From Methanobacteriota archaeon (GTDB lineage Archaea > Halobacteriota > Bog-38 > Methanoflorentales > Methanoflorentaceae): a DNA stretch of 64,000 nucleotides. Within the stretch, counting starts at the first letter, position 1. Each line of letters opens with the position of its first letter. Below, in pieces: positions 1 to 64,000 of the stretch. The stretch is taken from contig OY970393.1 in assembly GCA_963720465.1 (NCBI GenBank), positions 1,888,001 through 1,952,000 on the forward strand. The letters run 5' to 3'. The notes below the pieces were generated by a model, which was not told the DNA's origin, searched no databases, and worked only from the letters and a program-made list of their open reading frames with translations. A program made the translations under genes and the position numbers.

Positions 1-284
1 CAGCCTTGTTTTTCCAGAGGTCTTTACCGAAAAGAAGACTGGATGATGGCGCGTGTGTGAGAGCAGCGGAAGAAAGCACGGCAGAAGTTTATTGCACAAG
101 CGTGGCCGCATCGCCGGAGTCAATGCCAAGTTCTCGTTCAGTTTGTAAAATAAGAAGGGAAAAGAGGTGACTTCTTAATCAAGGTACTTCCGGGTGCTCA
201 AAGTAATAGATACCCATCACTCAGGAGCCGTAACACAAAAGTGCCCCTCCATTGAGTTCGTAGTCAGCATACGCCTGAGATACG

Positions 285-503
285 TCAGCGGCACCAGCAG
301 CACCCGCACGTTCGCCGACCTCCGCTGAGCTCGTAGTCAGTGTACAGCGGGCAGCCCGGGCAATTACACCCTTGCATCTCGGGGTTTAATTCACTCGAGT
401 TCATGGAGCAAAACACGCCACCCACGAGGCTGTTCTTGATAAACGTGAGACAGCTCTTGCAGATGCACTTTGCTTTTGTCTCTGCGTTCAAAGGAACTTT
501 CAT
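285..503 (-). CDS. DUF2769-family small Cys-rich protein (aberrant C-terminus)
   Basis: CICKSC...GGVFC...GCNCPGCPLY motif pattern. GGAGGTGA Shine-Dalgarno precedes the ATG at 503, so the start is placed there rather than at 611. Confidence 0.7.
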   Translation of the reverse strand: MKVPLNAETKAKCICKSCLTFIKNSLVGGVFCSMNSSELNPEMQGCNCPGCPLYTDYELSGGRRTCGCCWCR

Positions 504-604
504 GTGGGAATCACCTCCCTCACGCTTTTCATGCACACTGGCTGCGTCGCCTTCTGCTTCGGCATCTGCATCGGGAACGCCTAAACTTCTTTTAATCATC
601 ATGA

Positions 605-1453
605 CTACCACAAATACAGCGAGGTGGGATCGGGACCTTCCCCTGCGTTTTTAACAGCTACCTCTATCGTCTCTAAAATGTAATCTGAAGGGAGAGCACT
701 AGCCAGTCCAGAATTCTCAACAAATTTTATCCGTTGCTCTTTAGTTTGGAGGCTTACTACAATATCCTCGTACGGTAGATACGCCGAGACGATGCCAATA
801 ACGCAAGGGAAATCGATTGGCTGCGTTCGATCAGTAGATGCACCATATTGAGGTCTCGATAGGATGACGGGACTTCCGCTATTTCCTGGAAAAACGAATG
901 TATCTAACAAGAAGCTAGAAGTAGGTCTCTCTAACGCATCCTGTATGCGAGCGACAGATCCAGATCTCGCAATAGGATAGCGCCACATACGATCAATGAG
1001 TCCCATAGGATAGCCAAGAACATAAACCGGATCCCCCTCCGAGACGTTAGCATCGCGCATTTGATCAATAGTCATAAGAGTTTCGACATCAAACGATAGA
1101 ATTTGCTGTCCGTCTTCCTTAAGCTTTGCACCGTGGAGGCCTATTACGGCAATGTCGAGATCATCGTGAGGGTGGCTAACCCACCGTTGAGGGGTCTCCC
1201 GTTCATCATCTATAAGCGGCACGCGATAATCTTTAGTTTCCTTACCCCTTTCGGGGTTAAACCGAAGCACAACAGAGTTCTCTCCTTCGAGCACATGCTT
1301 ATTGGTGACCAAGAAGACGTGGCGGCCGATTTCACACCCGTCTTTTATGACCGGTCGCCCGACTAAGAAGCCTGTTGCACCCCACATGGTGCCATTCTGT
1401 TCGACATAACCGATTGCAACGACGCTATCCAGCGCTACGGGCAACAGAGCCAT
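605..1453 (-). CDS. Trypsin-like serine protease
   Basis: TNKHV (His), DIAV (Asp) and GNSGSP (Ser) catalytic triad motifs. Confidence 0.85.
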   Translation of the reverse strand: MALLPVALDSVVAIGYVEQNGTMWGATGFLVGRPVIKDGCEIGRHVFLVTNKHVLEGENSVVLRFNPERGKETKDYRVPLIDDERETPQRWVSHPHDDLDIAVIGLHGAKLKEDGQQILSFDVETLMTIDQMRDANVSEGDPVYVLGYPMGLIDRMWRYPIARSGSVARIQDALERPTSSFLLDTFVFPGNSGSPVILSRPQYGASTDRTQPIDFPCVIGIVSAYLPYEDIVVSLQTKEQRIKFVENSGLASALPSDYILETIEVAVKNAGEGPDPTSLYLW

Positions 1454-1596
1454 TTTCTACTCTCTTGTTGGGCCTCACTAATATGTGGTCTTGGTCCTTT
1501 TGTTTTGGCTTAGTGGCTAGCACACGTTAAACGCTTCTATTCATAGCATCAGCACAAAGGTGTCCACACAAAAATAGAGGGTGCGAGGACGCTCAT

Positions 1597-1670
1597 ATGA
1601 ATCCCAATGAACTCTTAGCCCGATCAAAGCGGGCGAATCAGAGACCACCGAACTTAAAGAGAATTTTAGC
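1597..1670 (+). pseudogene. N-terminal fragment of a Schlafen/AlbA_2-domain protein
   Basis: ATG 1597 reads MNPNELLA; after a 1-nt frameshift it reads IKAGESETTELKENF, matching the AlbA_2 start motif GESETxEfKE. Nothing homologous follows. Confidence 0.55.
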
Positions 1671-1952
1671 GGCCGTTATCTATGCCGTAGAGGCGTCAAG
1701 CTAAGCGCCTATAAGGGATGCGGAGCAAAAAATGAAGGTCTCTAGATGGATGGAAAGAGTTTCAAGCACGAGCTGAAGGTCTTCAAGGAGTTACATGACA
1801 GGAGCGGATTGCTTGGAAAAGCTGGCAGCTATAGAGACCGATTTCCGGAAATCTTCAACCGAAAGACGCTGATTTCGAGGAGAAGCTGCATTAACGAAAT
1901 CGAAACAAGTTGTACCAGCTTTTTACTACCCCTTTTGCTCCTGCGTTAACAA

Positions 1953-2489
1953 CTAGAATGGCACGGCATCATAGATTTGCCGTAAGTCGCTCTCTTCGAA
2001 CTGCAGTAAGGTCCAATGTCCGAGCAACATCTGAACCCGGCGAATGTCGGTGTTGTGCCGCGCCAAGTTGACCGCAAAGGAGTGCCTAAGCGTGTGCGGA
2101 TGCACGTCCGGACCGATATTGGCGAGGATCCCGTATTTCTTGACGATGTTGTAAAGCTGCCGTCGCTTGAACGGGAAGAGTTTTGCATCATTTTCAATGT
2201 CTTTTTGTGCCGCGTATGAAAGGAGCTCGTCCACCGAATCCTTTTTCAATAAAACACGCCGTTCTTTGCCGCCCTTGGCGTTGGTTATCGTAATGATGCC
2301 GTTCTTTTTTTCGATGTTCGTCGGCGTGACGGCCAGCACCTCAGAGGAGCGCATGCCTGTCTCCCACATAGTCTTGATGATAAGGTAGTCGCGATAGTTG
2401 CATGTACCAGCCACATCAAGCATTGCGTGCACCTCCTCGCACTCAAGGAATTCAAGGTGTTTCATAAAGCTCGCGCCTCGATTGCTCAA
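1953..2489 (-). pseudogene. Short XerC/D-like tyrosine recombinase (catalytic domain only), catalytic Tyr deleted
   Basis: TGMRSSE, AKGGKER, HPHTLRHSFA and LLGH motifs. An 18-bp in-frame deletion removes NVTSVY relative to the paralog at 9100. Confidence 0.8.
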
Positions 2490-3068
2490 AATAGCTTGCT
2501 CGCCTTTAGAAGACGTTTTACGTCAATGGCACACTGAATCTCCAAACGTGCTTTTTTATTATGGAACGGGGTTTCGAGGGTACTCCGTTCGTTGGGGTGG
2601 GAGTTGCCGTCGGCGGGGCTTGCTGCGGGTGGTGAACCGTCACACCCAGCTATTGCAACGACCTCAGCGCGACGACAAAACACCGATAGTGTCGCGAAGA
2701 GGCGGTTATCATATCTCATGTTTCAGCCCCTTTTAAATACGTAAGACTCGGCTGCTCAAACTCAAGGTTCTGCTTACCGTGCTCAGCTATAGCATGACCA
2801 TCTACTAAGTTGTCGCGCGCTGCGAAACACAATACGACTTTGTAGCTGCCAATTGTAACACGCCTCTACAAATATTCTCGCAGTTTTGACCTCGAAAACC
2901 AAACCTGAGTTTGGAACTTTAGGAATTGGCGAGAAGTTTTGCAAAATGTTCAAAATTCCTTCTCCAGCCCTTAAATAATGCTATAGTAAGGGCAAAAGGA
3001 GGCCGCTAAGGCGTTATTCATTGCACACAACCTAACGATGAAGAACGAAGGGTGGTAATGTTAGCGAC

Positions 3069-4046
3069 GTGCAGAGCATGACTGAGCAATCGTCGGATTA
3101 TACAACGGATGCCTACGCGTTGCAGCTGCAAGGCCTGACAAAGACATACGGTGACCTGGTTGCCGTTGACGATCTCAGCCTGCAAATCAAGAAGGGAGAG
3201 ATATTCGGATTTTTAGGACCGAACGGAGCCGGAAAGACCACCACGATCAGTATGATGGTCGGACTGCTGACCCCGACAAGCGGTGCGGTGCTCATCAACG
3301 GACAAGACCGGGCGCAAGCGCCGAAAAGGAGCATAGGCATCTGTCCGCAAGACCTCGTCTTGTGGGAGGAGCTGACGTGCACCGAGAACCTCATCGTCAT
3401 GGGCGACATGTACGACCTTCCACGGGCCGTCACGAAAGAACGCGTGCGCTCATTACTCGCTGCTCTTACACTCTCTGAAAAGGCGAACGCACGTGTGTCG
3501 CAGCTGTCCGGAGGGATGAAGCGCAGGCTCAACATCGCACTCGCTGTTATTCACGATCCTGATATCGTCGTGCTGGACGAACCCTCTACGGGCTTAGACC
3601 CGCAATCTCGTCTGTTGCTGTGGGACTTTGTTCGCTCGCTCAAGAACAAAGAGGGAAAAACCATCATCCTCACAACCCACGTTATGCAGGAGGCCGATGC
3701 ACTGAGTGACCGCATCGCCATCATCGACCACGGCAAGCTTCTTCAGTTCGACACACCCGCAAACCTGAAAAAGAAGATCGGGTCCGGTGACATCATCGAG
3801 ATGCAACTCACCGAACGAGAGAAGAACGCAGCGGTCATTGAAGACCTCAAATCCGTCAACGGCATCCTAGAAATCAACGACGCGAGCGGAAAGATCACCA
3901 TACGAGCGTTAAACGCCGTCAACCTGCTCCCTGAGATAACCGAACGCGTCGATGCGATTCGCACCCGGATCGCGGATATTTCACTTCGGGAAAACACGCT
4001 CGAGGACGTCTTCATCTACCTCACCGGAAGGGGGCTGCGGGAGTGA
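3069..4046 (+). CDS. ABC-2 type exporter ATP-binding subunit (DrrA-like)
   Basis: GPNGAGKTT, LSGGMKRR, LDEPSTGLD and TTH motifs; C-terminal TLEDVF. Confidence 0.95.
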   Translation: MQSMTEQSSDYTTDAYALQLQGLTKTYGDLVAVDDLSLQIKKGEIFGFLGPNGAGKTTTISMMVGLLTPTSGAVLINGQDRAQAPKRSIGICPQDLVLWEELTCTENLIVMGDMYDLPRAVTKERVRSLLAALTLSEKANARVSQLSGGMKRRLNIALAVIHDPDIVVLDEPSTGLDPQSRLLLWDFVRSLKNKEGKTIILTTHVMQEADALSDRIAIIDHGKLLQFDTPANLKKKIGSGDIIEMQLTEREKNAAVIEDLKSVNGILEINDASGKITIRALNAVNLLPEITERVDAIRTRIADISLRENTLEDVFIYLTGRGLRE

Positions 4047-5395
4047 CGGTGAAGTCTCTCTCATTAGCGATTAAGGCGCTCAAGCGAACAATTCGGGACC
4101 GTCGCACGCTTTTTTTCCTCTTGCTATTCCCTATAGTGCTCATGATCATTTTTGCTTTCGCCTTCGGCAGTTCCAACTCGCTTGGCACTGGGACAGCGCC
4201 TCACGAGATTGTGGTCATTAATCTCGACCAAGGGGCAGCGGTGTCCATCAACAATACCACCGAGCACATCAACGCCGGCGCGAAGTTCACGCAGCTCCTC
4301 GAAAACGTCACCTACCCGCAAACCGACACCCACATGTTCACCCTCAATAACGTGAGTGCAGATCAGGCCCTGGCAATGCTCAAAGGGCGCGCCCTCGATG
4401 CGGTGATCACGATTCCAGGGAATTTTTCGCAAGCGGTCGTATCATTGACCAATGCCTCCACGCGGGCTGAAACGACCTCAGATATCGGGCTGCGGGTAAT
4501 AAACGGAAGCGCCGCTCAGCTGCCGGTGAATACCACGCTTCCGAAACAGGGCAACGTCACCACACAGGTCATCGTCGAAGGGGACACGGATAGTACCGCA
4601 TTTGCCGCCGCGCAAAGCCTGATCTTCAATCTCCTCCAACAGTACCAAGGCCAGATACAGGCCATGACGATTCGACAGGTTGACGACACGCTGGCACAAA
4701 ACGGAAGCAATTCGAACATCAACTACATTTCGGCGGCCGTACAGCCACTCACAGGCACCCGATCACTAACGCTCTTCGACTACCAGGCACCAGGAGTGAT
4801 TGTGTTCGCCTTGCTCTTGCAGGTCGGCAGCGTCGCGCAGGACCTTGCGAGGGAATCTGCCCGCGGGACGCTCGGTAGACTCAAACTCTCCAATATGCGG
4901 TCATTTGACCTCCTGTTCGGCACGTTGCTCAGCTGGATCGTCTTCGCCGTAGCGCAAATACTGCTCCTCCTCGGAGTCGCCGTGGCGCTCGGGTTTGAGT
5001 GGTTCGGCGGCGCGAATTCCATCGTGCTTGCCCTGCTCATTGGCCTCATAGGCGGGATAGCCTCGATTTCGCTCGGCTTGCTGCTTGCGGCGTTTACCAC
5101 CAACGAGCGGCAGGCGGCACAATTAGGGGTGCTCATTGCCGTGCCGGTGTTTTTCCTCACCGGGTCGTTCTTTCCACTCCCCAACGAGATACTTGGAACA
5201 GCGTTTGGGACGACGTTCCAGGTCTATGACCTGCTCCCCTGGACACAGGTCGCGGATGCGTTGCGTCAGATCCTCGTCTTCGGGAGTGGCTTTGGCGACG
5301 TAGCGGCCTACGTGGGATTTGCGATCGTTCTCACCGCAATCCTCTTTGTCATTGGCGTGATTTTTTATTCGCTGGTGCGGTTGCGGCCGGAATAG
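4043..5395 (+). CDS. ABC-2 type exporter permease with large extracellular domain
   Basis: 4-bp overlap with the ATPase gene; N-terminal TM, Asn/Thr-rich external domain with many N-x-S/T sequons, C-terminal multi-TM ABC-2 region. Confidence 0.9.
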   Translation: MTVKSLSLAIKALKRTIRDRRTLFFLLLFPIVLMIIFAFAFGSSNSLGTGTAPHEIVVINLDQGAAVSINNTTEHINAGAKFTQLLENVTYPQTDTHMFTLNNVSADQALAMLKGRALDAVITIPGNFSQAVVSLTNASTRAETTSDIGLRVINGSAAQLPVNTTLPKQGNVTTQVIVEGDTDSTAFAAAQSLIFNLLQQYQGQIQAMTIRQVDDTLAQNGSNSNINYISAAVQPLTGTRSLTLFDYQAPGVIVFALLLQVGSVAQDLARESARGTLGRLKLSNMRSFDLLFGTLLSWIVFAVAQILLLLGVAVALGFEWFGGANSIVLALLIGLIGGIASISLGLLLAAFTTNERQAAQLGVLIAVPVFFLTGSFFPLPNEILGTAFGTTFQVYDLLPWTQVADALRQILVFGSGFGDVAAYVGFAIVLTAILFVIGVIFYSLVRLRPE

Positions 5396-5411
5396 AGCCT
5401 TCCAGCTGGCA

Positions 5412-5570
5412 GAGGAGATGGCTTGGAAATGCTCGCTATCGCGGCGGGAACGTTCATATTTAGCACGGCGATGACAACGGTGCAAATACTCGTGTTCTGC
5501 CTCGTCGCCACCCCCTACATTTCGAGCCTTGTGACGTTTGGTGCCATAGCGCGGGAAATGAGCGGACAGA
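5412..5570 (+). pseudogene. C-terminal fragment of ferrous iron transporter FeoB
   Basis: (EMA)LEMLAIAAGT...MTTVQILVFCLVATPYISSLVTFGAIAREMSG resembles the FeoB C-terminal gate (VF...LYIPCxAT...RE.G); no N-terminal GTPase domain nearby. Confidence 0.5.
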
Positions 5571-5973
5571 GATGCATCCGCCCGCCATCGCGCGAAAACG
5601 GGCGAAACTTTTGTTCTGACCATGCAAATCCGATCAAGAAAGGAGTCTCTATTCTCTCACGACAATATACTGAAGCCGTATCGTGGGCCCCTATACATTG
5701 GAGGTGAGAAAGAGATGTCATTGCATGTGCGCATAGCTCCTGACTTGGACGACGAGGAACACGTTCGGAAAGGATCGAAAACAGTGAATGGGAAGAGTAG
5801 TAATAATGACATTGCCATCCCATCATACCCTAAACATCCTATTCCTATTAGTTCCCACGAGTGATCAGGGAAAATTCGAAAAAATACTCTTTATGTTTTT
5901 GTACACTCTATGTTTGTGTTTACCGCCTAGGACAGCACGGAGTGCGCGACCACAACCGTTATTGCCGAGGCCG

Positions 5974-6252
5974 TCAGCCCTGAGACCCGCTCGCTGTGTC
6001 CGTGCTGCCTTCCCTACCGATAACATGCCCTAGAAAAAGGCGTTTGCTCAGTGGGTTACCAGATAGTTGACGTGCTTCCTTATCCGGTTCTACATTCTCT
6101 GCGTCCCTGAAATGTGAAACAAGAGCGTTGAGAGCTTCCACATTATCGAGGCTAATCCGGGACTCCTCAAAGGTTTTGGTCTTCACTTCTTCAAGCGCAC
6201 GACTTAGCAAGTCAGCTTCGCCGTCCGTCAAAACTAACGCCTTGGTGAGCAT
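5974..6252 (-). CDS. Hypothetical protein
   Basis: 92-aa ORF with ATG after a GGGGG SD-like run; helical-looking sequence; no family recognised. Confidence 0.4.
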   Translation of the reverse strand: MLTKALVLTDGEADLLSRALEEVKTKTFEESRISLDNVEALNALVSHFRDAENVEPDKEARQLSGNPLSKRLFLGHVIGREGSTDTASGSQG

Positions 6253-6425
6253 TTTCGCCCCCCTAGTAAGTGATAGTCACACGGAGTGCATGACATATTT
6301 CATGTTTGATTTTTTCTAATGGCAATATAAGCGTCAAAATGGCCGTTATTCCTCGCACAGAGCTCCTAGCTTGAACAGATAAATGCTAAATCCAAGCTAC
6401 GAGTAGCGTACATCAATACCTTTGA

Positions 6426-8024
6426 TCACCCGATGCTGCGACGCTGGAACCCGATGAGGCCGACGATTGTAAGGATCAATGCCGCGAGGGTCAGCGAAAC
6501 TAGGGGCATCACGGACACCCCGCTGACAAGGACCGCTGGCACGTGGTTGAATGGCGAGATGTTTAGGATCGACTGGTTCACCTGCAACGTCTCGCCGATT
6601 AACTCGACCAGGATGAACGCCCCCAGTGCCCCCCAACTCACGAACGACAGCCGAGGTGCAAGACCGTACAGGGCCATCGCGATCCCCCCTATCACCCAGA
6701 CGGCTGGCAAGTAGGCGAGCGTGGCGACCAGCACCCGGGGCAGCTCGTACCCCACGTTGCCGGTGCTCAGCCCGTAGGTCAGGCCGGCTGGCACGCCGAA
6801 GGCCGTGAGCACGACCGCCGAGCCAATAACCATAAGGGCGAGGTCACTCGACGCCCACCGCACTCTGCTGACTGCGGCGCCAAGCACGTGATCGAGACGC
6901 CCCTCGACCTCCTCGGACTGTAGCTGCAGCGTGGCCGTGATCGCGTATGCGCCGGCGATCCAGCCGAGGAACGTGAGAGAGAGGGTAATAAGGGCGTCAG
7001 TGTATGCCGAGGGGCCACCAAAATGGGCGAACAAGTTTGTAAGCTGTGCGTTAGCGGCCAGCAGGTTCGCGGAGGTTTTCGCAAGATAGCCAATCATAAC
7101 GCCGTACGCCGCAAACAACGTGGCCCAGGCAAGCAGTGTGCGCCGGTGCAGCCTCCACGCTAGAGCTAGTGGGCCGCGGAGTCGGGGCGACGCCCTCGCC
7201 GGGCCAAGTCGCGGCCTCAGAATGCCGGCGCCGACGTCTCGACGTGAGGAGAGCGCGTAAGCCATCGCGATCAGCACGATGACCGCGCCGAGGAAGAGGG
7301 CAAATACCGCCCACTGTTCGTTGGCGAATGGTTGGACGAGGTGCATCCACCCAAAAGGCGAGGTCCACGACAGCCACGACTGCCCGCTCGGCTCGTTCGC
7401 ATCGCCAACAGCGTTCAACAGGTAAAACAGAACAAAAAATGCCCCTGCGATGCCCCTCGCGACCCCGGCGCTCTCGGCCAGCTGCCCTGCCACGCCGGCG
7501 AGGGCAGCAAACGTCCACCCGATCGCTGCGAACGACAGCCCCAGTGCGACTGACCCGGCGACGGGAAGCCCAAAAGCGACCAGCGCTGCAGCGACGAGAG
7601 CGGCGATCGCTAGGTCGGCGAACAGCGTCACGATCAAGCTCGCCGACAACGGCGCTCGTCTGCCCACTACGCCCGAGCCCAGCAGCTCGTACCGTCCAGT
7701 CTCCTCGTCGGCGCGCGTGTGCCGGATCACGGTAAGCGCGCTCGCCCCGGCAACGATCAGTGCAGCGAAGAGGCTAGACCGCCACGCGGTTAGTCCGCCG
7801 ATGGTCGGAGAGGACACGGGACCGAGCAGCGCGACGAATCCCGGACTGTTCACTATCTGAGCGGCGAGCATCTGTTGCAACGCGGCGGTGGGATAGAGAC
7901 GCACGAACGCGGCAGCTACGACGACGACGAACAGGGGCGGCAGCGCGATCCAGATCGGCAGCAGAAGGCGATCCCGCCGCAGGATTAACCGAATGAGTGC
8001 GCCAGTGCCGCTAAACTCGCTCAT
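6426..8024 (-). CDS. ABC-2 type multidrug/polyketide-exporter permease
   Basis: RHTRADEETGRYELL motif, duplicated TM halves, coupled to the upstream ATPase. Confidence 0.9.
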   Translation of the reverse strand: MSEFSGTGALIRLILRRDRLLLPIWIALPPLFVVVVAAAFVRLYPTAALQQMLAAQIVNSPGFVALLGPVSSPTIGGLTAWRSSLFAALIVAGASALTVIRHTRADEETGRYELLGSGVVGRRAPLSASLIVTLFADLAIAALVAAALVAFGLPVAGSVALGLSFAAIGWTFAALAGVAGQLAESAGVARGIAGAFFVLFYLLNAVGDANEPSGQSWLSWTSPFGWMHLVQPFANEQWAVFALFLGAVIVLIAMAYALSSRRDVGAGILRPRLGPARASPRLRGPLALAWRLHRRTLLAWATLFAAYGVMIGYLAKTSANLLAANAQLTNLFAHFGGPSAYTDALITLSLTFLGWIAGAYAITATLQLQSEEVEGRLDHVLGAAVSRVRWASSDLALMVIGSAVVLTAFGVPAGLTYGLSTGNVGYELPRVLVATLAYLPAVWVIGGIAMALYGLAPRLSFVSWGALGAFILVELIGETLQVNQSILNISPFNHVPAVLVSGVSVMPLVSLTLAALILTIVGLIGFQRRSIG

Positions 8025-8935
8025 CGGGCGCGTTCCCCTGTCTGGAGTTCGTAATGGCGCAAGAACAGATCCTCGAGCGTAGGCGGGGCACTCGTAAGCG
8101 CGCGCACGTCGAACGGGGTGAGGTGTTCGATTACGCGATTGATCGCACCGGCATCCACGGTAAAATGCGCGCTGACGCCGTCGACGCGTATGTTGTGCAC
8201 GCCCGGAAGTTCGCTGAGTCCGGTGACAGGGCGAGCGGTTTCCACTGAGACCGATATTCGGGTGAGGTGGCGCAGTTCGGCAAGTGTTCCTGACTCGACG
8301 ATCTTGCCTTCCCTAATGATGCTAATTCGGTCACACAACGCCTCGACCTCGGCGAGGATGTGACTGGAGAGCAGCACGGTCTTGCCGGCCTGCTTGATCT
8401 CCGTTACGCAGTCCCGGAACACCGCTTCCATCAGGGGATCGAGGCCCAACGTCGGTTCATCGAGGATGAACAGTTCGACGTCAGAGACAAACGCGGCGAT
8501 AAGGGCCACCTTCTGTCGGTTCCCCGTCGAATACGTCCGACACGGCTTTGTCGGATCGAACTTGAAGCGTTCCACCAGCTCGTCGCGACGCGGCTGGTCG
8601 AAGCCTCCGCGCAGTCTGCCTAACAGGTCGATGACCTCGCCACCGGAGAGGTTTGGCCACAGGCTCACGTCACCTGGCACGTAGGCCAGCCGACGGTGGA
8701 GCGCCGCAGCGTCGCGCCACGGATCAGCGCCGAGTACGCTGACATTCCCGGCGTTCTTGCGGAGCAATCCGAGCAGAATGCGGAGAGTCGTGGTTTTTCC
8801 GGCACCGTTAGGGCCGATAAAGCCAAATACCTCGCCGTCTTCGACCGTGAGGTCCACGTCGTTAAGTGCCAGGGTTTTCCCGTAATACTTGGTCAGATCC
8901 TCAATTTCGATCACCGACAAAGGATTCGCCTCCAA
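8021..8935 (-). CDS. ABC exporter ATP-binding subunit
   Basis: GPNGAGKTT, YSTGNRQK signature variant, LDEPTLGLD, SSH. Confidence 0.95.
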   Translation of the reverse strand: MEANPLSVIEIEDLTKYYGKTLALNDVDLTVEDGEVFGFIGPNGAGKTTTLRILLGLLRKNAGNVSVLGADPWRDAAALHRRLAYVPGDVSLWPNLSGGEVIDLLGRLRGGFDQPRRDELVERFKFDPTKPCRTYSTGNRQKVALIAAFVSDVELFILDEPTLGLDPLMEAVFRDCVTEIKQAGKTVLLSSHILAEVEALCDRISIIREGKIVESGTLAELRHLTRISVSVETARPVTGLSELPGVHNIRVDGVSAHFTVDAGAINRVIEHLTPFDVRALTSAPPTLEDLFLRHYELQTGERAR

Positions 8936-9099
8936 CCATTTTATTCGTCCCGTTCATTTGTAGGCTGCTTAAAGTCTGAGACTTTCAACCCATTACTTAG
9001 CACAAACCACAATGCTTAATCTTCTTTCGCACTTCGATATCAACGAAATCGAAACAAGTTGTGCCGGATGTTCTCGCCGTTTTTGCTCCCGGGTAACAG

Positions 9100-9375
9100 C
9101 TAGAACGGCACAGCATCACAGATTTGCCGTAAGTGGCTCTCGTTGAACTGCAGATACACCGATGTGACATTCAACTTCAAATGTCCGGGCAACATCTGAA
9201 CCGACGAATGTCGGCGTTGTGCCGCACCAAGTTGATAGCAAAGGAGTGTCGCAACGTGTGCGGGTGCACGTCTGGACGAATACCGGTCAGGGTTCCGTAT
9301 TTCTTGACGATGATGTGGGCTGTGGTTGCTTGAGGGGAAGAGTTTTGCATCATTGTTTATGTTGTTTAGTACCAC
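9100..9375 (-). pseudogene. Frameshifted C-terminal half of a short tyrosine recombinase (paralog of 1953-2489)
   Basis: HPHTLRHSFAINLVRHNADIRR in one frame, then GHLKLNVTSVYLQF...DAVPF in another (1-nt loss near 9200); N-terminal half absent. Confidence 0.85.
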
Positions 9376-9882
9376 GTGCTCTTGGACTCGTTCACCTCAG
9401 GCGACCACACGTTGGAATAGCCGGCAACCATGAACCTGTTTGCCGGTCCATATTAGGAAACTCAAGGTAATATCTTATATCAAAGGCCTCAATGTCGTGT
9501 TTTTACGCAAAGGATGGTTCTTGTCGAACTGCGATGAACATCCGAACCGTGATTGAAACGGTGCAGCTGAATGTGCTGACTTCGGTGCATACCCAGCACC
9601 TTTAAGTGTTTCAGGCCCTCGACGACAACGTGATTCTGCCAGAAGGGAGGTCGTGATTAACATCTAGGTCTAGCGAACAAGGAGGGAGACAAACAACAAT
9701 TTGGTTTCCGGCGTGGTCCAGGTCATCCGAAATGGGTATTCTTAGAAATAAAGCGAACTAGCACGTCTCGAACTAGCACCTCTCGCTGCAAAGATAAAAA
9801 TATGCGAGGGAGAAAAAAGCAACAAGCAGAACCAAAAGCGACAGAGACAGGAACTATCAAAAAAACGTAGAAGGAGTATAAG

Positions 9883-10146
9883 ATGAAACGCATAACGCTG
9901 GTGATTCTCATTAGCGTGATAGCCACTCTCTCTATCGCTGCATCCGGGTGCACCTATACCACGGGGGGGCAAAACGGAACCCAAAACGCGACCCAAAATG
10001 CGTCGCACGTCAACATCCGCCTACCTCTCTCGAACCTTTTCGGTTACACCGCGAAAAGTCTCACAGCGATAAGCAATCGGCTTACAGCCCGCAGCCTGTG
10101 GTCTTTGAGTCCTTGTCTACAATCTGAGCGCACGTTGACATTTTAA
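9883..10146 (+). CDS. Putative archaeal lipoprotein, probably truncated
   Basis: MKR + hydrophobic stretch + lipobox ASGC; AGGAG SD; QNGT-QNAT-QNAS repeats. Confidence 0.5.
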   Translation: MKRITLVILISVIATLSIAASGCTYTTGGQNGTQNATQNASHVNIRLPLSNLFGYTAKSLTAISNRLTARSLWSLSPCLQSERTLTF

Positions 10147-10312
10147 AGCGGCTTGCAAAGCGTTGTAATAACTATCAAGCTTCAACATAGTGACCTTTTT
10201 GTGTCAATCTGTTAGTTAGAGTTGATTGCGGCATCGTCGTGACTTTTTAATTTCTCGCTTTGTTCACGCTGGCATTGCTCGCCGTGCGATTCGAGACTGC
10301 TTTGGCTCGTTT

Positions 10313-11632
10313 TTAGATCCGCGCCCAAAATTGCTTTCGTGAATAGAGAAACACAGTAGGCACTAGATACGAAAAAATGAGCGTGATCGCTGCGCCCAGG
10401 ATGCCTATACGCGGAATTAACACTGTGTCCAGAACTATCAGCACGAGCAGCGCAAGAACGTTGCACGCCGCACTCATTTTTGCTCCTCTCGCACCGACCG
10501 ATGCCGCAAGCCACGTGTAGCTTAGAAAAACAACATACACCGCTGCTGCGAGTGCAAAAAAGAATGATAGTTGCAGGCTGAGTGAGGACCGATGCCCATA
10601 GAAAACGAACGCTATCACTTCCGCACAAACGATGAGTGGCACAAGGACAACACCAAAATAAGGTACGACCTTGTTTATTTTGAGCAGAAGCGCCAGTTTG
10701 TCGGTGCTTCGCGATGCGTAGGGGAAAAATGTGGCGTTAATGATGCCCCAAAGCCCCGCGGCTACGGTGATTGACGACAGAAAATACGCGTTATACAGTC
10801 CCACAGCAGCGGTTGTCATAAATATGTTAATGAGTAGCCGATCGAGCCCCATGAGTGCCACAGCGATCAATCCAGGGGCCGCAAAGAACGAGTAGCGCAT
10901 TATTACTCGCGCCCAATGCCAGTCGAACTGACGCGTCAGATGAGCTCTGACGTAGAAAATTACGATGAGGCTGACTGCCAGGTTAGACGCTGACAGCGCG
11001 TACGCCGCCGATTGCCACGACTTCATGCCGTCCGTGACAAGGGCGAGGAAAAGCGCAAGACACACTACCGATTGGGCAGCGTTGGAAAGCGCATATGCCT
11101 TCATGCTGAATAAAACGCGTAGAGCATTCATCGCCAACATGAAACAGGTAACGGCCACGCCATATGCAACGGCGAAAATGAATACGGCCGCAGAGACCCC
11201 CAACAGATAGGACAGTTGCGGGGAAAGAAGGGCGAGGATCGTCGTCGAAGCGGTGACAAGCAGCAGCGCTTCAATAGACGCGGTTGAGAGGATCCTAGTG
11301 CGAGCTGAATCGTCTGGCGCTCCAGAAGCATAGTTGACGGTTGCGACCAGGTTGAGCCCCATCGAGATTGCAACGATGGGGCCTATTGACAGTAAGAGGC
11401 TCAGATCGCCAAAGCCCTGGGGTCCTAAGATGTGCGCCCCAATGATAAGGAAAATAAAGGTCAGCGCCGATCCAAAGAGCGTTCCGACTGCCACGTACGA
11501 CGTGCTCAAGAAAAATTCTGCGGTTCGCTGCTCAAGTTGTTCCTTAAAGATGAGCTCGTACGGTTTGCTGAGCAGGCGGCTCGCAAATTCTGTAGGTGAC
11601 ATCTTAGGGTAATTGCTCCTTAGCTCTCGCAA
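10313..11632 (-). CDS. Oligosaccharide flippase (Wzx/MOP family)
   Basis: Multi-TM protein with LGPQGFG and DRLLIN...VGLYNAY motifs; paralog of 49880-51172. Confidence 0.85.
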   Translation of the reverse strand: MRELRSNYPKMSPTEFASRLLSKPYELIFKEQLEQRTAEFFLSTSYVAVGTLFGSALTFIFLIIGAHILGPQGFGDLSLLLSIGPIVAISMGLNLVATVNYASGAPDDSARTRILSTASIEALLLVTASTTILALLSPQLSYLLGVSAAVFIFAVAYGVAVTCFMLAMNALRVLFSMKAYALSNAAQSVVCLALFLALVTDGMKSWQSAAYALSASNLAVSLIVIFYVRAHLTRQFDWHWARVIMRYSFFAAPGLIAVALMGLDRLLINIFMTTAAVGLYNAYFLSSITVAAGLWGIINATFFPYASRSTDKLALLLKINKVVPYFGVVLVPLIVCAEVIAFVFYGHRSSLSLQLSFFFALAAAVYVVFLSYTWLAASVGARGAKMSAACNVLALLVLIVLDTVLIPRIGILGAAITLIFSYLVPTVFLYSRKQFWARI

Positions 11633-12293
11633 GGGGCTTCCATCAATCTGAGGGACAGACGCAAGCCCACGTCTGAGGCTTATAGCGGCGTTTCATCTTT
11701 TATTTCAGCTCACGCCGACTCGCACCGACCACAGACACCTGAGCACGTAGAGCACATCGCGCCTTACCTTAATCAGCCTTGTTGCGCGACGTTATCGGTA
11801 CTTCCGCGATCGCAAATCCCTTTTTGTGGGCTTTTGCCGCAAGCTCTGTATCTAAGACAACCTTCATAGTTGACAGTGAGGGCGTCCCATAAACTGCGCA
11901 GAAACGCCTTGCATCCACACGCAAGTCGCACGCTCGCGTTCAATCCAACCGAGACCTTTGTCGTGAGCTAGGTCTGCTGAGCTTCCAGCTTCCTCTGCCG
12001 GCGATCTCGCTCGTGCTTGTTAAGCGTCGGCGTGACATTTCGGGGAGTTTGTTAAGGAGGTCATTGACTACACGGAGAGCAATTGCCTGCAGCGCAGAGA
12101 TTCTCCGCTTAACTTCTGGTTTCTCTCCTATGCGCTGGTATCACTTTAAGCGGCGGCGTCCGTTCTTGCCGCTTACACGATCTTGCCTCTTTCCACCCTA
12201 CAGAACTCTTCAGCACCGAGGATCTGCCCGTGAGGTGCTAAGCGGCGTCGCCGGGCGCACTTGGGAGCCGAGATCAGACCAAGCTACGGCTTC

Positions 12294-13316
12294 TCACAGT
12301 CGCAGAAGGCGCTCAGCGTTGCCGTGCGCGATCCGCTCTTTGTCGGCGGGGCTAACCGGGAGCTGGTCTAGGAAAGTGCGCGCCTCCACCATCGAGCTAT
12401 AGGGATAGTCGGCTGAGAACATGATCCGGTCGACTCCCACCTCAAGCAACAGGTCGAGGAACGTTGCGGTGTAGTTAAGGCCACTGAACGTATAATGGAC
12501 GTTTTCGCGGAGGTAGGCGCTAATCGGGCGATCAAGTTTCGTCACTTGCGGAGGGAGACCGCGATCGAGTCGGGGCAGCATGAACGGAAGCGTTTCGCCC
12601 AAGTGGCCGATGATAAGCTGCAAGCCCGGGTACCGGTCGAACGCTCCGCCGAGGATGAGGCGCAGGACGTGGATCGCGGTTTCGATGTGCCAGCCCCAGG
12701 CCGCCATCGCAAACCCGCGCGTTACCTCTGGCGAGAAGTTCCCTGTGTAGGAGGCCGCGATCACGGGCTGCGGAGGGAGCGTCGGATGGAGGGTGAGCGG
12801 GACCTGGAGGGCTTCGGCGCGCTCCAGGATCGGCCAGAAGAACGGGTCGTCGAGGTAGCGGCTCCGGACGTGGCCGTTAATACATGCTCCTTTAAAGCCG
12901 TATTCGCGGACCGTGCGTTCCAGTTCGTCGGCGGCGGTGTCCGGAGCCGCGGTCGGCAGCGCGGCGAACCCGGCGAGACGGCTTGGATGTCGCCGCACCG
13001 CATCCGCGAGACGGTCGTTCGTGTCACGGGCGAGGACCACGGCTTCGGCCGCATCGAGTTGCTCTACGCCGGGAGAGGTCAGCGAGAGCACCTGCACGTT
13101 GATCCTAGCAGCATCCATGTCCGCTACCCGGCGGTCGCCGATGTCGCACAATTGATCGATAACCTGAGCAATGTCCCACACCTCCGGGGGATGAGCGTGA
13201 GCCGCGTATGCTGCGTCCTTGAGTTGGCGGCCTGGCCCTTCCATGAATGCCGGGGTCGTGTAGTGCTCTTCAAGCGTAATCGTGCGCATCGTGTTTTGTT
13301 TTTCGAGTTGAGACAT
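12294..13316 (-). CDS. Amidohydrolase-2 family metal-dependent decarboxylase/hydrolase (ACMSD/2,3-DHBA decarboxylase-like)
   Basis: ITLEEH, LHP, GHLGE, FSADYPY and HGNAERL motifs. Confidence 0.9.
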   Translation of the reverse strand: MSQLEKQNTMRTITLEEHYTTPAFMEGPGRQLKDAAYAAHAHPPEVWDIAQVIDQLCDIGDRRVADMDAARINVQVLSLTSPGVEQLDAAEAVVLARDTNDRLADAVRRHPSRLAGFAALPTAAPDTAADELERTVREYGFKGACINGHVRSRYLDDPFFWPILERAEALQVPLTLHPTLPPQPVIAASYTGNFSPEVTRGFAMAAWGWHIETAIHVLRLILGGAFDRYPGLQLIIGHLGETLPFMLPRLDRGLPPQVTKLDRPISAYLRENVHYTFSGLNYTATFLDLLLEVGVDRIMFSADYPYSSMVEARTFLDQLPVSPADKERIAHGNAERLLRL

Positions 13317-13689
13317 AGCAGTTTACCTCTATAATCCGTGTTTTAATAGATATTGCACCGAACTCCAGTTCAGCGCATCCGGTGATTTGTCCGTTTTCGA
13401 CAGCGTACGTCACGCCGCAAACCTCATGCGTGGCTTAGCGGAAGGAGATGGATGCGCCGTAAGTCAACTATGAGGCACATTAGAGCGCATGCCTAGCGAT
13501 GCATCTACGGCGTTTTGAGTGGTTTACCCTGCGCCACTTCCGGAGCGGCCGCTATCGATCGCGCACCACATCTTCTGGCCCCATCATCGTGCACGAGCCA
13601 CCGCGTGATACTCCGACAGGATCCCGATCAAGAGTCCCAGAACGAGGCCGAGGGCGGCCTAACCTCCGATTTGAAAAAAAAGACGATGA

Positions 13690-14708
13690 AGAGCTGTCTG
13701 GCCGACAGAAACGGAGAAACCACCTAACTTACAGGCTCGGCGACGACAGCAGCCACGTTGGTGTGCCCCCGCAGCGCTAGAACTGTACTACACGCCCGAA
13801 GAGCTTGAATCATTTCTCACCTTCCGGCGGGCCGGGCTGTCACGCTACTCGCTCGGCTGGCCACGTCGTGCCGCCGTAGCATTCTGGGAATGCACACAAG
13901 GGAGGATAAGCAAAGCGCATATGGAGGCGCTACGGACGTACGCCCTCGACAAGTTTCACAGCAGCGATACACAGGCGAAATTTCTCTATTACGCCAGGGC
14001 GTTCCTCATTTACCTGACCAAAACGAGGCTTGACTCCCGTTATGAATCCTTTAGACTGTTCCTTGAATTGCCCAAAGCCGTAAAAACGTGTAAGCTGCTG
14101 ACAAGGCGTATCGTGACTATTGAAGATGTGCAGAACGTTCTTTCGGCACTCAAACTGAGATATACGCGCGGCGAACTCGACGAGCTGCACTATGTCGCGT
14201 ATAACGCTTTAATCCTGTTTGGGGCCTTTTCCGGCCAGCGCCCAGATGCTACGATCGGCAGAATTACAGCTGGGCAGTTTGAAGAGGCATTGAAATTCAG
14301 ACCGAGAGAGCCCACACTGCACGTATCGGCAGATCAAGACAAGATCCGCATGGCTCACTATGTACCGCTGCACCCACGCGTTATCGAAGCTGTTGAACCG
14401 CTCCTGGACGGAAAAAAAGGTAACGAGATTATGTTTCCAGTCTCTGCACTCAATCAATGGCTCTGGCGTTTGCGCCAAGCAGGGAACGAAATACCGCTCA
14501 GTCGTTGTGGTTCGTATTTTATACTCAGTGATCTCGTAAGTTCACGGAGCAGCACGGAGACGTGATAGGGTGGGATTCGTCGAATAGAGCGTACATCTTG
14601 ACGCACGGCGTTTCAGGCGTCGAGCGGAGCAATTATCGGCATCCGCTGCCTGAGAGCGTTTACGATATCTACATGAATTACTGGGAGAACGTCGACTTCG
14701 CAGTCTAA
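13690..14708 (+). pseudogene. Archaeal tyrosine integrase, no in-frame start codon, frameshifted near 14535
   Basis: Frame is open from 13690 (YTPEELESFLTFRRAGLS...) with SGQRP and DKIR. After the frameshift it reads RKFTEQHGDVIGWDSSNRAYILTHGVSGVERSNYRHPLPE...FAV* ending at 14708. Confidence 0.8.
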
Positions 14709-14746
14709 GAAAGCAAATCAACTTCATTTCATTGCCAAGCCATTGC

Positions 14747-14932
14747 CTCGGAGATCTGAGGAAAACTGTGGAACAAATGGCCGATATACTGCAGTGGGAT
14801 CAGAGCAATAAGAACTACATACTTACGCACGGCGTTTCGGGGGTTGATTGGCGGTTTTACAAGCATCCGCTGCCTGAACTTGTTTAAGACATCTGTATGC
14901 AGTATTGGAAGGATACGCAATTTGCAGTCTAA
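14747..14932 (+). pseudogene. Second, paralogous integrase C-terminal fragment with internal stop
   Basis: LGDLRKTVEQMADILQWDQSNKNYILTHGVSGVDWRFYKHPLPELV*DICMQYWKDTQFAV*. Confidence 0.8.
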
Positions 14933-15029
14933 CGGAAGGCTGATCACCCGATATGCGGTAGCCTCACGCTACCGATAACTTCGTCACGACGAAACTCAAG
15001 CCGGACTCAAACCACCACCCATACCTTAG

Positions 15030-15731
15030 TCAATCTGATTGGAATTCTTCGGGGATTACTGCTTCTGCGTCTCCTGCTGAGCATTTGGGGATGGCAGCTA
15101 TTAAATTGTGCATTCGCTCGTAAGGCACTGATAGGAATAGTATGTCTGGTTCAAATTTCTGCTGTTTTCGTGCTGTCCAGTCACCAGTAGTTATGTTCGT
15201 ACAGCCAGTCATTACAGGATATGTTATAGAGCTGTGGCATATTGACCCTATAACTTGTTGTTTTGGTGATATGCCATCCCAGTAGGTGTCTAAGGTTATG
15301 AGACGACACGCTTGTTCTGGATTACATTGAAATAACACAATGTCTGGTCGCATTGTTGTTTTTTCAAGTGGACATATCACTAATCTGTCTGCCAATCCCA
15401 GAGGTGGTTGAATTGTTAGTTTTTGCATTCTCTCAAAGGATACAATCGTACTGGTGAGCTTTTCTCCTTTGGTAAGGAACCTTTGAAGTCTTCTTTTCTG
15501 TTCTCCGGTAACGTCCGTGAAACCGCAAAATCTACTGCCGCCGGGGCAGGTCTCTACCTTTGCGTCAATAACAAAACAGTTACCTTCTGCGGCACGTTTC
15601 AAAGCCTTACAAATCGATGTTTTTTCGTATAGGCCCACTGAAACCTCCTCATTGGTGAAAGTGATTGCCAGTGGTTCCTTTCTTAATCCCAGTACTCTTT
15701 TTAGTAAGTTTGATTGTTCTTTAAATTCCAT
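15030..15731 (-). CDS. DUF169-family protein
   Basis: SICKAL...CPGGSRFCG, PDIVLFQCNPEQ, SICH...YP and SVPYE motifs; AT-rich coding sequence. Confidence 0.8.
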   Translation of the reverse strand: MEFKEQSNLLKRVLGLRKEPLAITFTNEEVSVGLYEKTSICKALKRAAEGNCFVIDAKVETCPGGSRFCGFTDVTGEQKRRLQRFLTKGEKLTSTIVSFERMQKLTIQPPLGLADRLVICPLEKTTMRPDIVLFQCNPEQACRLITLDTYWDGISPKQQVIGSICHSSITYPVMTGCTNITTGDWTARKQQKFEPDILFLSVPYERMHNLIAAIPKCSAGDAEAVIPEEFQSD

Positions 15732-15860
15732 ATATCTAGCTCCTTTAACTAATCAAATCTGATTCTGTTGATCAGCGACATAGCTCTTATGGTGGCGTTA
15801 TTGGATCGTGAAGGACGTCAACAGTGTCCGGAGAATAGTCTCCAGCCCTGTCGTAGACCA

Positions 15861-16019
15861 TTAGACAAAACTCACCCACGTGGCAGTAGAAAAGTAGGAG
15901 CCGCTCTCATCGGCAAACCACAGGCTTAACATCTGCACGTGTGGCTGATCGCCATCGACGGTAGCGACGCAACAATGAATATGCTTGGTTGCATACCCCA
16001 CGCATTCTTCAAAGGTCAT
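15861..16019 (-). pseudogene. Truncated pyridoxamine 5'-phosphate oxidase-like FMN-binding protein
   Basis: MTFEECVGYATKHIHCCVATVDGDQPHVQMLSLWFADESGSYFST then a stop at 52 aa; matches the family start ATVxGDQPxVR...WFADE.GFYF. Confidence 0.65.
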
Positions 16020-16174
16020 AATATCTCACTGTGGTGTTGGACTTAAATGGCTTATGAGAATACTCTCGCATTCGCTTATAATTGCTAAGCGTTGATTTAT
16101 GATCTCTCGATACGTGCTAGAGCTGGCGAGGCGTACCTCGTTACCTAATGCAGAGTCAAGAGCGAATTAGGCAA

Positions 16175-17722
16175 TTAATTGCCGTCGTCGTTACTATCGT
16201 CAAAGAGGTGCTTGGGCTTAAGACGTTTGTAATCGTCTTTGAATGGGCCCTCGCCATACGAGCAGATCCTAATAACAGGATCAGCCAGCATCGGAACAGC
16301 TTCATAAGCTGACTGAAAGTCCATGTTGATGCTAGAGAGATTCTCTACGACACGATCGTGATATCTTTTCGTCACTTCTGGAAGATCTGAAGAAGGAATT
16401 GACGCTCCTGGAAAGAGTTCCAGGTAAATCACAAATCCTGCTGCAATGTCTTCTTCAACACCAAAGCTGAAGCTATTGATCAGATCATCCTGAGCAAGAT
16501 TGAGAGCGTATGCCAACTCATCGGGATCCACACATAATCCTAGCACGAAGACGCACTGGTCGGTCCGACCTCTTACCGCGCAAAAAGGCCATTTAAGCGT
16601 ACCTCTGGAGAAACCGGAGTTTTTTAACGTCACTAATGGCTCGATATTGAAACGGTCTCGCCAGATGTTCTCCATCTCCGCATATCTATACAGTTTTACG
16701 GCATCTGATATCTTGTACCTAATGAGCGGCATCATAGTCGCACTTGAGTCTCTGGTGATTAGAAGTCCCCCGTCTAGCTCTTCAAAAAATACATACATCG
16801 GACAGTCCTGAAAGAACGACGCCACGCCATCAATGCCAAAATGCATTGGGTTTTGTTCGAATAGCGTTTCAATGAGGTTGCACAACGGCGTAAAAATTGC
16901 CCAGCCTCCTTCCGTGTTGCCATACGTGTTGAGGAGTTCAAAGTAGGGGTTAATCTTGTAGTTTCGCACAAAAAAGTGCTTCAAATTAGCCGCTGATTCC
17001 CCACTGCACATCAAAACTACTTTAAGAGCATTCCAATCGAGCTTCCTTTTCACCCCTTCGTAATAGACGAATCTGAGAAAAGAAGGATATCCCGCAAGCA
17101 AGATGATGTCATAGAATCTACCTACTGTATCAATTAACGTAATTACGAGCTCCGCATTGAGACCTGGAGTGACAATGCTCACCTTGAGTTTCGGGTCTTT
17201 TGCCAATCCTTCGTAAATAAACGTAGTGAGTACTCCGCCTGACCATGCTCCTTGGGCAAACGAGTTGATGCACAAAATTTTTTTCGATAAATCGTCACCT
17301 AACAGATAGTAAAGCCATAATTTAGCGTAATTTGAAGAATAAATTTCGTCCTTGCTATGGTTTATCACCGTAGGGGTAGCTGCAGTACCTCCAGACGTAG
17401 TAAACACAACTGTATCTTGCATCTTTTTGATACTTCGTTGGTCAAGCGGGTATTGCTCGATATAGCTCTCTTTGTCCATCACCGGTACCATTTCCTTGAA
17501 ATCTTCGATAGTCTTGACTTGTCTATGGTCTTCTAATCCGTGTTTCAACAAGAAGTCACGATACGCCGGCACTTTTTGTGCTGTTTCGTGAAAACTTGAT
17601 AACGCTAGGCGTTCACCCCCTTTTTCCCAAAAATCTGGACTCATTGAAGGTATGAACCTAGCAGTGATCCTCGTAGGACTTCGACTTGCAATCGCCTTCG
17701 CTAGACGTAATTCTCTGCTCAT
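16175..17722 (-). CDS. Phenylacetate-CoA ligase (PaaK/F390 synthetase)-like adenylate-forming enzyme
   Basis: TTSGGT P-loop, YGNTEG, PLIRY..SD and GRTD motifs. Confidence 0.8.
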   Translation of the reverse strand: MSRELRLAKAIASRSPTRITARFIPSMSPDFWEKGGERLALSSFHETAQKVPAYRDFLLKHGLEDHRQVKTIEDFKEMVPVMDKESYIEQYPLDQRSIKKMQDTVVFTTSGGTAATPTVINHSKDEIYSSNYAKLWLYYLLGDDLSKKILCINSFAQGAWSGGVLTTFIYEGLAKDPKLKVSIVTPGLNAELVITLIDTVGRFYDIILLAGYPSFLRFVYYEGVKRKLDWNALKVVLMCSGESAANLKHFFVRNYKINPYFELLNTYGNTEGGWAIFTPLCNLIETLFEQNPMHFGIDGVASFFQDCPMYVFFEELDGGLLITRDSSATMMPLIRYKISDAVKLYRYAEMENIWRDRFNIEPLVTLKNSGFSRGTLKWPFCAVRGRTDQCVFVLGLCVDPDELAYALNLAQDDLINSFSFGVEEDIAAGFVIYLELFPGASIPSSDLPEVTKRYHDRVVENLSSINMDFQSAYEAVPMLADPVIRICSYGEGPFKDDYKRLKPKHLFDDSNDDGN

Positions 17723-18687
17723 TCCTGCGTTTTGCTCACATTCATTTTTGGACGGAATGCTGTCCTTTTACAGTCAAAGGTAATAATAACTGTGTCGTGA
17801 AAGTTGGGACTATTTTTTGGCTGACCTTGCTCAAACCTCGCGTGACGAAAAACATTCCGCCTGAGGGATTGAGTGCAGCTACCATAGGCATCCCCTACCT
17901 GAGCACGTTTACGAATGTACATGAAGTATTGGCAAAATACACAGCCAGGCAACTAAACTGTCGCTAACAGTTTTTAAATCAACTATCAACACTGAAGAAG
18001 GAATAAAACCATGGTCAACCTCTTTGTGAGGGCTCTTATTATCGCTCGCTACTATCATTGTTGCTGTCACAGACGTGATTATGTTTTACGTGATCTATAG
18101 GGAAGAACACAAATAACTCTGCTGTTCGTCATTTTGGTTATCATTATTACAATGGTGCCTATGGCGATCAATCTCTGGGTTCACATTTTCAGGCAGCTTG
18201 ACAAGCCAAGTTTAGTGTAGCTCACAATGCGCACAGAAGAGGGAAAAGGTGAGCAGTTACTGGGCTAAGCATTATGCCGCTTTGTTTTGTTGGTGATTTA
18301 CACTTCAGCGCAGCTGACTGAATGGTAGACAATTTCACTCACAAATTTCTAATCATTTTAGCTTGGGAGATCCCAGAAGTTCGCTGGACAATATGGCAAC
18401 GTTACTCAGTGGGATCAGTCAAACAAGAATTACATAGCGACTCAGAGCGTTTCTGGAGTGGATTGGAGGTTTTATGCGTACCTATTGCTATGTGCGGATG
18501 TCACCAATTCCACGGCTCAAGCGCCATTATCTCGTTTCGAAAAAAGGTGCAATCGACAGCCAAATCGACAAAAGAAGGCAATATTGACAAGATCGAGCAT
18601 CGCAACTTTTATTCTCTGGCAGCGTGAGATACGTGGCTAACCTTTATCTATAGGTGGTGACCAGGACAAAGATGGAGTCACGTGAAA

Positions 18688-18711
18688 CCGACCTGTTTCA
18701 GGTCGGCTTTT
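18688..18711 (+). terminator. Hairpin CCGACCTG-TTT-CAGGTCGG followed by a T run
   Basis: Perfect 8-bp stem followed by CTTTT, ~65 bp upstream of the radical SAM gene. Confidence 0.4.
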
Positions 18712-18775
18712 GTAACTGATCATCGTCGATCACAATAATTACGGCATATTTGGAAATATATCAAGGGGCAACACT

Positions 18776-19966
18776 TTGAAAAAAGCCTGTGTCCTCACTA
18801 ATGGCTGTCCGGAGAACCAGTTAGATTCTGCCCGTGTAAAGACTTATTTAGAAGAAAATGGTTGGCAAATAGTAGATAACGTTAAAGATGCTGACATTAT
18901 TCTATTCAATGCCTGTGGCTTGACTGAATCCTCAGCGTTAAATTCGATTCATTCTATTCATAATATTAAGAAACACATAAAAGGTAACCAGCGATTGATT
19001 GTTTGGGGATGCCTACCAAAAATTGACCCTGAAATGCTTTTCCAAACTCATCAAGAGCTCTCCTTTGGAGAAAGAGAAGTCGATAAGCTGGACGAAGTAA
19101 TTACGGCTACAAAATCGATAAATGAAGTAAGTGTCAACGAAATTTGCCAGCCGGTACATAAAGAAGGTACTTGGCATCGCCTTACTAAAATCGATCGTTT
19201 GCCTGTTACATTTGCTAATCTATTGTATCAAAGGTTAACAAAGAAAGATTTGTATAGAAGCAGCGATTCTTCAATCTTTTACATTAAGATAGCGACTGGT
19301 TGTTTAGGAAATTGTTCATATTGTGCGGTAAAGAAATCCCGAGGCAACGTTAAAAGCAAACCCATTGATGAGGTAATGGATGAATTCAAGGCCGGGCTTA
19401 GTCTTGGTTTCAAAGAATTTAGCCTAATGGGAACAGACTTGGGACCATATGGTAGAGACCTCGGCTACAATCTGGCAGACCTTATCACCAAGATGGTAAA
19501 TGAAAAAGGCGATTTTAAAATTGGCTTGCGTAATATCCATCCCCTATTTCTAAAACAGATGATTAACGATTTAGTTCCAGCTTTTGCTACAGGAAAGATA
19601 TGGTTTACCGGGGTTGCTGTTGAGTCCGGAAGCGACCGAATTTTAAAACTGATGAAGCGGGGCTATGGTGTTGGTGATTTCAAAGAAGGCATCCAACGAC
19701 TGAAAAAGGCACATCCGGACCTATTCATTTCCACTCAGATTATGGTAAATTTCCCAACCGAAACAAAGAACGATTTTGCTGAGTCCATGAACCTTTTCGA
19801 AGAATCTAATTTCGACTTTACCGAAATCTACTCATTTTCACCACGCCCGGGTACCTCTGCTGCAGACATGGAAGGTAGAGTTCCTGGCAGAGTAGCCTAC
19901 TTCCGGGAATTAAGAATGGTCACTAAAGCCTTATCCCACGCTATCTCTGATAGATTATTCACTTGA
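18776..19966 (+). CDS. Methylthiotransferase-family radical SAM protein (MiaB/MtaB/RimO-like) lacking the TRAM domain
   Basis: UPF0004 Cys motifs GCPEN.DS, NAC and GCLP; CLGNCSYC; ESGSDRILKLMKRGY; FSPRPGT; the protein ends before any TRAM domain. Confidence 0.85.
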   Translation: MKKACVLTNGCPENQLDSARVKTYLEENGWQIVDNVKDADIILFNACGLTESSALNSIHSIHNIKKHIKGNQRLIVWGCLPKIDPEMLFQTHQELSFGEREVDKLDEVITATKSINEVSVNEICQPVHKEGTWHRLTKIDRLPVTFANLLYQRLTKKDLYRSSDSSIFYIKIATGCLGNCSYCAVKKSRGNVKSKPIDEVMDEFKAGLSLGFKEFSLMGTDLGPYGRDLGYNLADLITKMVNEKGDFKIGLRNIHPLFLKQMINDLVPAFATGKIWFTGVAVESGSDRILKLMKRGYGVGDFKEGIQRLKKAHPDLFISTQIMVNFPTETKNDFAESMNLFEESNFDFTEIYSFSPRPGTSAADMEGRVPGRVAYFRELRMVTKALSHAISDRLFT

Positions 19967-20232
19967 GACCATAATAAGTGCTGAAAATATACATGTAGCT
20001 TAGCTGCGACTTATGCGCCATTTTTGACACAATGACGAATTAGTCGGTTTCGCAACACTTTTTGCGGTGTGTTATCGCTGTCAACTGCCGCAGTTTTAAA
20101 CAAACCGGGGTTGGGTCCCCTTCTTAAGCACAAAAAATGTTAAAATCTTAGGTGATTCGTTAGCGTTGTAGAAGAAGGGTATAGCGGGCCGGAAATCGAA
20201 AAAAGAACTAGATGAAAGCCTTAAAGATGCAT

Positions 20233-20433
20233 CTATGGGCCTTTGGCTTTCATTTCTTTTCTGTTCTCGTAAACTTCGGTCGCTATGAATACAAGAACCA
20301 TGACGAGCAGTGACAATACTGCTAAATCTGCTAAAATGTGGTTGTATTCAGCGCTTGTCGTCAACACGCCCGTTGCAAATGGAAAGACGGCTGCGAGCAT
20401 GCCAAAAAACCAGGCCAGAAGTCTTACAACCAC
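20233..20433 (-). CDS. Small two-TM membrane protein
   Basis: Two hydrophobic segments; starts 12 bp downstream of the Gly-rich membrane gene on the same strand. Confidence 0.5.
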   Translation of the reverse strand: MVVRLLAWFFGMLAAVFPFATGVLTTSAEYNHILADLAVLSLLVMVLVFIATEVYENRKEMKAKGP

Positions 20434-20445
20434 AATTAAGCCCTA

Positions 20446-21063
20446 CTACGGCTTCTGGTCCCACCATCGTGCCCGAACCACTGCGCGATACCCCGATAGA
20501 ATCCCGATCAAGAGGCCCAAAACGAGTCCGAGGGCGACACCTTTAGTTGACGCAAAATAGGAGAAGAAGTACGTGCCAAATATCGCTGTGCCCACCGCCG
20601 TACCGATGGCGCTAAAGATCATACCCATCTTTCTCGTGCTCCCGGCAAGTGTCCCGGCAACGACGCCTGCGATGAGTCCAACTACTGCGCCGATACGCGC
20701 GCCGTCGATTATCCCTAACGTACCGCCAAAGGTGACACCGTAACGGGTAAATGCGATCCACGCGGCGGCCGCCCCCAAGACGCTGTAAAATATCGTGTGA
20801 AATGCCGCTGACCAGTGTCGGGGATGTAGTACCAGCCCAATGAGTGCGCCCAGGACCCCGCCGATGATGCCGCCGACGTACAGCCCGGCGAGAGCGCCGA
20901 ATACCCAAAAACCTATGACGCCCGCAATCCAGCTCAGGATCACGCTCACGATGAGGTAGAGTATGAGTTCGAAGACGCCGCCGAGAATGGCGCCCAGCAC
21001 GAGACCTGCCACTAGTCCGAGTATGAGGGCAATAAGGGCTCCACCAAGAGTTCTGCGTGGCAT
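20446..21063 (-). CDS. Glycine-rich (GxxxG zipper) membrane protein
   Basis: Repeated GxxxGxxxG in hydrophobic helices; GGGAG SD. Confidence 0.7.
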   Translation of the reverse strand: MPRRTLGGALIALILGLVAGLVLGAILGGVFELILYLIVSVILSWIAGVIGFWVFGALAGLYVGGIIGGVLGALIGLVLHPRHWSAAFHTIFYSVLGAAAAWIAFTRYGVTFGGTLGIIDGARIGAVVGLIAGVVAGTLAGSTRKMGMIFSAIGTAVGTAIFGTYFFSYFASTKGVALGLVLGLLIGILSGYRAVVRARWWDQKP

Positions 21064-21492
21064 GCGACTCTCCCATCTGCCTTAGCGCTCGTATGGGTTT
21101 TTAAGCGTTCTGCTTTGGCGATATGATTTTGCATTTAAGAAATAAACGAGTTAGTTAGCCCGCAGTCGATCCAAAGAACGCTTGCGCGTGGAGCGACAAA
21201 CTGCTCACGCTTGGGTGTACGCGTCACGGCGAAAAAAAATCAAAAAGTAGTAAGCTATTTCTTTGACTGTTTGGCTAGCAGATTAGAAGGCCGAAAGAAA
21301 AGAAAGATAAGGATAATTTCTATAGGGCAAGCGGATATATCGCAAGAAAAAAATAGCTAACGTTTCCTCCTCTGCTCAAGATGCCATTTCGCCAACCTGG
21401 GCGCTCCGGCAGTAATCAATCGGCCGATTCTAATTAAGGGATTCGTGCAGCCGCTCCTGTCGAATGTTTCTTTATAAAGTAAATGTTCTTGA

Positions 21493-22257
21493 TCATTTAT
21501 ACAGAACGATATTCTCGGCCGTGTTTTTCCAGAGGTTCGTCTTGAGTTTATCCACAGTAAAGGGTGCGCCGTGTGCAGGAAAAATCCGGCGCCCGCCCGC
21601 CGCAATGACCTTTTCCCAACTTTTATAATAGGCATCCATATCGGTGATAAAAATCACGCAATACTTCGTCCCTGCAAACCGAAGGAAGTTTGACGCCGCG
21701 TCCCCGATCAGACAGTCGCCGTCGTCAAACAGGATGGAAACGGAGTCAACGGTATGCCCAGGCGTTTCGATGATTGTGCCGTCGAGCGGGATTCCGATTT
21801 CCCGCAGACCAGTGTCTCCGGTAACGACGATGTCGCAGTCACGCAGCTGATAAGGCGGAAACGTAAAGAGTTTCCCTTTTGCTATCACCTTTTTGAGAAG
21901 CAGCGAGATATAGAGCCGCCTTAGTTGAAGCAGAAGGACAACCCGCCTGTTCAAAAAACCCCCGCCGTGCGTGCGGTCGTTTTCTCCCGTCAGGATGAGC
22001 TCTGTGCAAAGCTGCGACATCACCACCCGAACTGAGTCATTCTCCCGCAAAATGTGATGTACCAATCCGCAATGATCGTCGTGGTGATGGGTCAGAATAA
22101 TATGACTGATTTGAACCAGCTCCACACCGGCTTTGTTCAGTCTTGTGCGGAACACATCCCAATCGTCTTCATAGCCGGTATCGACCAGGACATAGTGATC
22201 TCCGGCCTTAACCAAGAAGCAGTTTGTCACACTGAGCTTTAATGGAATCATATTCAT
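21493..22257 (-). CDS. MBL-fold metallo-hydrolase
   Basis: VDTG, THHHDDHCG, TPGHT, GD and PAHG motifs. Confidence 0.9.
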   Translation of the reverse strand: MNMIPLKLSVTNCFLVKAGDHYVLVDTGYEDDWDVFRTRLNKAGVELVQISHIILTHHHDDHCGLVHHILRENDSVRVVMSQLCTELILTGENDRTHGGGFLNRRVVLLLQLRRLYISLLLKKVIAKGKLFTFPPYQLRDCDIVVTGDTGLREIGIPLDGTIIETPGHTVDSVSILFDDGDCLIGDAASNFLRFAGTKYCVIFITDMDAYYKSWEKVIAAGGRRIFPAHGAPFTVDKLKTNLWKNTAENIVLYK

Positions 22258-22279
22258 GATCCTGTCAATGCCCGCCCAT

Positions 22280-22528
22280 TCAATCGGCCCGTCTCATGGC
22301 CCACGGGACCCACAGTACGGTCACTATCACCCCAGCCGCGACGAGCGACAGCAAGAAAACCGCTATGTTTTGGACAATGCTAAAACTGGTCGCGTAATAG
22401 AATAACCATAGTGCTAAGAAGAGAAGCCATCCGAAGGCCACGACGATAGAAGCATAAACTCTTTTGCTTGGTGGCTGTGCCGGTGGTTTTTTCCGTCGCT
22501 CGTGTGCTGTTGGTGGCGTTTCTGCCAT
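22280..22528 (-). CDS. Small two-TM membrane protein
   Basis: GGAGG SD; GWLLFLALWLFYYA...QNIAVFLLS pattern seen in methanogen small proteins (recalled). Confidence 0.65.
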   Translation of the reverse strand: MAETPPTAHERRKKPPAQPPSKRVYASIVVAFGWLLFLALWLFYYATSFSIVQNIAVFLLSLVAAGVIVTVLWVPWAMRRAD

Positions 22529-23235
22529 TATTTTCGCCTCCTACGGAGTAAGCGCTCGATAAGCGGTCACCCATGAACTTAAATGTGCTGCTCTAACTTT
22601 GATAGCCAATCAGCGAGAGACAGCCGGGCGCTGCTGTGAGCTTTTCTGAGTGCAGGATGGGTCACAGAAACCCGGAAATGCTTACAGCAATGAAGAACTA
22701 CGATTTAGGGTGCTCGACAAGCGAACGGGAGATCACATCTGAAATGCAGTGATTAGCGCGGAGCACGGGTTCGCCGAACAACGAGACGGTATTTGAGGTA
22801 GGCCAGACAGCGAGCCCTGCCCCTGCTAATGTGCAGCCTAAACAATCGGCATATGGAGCAATGCACCATCAGATTTAACGGTTCCGATTCGATTTTTTAC
22901 TTCTTTTGGAAATTGGAGTCGAAATAAAGGTTCTTTACCGCGGTAGGGGGGATATTTTTTCGTGAGCGCTGCATTCTGCGACTTTTTGAGAGGCAGCATC
23001 ACGCCGCAAACGCCTCCACTGGAACCGATGAGTGAGAAACGCTTAATAAACCACTATACGGAATCTCCTTGTTTTACTTTCCGATGTCGACCATCGCTGG
23101 GTGTCTCAATGGCATCGATCGCGGCTGTCTGCCGCCAGTAGACTCTGGACCGCCTCTGCGAGGGGCATCTTACCGGCGCTGTCAACGTTCGCTTCACGTG
23201 CGGAGGGAGGGCGTCGTGCTGGTATCTAATCCTTT

Positions 23236-23646
23236 TTAGCTGAAGGCCAGCCTTAAAAAAACCACTGCCCCAGCGATGAGCAGCAGAAGCGCAACAATCA
23301 CGAATGTCAGCCACTGCCGTTGCCGGCCGCTCCATGAGGCGATGCGTTCCCTGATCCTTTGCTGCCAGCTCGGCGCCATCAGGCCTGCTTCTATGTGAGT
23401 GCCAGCACGGACCGTTACAGGCACGCCCTCAGCATTTGCGCGCTTCACGTGCTCGTCTTTGCACGGCTCACAGCACGGGACGGTCATAGCGTCGTCAGGC
23501 AAGACACCAGTGTACAACGCCGTGCTTTCGCAGTTGGGGCTTACCGGCTTCTCGCACGTTCCCTGTGCTTCGATCGGCGCATCAGCGTGTGCCCCATCGA
23601 GCGTATTGGGTGCAGTTTCGCTCATCTCCTCTCTCCGTGTCCGCAT
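23236..23646 (-). CDS. Hypothetical protein with Cys cluster and C-terminal TM anchor
   Basis: CEKPVSPNC...CCEPCKDEH and a terminal hydrophobic helix; the start may be the internal MSETAP. Confidence 0.55.
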   Translation of the reverse strand: MRTRREEMSETAPNTLDGAHADAPIEAQGTCEKPVSPNCESTALYTGVLPDDAMTVPCCEPCKDEHVKRANAEGVPVTVRAGTHIEAGLMAPSWQQRIRERIASWSGRQRQWLTFVIVALLLLIAGAVVFLRLAFS

Positions 23647-23884
23647 CTGCGCGACAAGCCTAGTAGTCGCTAGTCAGATATCTAGTCTCGCACGGTCTCC
23701 GATGGCCGCATGAGGTCGGCGTTTCCCGTTTCGGCGACTCGGGGCGCGATCCGCTCCGACGTGGCAATGCAAAGTTCGTATCGGGTAAAACGCTGCGGAT
23801 TTGCGCTTTTTGAAGCTCAGCATTGGAAGCGGTAGATCGCTGCGATTTACTCAGCGAAACTCTTAAATATGATGATATCTTATA

Positions 23885-23902
23885 ATATATCTTTAGATAT
23901 AT
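23885..23902. promoter_or_regulatory. Palindromic operator ATATATCT-TT-AGATATAT, probable PadR autoregulatory site
   Basis: Perfect 8-bp inverted repeat between a TTAAATAT TATA-like box and the PadR start. Confidence 0.6.
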
Positions 23903-23913
23903 CAGAGGATTAA

Positions 23914-24441
23914 ATGAGCTACAAAACGTATGAAAACCCGTGTGGACCGTGGCACAACGTGCCGCATTTCTACAAAGCTTGGTTCAAACACCCAAGACGA
24001 GAACACGGACACGTGAAATATCTCGTCCTACTCGCCCTACAAGAACAGCCTCTCAACGGCTACGAAATCATCAAAGCTATCGAAAACAAGCACGGCCGCG
24101 CGCCGGGTCCCGCAGTGGTCTACCCGACACTGCAGCTCCTCGAAGACCAGGGCTACGTAAGGTCGAGCGAACACGAAAACAAGAAGGTGTACGCACTTAC
24201 CGACGAGGGCAAAAAGTGCCTTGAAGAAAACCGTGGGCGGATCGATCAGCTCACCGCAAGCCTGGGGCAACCCAACTGGAATTCACTTCCTGGAATCGGT
24301 AAACGCGTTGCTTCGCTCGCTGGCACCATTTTTTCAAACTGCACCTACCTCGACGATGCTAAAACCAAGCAAATTGAGGATCTGCTCGACGAGACACGAA
24401 AGCGCGTTGGCGACATCATTTTCGAAAATCAAGCAGGTTAA
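23914..24441 (+). CDS. PadR-family transcriptional regulator (YqjI-like)
   Basis: PLNGYEIIK...PGPAVVYPTLQLLEDQG...KKVYALTDEG winged helix. Confidence 0.9.
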   Translation: MSYKTYENPCGPWHNVPHFYKAWFKHPRREHGHVKYLVLLALQEQPLNGYEIIKAIENKHGRAPGPAVVYPTLQLLEDQGYVRSSEHENKKVYALTDEGKKCLEENRGRIDQLTASLGQPNWNSLPGIGKRVASLAGTIFSNCTYLDDAKTKQIEDLLDETRKRVGDIIFENQAG

Positions 24442-24452
24442 AGAGGTCAATT

Positions 24453-24554
24453 CCATTGCCACAGCCACAGCCATTTCCACAGCCACAGCCAGTTCCACAG
24501 CCATTTCCACAGCCATTGCCACAGCCACAGCCATTTCCACAGCCACAGCCACAA
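24453..24554. repeat. 17 tandem CCANNN hexamers (mostly CCACAG) with a 36-bp higher-order duplication
   Basis: Read directly; the block CCATTG-CCACAG-CCACAG-CCATTT-CCACAG-CCACAG occurs at 24453 and 24513. Confidence 0.95.
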
Positions 24555-25210
24555 CCGTGAGCACGAGTACAGAGGCAAGCGCCCTCTATTGACGCACCAA
24601 CATCGAGCAGTCTCGATCGAGTGAGCAGGCGCGGAGCTACTGCCTTGATGACACGACATCAGGCAGTTGCTTTCCGTTAATCACGCAGCCGTTCAAGCTC
24701 GGGCCACAAAGTCTATTCGTCGTGTTTCCGGGTAAGCTGTCACCGGTTTGTCGTGAGGCACGAGCATCGACCTGCATGTGTCATTTGTAAGAGACGTTCG
24801 TCTCTGAATTGTTGGCTGCCGTCAATAGCAACGGCAGCAGCTTAGTCACGTGTAAAATATTATAAAATTAAATGAATAGCAAACTCAATCGTGCATCCCT
24901 CCAGCATTGGTGAGTCCGAACGGCGAATGCCCCTTCACTACGCTGCTGATGCGCACGACAACGCTGCATCCAGGAGGCAACCGCTATGGACTGTCCTGAA
25001 TATATGGTAAAGTTTTGGTCAACTTTTGGTCAACTTTTTTGCCCAGCCGCTTATAGTTGAGCTCGGCACGCACCACCACGTTCAACGAGCGACGCTCAGC
25101 TTGCTCTTGCTCGATCGCTTCTGACTACGAAGCTTAAACTCTGACAACGCGTGTGGTGCCTGTCGATAAAAGTGCGCGTGCATGCGAACAGCTCGCGCGA
25201 TTGATGAACC

Positions 25211-25729
25211 CTAAGTTTGGGCGGCGTGCGAAACGTCTTTTTGGAAGGGCAGCCGGTTCTTGACGAATATAATCACAGCCAGCGCCAGAGACGTCACCGC
25301 GATGCCGAGCAATTCGCTTTGCATGAATAAGGCAGGGTGCTCAGGAATTAGTACCAGAGAGCTGTGAGCAATGATTAACTCGTACGTGAAGCCAAAGGTG
25401 GTCGCTGAAAGCGGATAGAACAGAGGGACGCCAGCGCCCGTGAACAGGTCAAGCAACAGGTGTGAAAGCAGGTAGAAGGTCGCGATCAGTGCCACGTTAA
25501 ATAAAACTTCATTCTTTTCCCGGAAGCGCGCGTACAACGCAATGCTGATGGTGGGCACGAAGATGAAGACGTTGTGCAAAAGTAGACGGTGGAAAGGAGG
25601 CACCAAATGATCTAAATCTGGAAACACCGCCAGGGGAGACAACAGAAGGACATAGTTTCGGTACTTCTTCTCCCAAAACAGCCAGAGCAGCGAAGTGGCA
25701 ACGATGAGGTGAGTGATCGGATCCGGCAT
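25211..25729 (-). CDS. Membrane-bound metal-dependent hydrolase (YdjM/DUF457-like)
   Basis: MPDPITH, PDLDH, HR..LHN, SHLLLD and G.PLFYP motifs; start moved to MPDP. Confidence 0.85.
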   Translation of the reverse strand: MPDPITHLIVATSLLWLFWEKKYRNYVLLLSPLAVFPDLDHLVPPFHRLLLHNVFIFVPTISIALYARFREKNEVLFNVALIATFYLLSHLLLDLFTGAGVPLFYPLSATTFGFTYELIIAHSSLVLIPEHPALFMQSELLGIAVTSLALAVIIFVKNRLPFQKDVSHAAQT

Positions 25730-25968
25730 TGTAGACGCTGCTTCTCGCAGTGGTTTCACTAGGACGTAGCTCTTAGCTTTGGCACTGCCAGTTTAAATAC
25801 TTCCTCGTGGGCTACTGCGGAGCGTTGCGTCGCTGGCGGCGTAGTCTCGCGCATCATTCAGGCGCCCGTTTTACTCCCAAGCATTGGTGAGACGACTTAA
25901 AAACCGGAGCGCTGAAGTTTGGGTCACACTGCGGCGACGTTCGCGTGAACACTGCCAGAACCGCCCGA

Positions 25969-27042
25969 TCACCTATGACGTCGAACGGCCTCCTCCATCC
26001 ATTCTCGTGCGTGCAATTCATTGGTGAGGAGCCTCACATCATTGCCCTCAATCTCAGCCATGCAGGCCGCGAAAACCACCATTATGTCGTCAATGTGTGC
26101 GTGAGGGCGCAATGGATCGATAAAGAAGACCACGACGTGGCATCGATCGAACAGAATCTCTGTCGCGACCTCTATATCGCCGCCCTTGGGCCCGGTCAGA
26201 TATCGCCTGATGGTCCCCCCGTCGCGCAGCGTTCTGCAGGCGTTTTCGACTTCTTCACCCGTACGGCCAGTTGTCAAGACACGATTGAACTTACAAAGCT
26301 CATCCTGGTACTGAATGGCAAAATCGATCATGCGCTGTTTCATCTCGTCGTGGGCGATAAGTGCGATCGTTTGGTCTTCAAACCGAGCAAAAAACGCCGA
26401 GTCGCGGGCGCGGTGTGGTATGCTTACTTCGTCGTATGCGTTTCCGTTCCTTCGTGCCGCGACAGGCCACGCGCCATCGCGTTCGCGTGAGCCCAGCCGT
26501 ACCTTGAGCGGCGATTTCGGCGCCTTCTGGGGGTTTCTTTTGACGTCTCGTGCAGCTTCGTTCGTGAACCAGTCTTTCACCGAACCGGCGTTCACGAGGC
26601 GCTTAACGTCCCAAAGGTCACTGAGTCGGTTCAGCGCACGATATTCAGGGCTCAGCCAGTGGGTTGTAATCGGGCTCAGGAACGACCACACGATGCTGCA
26701 CTGGCGCTCCACAATCGTGTTCGCAAGAATTGTTAGGCCGCACTTCTTTCGATCAGGGAGAACGGTGATGCCGCACTCCTGCAATAGGAACTCTCGCACG
26801 TCGTCCCTCATCGGCTGTAACCGTTCGGTCTGCAACGGCTTTGGATCAGCCTCTCCCAACACGACGCGGTTGAATGTGCCGCCCGTGAAAAGAAAATGGA
26901 ACTCTCTCAACGTTTCTCGATTATCGTCGTTATCATACAGTTCGTGGAATACCTGAACGAGATCGTTGTTCTTCTTAATGCTGTCGAAGCCAGCTAGGAC
27001 CGCGATAAGTGTCTTGAGTCCTCCACGATTATCTTCCATCAT
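25969..27042 (-). CDS. Methylglyoxal synthase-like protein with two tandem MGS domains
   Basis: C-terminal IALIAHD, TTGRTG, GPKGGD and FFIDPL..HAHIDD; the N-terminal half has a degenerate copy (FTGGT, WSFLSP...RALNRL). Confidence 0.75.
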   Translation of the reverse strand: MMEDNRGGLKTLIAVLAGFDSIKKNNDLVQVFHELYDNDDNRETLREFHFLFTGGTFNRVVLGEADPKPLQTERLQPMRDDVREFLLQECGITVLPDRKKCGLTILANTIVERQCSIVWSFLSPITTHWLSPEYRALNRLSDLWDVKRLVNAGSVKDWFTNEAARDVKRNPQKAPKSPLKVRLGSRERDGAWPVAARRNGNAYDEVSIPHRARDSAFFARFEDQTIALIAHDEMKQRMIDFAIQYQDELCKFNRVLTTGRTGEEVENACRTLRDGGTIRRYLTGPKGGDIEVATEILFDRCHVVVFFIDPLRPHAHIDDIMVVFAACMAEIEGNDVRLLTNELHAREWMEEAVRRHR

Positions 27043-27282
27043 TCACCTCAAAATAGCCGCACTCGCTTTTTTTACCAATATGGGCACTACGCAGGCGGCC
27101 TGATATGCGTTACTTCAATTTTCCGTGCCCTGGATTGCCATTCTGGAGCGTGCTGCTGAGTGTTCACGGGCTCACTCACTCGCAACCGCACTGAATCATG
27201 ATGCGAAGCGGGCTTCAGTCTTTCGCGTCGATCATTGTGAAATAGTTAAGTTTGTAGAGAATACAAGAAGATATAGAGGCCC

Positions 27283-27522
27283 ATGTTCAAGAGGAACCGT
27301 CCGCGAGTAGAAAACACGAATGAGAACTACGCGAAGTGCTTGTGCTACACAGAACGCTGTCCGACGTACAATCAAAGCAGTCTTACGGGCGGACTGTTCT
27401 GCGCACGAGGTAGAAGCGAAAAGACCCTTGAAAAAAAGGGATGTGTGTGCCCTTCTTGTCCGGTTTGGGCCGAATGTAAGTTGAACGGTGTATTCTTTTG
27501 CGCGTACGGCGCCGCTCAGTGA
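27283..27522 (+). CDS. DUF2769-family small Cys-rich protein
   Basis: CLC...CPTY...LFCARG...GCVCPSCPV...FFC. Confidence 0.85.
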   Translation: MFKRNRPRVENTNENYAKCLCYTERCPTYNQSSLTGGLFCARGRSEKTLEKKGCVCPSCPVWAECKLNGVFFCAYGAAQ

Positions 27523-27585
27523 CGCTCTTTCCACGTCGAACGGGGCGGTTAAAGGTCGTAGATAACTCTCCCCCGCCCGCGAAAA

Positions 27586-28026
27586 TCAAACTACTTTTTC
27601 AACGAGTTTCACTGCATCCCGGACAAACGCAGGACACCGTGCCATCACGACTTTGTTCTTCTTCACCTCCGCAACCTGTTGCGGGTCTGACAGGTTGTAC
27701 CCGAGCAGGCCCGTGCAGGCTACCGAGCCATGCCGAGATTTAAATTCCCGAAGAAACTCACGGACCACCGCGTAGGTTTTTTCTTTCGCTGCGGTGTCAT
27801 CAGCCCGTATCCTCCCGTATCGCAGCCCGATCACCATGACCGCACCAGAGAGAGCCCCACAAATATCATCCGTGTAAGCGATCCCGGCACCAAATCCCTG
27901 CGAGATGCGAAGTGCCAGATCTCGATCGAGCCCGAAGTCTTCTGCAAAGACCGAAAGCACGGCCTGTGAACAGGTGAACCCCTCCTGAAAGAGGGTAACT
28001 GCATCGTTTGCCTTTGTCATAGCCAC
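27586..28026 (-). CDS. C_GCAxxG_C_C family putative redox protein
   Basis: CSQAV, CGALSG, C..LLG and CP motifs. Confidence 0.9.
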   Translation of the reverse strand: MAMTKANDAVTLFQEGFTCSQAVLSVFAEDFGLDRDLALRISQGFGAGIAYTDDICGALSGAVMVIGLRYGRIRADDTAAKEKTYAVVREFLREFKSRHGSVACTGLLGYNLSDPQQVAEVKKNKVVMARCPAFVRDAVKLVEKVV

Positions 28027-28539
28027 CAGTCATGCAGGAGCGGCAATAATCCTATTGTTCTATCGGGTGAAAAAAAGCGGTCAATGCTTCAGACGCAGTG
28101 AGAGGCGCTTTTTTCTGTCAAAGCTCTGTGCTCATATTATATATTCCGCGCCTATGATGCACCCCGCGCCTATCGTAGCGTTAAAAGGGGCCGGAGCCTC
28201 AGAATTGACCCCGGCAGTTTGCTACACCACTGCCCGCAAGGAGAAACGTTCGTGGTGTTGCGGAAATAAAGAAGCGGGGGGCGATATAAGTGTTTTTCCC
28301 TGCTGGCGTCGCGGTTTGCAAGATCGCTTGCGAGCATTTTCGCCACGAACCTTCATACAAAAAGATCCGACGGCTGCCACAAAGCCATAGATATGTCAAA
28401 ACAGGAGACGTGTAAACACGATCCAAAAAAGCTTGCGATATCGGCGTTCGAAGTGCATGAAGAATGAGGCGGCTAATTGCTGGCAGCCAACGAACAAGCG
28501 CAAAGAGCTGCCGAACGCGTGGACACAACGAGCAGGCAA

Positions 28540-28962
28540 CTACGTGTGAACCGTCTTATCGCCCACGAAGTAGAGCGCCGCAACGAGAATGGCAGTCGCA
28601 AGCAAGATGACCGCAAAGTCTTGTAAGGCGGTGGGCTGATACCCGAAGACGATGATATCTCGTATCATCGCTGTGAGACCTGCGCCGAGAAGCAGCCCCA
28701 AACTGATGGATCTGGTCTTCATATAGCCGACGACCGTCATCAGCAGCTCGAGCGCGATTATCGCTGCGATAAGCGCGTTTAGTCCGATTATCGGGGTATC
28801 GGTGACGAAATAGCTCACGATGTTGTCGACCTCTCCAGCGAGTGCGACAAGAGCGATGACAACGAGCAATACCCCGACTGCGCCGTACAGTATCAGCTCG
28901 GCGCCCTCAAAAACCTGCACCATCCTCTCGGGCGCTCTTCTTTGGGGCGGTTCAGCATCCAT
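28540..28962 (-). CDS. PsiE-family membrane protein
   Basis: IIALELLMTV...TAMIRDII motifs; four TMs. Confidence 0.75.
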   Translation of the reverse strand: MDAEPPQRRAPERMVQVFEGAELILYGAVGVLLVVIALVALAGEVDNIVSYFVTDTPIIGLNALIAAIIALELLMTVVGYMKTRSISLGLLLGAGLTAMIRDIIVFGYQPTALQDFAVILLATAILVAALYFVGDKTVHT

Positions 28963-29494
28963 TACGTCGTTACAGGAACACTATTACGCTTCAACGTTTC
29001 TAATCGAGTCTGAAATGAATTCCCGCGGAAAGCCTTAGAATAGGAAAACCGGTAAACAAAAAAATGTCAGTTATAGCGTGACGACAAGTTTCTAACGCAC
29101 TACTAGTATTAGGACGCGATGGCACTTAAAAATCTGGCGCGGTACTCGCAGTCCTAAACCCGCAAGCGAAAGATGCTCTACATTCTACTCTTATCGATGA
29201 GGTTCATCATCGTTTCAATTTGATTGCCCCGCGCGGGGTCTCGCGGAATGTTGTTAACTGCAGAGGATTGATCGAGCACTTCAATGCGCGCCACCCGCTT
29301 TGTCATCTTGCGTGCGTCTCTCCTCCGCCCGTCTGGTCGCCCTTTTTTTCTGGCAGGTCCGCCACAACAACACCGTAACGCGAGGTAGTCTCGCGTGCTG
29401 TATCGATGAGCCGCCTCGAGAAAGAGCAGGTTAATCGGCTTTTTTGCGCTGCAAAAGAATAATACACGAAGTCGACATTCATGTACCGATAGTG

Positions 29495-29968
29495 ATGAAG
29501 GCGTTACTCCTATTGGGGTGTCCCGAGGTTCCGGTGCAAACCGGCCTCGCGCTATACATCGGCAACACGTTGAAAGCGCAGGGGTTTGAGGTGATCTGTG
29601 CGGGAACGCCGAGTGCGGTCAACTTGATGAGAGTCGCCGATCCCAAGAAAGCGTATATCGAAACGTACATGAACATCGACAAGTGCATCGACCAGATCGC
29701 CGAGGGAACGTTCGACGTCGATCTCACGTTTGGCTTCATTCATAAGGACTCGGGCCTGCAATATCTCGCGACGATTGCTGCGCTGTCACGCAGCACCCCT
29801 ATAGCCGTTGTTTTTGGACGAGAGGCAGAGCCGCTCAGCAAAGAGGTTGGCGAATCGCTGGACGGGGTGCACGTCGTATGGGCGACAGCCGTCCATAATC
29901 CGTTGCCACTAAAGAAGAAGCTGGACAAGATAGGCGAATGGGCCACGCTTGTGCGAGATCAGGGCTGA
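29495..29968 (+). CDS. DUF1890-family protein
   Basis: MKALLLLGCPEVPVQT...ADP...HNPLPL; start moved to the ATG at 29495. Confidence 0.85.
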   Translation: MKALLLLGCPEVPVQTGLALYIGNTLKAQGFEVICAGTPSAVNLMRVADPKKAYIETYMNIDKCIDQIAEGTFDVDLTFGFIHKDSGLQYLATIAALSRSTPIAVVFGREAEPLSKEVGESLDGVHVVWATAVHNPLPLKKKLDKIGEWATLVRDQG

Positions 29969-30107
29969 ATAGCGACACGTCAAATAGAGGGTGTGGCTTC
30001 GTTGTCACCTCCGGAGTGTCCCAGGAAACGACTGCAAACGTTAGCAACCTTGCAGATCTTGGCAGGACGGTACATCGTGGGAGCACGTAAGCAACCGAGG
30101 GAGAAGA

Positions 30108-31211
30108 ATGGCAAGCACGGTATATTTTGCGCGCCTGAAGGCTGGGAGCACCGATGAAAGCGCGGTCACTCGAGTGAGAAAGCTCTTTGATGAAGCGCAA
30201 TTTGGAACCCTGATCGAAGCTGACGCGTTAACGGCTATCAAGCTTCACGTCGGCGAACGCGGCAACGATTCACACCTTCGCCCAGAGTTCGTCCGGCAAG
30301 TCGTCGAGCAGGTAAAAGCGAGCGGCGGAAAGCCGTTTGTTACTGACGCAAACACGCTCTATTCTGGAAGCCGGCATAATGCTGTCGACCACCTCGCCAC
30401 CGCGCTCGAGCACGGGTTCGACTACGCAGTCTTGGGGGCGCCCCTCATCATCTCTGACGGTCTCGTGGGCGATCACTACCGGGACATTCGAATCGACAAG
30501 AAACACTTCGACACGGTAAAAATCGCGGGCGACGTCGTCTCTGCCCAGAGCATGATTGTGATGACGCACTTCAAGGCACACGCCCTGGCTGGATTCGGCG
30601 GCGCGATAAAGAATCTGGGGATGGGATGCGCTCCGAGCGCGGGGAAGATGGACCAGCACAAAGGTATGAGTCCGATCGTCAACGAGGAGGGGTGCTCGGC
30701 GTGCGGGGTATGCGTCGAGATATGCCCGCGCTCTGCCATCACGATTGAAGAAGGCGTGTCGCGCATCAATCGCGATCTGTGCGTAGGCTGCGGTGAGTGC
30801 ATGACGGCGTGCACAACTTCCTCCATCGGATTCGACTGGAAAAATGATCTCCCACAGTTTATGGAGATGCTGACTGAATACGCCTTTGGCGCGGCCGTGG
30901 GTAAGCGCGTGGGGTACCTCAATTTCCTTTTGCAGATTACGCCTGATTGCGACTGTGTTCCATGGAGTGACGCGCCCATCGTGCCCGACGTAGGGATTCT
31001 CGCCTCCATCGATCCCGTAGCCATTGACGCTGCGAGCGTAGATTTGGTGAACCAGCAGCAAGGCTTACCAGGCACTCGCCTTGTCAACAATCTGCCGCCG
31101 GGGCAGGATAAGTTCAAAGGCGTCTGGGGCGAGACACAAGGATCGATACAAATCACATATGGGGAGGAGATCGGACTCGGAACAAGCGCGTATGAGCTCG
31201 TAGAACTGTGA
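30108..31211 (+). CDS. DUF362 Fe-S protein with inserted 2[4Fe-4S] ferredoxin domain
   Basis: IKLHVGE, HFKAH..FGGAIKNLGMGC, two CxxCxxCxxxC motifs, PDCDC. Confidence 0.9.
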   Translation: MASTVYFARLKAGSTDESAVTRVRKLFDEAQFGTLIEADALTAIKLHVGERGNDSHLRPEFVRQVVEQVKASGGKPFVTDANTLYSGSRHNAVDHLATALEHGFDYAVLGAPLIISDGLVGDHYRDIRIDKKHFDTVKIAGDVVSAQSMIVMTHFKAHALAGFGGAIKNLGMGCAPSAGKMDQHKGMSPIVNEEGCSACGVCVEICPRSAITIEEGVSRINRDLCVGCGECMTACTTSSIGFDWKNDLPQFMEMLTEYAFGAAVGKRVGYLNFLLQITPDCDCVPWSDAPIVPDVGILASIDPVAIDAASVDLVNQQQGLPGTRLVNNLPPGQDKFKGVWGETQGSIQITYGEEIGLGTSAYELVEL

Positions 31212-31476
31212 CACACGAGATTCTGAGAGAAACGCTGCCTCTGTTCAAATCTGTACGCTCGCTCTTGCCTACTCCAAGCGAGCGTACGCGTGCAGGTATC
31301 CCAAGTTGCGGATGAATTCTCAGAGAGGCGCGTGAGGCGGCCTCGCCATATTCCGGAACTTGACCCTATGCAAGAGTATCAGAAACTGCGTATCAGCGGT
31401 TAATATTCACGTTTCAAACTATTTTAGGGAAAGACAGAAGTTCTTTCATGCGAACCCTGTGTGCGGAGGTGGTTAC

Positions 31477-31767
31477 ACGCCCACATACATCCTTTTGTCG
31501 ACGCTTACCGCTGAAGGCAGGAAGACCGTAGGGCAGCGACCTAATCGAATTCAGGAAGTCGATCGAGAGATGGAAGCGATGCAGGTGAAAATCATATCTC
31601 AGCACGCCGTCGTAGGGCCCTACGACTTTGTGAACATCGTCGAAGCACCTGATAACGAAACCATCCTTCGGGCCTCGGTCGAGCTAGGAGCCCGCGGAAC
31701 CGTCAAGATAGTAAGCATGCCTGCGATACCCATTGAAGAATTCATCAAAGCAATAAAAGAGCGGTAG
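31477..31767 (+). CDS. GYD-domain protein; apparent start codon is ACG
   Basis: xPTYILLSTLT...GPYDFV...EAPD; GGAGGTGG SD lies just upstream of the ACG at 31477. Confidence 0.75.
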   Translation, partial: TPTYILLSTLTAEGRKTVGQRPNRIQEVDREMEAMQVKIISQHAVVGPYDFVNIVEAPDNETILRASVELGARGTVKIVSMPAIPIEEFIKAIKER

Positions 31768-31916
31768 GGTTTGGTCTATTTGTAGCCCCGAGAGCTCGTC
31801 ATAGTCAGCTTGATCGAGTTCTATCGGCACGTAGAGGGCTCGCGCGATGAACTAGGTGCTAGTTCAAAAAAAGCGTCGAGGTCAAAAAAAATCGTTCGGT
31901 ACTAGGGTTGAACGTG

Positions 31917-32348
31917 TTACAGGTCCTTCGACCCTAACGTGTCAGCAATCATCCGCAGGATAATGTCAGGTACGGCGTGATTACGCCAGTTCATTTCCTT
32001 GATCTTTTCGAGTTCGATCCATTTCGCGCCGGTTACGCCGTGCCCCACGTGTGGAAATCCGCTCAAATACGCTGCTTCGAAACAAATGAGGAGCACTTGT
32101 TTGTCCCACTCGGTGTTGGGATCATACGACACGTAAGCCTTGACCTGCCGAGAGATGGCGACTTTCACGTGCGTTTCCTCATAGCATTCACGCGCAGCGC
32201 AGTCGTCCAAGCCCTCGCCGAGTTCCAGCTTGCCTCCCGGGAGTATCCAACGACCGGCCCAGTACCCGCCTTCTTGCTCCACCATCAGCACGAGGTTGCT
32301 CCGTATCGTGCACGCCAAGCAGCTGGTCACGTACCTGCCGTTCATCAT
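31917..32348 (-). CDS. NUDIX hydrolase
   Basis: PGGKLELGEGLDDCAARECYEET Nudix box. Confidence 0.9.
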   Translation of the reverse strand: MMNGRYVTSCLACTIRSNLVLMVEQEGGYWAGRWILPGGKLELGEGLDDCAARECYEETHVKVAISRQVKAYVSYDPNTEWDKQVLLICFEAAYLSGFPHVGHGVTGAKWIELEKIKEMNWRNHAVPDIILRMIADTLGSKDL

Positions 32349-32509
32349 TTACAGTGAGTCAGAAGGGGTTTATTAAGTTACGCAAATGGCCTTACAGGAG
32401 CCGAACTCGTGGCGAAGCGATGAGGCGCCGAGAAACGGTAGCAAGTAGCACTGCGGCAAACGTCGATGCATATATATTCATATTCGGATCAACATCCTAG
32501 ATTGAACTA

Positions 32510-32758
32510 ATGATGGGTCTAGAAGAGATCGAAGTTGACGAAGCCGTTGCTGCGTATATCAAAAAGCAACGAAAGGATTTTAGAGTAACGACGACGTGTT
32601 CGGGCGCTCTTATTCTTCCTACGTCCATAAGCCCGCCTAAAGAGACTGATATTTCCATCCGCGTCGGCAACAATACGCTCTACGTCTCTATCTACCAGGC
32701 GCGCTGGATCAAACGGATCGATCGGCGCATGCTCTACTACGTTAATTTGCAGGAATAG
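32510..32758 (+). CDS. Conserved small hypothetical protein
   Basis: DFRVTTTCSG..I.P....PPK.TD pattern recalled from methanogen small proteins; TATA-like box upstream. Confidence 0.65.
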   Translation: MMGLEEIEVDEAVAAYIKKQRKDFRVTTTCSGALILPTSISPPKETDISIRVGNNTLYVSIYQARWIKRIDRRMLYYVNLQE

Positions 32759-32821
32759 CTGCGCAGCTGCCACGAAGCTGCTGCTGGACGGCGTCCTTAT
32801 TATTCGTCCGCCTTTTGCGCG

Positions 32822-34046
32822 CTATAGACCGATGCCCTCCGTCGTGTGGACCGCGCGCCGCATCTCTTCTTGTAATGCCGGCGGCACGCCTTTGATCTCG
32901 ATGTCCAAGAAGCCGCGAACGATGGCAGACGTGGCCTCGTCTTCGCTGAGCCCCCGCGTCATAAGGTAGGTTATCTCTTCTTCTGCGATTTTTCCGACGG
33001 CCGCTTCGTGCGACATGTCGACGCCAGGCACCGCTCCGTCGAGTTCGGGCACCGCAAAAATCCTGCCGTGGTCTCCCAGAAGCAGTCCACGGCATTCAAG
33101 ATGTCCTTTTACGTCAGGGTGCAGCCCGGTAAGATTTCCCCGTGAGATGATCTCGCCGCCGTTCGTGATCGTTCGTGCGATGACGTCTGACTTGCACTGC
33201 GCTGCTTCCAGGATCACCCGTGCACCGACGTCCATGTGGGAACCGTCTGCCGCGTACAGCAGTGAGGATGACAACGCGGTGGCGTTCGAGCCGACGCAGC
33301 GGAGCACGGGGTACATCTGCAAGCTTCGCACGGGCTTCAAGCACACGTAGTTGTTGATGAACGTCGCGTCCTTCTCGATGATGGCGCCGCTCCTCGGGCG
33401 GACTGCCACCTCAGGACCCCAGTTATGGATCATCGTAAAGGAAAGAGTTGCTCCCTCCTTGACAAAAAACTCGGAAACCCCGATGTGGATGCCGTGAGCG
33501 AGCTCGTCCGCGGTTCGGCAGCCCGATATGATGTGCAGCTCTGAACCCTCTTCGGCGATGATGATGTTGTGTACGTTTTGTGACAGGCTCTCTTGAGCCA
33601 GAAACATGCACGCCTGGATCGGCATGATGATCTTCGCGCCCGCTTTTGCCCTTATGAAATAGCCGTTGCTGAACTCGAGGGCCGCCTGGGCGGTGTACTT
33701 GTCAGCGTCAACCGAAACTGCTTTCCACCAGGTCCTCTTTGAGTCCGTCGTACTTGTCGAGCGCGTCGGTCACGCTCAGCACTTCGAGGTTCTCTGCCGT
33801 TGCCTTGGAGTAGACGACGCTTGTGTCAAGCTGGAAAAACGATCCCGACCGGTCGGTCTCTTTGGCATCCACCCCCACACCCAGCGACTGGCTCTGATAG
33901 TTCGGGGGGAGCGTCTGAAGCGTGGGCACCGTCTTGTGAGCCGGGGCCTTTGACGTGTACTGTTCAAGCGGTATGTCGGGCCCATATGCCGCCTTCTTCG
34001 TGCGGGCTTTTTCGGCGCGTTCGGTCAGTTCATCTATCTCGGACAT
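32822..34046 (-). pseudogene. sufB: SufB/SmsB Fe-S assembly protein split by a frameshift near 33731
   Basis: The N-part MSEIDEL...DGLKE joins WWKAVSVDADKYTA...MPIQAC...HLECRGL...SHEAAVGKI in another frame. Confidence 0.85.
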
Positions 34047-34771
34047 TTGACACACTCCTCATAGCCGAGCTCACATATGTCGTGGAGGAGCTCTCCCGGG
34101 TTGCCCGAACACGCGATTTGACCGTCAACGAGAACGTGCGCCTTGTCCGCCTGCACGATCTGTAAGATGCCTCCGGCGTGCGTTATGATGAGCCCCGCTT
34201 TACGTCGCTCGCGCGAGCGTTTGTCCCGCTCGAGCAGCTTGTTTATCGTCTCTCCGACGAGCGCAATATTTTCAAGATCGACGCCCGAATCTGGCTCATC
34301 GAGCAGCACGAGGTCGGGGTTTTGAGCAAGGAGCTGCAGCAACTCCGTGCGCTTCACCTCCCCGCCTGAGAACCCGAGATTGACGTCACGCGTGAGAAAA
34401 TCCGGCGGGATATGAATGGTCTGGGCGACTTCTTCAGTATTAAAGGCACGGTTGCCGTGTTGCGCGGCAATCTCGGTCAGGTCCTTCAGCTTCACCCCGT
34501 GGATGGCCGGCGGGTGTTGAAACGAGAGCCCGATCCCGAGCCGTGCCCGCTCGTTAATGGGCAAATGGGTAATGTCTTTCTTCTTAAACAGGATTCGCCC
34601 CTCGGTTACGCGGTAGCCGGGAAATCCCATAATGGTAAGCACAAGCGTGGTTTTCCCTGAGCCGTTTTGACCGAAAAGCGCGTGGGTCTCTCCTTCGTTG
34701 ATGTTGAGGTCCAATCCCTTCAGTATGCTCTTGCCATCAACATCAACGTGCAAGTTTTGAATATCGAGCAT
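34034..34771 (-). CDS. sufC: SufC/SmsC Fe-S assembly ABC ATPase
   Basis: GQNGSGKT, RDVNLGFSGGE.KR.E, LDEPDSGVD; C-terminal GYEECVKC. Confidence 0.92.
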   Translation of the reverse strand: MLDIQNLHVDVDGKSILKGLDLNINEGETHALFGQNGSGKTTLVLTIMGFPGYRVTEGRILFKKKDITHLPINERARLGIGLSFQHPPAIHGVKLKDLTEIAAQHGNRAFNTEEVAQTIHIPPDFLTRDVNLGFSGGEVKRTELLQLLAQNPDLVLLDEPDSGVDLENIALVGETINKLLERDKRSRERRKAGLIITHAGGILQIVQADKAHVLVDGQIACSGNPGELLHDICELGYEECVKCPR

Positions 34772-34822
34772 GTTTTCTTTCCACCTTTGCTTAGTGCTGC
34801 GCGGCAGCCGCGCAGTCTCTCG

Positions 34823-35995
34823 TCACGATCCGTCCTTGTGCGTGTCGTAGGCGGGGTTCAACACGTCTTTGTACACGTCGCCACCGTCTATAACGACCTC
34901 AGGCCAGATAGAGACGCCCGAGTGCACTGTAACGAAGTCATACACAAGGACTCGTGGACCAATGACCGTATTGTTTTCGAGAACGCAATGATCCCCTATT
35001 CTCGTGCCGTTGTCGACGATGGAACCAGAGACGGACGTATGAACACCGATCTTCACATCATCGTAGATGATTCCGGAAAGCACTGACGTATTGTCGGCGA
35101 TGTCGCAGTCGGAGCCGATCGTCGTATAGGGGCTAATCAAAACATTATCGCCTACGGTGGTGTTCGCGCCGATTACCACGGGACCCACGATGGCGGAGTT
35201 TGAGCCAATGCAAACGTCGGTTCCGATTGTCGCGGGGCCATTCAAGCGCGCGTCTTTGATATTGAAGCGCCCGGCGATCTCTGTTCCGCGCAGATTGTCG
35301 AGCAGCCATCTCGACGCTTGCCTGTACGCCGTCGCGTTTCCAATGTCGGTCCAGTGGCCGCGCGCCATCCACGCCGACATGGGTTCGTGTGAACTCAACA
35401 GCTTCGGGAAAAGATCCTTGGCAAAGTCAAATCTCTGCTTGGGGATGTGGTTGAAGAGTTCCGGATCGCACATGTAGATCCCCGTGCTTGCGAGGTTGCT
35501 GAATATCTCGCCTGAGCTCGGCTTTTCCCTAAACCGATGGACGCGATTGTTGACGTCGATGTCGAGGATGCCGTATTCCCGGGGGTCATCGATGGACATC
35601 ACCCCTACCGTGAGCATGCTATCGTTCTTTCGGTGGAACTGATAGAACTCGCGAAGGTTGAAGTCCATGACGTGATCGCCCCCGACGACGAGAAACGGTC
35701 CGCCGTCAAGAGCGTTCTTGGCATTCTTGACGCTCCCTGCTGTGCCGAGCTTCTTTTTCTCGCGAATATAGCGTATTTCCACCCCAAATTTTGCACCGTC
35801 TTCGAGGTACTCCTCAATATTGCGGCCGAGGTACCCGAGCGTGATGACGATGTCATTGAAGCCGTTTGCTGAAAGGTGTTCGACGAGGTGGCCAACGGAC
35901 GGTTTGTTGAGCAGCGGGATGCTCGGCTTCGGTCGTTCGAAGGTCAATGGTCTGAGCCTCGTCCCGGCCCCACCGCACATAATGCACGCTTTCAT
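34823..35995 (-). CDS. NDP-sugar synthase (mannose-1-P guanylyltransferase-like) with left-handed beta-helix
   Basis: GGAGTRLRPLT..RPKP, LGTAG and WTDIG motifs; hexapeptide repeats. Confidence 0.9.
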   Translation of the reverse strand: MKACIMCGGAGTRLRPLTFERPKPSIPLLNKPSVGHLVEHLSANGFNDIVITLGYLGRNIEEYLEDGAKFGVEIRYIREKKKLGTAGSVKNAKNALDGGPFLVVGGDHVMDFNLREFYQFHRKNDSMLTVGVMSIDDPREYGILDIDVNNRVHRFREKPSSGEIFSNLASTGIYMCDPELFNHIPKQRFDFAKDLFPKLLSSHEPMSAWMARGHWTDIGNATAYRQASRWLLDNLRGTEIAGRFNIKDARLNGPATIGTDVCIGSNSAIVGPVVIGANTTVGDNVLISPYTTIGSDCDIADNTSVLSGIIYDDVKIGVHTSVSGSIVDNGTRIGDHCVLENNTVIGPRVLVYDFVTVHSGVSIWPEVVIDGGDVYKDVLNPAYDTHKDGS

Positions 35996-36112
35996 CGATG
36001 TCCCTCAGCTTCGTTCGTGCCTCGAGTTCGAGAACTTACCCTCGGGGTCGTCAGTTTCATAATAGAGATGCATTTATGAGCCTTAAAATATTGCCTTTAT
36101 GGATGGCATCGA

Positions 36113-36604
36113 TTAAAAGATGCCGTCTTCATTGATATTATCGATTATGGAATCACGCGCGTTGAGCTCGGCAATCGAATCGACGTAGCGTTCGAGGTGA
36201 ACGATAAAATCCTCAAGCTTGTCGAAAGGAACGATGAAGCAACCGCCCTCACTGAGAAGCGCATCGTCTATCCAACTCACGATGACGGGCACACTGCTGA
36301 GAGAAAACGTCCGATCAAACTCGCTGCAGCGCGCGAGGTGTTTTCGCGCTTGTGCCCTGATGGATGAGCTTCGGGGCCGAGCTTTGCCGTACCGCTTGGC
36401 GTCGATGAGCACGGTGGTATCGAAGCGGTGAGCGACGACGTCGATTTCGTGGCGCCTTCCGGCTGCCACGAAGACCTTCCTGAAATCCGTTGAGAAGCCG
36501 GCGCACTCGAGTACGTCGCGGGTCTGTTCCTCAAATTCCTGCCAGGTAGGCTGCGTGTCTGTTAGATCAGCCGCTTCTTGCTCGCCGAAGAGCGCAAGCA
36601 CCAT
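36113..36604 (-). CDS. Mrr-like PD-(D/E)xK nuclease domain protein
   Basis: WQEFEE...EIDVVA...IDAKRY. Confidence 0.75.
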   Translation of the reverse strand: MVLALFGEQEAADLTDTQPTWQEFEEQTRDVLECAGFSTDFRKVFVAAGRRHEIDVVAHRFDTTVLIDAKRYGKARPRSSSIRAQARKHLARCSEFDRTFSLSSVPVIVSWIDDALLSEGGCFIVPFDKLEDFIVHLERYVDSIAELNARDSIIDNINEDGIF

Positions 36605-36607
36605 GGG

Positions 36608-37015
36608 TTACTCCGTGTCTTCTCCCTCATCTTCCGCGTGCTCGTCTTCAATGTCTTTTGCGGCGTTGCGGAGGCTCGTGGCCATCTCATTTTTCAGAAT
36701 TGCAATCTCCTTGTCGACGTCCACCATTGGCTTTGGCACGTCTTTGTGAGATTTGACTGGCACTTTGGTCGGTCGTCGCCTGCGTCGGGTGCGTGTGTCG
36801 GTACTACCCTCTAGGTCGGCAAGCTGTTCGACGGCCGCCTTAAGTGCTTGTTTGGCGAACGAGAGGAGCGTATCGTTGAACCTGCCGCGTGATGGCGGTT
36901 CTTCTGTTTTTAAGAGTTCATACACGACGAGCATGCGAAGCTCTTTGATATCGCTCTTGAGCTCGCGAACCTCTTTGATGAGCGTGTCAATTCTTTCGTC
37001 GTTGGCAGCGGCCAT
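36608..37015 (-). CDS. Hypothetical coiled-coil protein
   Basis: Start overlaps the cdc6 stop (TAATG); coiled-coil N-terminus, Arg-rich patch, acidic tail. Confidence 0.65.
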   Translation of the reverse strand: MAAANDERIDTLIKEVRELKSDIKELRMLVVYELLKTEEPPSRGRFNDTLLSFAKQALKAAVEQLADLEGSTDTRTRRRRRPTKVPVKSHKDVPKPMVDVDKEIAILKNEMATSLRNAAKDIEDEHAEDEGEDTE

Positions 37016-38190
37016 TACGTATCCGTCCCCGCAAGCACGCTGAGTACATCCTCCGGCTCGTACCTGAGCTGAATCTCTCGCGTTCGCCCGCGTGTTCCTC
37101 TCCCTGTAAAATCGGTATTAATGAGTCGAATTGAATCAAGCTTTGAGATAATGTCATAAAATCGCGTGTAGCCGAGATGCGTCTCTTCATTGAACTTCTT
37201 GTAGAGGTCCCCGGCCTTTATCTTTGCCTCCTGCTCTGCTATCAGTTTGAGGAGGTCTCGCTCTTCCGCGCGCAACGAGTGTATGGAGTATGTGAGGTGT
37301 ACGAGGCGCGATTTTTCGTGTGAGTGCACCACGTCGTCTGCGGCGATATATTTTCGAGCGCTTATCTCCGCCCGCACTCCCGTTTTTCTTAGGAGGTCGA
37401 TCCCGACCCGCAGGTCACTTGACTCCTCTACAAGATCAACGACCATCTCGAGCACGTCGTCCGGCACCACGTTTGCATAGAATCCGTGCCGCACGCGGTC
37501 TTCCAGTATGTCGTGCACCTCGGCACGCTTGTACAGCGGGAAGTATATCTCCTCGGGAAGAAAGACCGACATCACGCGTGGATCGAGCGCCTTTGACATC
37601 TCAACGGACAGGTCGCTTGATATTGCGATGACCCCCACCTTGACCTCCGCTGACACCTCGTGAGCCCGCAGGAGCGCATACAAGACCTTGTTTACCGTGT
37701 TCTCATAGAACAGATAGTTGATATCATCAAGCGCGACAATGAGCACCTTTTCCTGATCGATGAGATATTTGGTAATCTTCTTGAAGACGCGCTTGAATGA
37801 AACCCCCGAGTCGGGCGGCGTATACTTGAAGAGTTTCTTATAAATCTCTGAGAATATCGCAAACCGAGTCGCATCGATCTGACAGTTTACGTATACCGGC
37901 ACGACGCTGTCGGTGTAGTTTTCGATCTCTTCGAATACCTTCAGTACGGCCGTGGTCTTTCCGGTGCCGTGAGGCCCTGAACACAGACAGTTGATGGGCC
38001 GCGCACCCCGCAGTGCCGGTCGGGCGGCGATCTTGAGCGCGCACATCTGCGTGTCTCGATGAGAGAAGTGTTCTGGAATGTAGTCTAATTCAAAATAGCG
38101 CTCATCCTTGAAGAGCGTCTGATCCCACTGCAGCAAATCCTTTGACGGTAGTTTCTGAGGCACGTCACTCGTTAAATGGTCACGTTGCAT
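37015..38190 (-). CDS. cdc6: Orc1/Cdc6 replication initiator family protein
   Basis: DYIPE..HRD.Q, GPHGTGKTT, VALDD, LDPRV.S, DLRVGIDLL, winged-helix GRTR. Confidence 0.95.
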   Translation of the reverse strand: MQRDHLTSDVPQKLPSKDLLQWDQTLFKDERYFELDYIPEHFSHRDTQMCALKIAARPALRGARPINCLCSGPHGTGKTTAVLKVFEEIENYTDSVVPVYVNCQIDATRFAIFSEIYKKLFKYTPPDSGVSFKRVFKKITKYLIDQEKVLIVALDDINYLFYENTVNKVLYALLRAHEVSAEVKVGVIAISSDLSVEMSKALDPRVMSVFLPEEIYFPLYKRAEVHDILEDRVRHGFYANVVPDDVLEMVVDLVEESSDLRVGIDLLRKTGVRAEISARKYIAADDVVHSHEKSRLVHLTYSIHSLRAEERDLLKLIAEQEAKIKAGDLYKKFNEETHLGYTRFYDIISKLDSIRLINTDFTGRGTRGRTREIQLRYEPEDVLSVLAGTDT

Positions 38191-38613
38191 GCTATTTAAT
38201 GTTATCCTGCCCTACGTGGAGGTATTCTCCGCTCCAGGCGAATGGCGCCAATTAAGAAGCTCCAAAGGCGTAAAAATTCCTTTCACGTGATTTCTGAACG
38301 GGTAAGCGGAAAAAAACGACCGAATGCCCGGCGGGGCATTCACCGAGCATGCCACGGACCATCACAGACGTGAATGCCATTACTTTCACAGCGCTCGTGC
38401 CATGCGCTTATCCTTCATAGCTACGTCGGCATATTCGGTGAAGATCCATGGTAAGTGAGACTTTTCGCGGGCTTATCGAACGTGCGGATTTCTATGCAAG
38501 GCGGGAGAAGTTCCGCTCACGTGACGAACGCCGTCGTGATCTGGAAGGGACGGAACGTCCTGTACTCGTTCATCCGTAGCCGCCGCCACGTTTCGGTTTA
38601 GACCGTTAATCTC

Positions 38614-39723
38614 CTATATCAAGTTCTCTTCGCGTGTGATCCACTTCTCGGGCCGGGCTACCTCTTCGAGCGTCGGTACATCGTGCGGAGAGCGCCAGAC
38701 CCTGTTAACGAATTCGATCCCCCGACTCGTTGCGATGTGCGAAACGAATCGCTCTCCAAGAACATACTGCTCCATCTTCAAGCCAAGTCCCGTTGCGCGC
38801 TCAAAGAGCATCTCTCTCCCGCTTTTGCGCCTTCTACGGAGTTCAAACTCACGCTTCATGTAACTGTACGTAGCGAGCATCTCTTTGCCGACCTTGTCCA
38901 TGACAAAATCCGAATAGCCCTCGATTACGCTCATCAGAGCTTGAATCTGATTGATGAGTCCTATCTGCTCGCTCGAGAGCGCCGCGTGCATAAGTGAGAC
39001 CTGTCTCCGCCGCGCGTAATGACTCGCGACGGCGCGGGCCCGCGACTGGAGCCCTTCTGAAGTGAGCCCATCATTGGTCGCCTCTAAGTACCGTTTGAGA
39101 AGCTGGTTTAGATGGTCATTGAGCCACGGCACCGACTCGAAGACGACCGCGTGAGTGGCTTCGTGGATGGCTATCCACCGTCTAAAGTCATCTCCTGAAA
39201 ACGACAGTTGGCGCTCGACGATCTCTATGTTAGGCTCCACAAAATAGATTTGGCCACTCACAATTTCGCGGCCGAAAAGGCTCGGGTCATACTGGCCGAG
39301 CACTTTCTTTGCGAGGTAGCCGAGAAGAAGGCCGAGACCGACCGTCGAGATGACCTGATTCGACTTGTATACGCCTTTGCTTATGAGCGAACCACTTTTT
39401 TGCGTCACGAGCGCTTTTTCCAGCGGGGCGAGCTGGTCTTCGAACGCCGTGATGTTCGTATTGATCCAGTCATATCGGTCGAAGACCCGTACCTCGCGAA
39501 CGCTCGGCGCTTGAAGCCCTGTTAACTCAACGATCTGGGGCGTTGGCTCGCTCACGAAAGTTTCGTAGGTCGGCAGAAGCCGTCGTTTCTCTTCATAGGT
39601 CCACCTTTCAGCGTCGCCGACGTTTGCCGCATTTTGTGCGACCTGCCTCCAGTCAATGGGGCCTTCGGGCGAGCGCAAGAATTGGAGACCGGTGTTTAAT
39701 ACCAGTTTGGGAATGTCCACCAT
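38614..39723 (-). CDS. Zincin-like metalloprotease (DUF2342 family)
   Basis: VLGQYD, WIAIHEATH, IEGYSDFVMD, KMEQY..GE.F. Confidence 0.85.
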   Translation of the reverse strand: MVDIPKLVLNTGLQFLRSPEGPIDWRQVAQNAANVGDAERWTYEEKRRLLPTYETFVSEPTPQIVELTGLQAPSVREVRVFDRYDWINTNITAFEDQLAPLEKALVTQKSGSLISKGVYKSNQVISTVGLGLLLGYLAKKVLGQYDPSLFGREIVSGQIYFVEPNIEIVERQLSFSGDDFRRWIAIHEATHAVVFESVPWLNDHLNQLLKRYLEATNDGLTSEGLQSRARAVASHYARRRQVSLMHAALSSEQIGLINQIQALMSVIEGYSDFVMDKVGKEMLATYSYMKREFELRRRRKSGREMLFERATGLGLKMEQYVLGERFVSHIATSRGIEFVNRVWRSPHDVPTLEEVARPEKWITREENLI

Positions 39724-39836
39724 ACTTATCTACTCATTGTGATCCGAGACGTGTCACGGACAGCGGTTTTGAGCCCGCATTGCGCGTCAAAGTCCGTCGC
39801 GACGTGAGAAAGCGCTCGGGCCTGTGACAGGAGCTG

Positions 39837-42800
39837 CTACATGAAGTCGACCAGACCCATCTGTTTTGAGGCATCGCTCTCAAACAGAGAGTCGACCGAC
39901 ATCTCAAGGAGCATAAGCCGTTGACGCGTGTACTTTGAGACGCCATAGTCGTTGGCAATCTGGATCGAGCGTGCCATATACTTTGTCACCGTGCCTTCGT
40001 GAACGGTGAGCACGATCTTACCGCCGCATTTTGGACAGTTGCCGCTGATGGGCGGCCGCCGTACCTTGTAATTACATTTCACGCATCGCACCTTCTGGCG
40101 TGAGAACGCCCTAAGATTGCCAATCAGATCGGGAAGGAAATGCGTCTTGATAACGCGCTCTGCGACGTCGCGCTGGTCTACCGCCCGTATGCGACGAGCG
40201 AGCTCAAGCTGGGCCTCCATCTTATCCATCATCGATTCGAGCACCTTGTAGGTGCTGTTTAGGGGACCGAGCGAGATCGACGAGGATTCATGGGTAAACC
40301 CAAAGCCGGTGTACTCGGCGTCTGTGCCCAACCGAGACGCCACGGTCGCAATGTGAACGCGCTTCGGATCTTCAAAGCCTAGCGTAGCGCGGTAGAACTC
40401 GAGCGGGTAGTGGTCGCTTATGTCGAGGTTGTGCGCCTCAGCATCGATCTCCTTGGGGTCGATCCGCGTGGTCAATACTAGTGGGGCGTCCATCTTGCCC
40501 CCGCGACGATCAGGAAGATACGACAGCGAGAAATTCAAGAGCCCGTCGAGAAGAAGCACGACGCAGTCTTCATCGCCGTCACAGTTTCGTCGCTTTGACG
40601 CGTGGAAGAACGGATGAGCGAAGCCTGCCGAAGCGGGGGTAAAACCTATGACGCGGCCTAGTACGCCGGCGCTAGTGTGCGGCGCTAGTCCGATCACTAG
40701 CGAACCGATGAGATCCTCTTTTGTTTTTGCTTCATAGTAAGGGGGCTGTCTATAGTACTTCACGAGCAGATCGTCGATGAAGTTAGACACGCGGACAAGC
40801 CACTCGCCACAATCTTGGGAAAGGATGAGGTCTTGTGGCGCAAGTTCGACGACATCGTCATCATCCGTCACGTCGTATCCTAAGTCGCGAAGCTTGCTCG
40901 TCGGAACTGAGATCTCCCGTGGCGTGAAGTGTGTGGTGGGCAGGTCGGTCAAATCGTACCTGCAGGTCCCGTCCTTGAACACAAAGATTTCGTGTTTTGC
41001 GCGCAACACGCCTTTTTCTATGGGCTCAGGCGTTTTGTTCTTAGATATTAGGCCCAATACACCTTTAAATCTGTCAAATCGTGCCGTTTCGTCAAGTCGA
41101 ATGAGCGCCTGCTGGTAGACTTTTCGCAGGTCGATGGACTGGATCCGATGACTCACTCCCTGTCTGTGACACTTTGGACACGTGGTTCCGTTCCGCAGAT
41201 CGCGCGAACACGTCGGACAGAACGTGACAGGCTCCGCGAATGCTCCGCATTCGCAGCGCGTTTGGTAGGTTTCGTTCAAGCACGTCGGACAACGGCGGAC
41301 GCCTATGTCTACGTCGATTATGCCGAGGTACTGCACGTCGATTTCCGACGCGCGTTCGGCGGCCGCTTTTGATGAACCCGCCGCCCTTCGAAGGGATCGG
41401 TCGCGCCCGCCTGCATTACCGATAGGGAAAAGCACGTGCGGGGGAGGCTTCATCTCCCGGGCTTTTGATTTCTCCGGTCGCCCCATCCGTCCTCCGATCC
41501 TTGAAGGCGCCCGTTTTCGGACTTCGATCCCGCTCAGGAGCGTTACGGCGTCAATCGGAGATTTGATGCGGGGGCTTTTTAGTGAAAACCAGTCCTTGCT
41601 AAGCGACTCACTGAGCCCAAGATTCGTGATGAACGCCGCTGCGTCCTCAATCACCACGCTGCCCTCAGCAACGACGTGAGGGACGAGGAGCGCTTCGAGC
41701 AGTTCCTGTGTCTTGGGGTCGCCAGGCACGATGAGTTCGACCGGCATGTCAGATGCATCTGCGGCGTCCCCCGATGGGGTGCCCCCTGCTATTCTACCCG
41801 TTTGGCTGACGACCTCGGCCAGCTGCGCGAGCTCATTGAGCGTTATGTCGTGCCACAAATAGGTAAACTTCGGGTGCAGCGGGATGCCGAAGTGCCGCGA
41901 AAGCTGCAGCGCGCGGGACGCGGTAAGCTCCTTTACGTCAACGGCGGGGACGGCCTCGTTCAAGCGTGTTGCCGCCTCCTCCATATCTTGTATCCACCAT
42001 TCGTGCACGTAGGGTGAAGGAATCAGTGGATGGTTATTGCCGAGGAAGTCCCCATAGTTTACGAGAATCTCTCCGAGGTCGAGTATCTCGTCGATGTCGT
42101 TTTTATGCGTAAGCGCCGCTTCGTACGAATCGATGCGGACGACGGTTCCGTTGTAGAGTTTTACGGTCGGTCCTTCGATTGAATCGACTGAGGAAATCCC
42201 GGCAGCCTTACCGGGCCGCTCCATCTTCAGTTGCGTTCCTGGTGCTAAGAATTCACCGAGCACGACCATCGTCGCGGGGTTGATTCCTGCAGAAGCAAAG
42301 CCCGTGTTGCGCGCTCGTCCGTACCGAAGCCGAAAGCCCCCTTTGCGCGAAGGATGCGAGAACACGGGTCGACCTGCGATGATGTCTTCCATGTACGTCC
42401 AGCTTGGGGCAATTTTGGTCTCGCCGGCGCGCTTCTTCACTTTTGAGCTTCTTTCTCCCTCTTCTTCGGCCACCTTAGCGGGAATAATTTCGTCTAGCCA
42501 CTCCCACCCGTCGAGTCCGAGCTGAGATACGTACTTCTTGAGCTTTGGCGCTTTCTGAGCCAGCCCCTCTGCCAAAACGAGCGCCATGCCGCCACGAACC
42601 GCGTTCGTCTTTACCCTGTCGAGGTTTCGAAAGCCTGAAACCTCCTCCTGTTCTGTTCCTTCGCCGTTGACGCAGATGGGACAATTCGTCACGATGGTTC
42701 TGATGTCACTGGCCGAGGGAGTATATTGCAGGTTTACGAGCGTCTTGTAGAGTGGAATCTCTTCCACATATCGTTCAACCTCCTCGTCCCGCGGCACGTA

Positions 42801-43307
42801 TCGGTCAATCCCGACCGCGCGCCGTACGTAGTCGGCGACTAACACGGAAAGCGCTTGGGCGGTTCCGCCAGCACTTCTGATGGGGCCGGAATAAAAAATT
42901 TGCAGGTAATCGGTTCGATCGTCGTTCATGCCGAGTTCCACCCTTGCGATCCCCTCAATGGGGGCGGCGACGACCCCTTCGGTCAACATCGCGACTGCGG
43001 TTCTCACTGCCTTTTCCACCACTTGGACTTTGCTCTCGTACGAGCCGAATTCGTTATTTGCAAAGCCTAGACCAATCGCGAGTGCCGCCTCCTCGCGGGA
43101 CATTGTTTTGTCAAGCTGCCGTATCCGCTGCGCCAGTCCCGGGATGCCGATAAGGTTCTCAACGCGCTCGGCAAGGTCACGAGCAGGCAGGATTTCGGGA
43201 GAAAGGGAGGGATCCTCGCCGTTTTTCCGCGCCTCTGACGCGATAGTGAAACAGGCCTCAAGCTCAGATTCTAGCCGTTCAAAATAGTGATTAATGTCCT
43301 GGATCAT
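39837..43307 (-). CDS. polC: DNA polymerase D large subunit DP2, intein-free
   Basis: [31 protein letters not shown] and [10 protein letters not shown] motifs; C-terminal zinc fingers. Confidence 0.98.
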
Positions 43308-43504
43308 TGAATCATCTTGGCGAGTTCGGCGCGGAGCGCCGGCACCTGTCAGAGATGTTGTTGTCGATCCAAGTTAAGCTTTCTCTTATTCGCGCATATG
43401 CTAAAATCGCATAAGAAAAGCAGCGCCGCGCGCAGCGTCGGTGCGGTCTCGAGGCGATTAGAAATAGAGCTAAATACTTTTAGGCGTATCTTTTGCTGGT
43501 TCAA

Positions 43505-43876
43505 ATGGCGAGTATTAACATATTTAAGCTCCACGATATGTACATTTTTAAGCAGTACCTCGGCGATCCTGGGCTTTTTAAGCAGTTGGGCGATTACTAC
43601 AACGGACCCAACTATCGGTTTGAGATCTCCCCAGCAGATCTCGAGAAGGTTCAGGACATCTTGCAGGCAGCGGGTTATGACGTTAACGTGGTGGAAGATC
43701 TCACCGAGTTCCGCGTGACGATAGGGCGATTCCAGAAGCACAAGGAAATTCTCAAGAACAGCGTTGAGGTTGAGGAAGTCGGCGACGACAAGGTCTTCCT
43801 GATGAAGGATAAGGAAGCAGTCGAAATGGCGCTGAGCCAAGGCGCTGCAAAATACGAAGGAGACTTGTTTAGCTGA
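43505..43876 (+). CDS. Conserved archaeal hypothetical protein
   Basis: INIFK...YIFKQY...YYN...YRFE...ILKNSV...FLMKD..AVE.A pattern; TATA-like TAAATA upstream. Confidence 0.75.
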   Translation: MASINIFKLHDMYIFKQYLGDPGLFKQLGDYYNGPNYRFEISPADLEKVQDILQAAGYDVNVVEDLTEFRVTIGRFQKHKEILKNSVEVEEVGDDKVFLMKDKEAVEMALSQGAAKYEGDLFS

Positions 43877-44276
43877 TCTTTCCGCGAGCGCGTCGGATAG
43901 GGAAGAGCTACATCCAACCCCCAAGCAAAAAGGCGACAGGCCAGCTTGTTCTCCTTGCTGAAGTCGCCGCATAGAACCGATTCGCTGATTTTATCTCCTG
44001 TGTCAGTTGCTGGGCTGCCTTTTTTAACGTCTACTGAAGCTCTCGTTCTTTTGCTTGCAAGCACGAGCTTTCGCAAGCGCGTTTGGGTGATTCTGAGGTC
44101 TGGCGCGGGCGTTGCGGTCTATCCCGCGCGCGTCATGCAGACCCGTGGCGCCGCGACACGAGATTTGATGAAAGAGCAAAGCGCACGTATAATATACTTC
44201 CAAGCTTATCGCAGTCATGCCTGTGCGACAGGCACGGAATGAGGGAATCCCCGCGTGAACGGGGGGTTGATATGTT

Positions 44277-45518
44277 ATGAATTCTACGACAGATCTAGGC
44301 GAGAACGATGTCGGGCCGCTGCGGGTGTGCATGGTGACTCCTTTTCCGCCGCGCCACGACGGAATCGCAACATACTCATCTGAGCTGATTAACGCGATGG
44401 AAAGTCTTGGTCACACGGTCTACGTGATCAGTCATACTGATGAGGACGTGGGCGGACACGAATCACAGACAAACGTGTTCGGGATTATAGATATTTCGAA
44501 GCCTGACTGGGAACGCGTCATTTTTAAGAAGATAATGGATCTGAAACCAGACGTCGTACACATTCAACACGAATACGGCCTATACGCGAATATGGGAGAC
44601 TATGGGATTAGCATCATCGATTTACTCTTTCTACTTTTCGTCGCGCGTGTGCCTGCGGTGATCACGTACCATTCGGTATACAGCACGCTTGGCCGAGAAG
44701 AGGCCATCTTTACCAGCTTGAGTCTAGATACCGTTGACGCGGGCATCGTGCACGAAGAATTTCAGAAGATCTTTTTGCCGGCGAACTTAGGGAGGATACC
44801 AAACAACGTTTTCGTTATCCCGCACGGGGCAAAGACTGCGGTCGCGGAAGACGTCCCCGACGAACGAGAGGCGAAGAGACAGTTCGGATACGAAGGCAAA
44901 AAAGTCGTTTTGTGTATCGGGTGGTGGGAACCAAACAAGCGGTTCGAAGACGTGGTGGCCATATGGCCTGGGGTGCTCGACAAAGCCAAGAATGCGGTTC
45001 TCGTTATTGCGGGCGACGCAAGACCGGGGTCTCCTAGTGGGCTCTATTACAAGCCGAAGCTGCTCGAGGCCATTTCAGAATCCCCGGTTAAGGACAATAT
45101 ACGGGTTATCACCGGGGCTTTCACGCCGAGAGAATACGACTCACTACTCAACTTGGCGGATTTCATCGTACTGCCGTATGATCGAGCGTCGCAGAGCGGG
45201 AATCTTGCACACGCGTTTGCGCTGGGAAAGCCTGCGGTGGTAACGGCGGTCGAAGGCCTCAAGGCGGAAGTCGAAGCAAGTCAAGCGGGCGCAACCGTCC
45301 CACTCGGATCGCTTGAAGATTTAAAGGCTGCTATACTCTTACTTCTCAGAAATAACGAGTTGAGAGAGCTTTTCTCTAAGCGAGCGCTTGAGTACGTGCA
45401 GAAAAAGATCGGGTGGTCTATCGTCGCAAAAAAACATATCCTTCTTTATGAAATTGCCATGCAGAAGGAAAGGATGAAAGTCACTCCTGCGTCAGGACTT
45501 GACGTAAGCCGCGGCTAG
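44277..45518 (+). CDS. GT4-family glycosyltransferase
   Basis: PP..DGIATY, HIQHEYG, IPHG, K..E and LPY...QSG....AFA.GKP motifs. Confidence 0.9.
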   Translation: MNSTTDLGENDVGPLRVCMVTPFPPRHDGIATYSSELINAMESLGHTVYVISHTDEDVGGHESQTNVFGIIDISKPDWERVIFKKIMDLKPDVVHIQHEYGLYANMGDYGISIIDLLFLLFVARVPAVITYHSVYSTLGREEAIFTSLSLDTVDAGIVHEEFQKIFLPANLGRIPNNVFVIPHGAKTAVAEDVPDEREAKRQFGYEGKKVVLCIGWWEPNKRFEDVVAIWPGVLDKAKNAVLVIAGDARPGSPSGLYYKPKLLEAISESPVKDNIRVITGAFTPREYDSLLNLADFIVLPYDRASQSGNLAHAFALGKPAVVTAVEGLKAEVEASQAGATVPLGSLEDLKAAILLLLRNNELRELFSKRALEYVQKKIGWSIVAKKHILLYEIAMQKERMKVTPASGLDVSRG

Positions 45519-45675
45519 GGCCGTTGATCTTGAACTTCGCGGCGTGACGACGAAGAAACAATCGATGCAGGCTCAAAAGCCAGCAATAGCTCTTCGCGCG
45601 GGCTGACGAAAGATATATACGCTTTATTACTGTAGTAAGGCGTAATCGCCGCCGAACCAGAGGCGCTGAGGTTTT

Positions 45676-47451
45676 ATGCCAATTTCCCCCGATGACATAA
45701 CGATAACGAGTTTTCCGAAGCTGTTCGAGCAGATAGTAGACGACAAGCAAAAGGTCGGTTTGAATCCTATCCAGAACAATCCACCGGATTTGTTGGAGCG
45801 CGCAAAACTCTACGGAACGCAGTTTAGAAATGGGTCGTGGAACTGGGCATCAAACATCTGGAACAGAAGCGCCGCAGGCAGCGTCGTAGTTGAGCGTGAA
45901 GATGACCTGCGCGTGGAGCACCGACTGTTGATGCTTCGCGTGCTGGAGCACATTCTTGACCAGCCGATGATTCAGGCAGACGCAACGCTCGGGCAAAAAG
46001 GTTCAAAAGGAGAGATGAAATGCCGGCTCTACTGCGACGCGCAATTTCCTGACGTCGCATACCGCTGGCAAGCGGTCAATTTCCCAGGAGATCCGGACGC
46101 ACAGCCTGACGCGCAGCTTTTTATGATCCCCCACTATCTTGAGAACCCCAACGTGCCAGGTAAAAACGAGATGCTGAAGGTCATCCGTTTTCCCTTCCAC
46201 AACTACACCATCGTCGCCGCATCGTCGTACATGGGAGAAGCGAAGAAGGGATTCCTTTCGCACTGGATTTATGAGATCTACAAGAGAGGGGGGACGGGCG
46301 AGCACGCTTCGCTCAAGGAGTTTACGGTCAAACGCGTTGACGGCACAAGCAAGAACATAGTGATGTCGGTCTGGGGACTGACCGGCAGCGGAAAATCCAC
46401 TCACGGGCACTACGTCTACGACGAGAAGATCGCGCAGATCTACATCGACAAATTTGGAATCAACCCACTCGAGTTCATTTCTACCCAACTCATTCGAAAT
46501 GACGACGTGGTCGCGGTATTTGAGGACTGCGTTGTCAGCCCCGAACGCGGCTGCTGGACGAAAACAGAGGATGTCGACGTAACGCAGCACGCCATCTACA
46601 ACGCCGGAACGTCGCCGAACGCGCTCCACGAAAACACGGAATGGGACGAGCACGGCGACGTGAGTTTCCGTGGCGAGATACTTCAATATCACGGAAAACT
46701 GAATCAAAACGCGCGGAGCATCATCTTCTTGGAAGACACCGGCTACTTCGACGGAAATGTCGACTCATCCGGACCGCTCAACATGGCCGTGTTCATCAGC
46801 CCCGGATATATCTCGGACTATGCCTGGGTGAAGCTGAACGATCCTGCGTTCGCCGCCAAGGTGCTTGCAGACGGCAGAACGATCGGCCACCCCGCGCAAG
46901 GTCGAGAAGGCGTCGGCGGCGAGAAGTATGAATCGAGGTATTGTCTGCCGTTCACGATGGGCGTCGGGAACGCCGCCCACACCCACCGGTTCTACGAGTT
47001 TATGAAGGAAAGGGCGAAAACTGATAATCCAATCGAATCGTATCTCATCAACACGACCGGCCGCGTCGGTGCCAGGTACGTCTGGGCCGATACACACCTT
47101 GGCGACGAACCCATCTGGCTCGCAAAGACACTGTTTGAAGAAGTGGACGGCAAAAAAAAGCCTGTAGGGGGGACCGGCCCGACCATCGAAGAGACGCAGG
47201 TGTTCTTGATCCAAGCGGCGCGTGGTGCAGTTGACTACGAGCCACATCCGCTGTGGGGCGATAAAGTGCTTGTCCCGACGCGAGTGGAGGGACTGCCAGA
47301 AGAACGCTTAAAGCAACTCGATCCGTTTACGTATAGGACCGCTGAAGAGATGGAGGCGCTGCTCAGGCAGCAGATTGCTCAGAGTAAGTACTATTTGAAA
47401 GCCCAGTGCGCGCGGCTTAACAAACGGATCCTGACTGCAATGGACTTCTAG
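45676..47451 (+). CDS. Phosphoenolpyruvate carboxykinase (ATP)-like protein, divergent
   Basis: YMGEAKKG, HAS, GLTGSGKST, NDD, E.G.W.KT, NARS and YLINT motifs. Confidence 0.75.
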   Translation: MPISPDDITITSFPKLFEQIVDDKQKVGLNPIQNNPPDLLERAKLYGTQFRNGSWNWASNIWNRSAAGSVVVEREDDLRVEHRLLMLRVLEHILDQPMIQADATLGQKGSKGEMKCRLYCDAQFPDVAYRWQAVNFPGDPDAQPDAQLFMIPHYLENPNVPGKNEMLKVIRFPFHNYTIVAASSYMGEAKKGFLSHWIYEIYKRGGTGEHASLKEFTVKRVDGTSKNIVMSVWGLTGSGKSTHGHYVYDEKIAQIYIDKFGINPLEFISTQLIRNDDVVAVFEDCVVSPERGCWTKTEDVDVTQHAIYNAGTSPNALHENTEWDEHGDVSFRGEILQYHGKLNQNARSIIFLEDTGYFDGNVDSSGPLNMAVFISPGYISDYAWVKLNDPAFAAKVLADGRTIGHPAQGREGVGGEKYESRYCLPFTMGVGNAAHTHRFYEFMKERAKTDNPIESYLINTTGRVGARYVWADTHLGDEPIWLAKTLFEEVDGKKKPVGGTGPTIEETQVFLIQAARGAVDYEPHPLWGDKVLVPTRVEGLPEERLKQLDPFTYRTAEEMEALLRQQIAQSKYYLKAQCARLNKRILTAMDF

Positions 47452-47790
47452 AGGCCGCCGCCCGATCAAAAAGACCTTGTGCGATCACTAAAGCGGTCGG
47501 TCTCCGCGCCATCATCATCAGATTTTACCTTGAAATCGTCAACGCGTTAGAGTTCCCGCGCAAAAATGATCAGTCAGGCGATCACTCGGCCGCTGAAAAA
47601 TCGCTGCAGCGATTTAGCATTTCTGGACTGTCGCCAGCCTTTCTTCTTCGACTGGCGGATCCAAGCATCTGCGGAAATCACAACTCAATTTCCATTTTTC
47701 ATATCGGACGTTGGAGTATTCTGATTCGGTTTTTGAGTTAAACCCAATCACAAGCTTTATTGCCTTGTTGCGATATCTTAGATCGAGTTT

Positions 47791-48180
47791 ATGACTGATA
47801 CAAAGTTCTGTAAGTCATGTGGGACGACCCCAAGTCCCTCCGCGCGTTTCTGCAGAGAATGCGGAGCTGTTTTGGCCGAAGAGCCCAGCGTCGATCAGAG
47901 TGCATCGACCGCAAAGGAGCAAGTCAACGAAGGCATTGCTCTGTACCGACAAGGTGACTATCAAGGCGCCTTGGGTAAGTTTGGGAAGGCAACCGAAGCC
48001 GATCCGACGCTCGCAGCGGCCTGGAGTGACAAAGGCTGCGCCTTGGGGCGTCTTGGCGAGCGCGACGCGGCTTTGGAGGCGTTCAACAAGGCGCTTGAGA
48101 TCGACCCAGACAATCGAGAAGCTCGCGAAGGCAAGGATCTGTGTCTGCGCATGCTTGGTTTTTCTCAGGAAGCAAGCTGA
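47791..48180 (+). CDS. Zinc-ribbon plus TPR protein
   Basis: FCKSCG...FCRECG, then TPR consensus AW..KG.AL..LG...AL.AF.KALEIDP. Confidence 0.85.
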   Translation: MTDTKFCKSCGTTPSPSARFCRECGAVLAEEPSVDQSASTAKEQVNEGIALYRQGDYQGALGKFGKATEADPTLAAAWSDKGCALGRLGERDAALEAFNKALEIDPDNREAREGKDLCLRMLGFSQEAS

Positions 48181-48569
48181 GAACCACCGCTCGGCGGGAC
48201 TTTACGTCGCGCGACGTTAATCCGGGCTGGGCGAGCTTGGGCTTGCTACTATTTCGTTCGGGTGTTTGGCTAGCTGCTGTTACGTTCCCGAGAAGCAGGC
48301 CGAGCACAGGTCGATAAGAGATCTCTGCTGAGAGCGATCTCTGTGGCCCAGACGTGCGGACTAAGGTCTTTACGGCAAGCCCCTAGCTCCCGATTTTCTC
48401 GAGCCCCTTCTTTCTTGGCATCTCGTGGACGGGAGTGCTCGCTCTTTTTTGATTGCTGGTTCAAGCGAAGTCAACGTAATTCAAAAGGTATACGATCTTC
48501 TACAATTAGTTTGAATAGGCGGCGCATCGCTTTATCGAGAACGCGGATCGTTTGAAGGGGTAGGCAGCA

Positions 48570-49682
48570 GTGAGGATATTTGACAGCAAACCTGACATTG
48601 CAAAAATGCTCGCTAACGGCGACGTCGAAAACTTAGCGCGCACGGTAGAAATCGGTGGTCCAGATTTCGATCACGACGAGAATACGCGCAGGGAAGCCGT
48701 TGACGCGCTTGGCAGTCTAGCCGATCAAAGAGCTGTTGACCCTCTGATTGGGGCGTTGCAAGACGAAAATGAGCGTGTACGCTTGAGTGCTGTAGCCGCG
48801 CTTAAGAGGCACGCAGCGTTTGGCCCCCTCGTCAACGCGATGCACGTGAATGATAGCAGGGTGCGTCGAGCCGCCGCCGAAGCCCTCGGCCAGCTCGGCA
48901 ACCCCCGCGCCGTGCAACCCCTCACAGAGATGTTAGCAGATGACGATCGGCGTGTTCGGGCCGCCTCAGTCGAGGCGTTGGCAAAGCTCGGCGAACCATC
49001 CATAGACCCTGTGATCCGTGAGCTCCAGGTGACAAATAGCCAGGCGCGTCGAGCCGCCGCCGAAGCCCTCGGCCAGCTCGGCAACCCCCGCGCCGTTTTG
49101 CCGCTTATAGCCTCCCTCAAGGATCAGGACTGGCACGTCAGCTTTGCTGCCGCGTGTGCGCTTAAGCAGCTTAACGATCCACGCGCATTAGAGCCGTTCA
49201 TAGAAGTGCTGAGCGACGGAGCGACGGACGTGCGACGGGTCGCCGCCGAAGCCCTCGGCCAGCTCGGCAACCCCCGCGCCGTTGAGCCGCTCGTCCGCAT
49301 GCTATACGCCGAAAACAGTGACGTGCGACGGGTCGCTGCCGAAGCCCTCGGCCAGCTCGGTAACCCCCGCGCCGTTGAGCCGCTCGTTGAAGCGCTGACT
49401 GATAGCTATAAAAACGTGCGCGAAGTTGCCGCCTGGGCGCTCGGTCAACTGAGCAACACACAAGCCGTAGAGCCCCTCATAAAGGCGCTGGAAGATCCAT
49501 ACAGCGATGTGCGCGAAGTTGCCGCCTGGGCGCTCGGTCAACTCGGAGACTCTCGGGCGTTGAACCCCCTTAACGAAGCGCTGAAGGATAACAGTCAGCG
49601 CGTGCAAAAAGCCGCTGCACACGCTCTCAAGAAAATCGCCAGCAAATCCTCGCATGACAAACACTCGATTACCGTAACTTAA
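48570..49682 (+). CDS. HEAT-repeat (PBS lyase-like) protein
   Basis: Repeated VRR.AAEALGQLGNPRAVEPL units. Confidence 0.92.
   Translation: MRIFDSKPDIAKMLANGDVENLARTVEIGGPDFDHDENTRREAVDALGSLADQRAVDPLIGALQDENERVRLSAVAALKRHAAFGPLVNAMHVNDSRVRRAAAEALGQLGNPRAVQPLTEMLADDDRRVRAASVEALAKLGEPSIDPVIRELQVTNSQARRAAAEALGQLGNPRAVLPLIASLKDQDWHVSFAAACALKQLNDPRALEPFIEVLSDGATDVRRVAAEALGQLGNPRAVEPLVRMLYAENSDVRRVAAEALGQLGNPRAVEPLVEALTDSYKNVREVAAWALGQLSNTQAVEPLIKALEDPYSDVREVAAWALGQLGDSRALNPLNEALKDNSQRVQKAAAHALKKIASKSSHDKHSITVT
48873..49375 (+). repeat. Four near-identical 41-bp intragenic repeats
   Basis: GCCGCCGAAGCCCTCGGCCAGCTCGGCAACCCCCGCGCCGT at 48873, 49056, 49242 and 49335 (the last has 2 mismatches). Confidence 0.85.
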
Positions 49683-49879
49683 CCTGCCTCGAATCAGAGC
49701 TGCGCGTAGTTGCCGCCCAAGCTTTCCAGGAACGGAGCCCCTAGCAAGGCTGATTCCAGGTGCTCGTGCAACGACAGAGCGGCGCCCGAGGGCTAGCCGG
49801 CTACCGCGTGCATGCGATTGAGCGCGAGCCCATAAGTTTCGGGCTTAGGAGCTATACGCGTAACAAGACAGCTTCGCGC

Positions 49880-51172
49880 TTAGTTCGCACTCAATATACG
49901 CCGTTTTGACAGGAGATAGAAGGCCGCTATCAGATAAGCGAAGATGAGTGTGATTGCCGCACCTAGAATGCCAATCAGTGGAATCAGAACCACGTCAAAA
50001 CCGACGAGCACAATGAGCGCGATAACACTGCTGAGGGTGTTCACTTTGGCTCCGCGCGTACCTTCTGAAGCCATAAGCCAGCTAAGAGCTTGATAAAAAA
50101 AGGCCGCTATTGCGGCAATAGCAAAAACGAGCGCAAGTTCCCAGCTGAACGGATACTGGCGCCCATAAAGAAAGAAGATTATCCACTCTAACACAAGCAC
50201 TAATGGCGCGATCGTGGCAGCAAGGTACGGCGTTGCCTTGTTTACGCGCCCTAGAATGGCCAGCTTATCTTTGCTCTTGGACGCATAAGGGAAAAAAGCG
50301 GCGTTAATGATCATCCAAAGCATGACAGCTACAGTTATTGATGGCATGAAATACGCGTTGTAAATTCCTACATCCGCAGTCGTCATGAACTTGTTGATGA
50401 GTATTCTGTCGACGCCCATGAAGGTAGCTGCCACACCTCCCGGGAGGGCAAGAACCGCGTAATGCATGATATTTTTCGCCCAGGACGGGTCAAATCGAAG
50501 CTTTATGTATTCTCTGAGATAAATGACCAAAATGAAGCCGATTACTGCGTAGGATAGGAAATACGAGTACGATGCCGATTCCCACGACTCCATGTCCCTG
50601 CTGATGAATGTGAAAAACACAACAAGCAGTACGACCGATTGAGCGGCAGTCAGAAGTGCATACGCTCTCATTTTGAAGAAGATTCTGAGTGAATTTGTGG
50701 TAAACTGATAGAACGCAGAAGTAACGGCGAGAAAAAGGGCGAAAAAGAAAACGTCTGCTGGTACTCCAAACAAGTAAGATAGCGGCGCAGAAAAAAGTAC
50801 GTAGGCGCATATCGAGGCTGCAGTCAATAGTGCTAACAGAATGTACGACGTGGAGATGATGCTGACCTGTGCAAAACCATCCTGCACTTCTGAACCATAT
50901 TTGATCATCGGCGTAGAAGTTGCTATCATTGAGATGGTGAGAATAGTGCCAACTGTCGTGACAAGTCCGAGAACGCCAAAATCGCTTGGTCCCAGTACCC
51001 GTGCCGCAATGATGCTGAAGGCGAGCGTGAATAAGGCTCCGACCAGCGTCCCAATCCCCACGTACGAGGTACCTAAGACGAACGTCCGCGCTTGGGCGTC
51101 CATTTTCTCCTTAAAAATTAGCTCATAGGGCGCACTGAGCAAACGCAAGCCAAGTTCCTTGAGCGACATCAC
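49880..51172 (-). CDS. Oligosaccharide flippase (Wzx/MOP family)
   Basis: AARVLGPSDFG and DRILIN...VGIYNAY motifs; paralog of 10313-11632. Confidence 0.88.
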   Translation of the reverse strand: MMSLKELGLRLLSAPYELIFKEKMDAQARTFVLGTSYVGIGTLVGALFTLAFSIIAARVLGPSDFGVLGLVTTVGTILTISMIATSTPMIKYGSEVQDGFAQVSIISTSYILLALLTAASICAYVLFSAPLSYLFGVPADVFFFALFLAVTSAFYQFTTNSLRIFFKMRAYALLTAAQSVVLLVVFFTFISRDMESWESASYSYFLSYAVIGFILVIYLREYIKLRFDPSWAKNIMHYAVLALPGGVAATFMGVDRILINKFMTTADVGIYNAYFMPSITVAVMLWMIINAAFFPYASKSKDKLAILGRVNKATPYLAATIAPLVLVLEWIIFFLYGRQYPFSWELALVFAIAAIAAFFYQALSWLMASEGTRGAKVNTLSSVIALIVLVGFDVVLIPLIGILGAAITLIFAYLIAAFYLLSKRRILSAN

Positions 51173-51362
51173 GGGGTAAACCTAGGTGGAAGTAATTGCG
51201 AATTTATATATAAGTTCCATTGGTACAGTCAGCACTCGCACTCTCTATCTAGTGAGCTGTATTTCAGAGATCTGTCTCTCGCAATGGTTCAGATTCTACA
51301 GGCACGCGAAAAAATTGGGCGTTTTTAAAGATGCTCGTTTTTCCAAGAAGATTCAGCTATAG

Positions 51363-51803
51363 GATTATAAGAAGTGGGAGGAGCGATTTCTCGATCATCC
51401 GAACGCAGCTTCGGCTCAAGACATTCATCAGAATTAAGGGGACTATGTTTTCCGCTGCGATTTCCACGAGCTCACACAACTTATTAATATAAAACCTGAA
51501 GTCGGGAGCTGCTACATTCGAAGCACCTGTGAACCATTCGACGAGGATAGTGAACTCGACGAAGAAAAAGTGAAAAACTCGTTGAGGCACTTCAACCTAC
51601 GCCCGTACACCCAAATTCATGCATCTGGACACTTGGGCTACGACGAAATTAAAAAGCTCATAGAAACAGTGAAGCCAAAAATAGTGTTCCCCGTCCATAC
51701 GCAAAACCCGGAAATGTTCCTCAGTTTGCACGATAACGTGATCACCCCTCAAGGGGAGTTGAGTATACATTACAGCCAGTCAGCGAGCTCACTCGGCTTT
51801 TAA
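51363..51803 (+). pseudogene. C-terminal remnant of a beta-CASP/RNase J-like MBL nuclease
   Basis: DYKKWEERFLD...QN*GDY...YIRS.CEPF...IHASGH...PVHT with an internal TAA at 51435; N-terminal MBL motifs absent. Confidence 0.75.
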
Positions 51804-52093
51804 ATCTTAATCGCTTCTGTCTCTGTCCGTAAAAACAAAGATAAATATGGGCTTTCGAGAGCTCTGTAGGACCAAGAATAGTAATTAGTCTTTTCTTGAC
51901 AGACGGCGATGTTTCCAAGGTGCGAAACTGAGCACTACTCTTCGCCTCGTGAACCTATACAAGTCGCAAAACTATTTTAACAATTACCTCTCTTATTTTT
52001 AGCAGAGTCCTGCTAGCTGCTGCTGTTCAGAATTCGCATATTATTCGTGCTGGCGCAGCGTTTACTCTGCCGTGAAAGGGAAATCTTCAAAGT

Positions 52094-53308
52094 GTGAATC
52101 TGTCATTGAAAGAGGTGCTCGCGATCAGAACTGGATTAAGATTTGTACATCTCAGCGACAGTCACTTAGGTTACAGGCAATATGGATTAAAACAACGTTT
52201 GCAAGATTGGAGTCATGCAACACAAGAAATTATCAACTACGCCGTCGAGAACAAAGTTGATTTTGTTCTGCATAGCGGCGACCTCTTCAACTCAAATTTG
52301 GTTGACCATACCACTCTCATTCATGCCATCAAAATACTGAATCCATTAAAAGAAGCCGAGATTCCATTTTTCGTAATAGATGGAAATCACGATAGGAGAA
52401 AAGGCTCTCAGAGCGACACAGCTAATGACGTACTCCAGCACTTGGAATTGTGCGACTATCTTGCCCCAGAAGGCGATAATCTCGATAATGCGATTAGACA
52501 AGTCGGCGAAACAAATATCATAGGACTTGGGTATCACGGCATCTATCTGCGGTCAAAAATTGAGAATTTTTTCAAACAAATGCCGGATGCACTTAATATC
52601 ATATTGTTGCACGCTGCTGTTGAGCATCATATTGCTGAAGGGCATCCAGATATTACATTGTCAGAGCTTGAAATGCTCAGACCAAGAGCTGCGTATTTGG
52701 CGCTCGGACACTCTCACAACAAGTTTAAGATAAGTGACTGGATTTTCAATCCAGGCAGCCCAGAATACTACAGATTTTCTGATCAAGACAACAAAAGGAT
52801 CTTTTATGATGTGGTGTTAGAAGACGGGAAAGCCGAGGTTTCGGAAATCGAAGTTCGTAGCGCTCGCCGCATGTTTGGTCTCAACGTCGAGCTATCTAGT
52901 ACCGATCAAGCGACCGAAAAGACCCTTGAATTGTTAGACAGGGAAAATGCGGACAATCAAATTGCCGACTCTCTTGTAAGAGTTGTGTTTGGAGGACAAG
53001 CCCCTACCGATCTGAGTTTGACCGAGTTAAAAGCAGCAATTGAGGTCCGCTACTCACCACTTTACTGTTTGGTAATAGACAATACTTCGCGTCAGGAAGA
53101 CGCATTTTCTGAAATTGAGGGTTCAATGGATGAATTCGAACTCAAAATGTTTCAACACACTTTTTCCGGTTATGATGAAGAAGCGCTAGAAGTTGCTACG
53201 TTTGCGAGAGGCATAATGAGAGAGATTATCGACATAAGCCCTGCAAGTGCCGAAGATGCCGAAATGATAGCGCAGCAAGTCTCTAGTTTCCGAAGAGATA
53301 ACATATGA
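52094..53308 (+). CDS. mre11: Mre11/SbcD nuclease
   Basis: DSHLG, GDLF, GNHD, LLH, LGHSH and NPGSPE motifs. Confidence 0.92.
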   Translation: MNLSLKEVLAIRTGLRFVHLSDSHLGYRQYGLKQRLQDWSHATQEIINYAVENKVDFVLHSGDLFNSNLVDHTTLIHAIKILNPLKEAEIPFFVIDGNHDRRKGSQSDTANDVLQHLELCDYLAPEGDNLDNAIRQVGETNIIGLGYHGIYLRSKIENFFKQMPDALNIILLHAAVEHHIAEGHPDITLSELEMLRPRAAYLALGHSHNKFKISDWIFNPGSPEYYRFSDQDNKRIFYDVVLEDGKAEVSEIEVRSARRMFGLNVELSSTDQATEKTLELLDRENADNQIADSLVRVVFGGQAPTDLSLTELKAAIEVRYSPLYCLVIDNTSRQEDAFSEIEGSMDEFELKMFQHTFSGYDEEALEVATFARGIMREIIDISPASAEDAEMIAQQVSSFRRDNI

Positions 53309-56046
53309 AGATCGATAGCATTCGCCTTAAGAATATAAGGACATTCGTTGATTCTGGCGAGATATTGCTTGGCGACGGTACGGTATCTATCTATGGGGAA
53401 AACGGCGCGGGAAAGAGTACCATTGTAGATTGCATTGGGCGAGCGATTTTTGGCTACGACCCGCAAGGCATAAAACCCGCAGTAATTGACTACAGAGGGA
53501 CGAAACACAAGCAAGGCGTGGTAGAATATCTTCTTAGGAAAGGTGAGACTGACGGCTTAATTGAAGTCAAATTCTCCAACAAAGGAAAGGCGTTCCACGT
53601 TGTAAACAGACTATCCCGCACAGCGCCGCAAACCTGGGAGCTTTATATCGACGAAAGAAATCCCAAGCTGTTCGGAAAGGATGAGATCCACCAGCGAATC
53701 GTGGATGAGCTCGGTGTTTCGGCCGACTACAGTGAATCAGCCAGCAGTTTGTTTGCAAATATTATTTGTGTTCAACAAGGCAAAATCATAAACGAGTTTG
53801 AGTACAGCGCTCAAGCTCGGAAGGACCATTTTGATCGGGTGCTAGGGCTATACCGTTACAGGCAAGCCTACGATGATTCGAAGCACGTCAAGAACAATTT
53901 CAAAGAGAAAGCGACTAAGCAGGAGGGCGATGTTCGCGTAGTCAATTCGAGCGTTGAACACCTGAGCCAACAAATCAAAAGCTTGAAAGAACACGAAGAT
54001 GAAGCGAGTATCCTAGACCGCGAGCTCGAAGACATCGACAAACAAATAACTTCACTACGCGGACGCAAACAAGTTTTTGACGAGCTAAGTGAAAAAATCA
54101 GCAAACTTGAACTCGAGCTTAATGCCAATGAGACTCAAATAGGTGCTCTGAAAATCAACCTAAGTAATATCGAGAGAGAACTGAAAGACAGTCGCAGCGC
54201 AAAGCAGATAGTTGAAGCTAATCATCAATCTTTCCTACGATATGGCCAAATCTCAAATGAGCTTCAAGAGGTGCGAGGGTATCTTCGGCAAATTGCAACA
54301 CTTCAGGGAGATCTTTCCGTCAAACAAAGGGAATATGATCGTCTTGAAAATGAAAAGCAAAACAAAATAGTCGACCTAGATAATTTTCGAAACTCCCGGC
54401 AAAGAGCAACAGACCTCAAAAAGCACTCTGACGATTATCGTAGGCGTCAGACTGAACTGGAAGCATTAACGAGTAACCAACTGAGATATGAGACCCTTTT
54501 GAATAAGCTAAAAGACGACCAAGAAGCACTAAACGAAGATGAATCTGAGATCAAAGCAGCTGAGCTGCAACTTCAAAGCTACGAAGCTCTAAGAACCGAA
54601 GCTGATCTTCTGGAGGGTTTAAACAGGGAATATAATACAATAACTGCGCTTCTGGGAGAACGAAACGGTCAGAAGCTACAACTTGAGAAGGAATTGGCAG
54701 ATCTGTTAGAAGGGATCTGTCCTTACACCCATGAGACTTGCGAATCAATCCAAGAGCTCGGCCAAAAGCAAAAGCAAAAAGTAGAACAAATTCAGCGAGA
54801 TCTAGTCAAACTGGACTTCAAAAAGAGACAAAAATCGGAAGCAATTAAGCAAGCTGCTGAATCTGAAAAGACGCTCCGCATACTCGAAAAGAAGAAACAC
54901 GAGCTAGATCTTCTAAAGAACGAAGTGCACAACGTCAACACTGATATCAAGGGCCTGGTCGCCGAGATTAACCACTTAGGCGATTCTTCTGAAGCAATCA
55001 AAAACACAAAAGCGCGCCTTGATGAGTTAAAACCAGTAGCCGAGGAGTTTAACTCGCTATGGTATTACATTCAAAGGTTCGATGAAGATGTGACTCTACA
55101 AGAGATTACTAGCGTTGACGAAAAGCAATCTCGACTGGCGCAGGCTCTCGAAAGAATTGATGAAGAAACGGCGAAGCTTTCTGAAGCAGGCGGGAACGAA
55201 GAAAACGAAACGAGGCTAACTGAGGAACTGAAAGAAGTGAAATCTGCTTATGATCTTTACTTGGCGTCTCTAAACAACGCAGAGAAATTGGAAGAAGCAG
55301 AAATCAGTTATGATGATCTGCGCAGCAGACTTCAGTCTTTAGAGGGTCACCGAGAGGAATTAGATAACAGAGCACTCGAAACGAAAATTATCTACGATAA
55401 ACAGGAACATCAGAGAATCCTGGAAGAGCTAGATGAGAGACAGGGAATCTTCAAAGAAAAAAAAGGGGTCCTAACGCAATTACTCAAACAGATTGATCAA
55501 GAAAAGTCAATCGAAAGTGACGTTGAAGAGAAAAAAGGAGAGTTAATGGCCGCTGAAGTCGAACTTAAAGAAATCAAATCCGATGCTGCATTTTTTGACG
55601 AGATTCGGGCTAGTTTTAAGAAATTGAGTTCCCTGCGTCCAGTCTACACGAGAGAGATAAGTAAGCGCGCAGCACGTTACTGGTCAAGTCTCGTCGGTGA
55701 AGGATCTCAACTGTTTTGGCAAGAAGATTACCTAATCTACAAAACAATAAACGATAATGTAATCTCCCTGTACGAAATGAGTGGTGGAGAGAAAATTTCA
55801 GCGTGCCTCAGTATTCGCCTAGCGCTTCAAGAAGTTATCGGCGGACTCGGCCTTTTCATTCTTGACGAACCTACGATACATCTTGATGAGGAACGCCGTA
55901 ACAACTTGGCAAACCAAATAGGTGGAATTAAAGGATTAAGCCAAGTCATCGTTATAAGTCACGACAATGCTTTTCATTCGCACACAAGGCAACAAATCAC
56001 TATTCAAAGAGAATCTGAGGGCGGTGGCAGCTCTGTAGAATGGTGA
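53305..56046 (+). CDS. rad50: Rad50/SbcC SMC-family ATPase
   Basis: GENGAGKS, Q-loop, long coiled coil with central CPYTHETC, MSGGE, ILDEPT.HLD, ISHD. Confidence 0.92.
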   Translation: MKIDSIRLKNIRTFVDSGEILLGDGTVSIYGENGAGKSTIVDCIGRAIFGYDPQGIKPAVIDYRGTKHKQGVVEYLLRKGETDGLIEVKFSNKGKAFHVVNRLSRTAPQTWELYIDERNPKLFGKDEIHQRIVDELGVSADYSESASSLFANIICVQQGKIINEFEYSAQARKDHFDRVLGLYRYRQAYDDSKHVKNNFKEKATKQEGDVRVVNSSVEHLSQQIKSLKEHEDEASILDRELEDIDKQITSLRGRKQVFDELSEKISKLELELNANETQIGALKINLSNIERELKDSRSAKQIVEANHQSFLRYGQISNELQEVRGYLRQIATLQGDLSVKQREYDRLENEKQNKIVDLDNFRNSRQRATDLKKHSDDYRRRQTELEALTSNQLRYETLLNKLKDDQEALNEDESEIKAAELQLQSYEALRTEADLLEGLNREYNTITALLGERNGQKLQLEKELADLLEGICPYTHETCESIQELGQKQKQKVEQIQRDLVKLDFKKRQKSEAIKQAAESEKTLRILEKKKHELDLLKNEVHNVNTDIKGLVAEINHLGDSSEAIKNTKARLDELKPVAEEFNSLWYYIQRFDEDVTLQEITSVDEKQSRLAQALERIDEETAKLSEAGGNEENETRLTEELKEVKSAYDLYLASLNNAEKLEEAEISYDDLRSRLQSLEGHREELDNRALETKIIYDKQEHQRILEELDERQGIFKEKKGVLTQLLKQIDQEKSIESDVEEKKGELMAAEVELKEIKSDAAFFDEIRASFKKLSSLRPVYTREISKRAARYWSSLVGEGSQLFWQEDYLIYKTINDNVISLYEMSGGEKISACLSIRLALQEVIGGLGLFILDEPTIHLDEERRNNLANQIGGIKGLSQVIVISHDNAFHSHTRQQITIQRESEGGGSSVEW

Positions 56047-57191
56047 AATTAGATCCCTTCTGGATGTACAGCGCAGTTGAGTCTCGAGTTGACGATCTCT
56101 CACGCATCTACTTTAAAAAGAAAGAAGAATGCGAGGCGCTGCGCTCTCAGTTTGAAAACGCATTGAAACTTGACCCACAGGTGATGTTTGAAAGTAACAA
56201 CGCCGAGTATCCGACTATACCCCTAGAAAATCGATGGATTAGCTCAATACGTCCAGATTTCAAATCAATTGAAGAAATGATGGCTTGGGCCCACGGCGTA
56301 CTAGAAGGCAAATTGGTTGCTGCCGTTGATGGTAGTCAGATACCGTATGACAGGGCAAATTCGATACCGACCGCGCTATGCCGCAGTTTTTTGTTTGCAA
56401 ATAAGCATGATGGCTCTTGCATTACCAAAGATTGTTGTAGATGCCTCTTGCCACAAGACAGCCTTGAAATGTCCAGAGATGAGACCATAATACTCCCCGA
56501 TCTGAGCTTTCGCAGATTCGCTTCTGAGATCGATATTGCTTTGAACAACCTGTCGCTGGAGATGGATGTGCTGTTGCTCGATGGGCCATTGATCATGTCT
56601 TTCTTGCACTTGTATAGAAAGAACGTATACAGATCAAGATACATTGGAAAGCTTCTAGCACTCCTGAAAAGCGCTGAAAAAAAGGTCGCGCTAATAGGCT
56701 ATCTCGACGTGTCACACGCTAAGGACTTGACAAAGACAGCTGGTTCCTTATTCGGACTGAATACGAGCAACTTAACTGACCCAGAACTACTCAACGATTA
56801 TCTTGGCGTATTTGATCGGACTTGCGCATTTCTTTCTCAAGATTCGATTCTTCAGCAATACAGAGGTAACGTGGACGGAAAACGCGTAGATTACTCCAAT
56901 CAGATGTGCTTTGCTTATTTGAGGGTTAACTCGCAAAGACCTGTAAGAATAGAATTCCCTCGTTGGGTCGTTGCGGAGGGAAAGCTAAACGATATCACAC
57001 GCTTGATTTGCGCAAGCTCCGCAATTGGAGCTGGTTATCCGTACGAGCTATCGAAGGCCCACGAGAACGTGGTACTGGGCTCCGAAGATCAAGCTAATTT
57101 CCAAAGAGTTGTAGAAGCGATAGCGAGTCAAAATGAATTCGAATTTGCCGCATCGCTCAAACATATTAGAAAGGAGAATCCGGTACAATGA
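56040..57191 (+). CDS. nurA: NurA-family 5'-3' nuclease
   Basis: AVDGSQI, LLDGPL, RIEFP.W and GYPY.L..AHE motifs. Confidence 0.9.
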   Translation: MVKLDPFWMYSAVESRVDDLSRIYFKKKEECEALRSQFENALKLDPQVMFESNNAEYPTIPLENRWISSIRPDFKSIEEMMAWAHGVLEGKLVAAVDGSQIPYDRANSIPTALCRSFLFANKHDGSCITKDCCRCLLPQDSLEMSRDETIILPDLSFRRFASEIDIALNNLSLEMDVLLLDGPLIMSFLHLYRKNVYRSRYIGKLLALLKSAEKKVALIGYLDVSHAKDLTKTAGSLFGLNTSNLTDPELLNDYLGVFDRTCAFLSQDSILQQYRGNVDGKRVDYSNQMCFAYLRVNSQRPVRIEFPRWVVAEGKLNDITRLICASSAIGAGYPYELSKAHENVVLGSEDQANFQRVVEAIASQNEFEFAASLKHIRKENPVQ

Positions 57192-57772
57192 CTCTAATTG
57201 GAGAAATAATGAGAGTTGATTCGGTTCTTGATTGGTTCGGCGAGGTGTATCATGAAAAGGCGGTTACCAACCCTCCAAAAAGAGACGATTATAGCTACGG
57301 AACGTTCGTAAGAGTTGAAGCTTTGGATGTCAAACTCGTGGCCATTATCAATAACGCACACATATATAACCCAGATTACGGGCTTCCGAACATTAAGCCG
57401 CTGTTACCACAGCAAAACAAAGTTATCTTTCCGGACTTTTTCAACGAAATCAAGAAACTGATTAGCTTATATTGCCTAGGTTACATAGATGGGGGGAGGT
57501 CGAGCCACGATTATCCGACAGTTGTCCCAGAATTGCATGACAAGATTTTCAAGATGTCACACAACGAGATTCGCGAATTCCATACACGGGATGGAAAATT
57601 GAGCTTGAGCTATTTGCCGCGCGTATCCAATTTTCATGATTATCCCTACATGCTAGACAAAATAACAACAGTACTGCGAAAAGTTTGTCCTGAGTCTTTA
57701 GAGCTTATTGACAAAGTGCAGAACGAATGCCAGTTTGGAACTTGCATTCAAGGGATGGGGCGAAGGCGATGA
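57188..57772 (+). CDS. Stand-alone HAS-barrel-like protein
   Basis: IGEI...PP...YGTFVRV...P.L...EI..FH...YLP pattern; overlaps both the nurA stop and the herA start by ATGA. Confidence 0.6.
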   Translation: MTLIGEIMRVDSVLDWFGEVYHEKAVTNPPKRDDYSYGTFVRVEALDVKLVAIINNAHIYNPDYGLPNIKPLLPQQNKVIFPDFFNEIKKLISLYCLGYIDGGRSSHDYPTVVPELHDKIFKMSHNEIREFHTRDGKLSLSYLPRVSNFHDYPYMLDKITTVLRKVCPESLELIDKVQNECQFGTCIQGMGRRR

Positions 57773-59301
57773 CATTCATAGGTAGGGCAAAAGGTCCTGG
57801 TCACCGCGCAGGAGAGTTTGCTTTTGTAGCGAACCGGCTGGATGATGCACAACTTGGGGAGTTTGTATGTTATGGAGCGGAAAGAACGCTGCTGGCTAGA
57901 ATTTTAGAGAGGGGGGATTACGAAACTTTTCCAAACAACTTTTTGAACAGCCCCAGTCATTCTCCGCACGAGATCGCAGAAGTTTTTGGCGCCGAATCGA
58001 CGAGCAATGTTGCATCGTACACCATCATAGCTAAAGTCCTTGGAGAATTCAATGCAGAAAATCGTACGTTTAAAGGCACTCGGAGACTCCCACAAGTCGG
58101 AGATCCCATCTATCTCGCAAATAGCACTCTTCTAAACGACGTGCTGCGGCCTGGGAAGGAAACAGGAATCATAGAAATAGGGACTCTTGCGACTCGAGAT
58201 GAAGGAGTGGGAGTTAGTCTCGATCTAAATGAAATAGCTTCTCGCCATTTGGCTGTTTTAGCCTCGACCGGAAGTGGCAAGTCTTACACGATTGGTGTAA
58301 TCTTAGAAGAACTGGTAGGTGCTCAAAATCGCGGATCTGCAGTTTTGTTCGACATACACGGTGAGTACAAGGACATGCCACTTACTGCGAGTTTTGAGGA
58401 TCATTTCACCGTAGTACGTCCGTTTATTAAGATACGGGACCTAACAGTTCAGGACTACAGCAATATATTCGGGCCTGATTTTTCAGGCAAGATGAAGGAG
58501 AGGTTATACCCAATCCTTAAAGAACTAAAAAAACAAGCTGAAAACTTCGATTTTAGTGACGTCTTAGGTAAATTAGGTAACGACACTAATGATGCTACTG
58601 ATGCCGCGATCAAGTGGCGATTACGATCGCTTAAACTGAAAAGCTTATTCTCTCGTGATCAGGATACACCGCTAACGCTGATCTGCAAACCAGGACACGT
58701 TTCGATAATTGATTTGACCGATCTGGACGAGGCAGAGGCTCGGATAGCCGTAGGATACTTAAGTTGGAAAGTTTTGCGTGCACGACAAAACTACAAAAAT
58801 GGCAAAGCATCCCTTGATACTCTTGAATTTCCTGTCATACTAGTGATTGAGGAAGCTCACCAGTTTGCACCATCAAAGGAAGACATTCCCTCAGGGCGTC
58901 AGCTAAAACATATAGCACGGGAAGGCCGGAAATTCGGCGTCGGTTTGATAATAGCAACGCAGAGGCCTAGCCGATTGGACGAAGACGTGCTATCTCAATG
59001 TAATTCCAGCATCATTATGAAGATAAACAACTCCAGCGATCAAGATTCTATTAGACGAGGAGTTGAATCAGTGAGCGACGATCTCATAAGCGACTTGCCT
59101 AGCTTGGAAGTGGGACAAGCAGTTATTTGTGGGGTTTGCACAAACACTCCTGCTCTTGTATCAATCAAATCAAGAAAAACTGCACATGCTGGCACGACTC
59201 CCGATTTTGCTGGCGAGTGCCGTAAGCGCTACGAGGATCACGCAAAAAAAGTCGAATACCATTCAAGGCCTTATCAACCAACAGAGCGAAATGAACTGTG
59301 A
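57769..59301 (+). CDS. herA: HerA helicase/ATPase
   Basis: N-terminal HAS barrel, HLAVLASTGSGKS, DIHGEY, IEEAH, REGRKFG, TQRP; start placed at the ATG at 57769. Confidence 0.92.
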   Translation: MTFIGRAKGPGHRAGEFAFVANRLDDAQLGEFVCYGAERTLLARILERGDYETFPNNFLNSPSHSPHEIAEVFGAESTSNVASYTIIAKVLGEFNAENRTFKGTRRLPQVGDPIYLANSTLLNDVLRPGKETGIIEIGTLATRDEGVGVSLDLNEIASRHLAVLASTGSGKSYTIGVILEELVGAQNRGSAVLFDIHGEYKDMPLTASFEDHFTVVRPFIKIRDLTVQDYSNIFGPDFSGKMKERLYPILKELKKQAENFDFSDVLGKLGNDTNDATDAAIKWRLRSLKLKSLFSRDQDTPLTLICKPGHVSIIDLTDLDEAEARIAVGYLSWKVLRARQNYKNGKASLDTLEFPVILVIEEAHQFAPSKEDIPSGRQLKHIAREGRKFGVGLIIATQRPSRLDEDVLSQCNSSIIMKINNSSDQDSIRRGVESVSDDLISDLPSLEVGQAVICGVCTNTPALVSIKSRKTAHAGTTPDFAGECRKRYEDHAKKVEYHSRPYQPTERNEL

Positions 59302-59545
59302 CGGACTCTCTTGCGAACAAAGGCATTCTCTTTTAGAAACGGCATTCGGGCCCTCTCAACCATTCAGACGGAAAGTGCTGTAGACTAGGGTGGTTAAGCG
59401 CGAGCTGTCAAGTTAAGTTGGTGGTATGACCCTTAGTGCTTCTTTGAATTAAGACGTAAGCCGCGACGACTACTCAGTCATCTTGTTACTTTTAGGCCTG
59501 TAGGGCAAGACGATAACTCAAGTTGGGAGTGTCCCACTATCAGGT

Positions 59546-59610
59546 TCTGTTAAATCAAGAGTTGTTAAATCAAGAGTTGTTAAAAGTGGGTTGTTAACAA
59601 GAGTTGGTAA
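59546..59610 (+). repeat. Left array of five GTTGTTAA-type direct repeats (13-15 bp spacing)
   Basis: TCTGTTAA 59546; GTTGTTAA 59561, 59576, 59590; GTTGGTAA 59603. Confidence 0.9.
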
Positions 59611-59676
59611 AGCACACTTTGTTGCGTCGATTTAAAAACATTTAATAGCACTTGATTTCTCGTTACGCCATGGTTT

Positions 59677-60336
59677 ATGTCGGAACGTAACGAGGGGTTA
59701 CAGTACGCAACAATCGACAAAGCGTACGAGCAAACATCAATAAGAAAAAGAATCGAAGCGTTATTCCTTGACAATATCGGCAAAATTGTAACGCATGAGC
59801 AAATAGTGCAAGTTGCGAGAAATCCAAAGACGGGTGTAGACCCTGAAGATTGGCATCAACGTTTATCGGAATTAAGGACTGACGACGGTTATACTATCTT
59901 ATCGTACCGAGATACCCCAAACTTAAAAGTAAGCGAATATATGATGCCCTCGCGGGAAAGGCGGCCAAAAGCTGATAAACGGGTGCAACCTGAGAAAAAT
60001 ACGTGGCAACAAGTGCTTGAACGCGCAAATCATCAATGCGAGTGGGCAGAAGACGGGATGCCTTGTCGGCTAACAGAAGGGGATGTTGACCCGGTTAGCG
60101 GGGGACGTGTCAAACTTACGCCTGACCACAAAACCCCACACTCAACGAACCCGAACGCTGACCGAAATAACCCGCATGCGTGGCAGGCAATGTGTGGCAG
60201 GCATCAAGTAATGAAAAAGAATTATTGGGATAATGAAACTGGAAAACTGAACGTAATTGCCATTATTCAGTCTGCGTCCAAAAAAGACAAGCGAGCCGTA
60301 TATAATCTTCTAAAAGATTACTTCGGCGAGTCCTGA
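59677..60336 (+). CDS. KpnI-like HNH type II restriction endonuclease
   Basis: RIEALFL...WHQRLSELRTD.GYTILS...CEW.EDG..C...KLTPDH.TPHS...WQA.CGRHQVMKKNYWD closely matches R.KpnI as recalled from memory; similar length. Confidence 0.85.
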   Translation: MSERNEGLQYATIDKAYEQTSIRKRIEALFLDNIGKIVTHEQIVQVARNPKTGVDPEDWHQRLSELRTDDGYTILSYRDTPNLKVSEYMMPSRERRPKADKRVQPEKNTWQQVLERANHQCEWAEDGMPCRLTEGDVDPVSGGRVKLTPDHKTPHSTNPNADRNNPHAWQAMCGRHQVMKKNYWDNETGKLNVIAIIQSASKKDKRAVYNLLKDYFGES

Positions 60337-60345
60337 ATGTTGTCA

Positions 60346-61125
60346 TCATGACTTCAAACGTTCAATTCCCAGGCGGTCTTCGACCATTTTGATGCGTTCC
60401 TCGTTCTGGTCACAAAGGATTGCACGCCTTCCTAGCTTTCTACATACTTCCCCCGTTGTGCCTGTGCCACACATTGGGTCTAAGACTAAATCCCCTTCTA
60501 TCGTAGTCATTTTAATGAGGGGTTCAATCACTTTAGCAGGCTTTTGAGCTGTTTTTGAGGGGTTCCCTATCTGTTCATTTCTTCCAACGAAGCCAATAAG
60601 GAGGGCTGATTCAATCACCGTAGGTGGCCCGGGAATATACCGTAACTTGTTGCTGTGATATTTCTCAAGTTGCACTTCATTCATGAAATGTTCAGGATAC
60701 AGCTTTGCAAAGAATTTGGCGATATGCAGACACGTTAATTGGGCAGAACGCCAACCACGTATTACCGTTGGGCAGTTCTTGTAGTACCACGTCAGCCATG
60801 CCACGAGTTCGGTTCCTTCAGGTAACGTATCGAGCACTTTGTAAACAATCTCAGGAAAACCCCATACAAGAATGTGGTCTGAGACTTTGCTCGTCTCAGC
60901 TATTACTGAATTGAGCCACGGAATATAATCCTCTCGCTGGCCGCCGACTCCTTTGTTGTACCACGGGTCAAGTAAGGTGGCAGTGACGTGCGTATTGATG
61001 CTTGAAAGTGTATCAAATACGTCCTGTGGGGGTAGTATGACTATATCACCCTCTTTAAGTGCCTCGCTTACTTCCTTTTGCACGGTTTGCTCTCCGTTCA
61101 ACAACAGAGATTCTTTCATATTCAC
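60346..61125 (-). CDS. Beta-class amino-DNA methyltransferase (N6A/N4C)
   Basis: Motif IV as DPWY, QKP...LI, GDLVLDPMCGTGTT (motif I) in beta order. Confidence 0.88.
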   Translation of the reverse strand: MNMKESLLLNGEQTVQKEVSEALKEGDIVILPPQDVFDTLSSINTHVTATLLDPWYNKGVGGQREDYIPWLNSVIAETSKVSDHILVWGFPEIVYKVLDTLPEGTELVAWLTWYYKNCPTVIRGWRSAQLTCLHIAKFFAKLYPEHFMNEVQLEKYHSNKLRYIPGPPTVIESALLIGFVGRNEQIGNPSKTAQKPAKVIEPLIKMTTIEGDLVLDPMCGTGTTGEVCRKLGRRAILCDQNEERIKMVEDRLGIERLKS

Positions 61126-61310
61126 TCTTGTGTTGTGCCAGAATGGACAGGACTGACAATAATTATCAGTTCTCCGTTTCTTACTTCAAGCTTCCAGCTT
61201 AGCGAATCTTCGCTTGTTAAGTCAAACTGTTTGACAATACTTCTCGGTACGGTTGTTCTCAGCGACTCCTTTTTCGACGTTGCTGGAGTAAGTTTTGTTA
61301 ATTCGCTCAT
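61122..61310 (-). CDS. AbrB/MazE/SpoVT-fold DNA-binding protein
   Basis: SLRTTVPRSIVKQFDL...D.L.W; GAGGT SD; its stop overlaps the MTase start (ATGA). Confidence 0.85.
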   Translation of the reverse strand: MSELTKLTPATSKKESLRTTVPRSIVKQFDLTSEDSLSWKLEVRNGELIIIVSPVHSGTTQE

Positions 61311-61312
61311 AG

Positions 61313-61402
61313 TTTACCTCTTAATAGGCATATACCTCCTTCTGTATAAATTTACCTATTAATAGTCCTTCAGTGTTACCTAAGAATATATGAATAGGTA
61401 AA
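61313..61402. promoter_or_regulatory. Repeated TTTACCTATT-type boxes, candidate AbrB operators
   Basis: TTTACCTCTTAATAG 61313, TTTACCTATTAATAG 61351 and inverted AATAGGTAAA 61393. Confidence 0.5.
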
Positions 61403-61773
61403 GTATTATGATAGCAAGAACCCAAACTTTGGGGCCGAGAATCTTTAAAGGCTATGAATTTGTTGCTACTTAGCATCGCATAACGCTCACTCTTTTTTAA
61501 CGCCTCTCAGTCCAGCGATACGCAGTACGAAGTCCACATTTCAGAGTAGGAAAGTAGCTACACCCGTCCCGACCACGTGCCGAAAACGCAGTGCAAGCAC
61601 ATTGTAGCTGTAAGATTATGGCTTGCGCTTAAAGACAAGTTAGTGGCTCGCGCGCAACGAGCACTTTTAAAATTTCTAAATTTAGATATCTAAAGCTTTA
61701 AGATATTTTTTTGTTCTTATTCTAATCAGTATTGTGAAGGTTTATGAAGTGTATTCCGCACACCACCCCCTTA

Positions 61774-61810
61774 TTAACAACCCAAAATTAACAACCCTCA
61801 TTTTAACAGC
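61774..61810 (-). repeat. Right array of three TTAACAAC-type repeats (inverse of the left array)
   Basis: TTAACAACCC at 61774 and 61788; TTAACAGC at 61803. Confidence 0.85.
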
Positions 61811-61880
61811 TCCGAATAAAGAGGGGGTATGAATAAAATGCTATCGAGTACCCCCACAGCTTCATCAAGAAATAGCAAAA

Positions 61881-62516
61881 CTAGGTGATCGCGCACGTGC
61901 ACTCGAGCACGTCTTCAAACCGATCGTTCACCATTTCCCAGTTCACGATGTTCCAGAACGCGTCGACGAATTTCGGCCGCTCGTTCTTGTAGTCGAGATA
62001 GTAGGCGTGCTCCCAGACGTCAAGAACCATAACGATGCGGAAGTTTGGATAGACGTTGACATTGTGCTTCTCTATTTGCATTATTATGGGCCTGTTTGTC
62101 AGCTTGTCGAGCGCCAGCGCTGCCCATCCTGACCCTTCGGTGGTTGCCGCAGCTTTGCTAAACTCCGCCTTGAATCGATCAAAGCTGCCGAACTCGTCGT
62201 TTATGGCATCGGCCAACTTGCCTTTAGGGCCCCCGCCGCCTCCTTTGCCGGCAGGCGCCATCGTGGGCCAAAAAAGTTTGTGGAGTATGTGGCCGCCGAT
62301 GTTGAACGACAACTCCTTTAGCGTAGCCTTAGCGTCTAGGTCTGCGTTGCTCTTGCGTGCAGCATCGAGCTTCTCAAAGGCCGCGTTAGCACCGTTTACG
62401 TACGCGAGATGGTGTTTGTCGTGGTGAATCCTGAGCTGTTGCTCAGAGATATAGGGCTCTAAGTCGTTATAGCCATAGGGCAGATCTGGCAAGACATAAA
62501 ACTTGTTCGCTTCCAT
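61881..62516 (-). CDS. sod: Fe/Mn superoxide dismutase
   Basis: HHDKHH.AYV, GGHILH..FW and DVWEHAYY motifs; start placed at MEANKF. Confidence 0.95.
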
Positions 62517-62642
62517 AGGTCTCATCTCCTTCTGATTGCAATCAGGCTTTAACCTCTGCGAAGGCAAGATATTTACGCTTAATCCTCTTTAACCAAGGCT
62601 TTCTACCAAAATAAATGTCGCCACGTCTCAACCAGCATTAAC

Positions 62643-64000
62643 TCACAAACTATGACGCGAGAATGCGCCACGCAATGCGTCGCCGATGGCGTGTTGTACG
62701 GGGCCCAGAACGAAGCCGAGCTGCTTCTTTGCGAGAGCCCGCCGCAAGTAGGACGCTCGCACGTAAAAACCAAAGTATGCTTTCAAAAACCACCGGTGCA
62801 GTTCAGCTGTCGAAAGGGCACTCGTACGAACCACGGGTTTTGTGAGGGTAAACTTACTCCAGTCATCCAAGGTAATCTCGAGATCGTAGTTGTCGATGTT
62901 GTCGTACAGCTCAGTTCCCGGATAGGGCGTGGTGACCGAAAACATTGCGAAATCCGGCGTGACCTGTTTTGCGAGGTTGATCGTGTCGACGACCTTCTGC
63001 TGGTCATCCCCGGGCAATCCGATCATAAAGGACGCCGTTGTTGCGTAATCGTAGTTTCTAAGCACGTCAAAGGCGTTAATCACCTGATCGGTCGAAAACC
63101 CTTTCTTGATGAGCTTCAGCGTGTCGTCCGAGGCAGACTCAACGCCAAAAAAGAGCCCGTTGCAGCCGACTTCGCGCAGCCTGCCGAGTAAGTCATCATC
63201 AATGGAGTCAACACGCCCTGTGCACGACCAGCTAAACTTTAGGTTGTTTGCCTCTACCAGATCGGCAAACTTGAACGCGCGCTCTTTGTTGAGAATGAAA
63301 TTGTCATCGAGCATTGTGACGTTTTCGTAGCCTTGGCCAACGAGCTGAGCCACCTCCTCGAAGACGTTGTACGCGCTCCGCGACCGAAACGTCTTGTGGT
63401 ACATATTTGAGGAGGCGCAGAAAATACACCTGAACGGGCATCCTCTGCTCGATATGACTCCGGTGCTGCGAGGCGGCGAGTACTTTCCCATTGGGAGCAA
63501 GTCCCTCGCGGGAAACGGAATATCATCCAAATCGGCGATCAGCTTTCTGTCTGGGTTTCGAATTATCGCGTCAGCGTCTCGCAGGGTGATACCCTCAACG
63601 TCGTGCAAACTGCCTGACTCGATGGAAGCTGCGACGTCGAGCATTGTGGCCTCTCCCTCCCCCCTAACAACGGCGTCAGCCGCTGATTTCTCGAGACACT
63701 CGCGGTCCAAAAAAGTTGCCTGTGGACCGCCGAGAACTACCTTCGTACCATTGTTCGATTGTTTAATGAGGTTCGCGAGCGCAAGGGCTGAGCTGTAAGT
63801 TGGTGCAGTCGTCGTGATGCCGACGAGGTCCGCCGTCCGCACGCGCTCCGTAATCTGCAAGTTGCTCAGCCGGTCAACTTCAGCATCTATGATAGCAACG
63901 CGATGACCGTGCTCTCTGAGAAAAGCGCCCATATAAGCGAGCCCAATCGGCGGCGAGCAGATATTCAGCTTTCTGACGTCTCCCTTGCTAAACGGCGGTT
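62643..64000 (-). CDS. B12-binding domain radical SAM protein (5' end outside the window)
   Basis: PPIGLAY, VVLGGP, VRGEGE, SRGCPFRCIFC, GVES and TPYPGT motifs; frame open to the window edge. Confidence 0.92.
   Translation of the reverse strand, partial: PPFSKGDVRKLNICSPPIGLAYMGAFLREHGHRVAIIDAEVDRLSNLQITERVRTADLVGITTTAPTYSSALALANLIKQSNNGTKVVLGGPQATFLDRECLEKSAADAVVRGEGEATMLDVAASIESGSLHDVEGITLRDADAIIRNPDRKLIADLDDIPFPARDLLPMGKYSPPRSTGVISSRGCPFRCIFCASSNMYHKTFRSRSAYNVFEEVAQLVGQGYENVTMLDDNFILNKERAFKFADLVEANNLKFSWSCTGRVDSIDDDLLGRLREVGCNGLFFGVESASDDTLKLIKKGFSTDQVINAFDVLRNYDYATTASFMIGLPGDDQQKVVDTINLAKQVTPDFAMFSVTTPYPGTELYDNIDNYDLEITLDDWSKFTLTKPVVRTSALSTAELHRWFLKAYFGFYVRASYLRRALAKKQLGFVLGPVQHAIGDALRGAFSRHSL

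What the first reader, a model, noticed from the sequence alone, without database searches (positions are those of the whole stretch)
59546..61810. R-M cassette bracketed by inverted arrays of GTTGTTAA repeats, with no mobilase of its own
Seen: five GTTGTTAA-type units spaced 13-15 bp lie left of the endonuclease, and three reverse-complement units with the same spacing lie right of the AbrB gene. With one duplicated 15-mer removed, the ends align as an imperfect ~45-bp inverted repeat (CTGTTAAA-N6-GTTGTTAA-N4-GGGTTGTTAA-..AG). Only REase, MTase and AbrB genes lie between them. Known: arrays of short, regularly spaced sites at both ends in inverted orientation are typical of multi-site transposon ends and recombinase arm sites. 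Inference: this is a non-autonomous, trans-mobilised defence cassette, a cargo-carrying element type that may shuttle defence genes in this lineage. An alternative is that the arrays are remnants of iteron-bearing replicons. No TSD was found.
Basis: partly seen in the sequence, partly recalled or inferred. Interest (0 to 1): 0.78.

Follow-up and report, generated by a model that had tools for sequence, protein, structure and literature searches.

The report
Decayed IS6-like transposon carrying restriction-modification genes
The two inverted repeat arrays are the unusually long, multi-repeat ends of an archaeal IS6-like transposon that carried a restriction-modification system as cargo and has since lost almost all of its own transposase gene.

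Summary
The arrays at 59543-59611 (+) and 61760-61813 (-) are two of only three such sites in the 2.31 Mb genome. Each is a copy of a conserved ~54-nt module: a GGNNCTGTTAAA tip, 2-3 GTTGTTAA units 14 nt apart, then GGTTGG. The tip matches the published IS6-family end signature (GG, cTGTt, then A-rich where IS6 has caaa). In metagenome contigs the same module brackets 1-4.8 kb cassettes. Two of those four pairs have perfect 8-bp target duplications. Two of the four encode a transposase with a SWIM zinc finger and an IS6-type DDE domain. Three related elements in sister genomes also have 8-bp duplications. The window cassette keeps a broken N-terminal remnant of that transposase (61408-61696). 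So it did have its own mobilase. It has no target duplication, and its genome holds no intact cognate transposase. It is therefore probably a fossil, not a currently trans-mobilised element. Ten arrays elsewhere are solitary. The synteny break against relatives lies at 56050 and 61881, not at the arrays. Cargo in relatives is partly defence genes. I rate it a new variant of a known kind: an IS6-like, cargo-carrying element with multi-repeat ends.

The parts
59543..59611 (+). Left end. Tip GGTTCTGTTAAA, three GTTGTTAA units (one 15-nt unit duplicated relative to the canonical module), then GTTGGTAA.
   Evidence: It is 91% identical over 55 nt to the solitary copy at G000:C1:1298440-1298493. Homology to copies in other genomes starts at the GG tip and stops after about 54 nt.
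59677..60336 (+). Type II restriction endonuclease, 219 aa (cargo).
   Evidence: PADLOC REase_II PDLC03503, 303 bits, residues 10-217 on profile positions 8-215 of 218. No Pfam hit. A 77% identical homolog lies in metagenome locus L144.
60346..61125 (-). N4/N6 DNA methyltransferase, 259 aa (cargo).
   Evidence: Pfam PF01555, 71.9 bits. PADLOC MTase_II. 95% identical homolog in L144.
61122..61310 (-). AbrB/MazE-fold small protein, 62 aa. Its stop overlaps the MTase start by 4 nt. It is transcribed divergently from the transposase remnant.
   Evidence: Pfam PF04014, E 0.0021, 18.4 bits, below the 24.7-bit cut-off. Homologs (66-84% identity) lie next to SWIM transposase genes in L014, L097, L144 and L167, and near arrays in L125, L132, L149 and L151.
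61311..61407 (.). Divergent intergenic region with two direct TTTACCTnTTAATAG copies and one inverted copy. Inferred to be the operator/promoter region of the AbrB and transposase genes.
   Evidence: Repeats D12, I17 and I20. DNA homology to L144 (85%) runs from 59749 to 61406, ending 2 nt before the remnant's first matched codon at 61408.
61408..61696 (+). Broken remnant of the SWIM + IS6-type transposase gene. Only about the first 105 codons remain, interrupted; the DDE domain is deleted.
   Evidence: tblastn with the L167 372-aa transposase: residues 1-21 map to 61408-61470 and residues 32-85 map to 61493-61651 (72%). The genome search extends the match to residue 105, with 1 TAG and 1 TAA inside.
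61760..61813 (-). Right end. Tip GGAGCTGTTAAAA, two GTTGTTAA units, then GGTGGTGT.
   Evidence: Weight-matrix score 71.1 bits.
59535..59542 (.). Left flanking 8-mer cactatca. It does not match the right flank, so there is no target-site duplication.
61814..61821 (.). Right flanking 8-mer gaataaag. It does not match the left flank, so there is no target-site duplication.

Best explanation
Window 59543-61813 (2271 bp) is a degraded member of a lineage-specific group of IS6-family-like DDE transposons. Intact members encode a 372-389 aa transposase made of an N-terminal SWIM zinc finger, a 4-Cys zinc module and an IS6-type DDE core. Their ends are long: an IS6-type tip (GG..CTGTT..AAA) followed by 2-3 tandem copies of a tip-like 8-mer (GTTGTTAA) every 14 bp and a GGTTGG unit. 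They insert with 8-bp target duplications. They carry passenger genes between the ends, partly defence genes. Here the passengers are an intact-looking type II REase, an MTase and an AbrB-fold gene. The transposase gene has been reduced to a broken N-terminal stub. No target duplication remains, and the genome has no intact cognate transposase, so the cassette is most likely immobile now. Shown: the repeat architecture, the homology of the ends, the target duplications in relatives, the transposase family and the remnant. Inferred: that the subterminal GTTGTTAA units are extra transposase-binding sites, that movement is IS6-like (cointegrate or replicative), and that this copy once transposed as a unit.
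For: (1) Ends. The ~54-nt module recurs with sharp homology boundaries, from the GG tip to about +54, in 5 of 24 family genomes and in metagenome contigs. (2) The tip fits the IS6 signature quoted in Varani et al. [quoted passage not shown] (3) Inverted pairs bracket cassettes in 4 metagenome contigs, L129, L149, L162 and L166/167. Perfect 8-bp duplications abut the GG tips in 2 of these 4: CTCGATCC and CCACAAGC. (4) Of 6 sister-genome loci with SWIM-IS6 transposase genes, 3 show related tips with multi-repeat ends and 8-bp duplications: CTTATATA, AACGCAAG and CGATTGAC. (5) Transposases inside L167 and L162 have SWIM + PF13610 DDE_Tnp_IS240. They score 133.6 and 125.3 bits on NCBIfam NF033587 IS6, cut-off 125. 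(6) The window keeps a 72% identical N-terminal remnant in the same position and orientation, pointing at the right end. (7) Cargo elsewhere includes defence and candidate-defence genes: MTase_II 315 bits plus a weak REase_II and a DarG/Panacea-like protein (L167), PDC-S42 (L162) and PDC-M19A-like (G011).
Against: The window copy has no target duplication. Its two ends are only 79% complementary and differ in unit number. The left end is closer to the solitary copy at 1.298 Mb (91%) than to its own right end. So it may be a recombinant of two ends and not a unit insertion. Ten of the 15 loci (20 arrays) with enough inner sequence hold only a solitary array, and no other-type partner end was found in the 9 genome-derived ones (L144 was not scanned there). 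Two of 4 metagenome pairs lack duplications. Relatives lack the whole stretch 56050-61881, so no empty site exists for this element alone. Size, cargo and end length are far outside the typical IS6 range of about 800 bp with one ORF. Harmer and Hall 2019 (PMC6807381, passages read) doubt that archaeal IS6-like elements belong in the family at all. Binding of the transposase to the GTTGTTAA units is untested.
Confidence: 0.8

Rival explanations
1. One reading: the cassette is a non-autonomous element that is still mobilised in trans by a transposase encoded elsewhere.
For: Both ends are present, with tips and repeats largely intact. A 977-bp relative (L149) with a single passenger ORF, a truncated AbrB-like stretch and no transposase has a perfect 8-bp duplication, so non-autonomous copies do move.
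Against: There is no PF13610 hit in the one-contig 2.31 Mb genome, whose marker completeness is 91%. The only other trace is a 38-residue C-terminal fragment at 2039148-2039261. The IS5-type SWIM transposase is also not found. No target duplication is present. No joints were seen in contigs of 4 runs, though contigs drop rare forms.
Confidence: 0.08
2. The arrays are cis-regulatory operator or activator arrays for a DNA-binding protein, for example the AbrB-fold protein. They would control the convergent REase and AbrB-MTase transcription units and are not mobile-element ends.
For: The left array ends 65 nt upstream of the REase start. In 7 of 10 loci an ORF starts within about 160 nt inside the array, and in 7 of 10 the outer neighbour is transcribed away from it. 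IS6 ends are known to contribute promoters (PMC7986276).
Against: Eight-bp duplications of five different sequences abut the tips. The tip matches the IS6 motif. The genes next to the arrays are unrelated to each other. The AbrB gene has its own different repeats, TTTACCTnTTAATAG, in its promoter region. The right array lies 450 nt from the AbrB start, with a transposase stub in between.
Confidence: 0.05
3. The arrays are arm-type sites for a site-specific (tyrosine or serine) recombinase, integron-like, or they are iteron remnants of an integrated replicon.
For: Regularly spaced direct repeats are also typical of arm sites and iterons. L129 lies beside a D5_N primase-helicase-like gene.
Against: In the 7 relatives' loci whose ORFs I scanned with Pfam (within about 7 kb of the array) there is no integrase, resolvase or Rep gene, and none in the window stretch 53.3-63.9 kb or the genes flanking the third array. 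The flanking repeats differ in sequence between insertions, as expected for target duplications and not for an att core. No tRNA genes were found in the window.
Confidence: 0.03

Closest known systems
IS6 (IS6/IS26) family insertion sequences
   Same: The DDE transposase matches PF13610 and NCBIfam NF033587 at or above cut-off in intact relatives. Tips are GG + CTGTT + A-rich. Target duplications are 8 bp (family features from PMC7986276). New ends are repeatedly found 7-8 bp from a pre-existing related end (G018, G002:C75, G000 at 2.04 Mb). From recall, this is reminiscent of IS26 inserting beside another copy.
   Different: Elements are 1-4.8 kb, not about 0.8 kb, and carry 1-5 passenger genes. 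The ends are 54-80 nt with 2-4 tandem subterminal repeats, not 14-20 bp IRs. The transposase has an extra N-terminal SWIM finger. An AbrB-fold gene is often divergently upstream. The mechanism (cointegrate) is untested.
IS6 clade h (Clostridia; N-terminal zinc finger) and ISDsp3 (the single IS6 member reported with a passenger gene)
   Same: Longer transposases with N-terminal CxxC zinc-binding extensions. ISDsp3 shows that an IS6 member can carry cargo (PMC7986276).
   Different: Those are bacterial, 1.2-1.8 kb, and no subterminal repeat arrays are mentioned ('subterminal' occurs 0 times in that paper). 'SWIM' occurs 0 times in PMC6807381 and 0 times in the 2026 archaeal IS survey PMC13343696.
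Tn7 / Mu / Tn402-type transposons with multiple transposase-binding sites in each end
   Same: Several regularly spaced subterminal copies of a tip-like motif lie in inverted orientation at the two ends, and the elements carry cargo.
   Different: No TnsB/MuA-type multi-protein machinery is present. The DDE core is IS6-type. Duplications are 8 bp, not 5 bp (the 5-bp figure is recalled, not tested). The repeats are 8-mers at a 14-bp period, much shorter than the roughly 20-bp sites of those systems (recalled).
Type II restriction-modification systems as selfish or mobile cargo
   Same: An REase + MTase pair with a small regulator-like gene sits inside a mobile element. The same R-M + AbrB block (85% DNA identity) lies in a different transposase context in L144.
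   Different: The small protein has an AbrB/MazE fold, not the helix-turn-helix of classical C proteins (the latter is recalled). Its regulatory role is inferred only.

Membership tests
IS6 family (the element in the window) | Encodes an IS6-type DDE transposase (PF13610 / NF033587) | tested here: not met
   Only a broken stub of about 105 codons, without the DDE domain, remains at 61408-61696. There is no PF13610 hit anywhere in the genome.
IS6 family (intact relatives with the same ends: L167, L162) | Encodes an IS6-type DDE transposase | tested here: met
   PF13610, 72.9 and 61.2 bits. NF033587, 133.6 and 125.3 bits against a cut-off of 125.
IS6 family | Terminal inverted repeats with GG tips and cTGTt / caaa motifs | tested here: met
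   The window tips are GGTTCTGTTAAA and GGAGCTGTTAAAA. 27 of the 31 array rows start GGNNCTGTT; three have a variant tip and the window's left row is offset by 15 nt. The motif comes from PMC7986276. The 'caaa' part is AAAA here, and GAAA in the G022 element.
IS6 family | 8-bp direct target duplication | tested here: inconclusive
   Absent in the window (cactatca vs gaataaag). Present and perfect in 2 of 4 metagenome pairs and in 3 of 6 sister-genome loci examined.
IS6 family | Compact IS of about 700-890 bp (up to 1.76 kb) with a single transposase ORF and short 15-20 bp IRs | tested here: not met
   The elements span 977-4793 bp and carry passenger ORFs plus AbrB; 2 of the 4 metagenome pairs also encode a transposase. 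The ends are 54 nt or longer.
IS6 family | Transposition through cointegrates / replicative mechanism | not testable with these tools
   The only indirect hints are ends found 7-8 bp from other ends and many copies without duplications.
Type II restriction-modification system | Adjacent restriction endonuclease and DNA methyltransferase genes | tested here: met
   REase_II, 303 bits, full-length; MTase_II and PF01555. Activity and recognition site were not tested.
Tn7/Mu-like multi-site-end transposons | rve-type TnsB/MuA transposase with accessory ATPase; 5-bp duplications | tested here: not met
   No such genes lie between or beside the ends. Duplications are 8 bp. The defining features are recalled.

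The most novel reading that the evidence does not exclude
The SWIM N-terminal module, together with the divergent AbrB-fold gene and their shared promoter region, may be a portable end-recognition cassette. It has been joined to two unrelated catalytic cores, IS6-type DDE and IS5-type DDE. Both chimeric transposases would then act on the same GTTGTTAA-array ends. The ends would be retained at fixed chromosomal sites as docking points where new, partly defence-related cargo units are swapped in. That would be an archaeal, transposase-driven analogue of IS26 translocatable-unit capture, dedicated partly to defence genes.
Probability: 0.2. Interest if true: 0.75.

Novelty: new variant of a known kind. 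Interest (0 to 1): 0.55.

Why it matters
IS6/IS26 elements are known mainly as compact bacterial resistance-gene movers with 14-bp ends. This methanogen-related archaeal lineage has IS6-like elements with extra zinc-finger DNA-binding modules and arrays of subterminal repeats. They also carry cargo, partly defence genes (R-M, DarG/Panacea-like and candidate defence genes). That gives a concrete, testable vehicle for defence-gene flow in uncultured archaea. It also provides a natural system to ask how added DNA-binding domains and repeated end sites change IS6-type transposition. For this particular window the result is sobering: the cassette is a fossil at the edge of a low-GC variable island, not an active shuttle.

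Tried and rejected
1. tRNA scan of the window found 0 genes, so there is no tRNA integration target.
2. Rfam at E up to 1 on 59200-62000 gave 0 matches.
3. The three-unit pattern in genome contigs gave 58 loci and in viral contigs gave 14. All hits outside the window's genus are perfect tandem or coding repeats and are unrelated; only 6 loci from the same genus carry the module.
4. I first took the IS5-type SWIM transposase (P0001; PF01609, NF033579 148 bits) to be the mobilase, because it lies near arrays in G006:C4, G006:C24, G014 and G002:C90. Homology among its copies stops at the gene's stop codon, and I found no terminal inverted repeats. The 8-bp duplications and GG..CTGTT tips point to the IS6-type enzyme instead.
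5. I considered a Phr-like heat-shock operator, because arrays lie near hsp20, cdc48 and Phr-like regulator genes. In front of the Phr-like regulator gene the TAAC-N5-GTTA palindrome is a separate site downstream of the TATA box (the consensus is recalled). The array-like sequence there is an ~86-bp MITE-like element flanked by direct repeats.
6. No other-type partner ends were found for the 9 genome-derived solitary arrays within about 9 kb (L144 was not scanned there).
7. The look-up of sequencing runs listed 4 DNA runs of one study, possibly the source of this DNA, and no RNA holder.
8. Read laying showed contigs only and no joints. That is uninformative for rare excision or inversion.
9. 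Literature searches gave no description of SWIM-bearing IS6-like elements with subterminal arrays. The searches were 'IS6 family / zinc finger / archaea / IS26', 'SWIM / IS6 / transposase / methanogen' and 'insertion sequence / passenger genes / restriction-modification / archaea / tIS'. I read only search listings and passages, not whole papers or supplements. ISfinder itself could not be queried.
Full report
OBSERVATION

The region was read directly. The left array runs from 59543 to 59611. It starts with the tip GGTTCTGTTAAA, has exact GTTGTTAA at 59561, 59576 and 59590, and ends with GTTGGTAA at 59603. The right array runs from 61760 to 61813 on the minus strand. Read inward it is GGAGCTGTTAAAA, two GTTGTTAA units and GGTGGTGT. 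The repeat finder reports a 43-nt inverted repeat at 79% complementarity.

Exact GTTGTTAA occurs 7 times in the window against 1.71 expected, and five of the seven lie in the arrays. The whole genome is 2,313,764 bp in one contig with GC 51.7%. In it, clusters of three or more units exist at only three places: these two and G000:C1:1298440-1298493. A 54-nt weight matrix finds nothing else at 15 bits or more. The flanking 8-mers differ (cactatca and gaataaag), so 'no TSD' is correct.

Between the arrays lie four features:
- A type II REase at 59677-60336 (PADLOC REase_II, 303 bits).
- An N4/N6 MTase at 60346-61125 (PF01555).
- An AbrB/MazE-fold ORF at 61122-61310 (weak PF04014 hit).

THE ARRAYS ARE COPIES OF ONE CONSERVED MODULE

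BLAST and pattern searches in relatives found the same module in 5 of 24 genomes of the family, all in the window's genus, with zero hits for the reversed control pattern. Oriented copies read GG(T/C)(G/T)CTGTTAAA-N6-GTTGTTAA-N6-GTTGTTAA-N6-GGTTGG. Pairwise homology between copies in different contexts starts within a few bases of the GG tip and stops at about +54. Hits to a three-unit pattern outside this genus, in 58 genome loci and 14 viral loci, are perfect tandem or coding repeats and unrelated. Record titles of the six real loci call them Methanomicrobia, Halobacteriota or Euryarchaeota archaeon MAGs.

PAIRS, TARGET DUPLICATIONS AND THE TRANSPOSASE

A metagenome scan followed by weight-matrix scoring gave 31 distinct arrays in all sources.
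- Ten of them form five inward-facing inverted pairs: the window, L129 (3160 bp), L149 (977 bp), L162 (4416 bp) and L166/167 (4793 bp).
- In L166/167 the 8-mer CTCGATCC abuts both GG tips. In L149 the 8-mer is CCACAAGC. L129 and L162 have none.
- L167 and L162 encode proteins of 372 and 379 aa with SWIM plus PF13610 DDE_Tnp_IS240. These reach the NCBIfam IS6 cut-off, at 133.6 and 125.3 bits against 125, and also carry a 4-Cys zinc module.

Homologs at 38-47% identity exist in sister genomes. In 3 of the 6 loci I fetched, related tips followed by GGTTG/GGTGAA-type repeat arrays are flanked by perfect 8-bp duplications:
- G022 (L252 3243-7143): tip GGCTCTGTTGAAA, duplication CTTATATA.
- G018 (L255 3159-7259): tip GGCTCTGGTGGAAA, duplication AACGCAAG.
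- G002:C75 (L251): tips GGCTTTGGTGAATC and GGCACTGGTGAAAC, duplication CGATTGAC.

Each exact 8-bp match has a chance probability of about 1.5e-5 (my calculation).

Varani et al. 2021 (PMC7986276; passages read) describe IS6 members as follows. [quoted passage not shown] They average about 800 bp. Only one member (ISDsp3) has a passenger gene, and one clostridial clade has an N-terminal zinc finger. The array tips fit that signature.

THE WINDOW COPY IS A FOSSIL

tblastn with the L167 transposase maps residues 1-21 to 61408-61470 and residues 32-85 to 61493-61651 at 72% identity. The genome search extends the match to residue 105, with two stops inside. The DDE domain is gone. The stub points at the right end, as the intact gene does in L167 and L162. 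DNA homology to L167 (73%) covers AbrB, the divergent intergenic region and the stub.

The genome has no PF13610 match and no IS5-type SWIM transposase. The only other trace is a 38-residue C-terminal fragment at 2039148-2039261. Contigs of four runs show no joints. Contigs of co-occurring relatives diverge from the window at 61882-61883.

CONTEXT AND BREAKPOINTS

Five close relatives were searched by DNA. In three of them (G006, G001, G011) the hit coordinates place the Rad50-like gene next to sod. None of the five has DNA matching window 56053-61874 at the search's sensitivity, apart from short hits in G006 and G011 to the ends themselves and, in G006, to the AbrB gene. The window's HerA has no close ortholog in the family; the best hits are 34-41% identical and partial. 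So there is no empty herA-sod site.

The synteny break lies at about 56050 and 61881, which is 3.5 kb left of the left end and 68 nt right of the right tip. The stretch from about 50,000 to 61,900 has GC 0.42-0.47, against 0.52-0.59 on either side. The element therefore sits at the edge of a larger variable island.

SOLITARY ENDS AND TARGET CHOICE

Ten arrays with at least 4.9 kb of inner sequence have no partner. No other-type end was found for the nine genome-derived ones (L144 was not scanned there). The third array in this genome is one of these solitary copies. It lies between a 155-aa coiled-coil/TM ORF and an hsp20 region.

Five arrays (L119, L166-left, L019, L200, L152) share the same outer flank but have different inner sequence. 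Four others (L125, L132, L166-right, L016) abut the end of an ~86-bp MITE-like element; L120 shares only that element's last few bases and the spacer, and L144 abuts a TGTTGCAAAAGT-type repeat variant. The MITE-like element reads GGCTTTGTAAAA...two TGTTAAAAAAGTC...TTTTACAAAGCC. In this genome it sits at about 2040230-2040315, flanked by the direct repeat CCAATTTGA, just upstream of a Phr-like regulator-CDC48-Hsp20 operon. Ends lying 7-8 bp from another end occur in G018, G002:C75 and G000.

These patterns suggest insertion next to pre-existing related ends, and exchange of the DNA beside a retained end. This is inference.

RIVALS

A purely regulatory role fits the position of the arrays upstream of inward ORFs. 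It does not explain the duplications, the IS6 tip or the unrelated neighbouring genes. Recombinase arm sites and iterons lack any linked recombinase or Rep gene in the stretches I scanned. They also do not fit the variable flanking repeats. Trans-mobilisation today lacks a source transposase. A chimeric origin of the window pair, from two ends of different elements, cannot be excluded. The left end is 91% identical to the solitary copy but only 79% complementary to its partner.

COMPARISON AND NOVELTY

The elements work like, and by transposase and tip criteria belong near, the IS6 family. They fail its compactness criteria, and Harmer and Hall (PMC6807381) already question whether archaeal members belong. 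Three features stand out:
- the SWIM module;
- the 54-80-nt ends with tandem subterminal repeats;
- the cargo, which includes defence genes.

I did not find these described in the papers I searched and partly read; ISfinder could not be queried. I rate the finding a new variant of a known kind, and the window copy itself a degraded example.

A SIDE RESULT

The IS5-type SWIM transposase (P0001: PF01609; NF033579 148 bits against a cut-off of 140) and the IS6-type enzyme share a 49% identical N-terminal 70-residue module and nothing else. Both are preceded by homologous AbrB genes. The window's R-M + AbrB block is 85% identical to one in L144 up to 2 nt before the transposase start. In L144 an IS5-type gene follows, not an IS6-type one. 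This is the basis of the novel reading.

Noticed in passing
Compare P0001 (L014:6420-7643:-) with L167:2790-3905:+; also window 61147-61650: Two transposases with unrelated catalytic cores share a 49% identical N-terminal SWIM module of about 70 residues. One core is IS5-type PF01609 and the other is IS6-type PF13610. Each gene is preceded by a divergently transcribed homologous AbrB-fold gene. This looks like a swap of catalytic domains behind one DNA-binding and promoter module.
   Followed up: partly
L144:2968-4621 versus window 59749-61406: The same REase-MTase-AbrB block (85% DNA identity) occurs in a metagenome contig. There it is followed by an intact IS5-type SWIM transposase, and no array lies upstream of the REase. 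Homology ends 2 nt before the transposase start.
   Followed up: partly
G000:C1:2040230-2040315 (outside the window): An ~86-bp MITE-like element has tips GGCTTTGTAAAA / TTTTACAAAGCC and two internal TGTTAAAAAAGTC units. It is flanked by the direct repeat CCAATTTGA. It sits between a solitary GGTTGGTGAA-type end and the promoter of a Phr-like regulator-CDC48-Hsp20 operon. G002:C75 has a full 3.8-kb SWIM-IS6 element at the same site.
   Followed up: partly
window 56040-59301: The NurA (383 aa), a 194-aa ORF and HerA (524 aa) follow a Rad50-like gene whose stop overlaps the NurA start. This trio has no close ortholog in 23 family genomes and is missing at this site in the 5 relatives searched by DNA. 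HerA also hits PADLOC HerA and mad8 models, and the Rad50-like protein hits mad3 and LmuB. It could be an acquired defence or repair module.
   Followed up: partly
window about 50000-61900: A roughly 12-kb low-GC stretch (0.42-0.47, against 0.52-0.59 on either side) coincides with reduced or absent synteny to relatives. It is probably a variable island, and the transposon fossil lies at its right edge.
   Followed up: no
G000:C1:1298440-1298507 (L001:14441-14508, minus strand): The third, solitary copy of the end module in this genome has three GTTGTTAA units. It lies directly upstream of a 155-aa coiled-coil/TM ORF and about 300 nt from an hsp20 gene that appears split over two frames (L001 14784-15020 and 15047-15319).
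   Followed up: partly
L014:8095-8919:-, L114:3739-4554:+, L016:7865-8677:-, L129:7207-8016:-: A 270-275-aa ORF repeatedly sits directly inside an array end in four loci. Only the L016 copy has a Pfam hit (Proteasome, PF00227, E 5.4e-7). The function is unknown.
   Followed up: no
L018:8844-8897 (+) beside L018:8742-8795 (-): A degenerate (15.3-bit) end copy lies tip-to-tip with a strong end, 48 nt apart. This is the opposite geometry to a bracketing pair.
   Followed up: no
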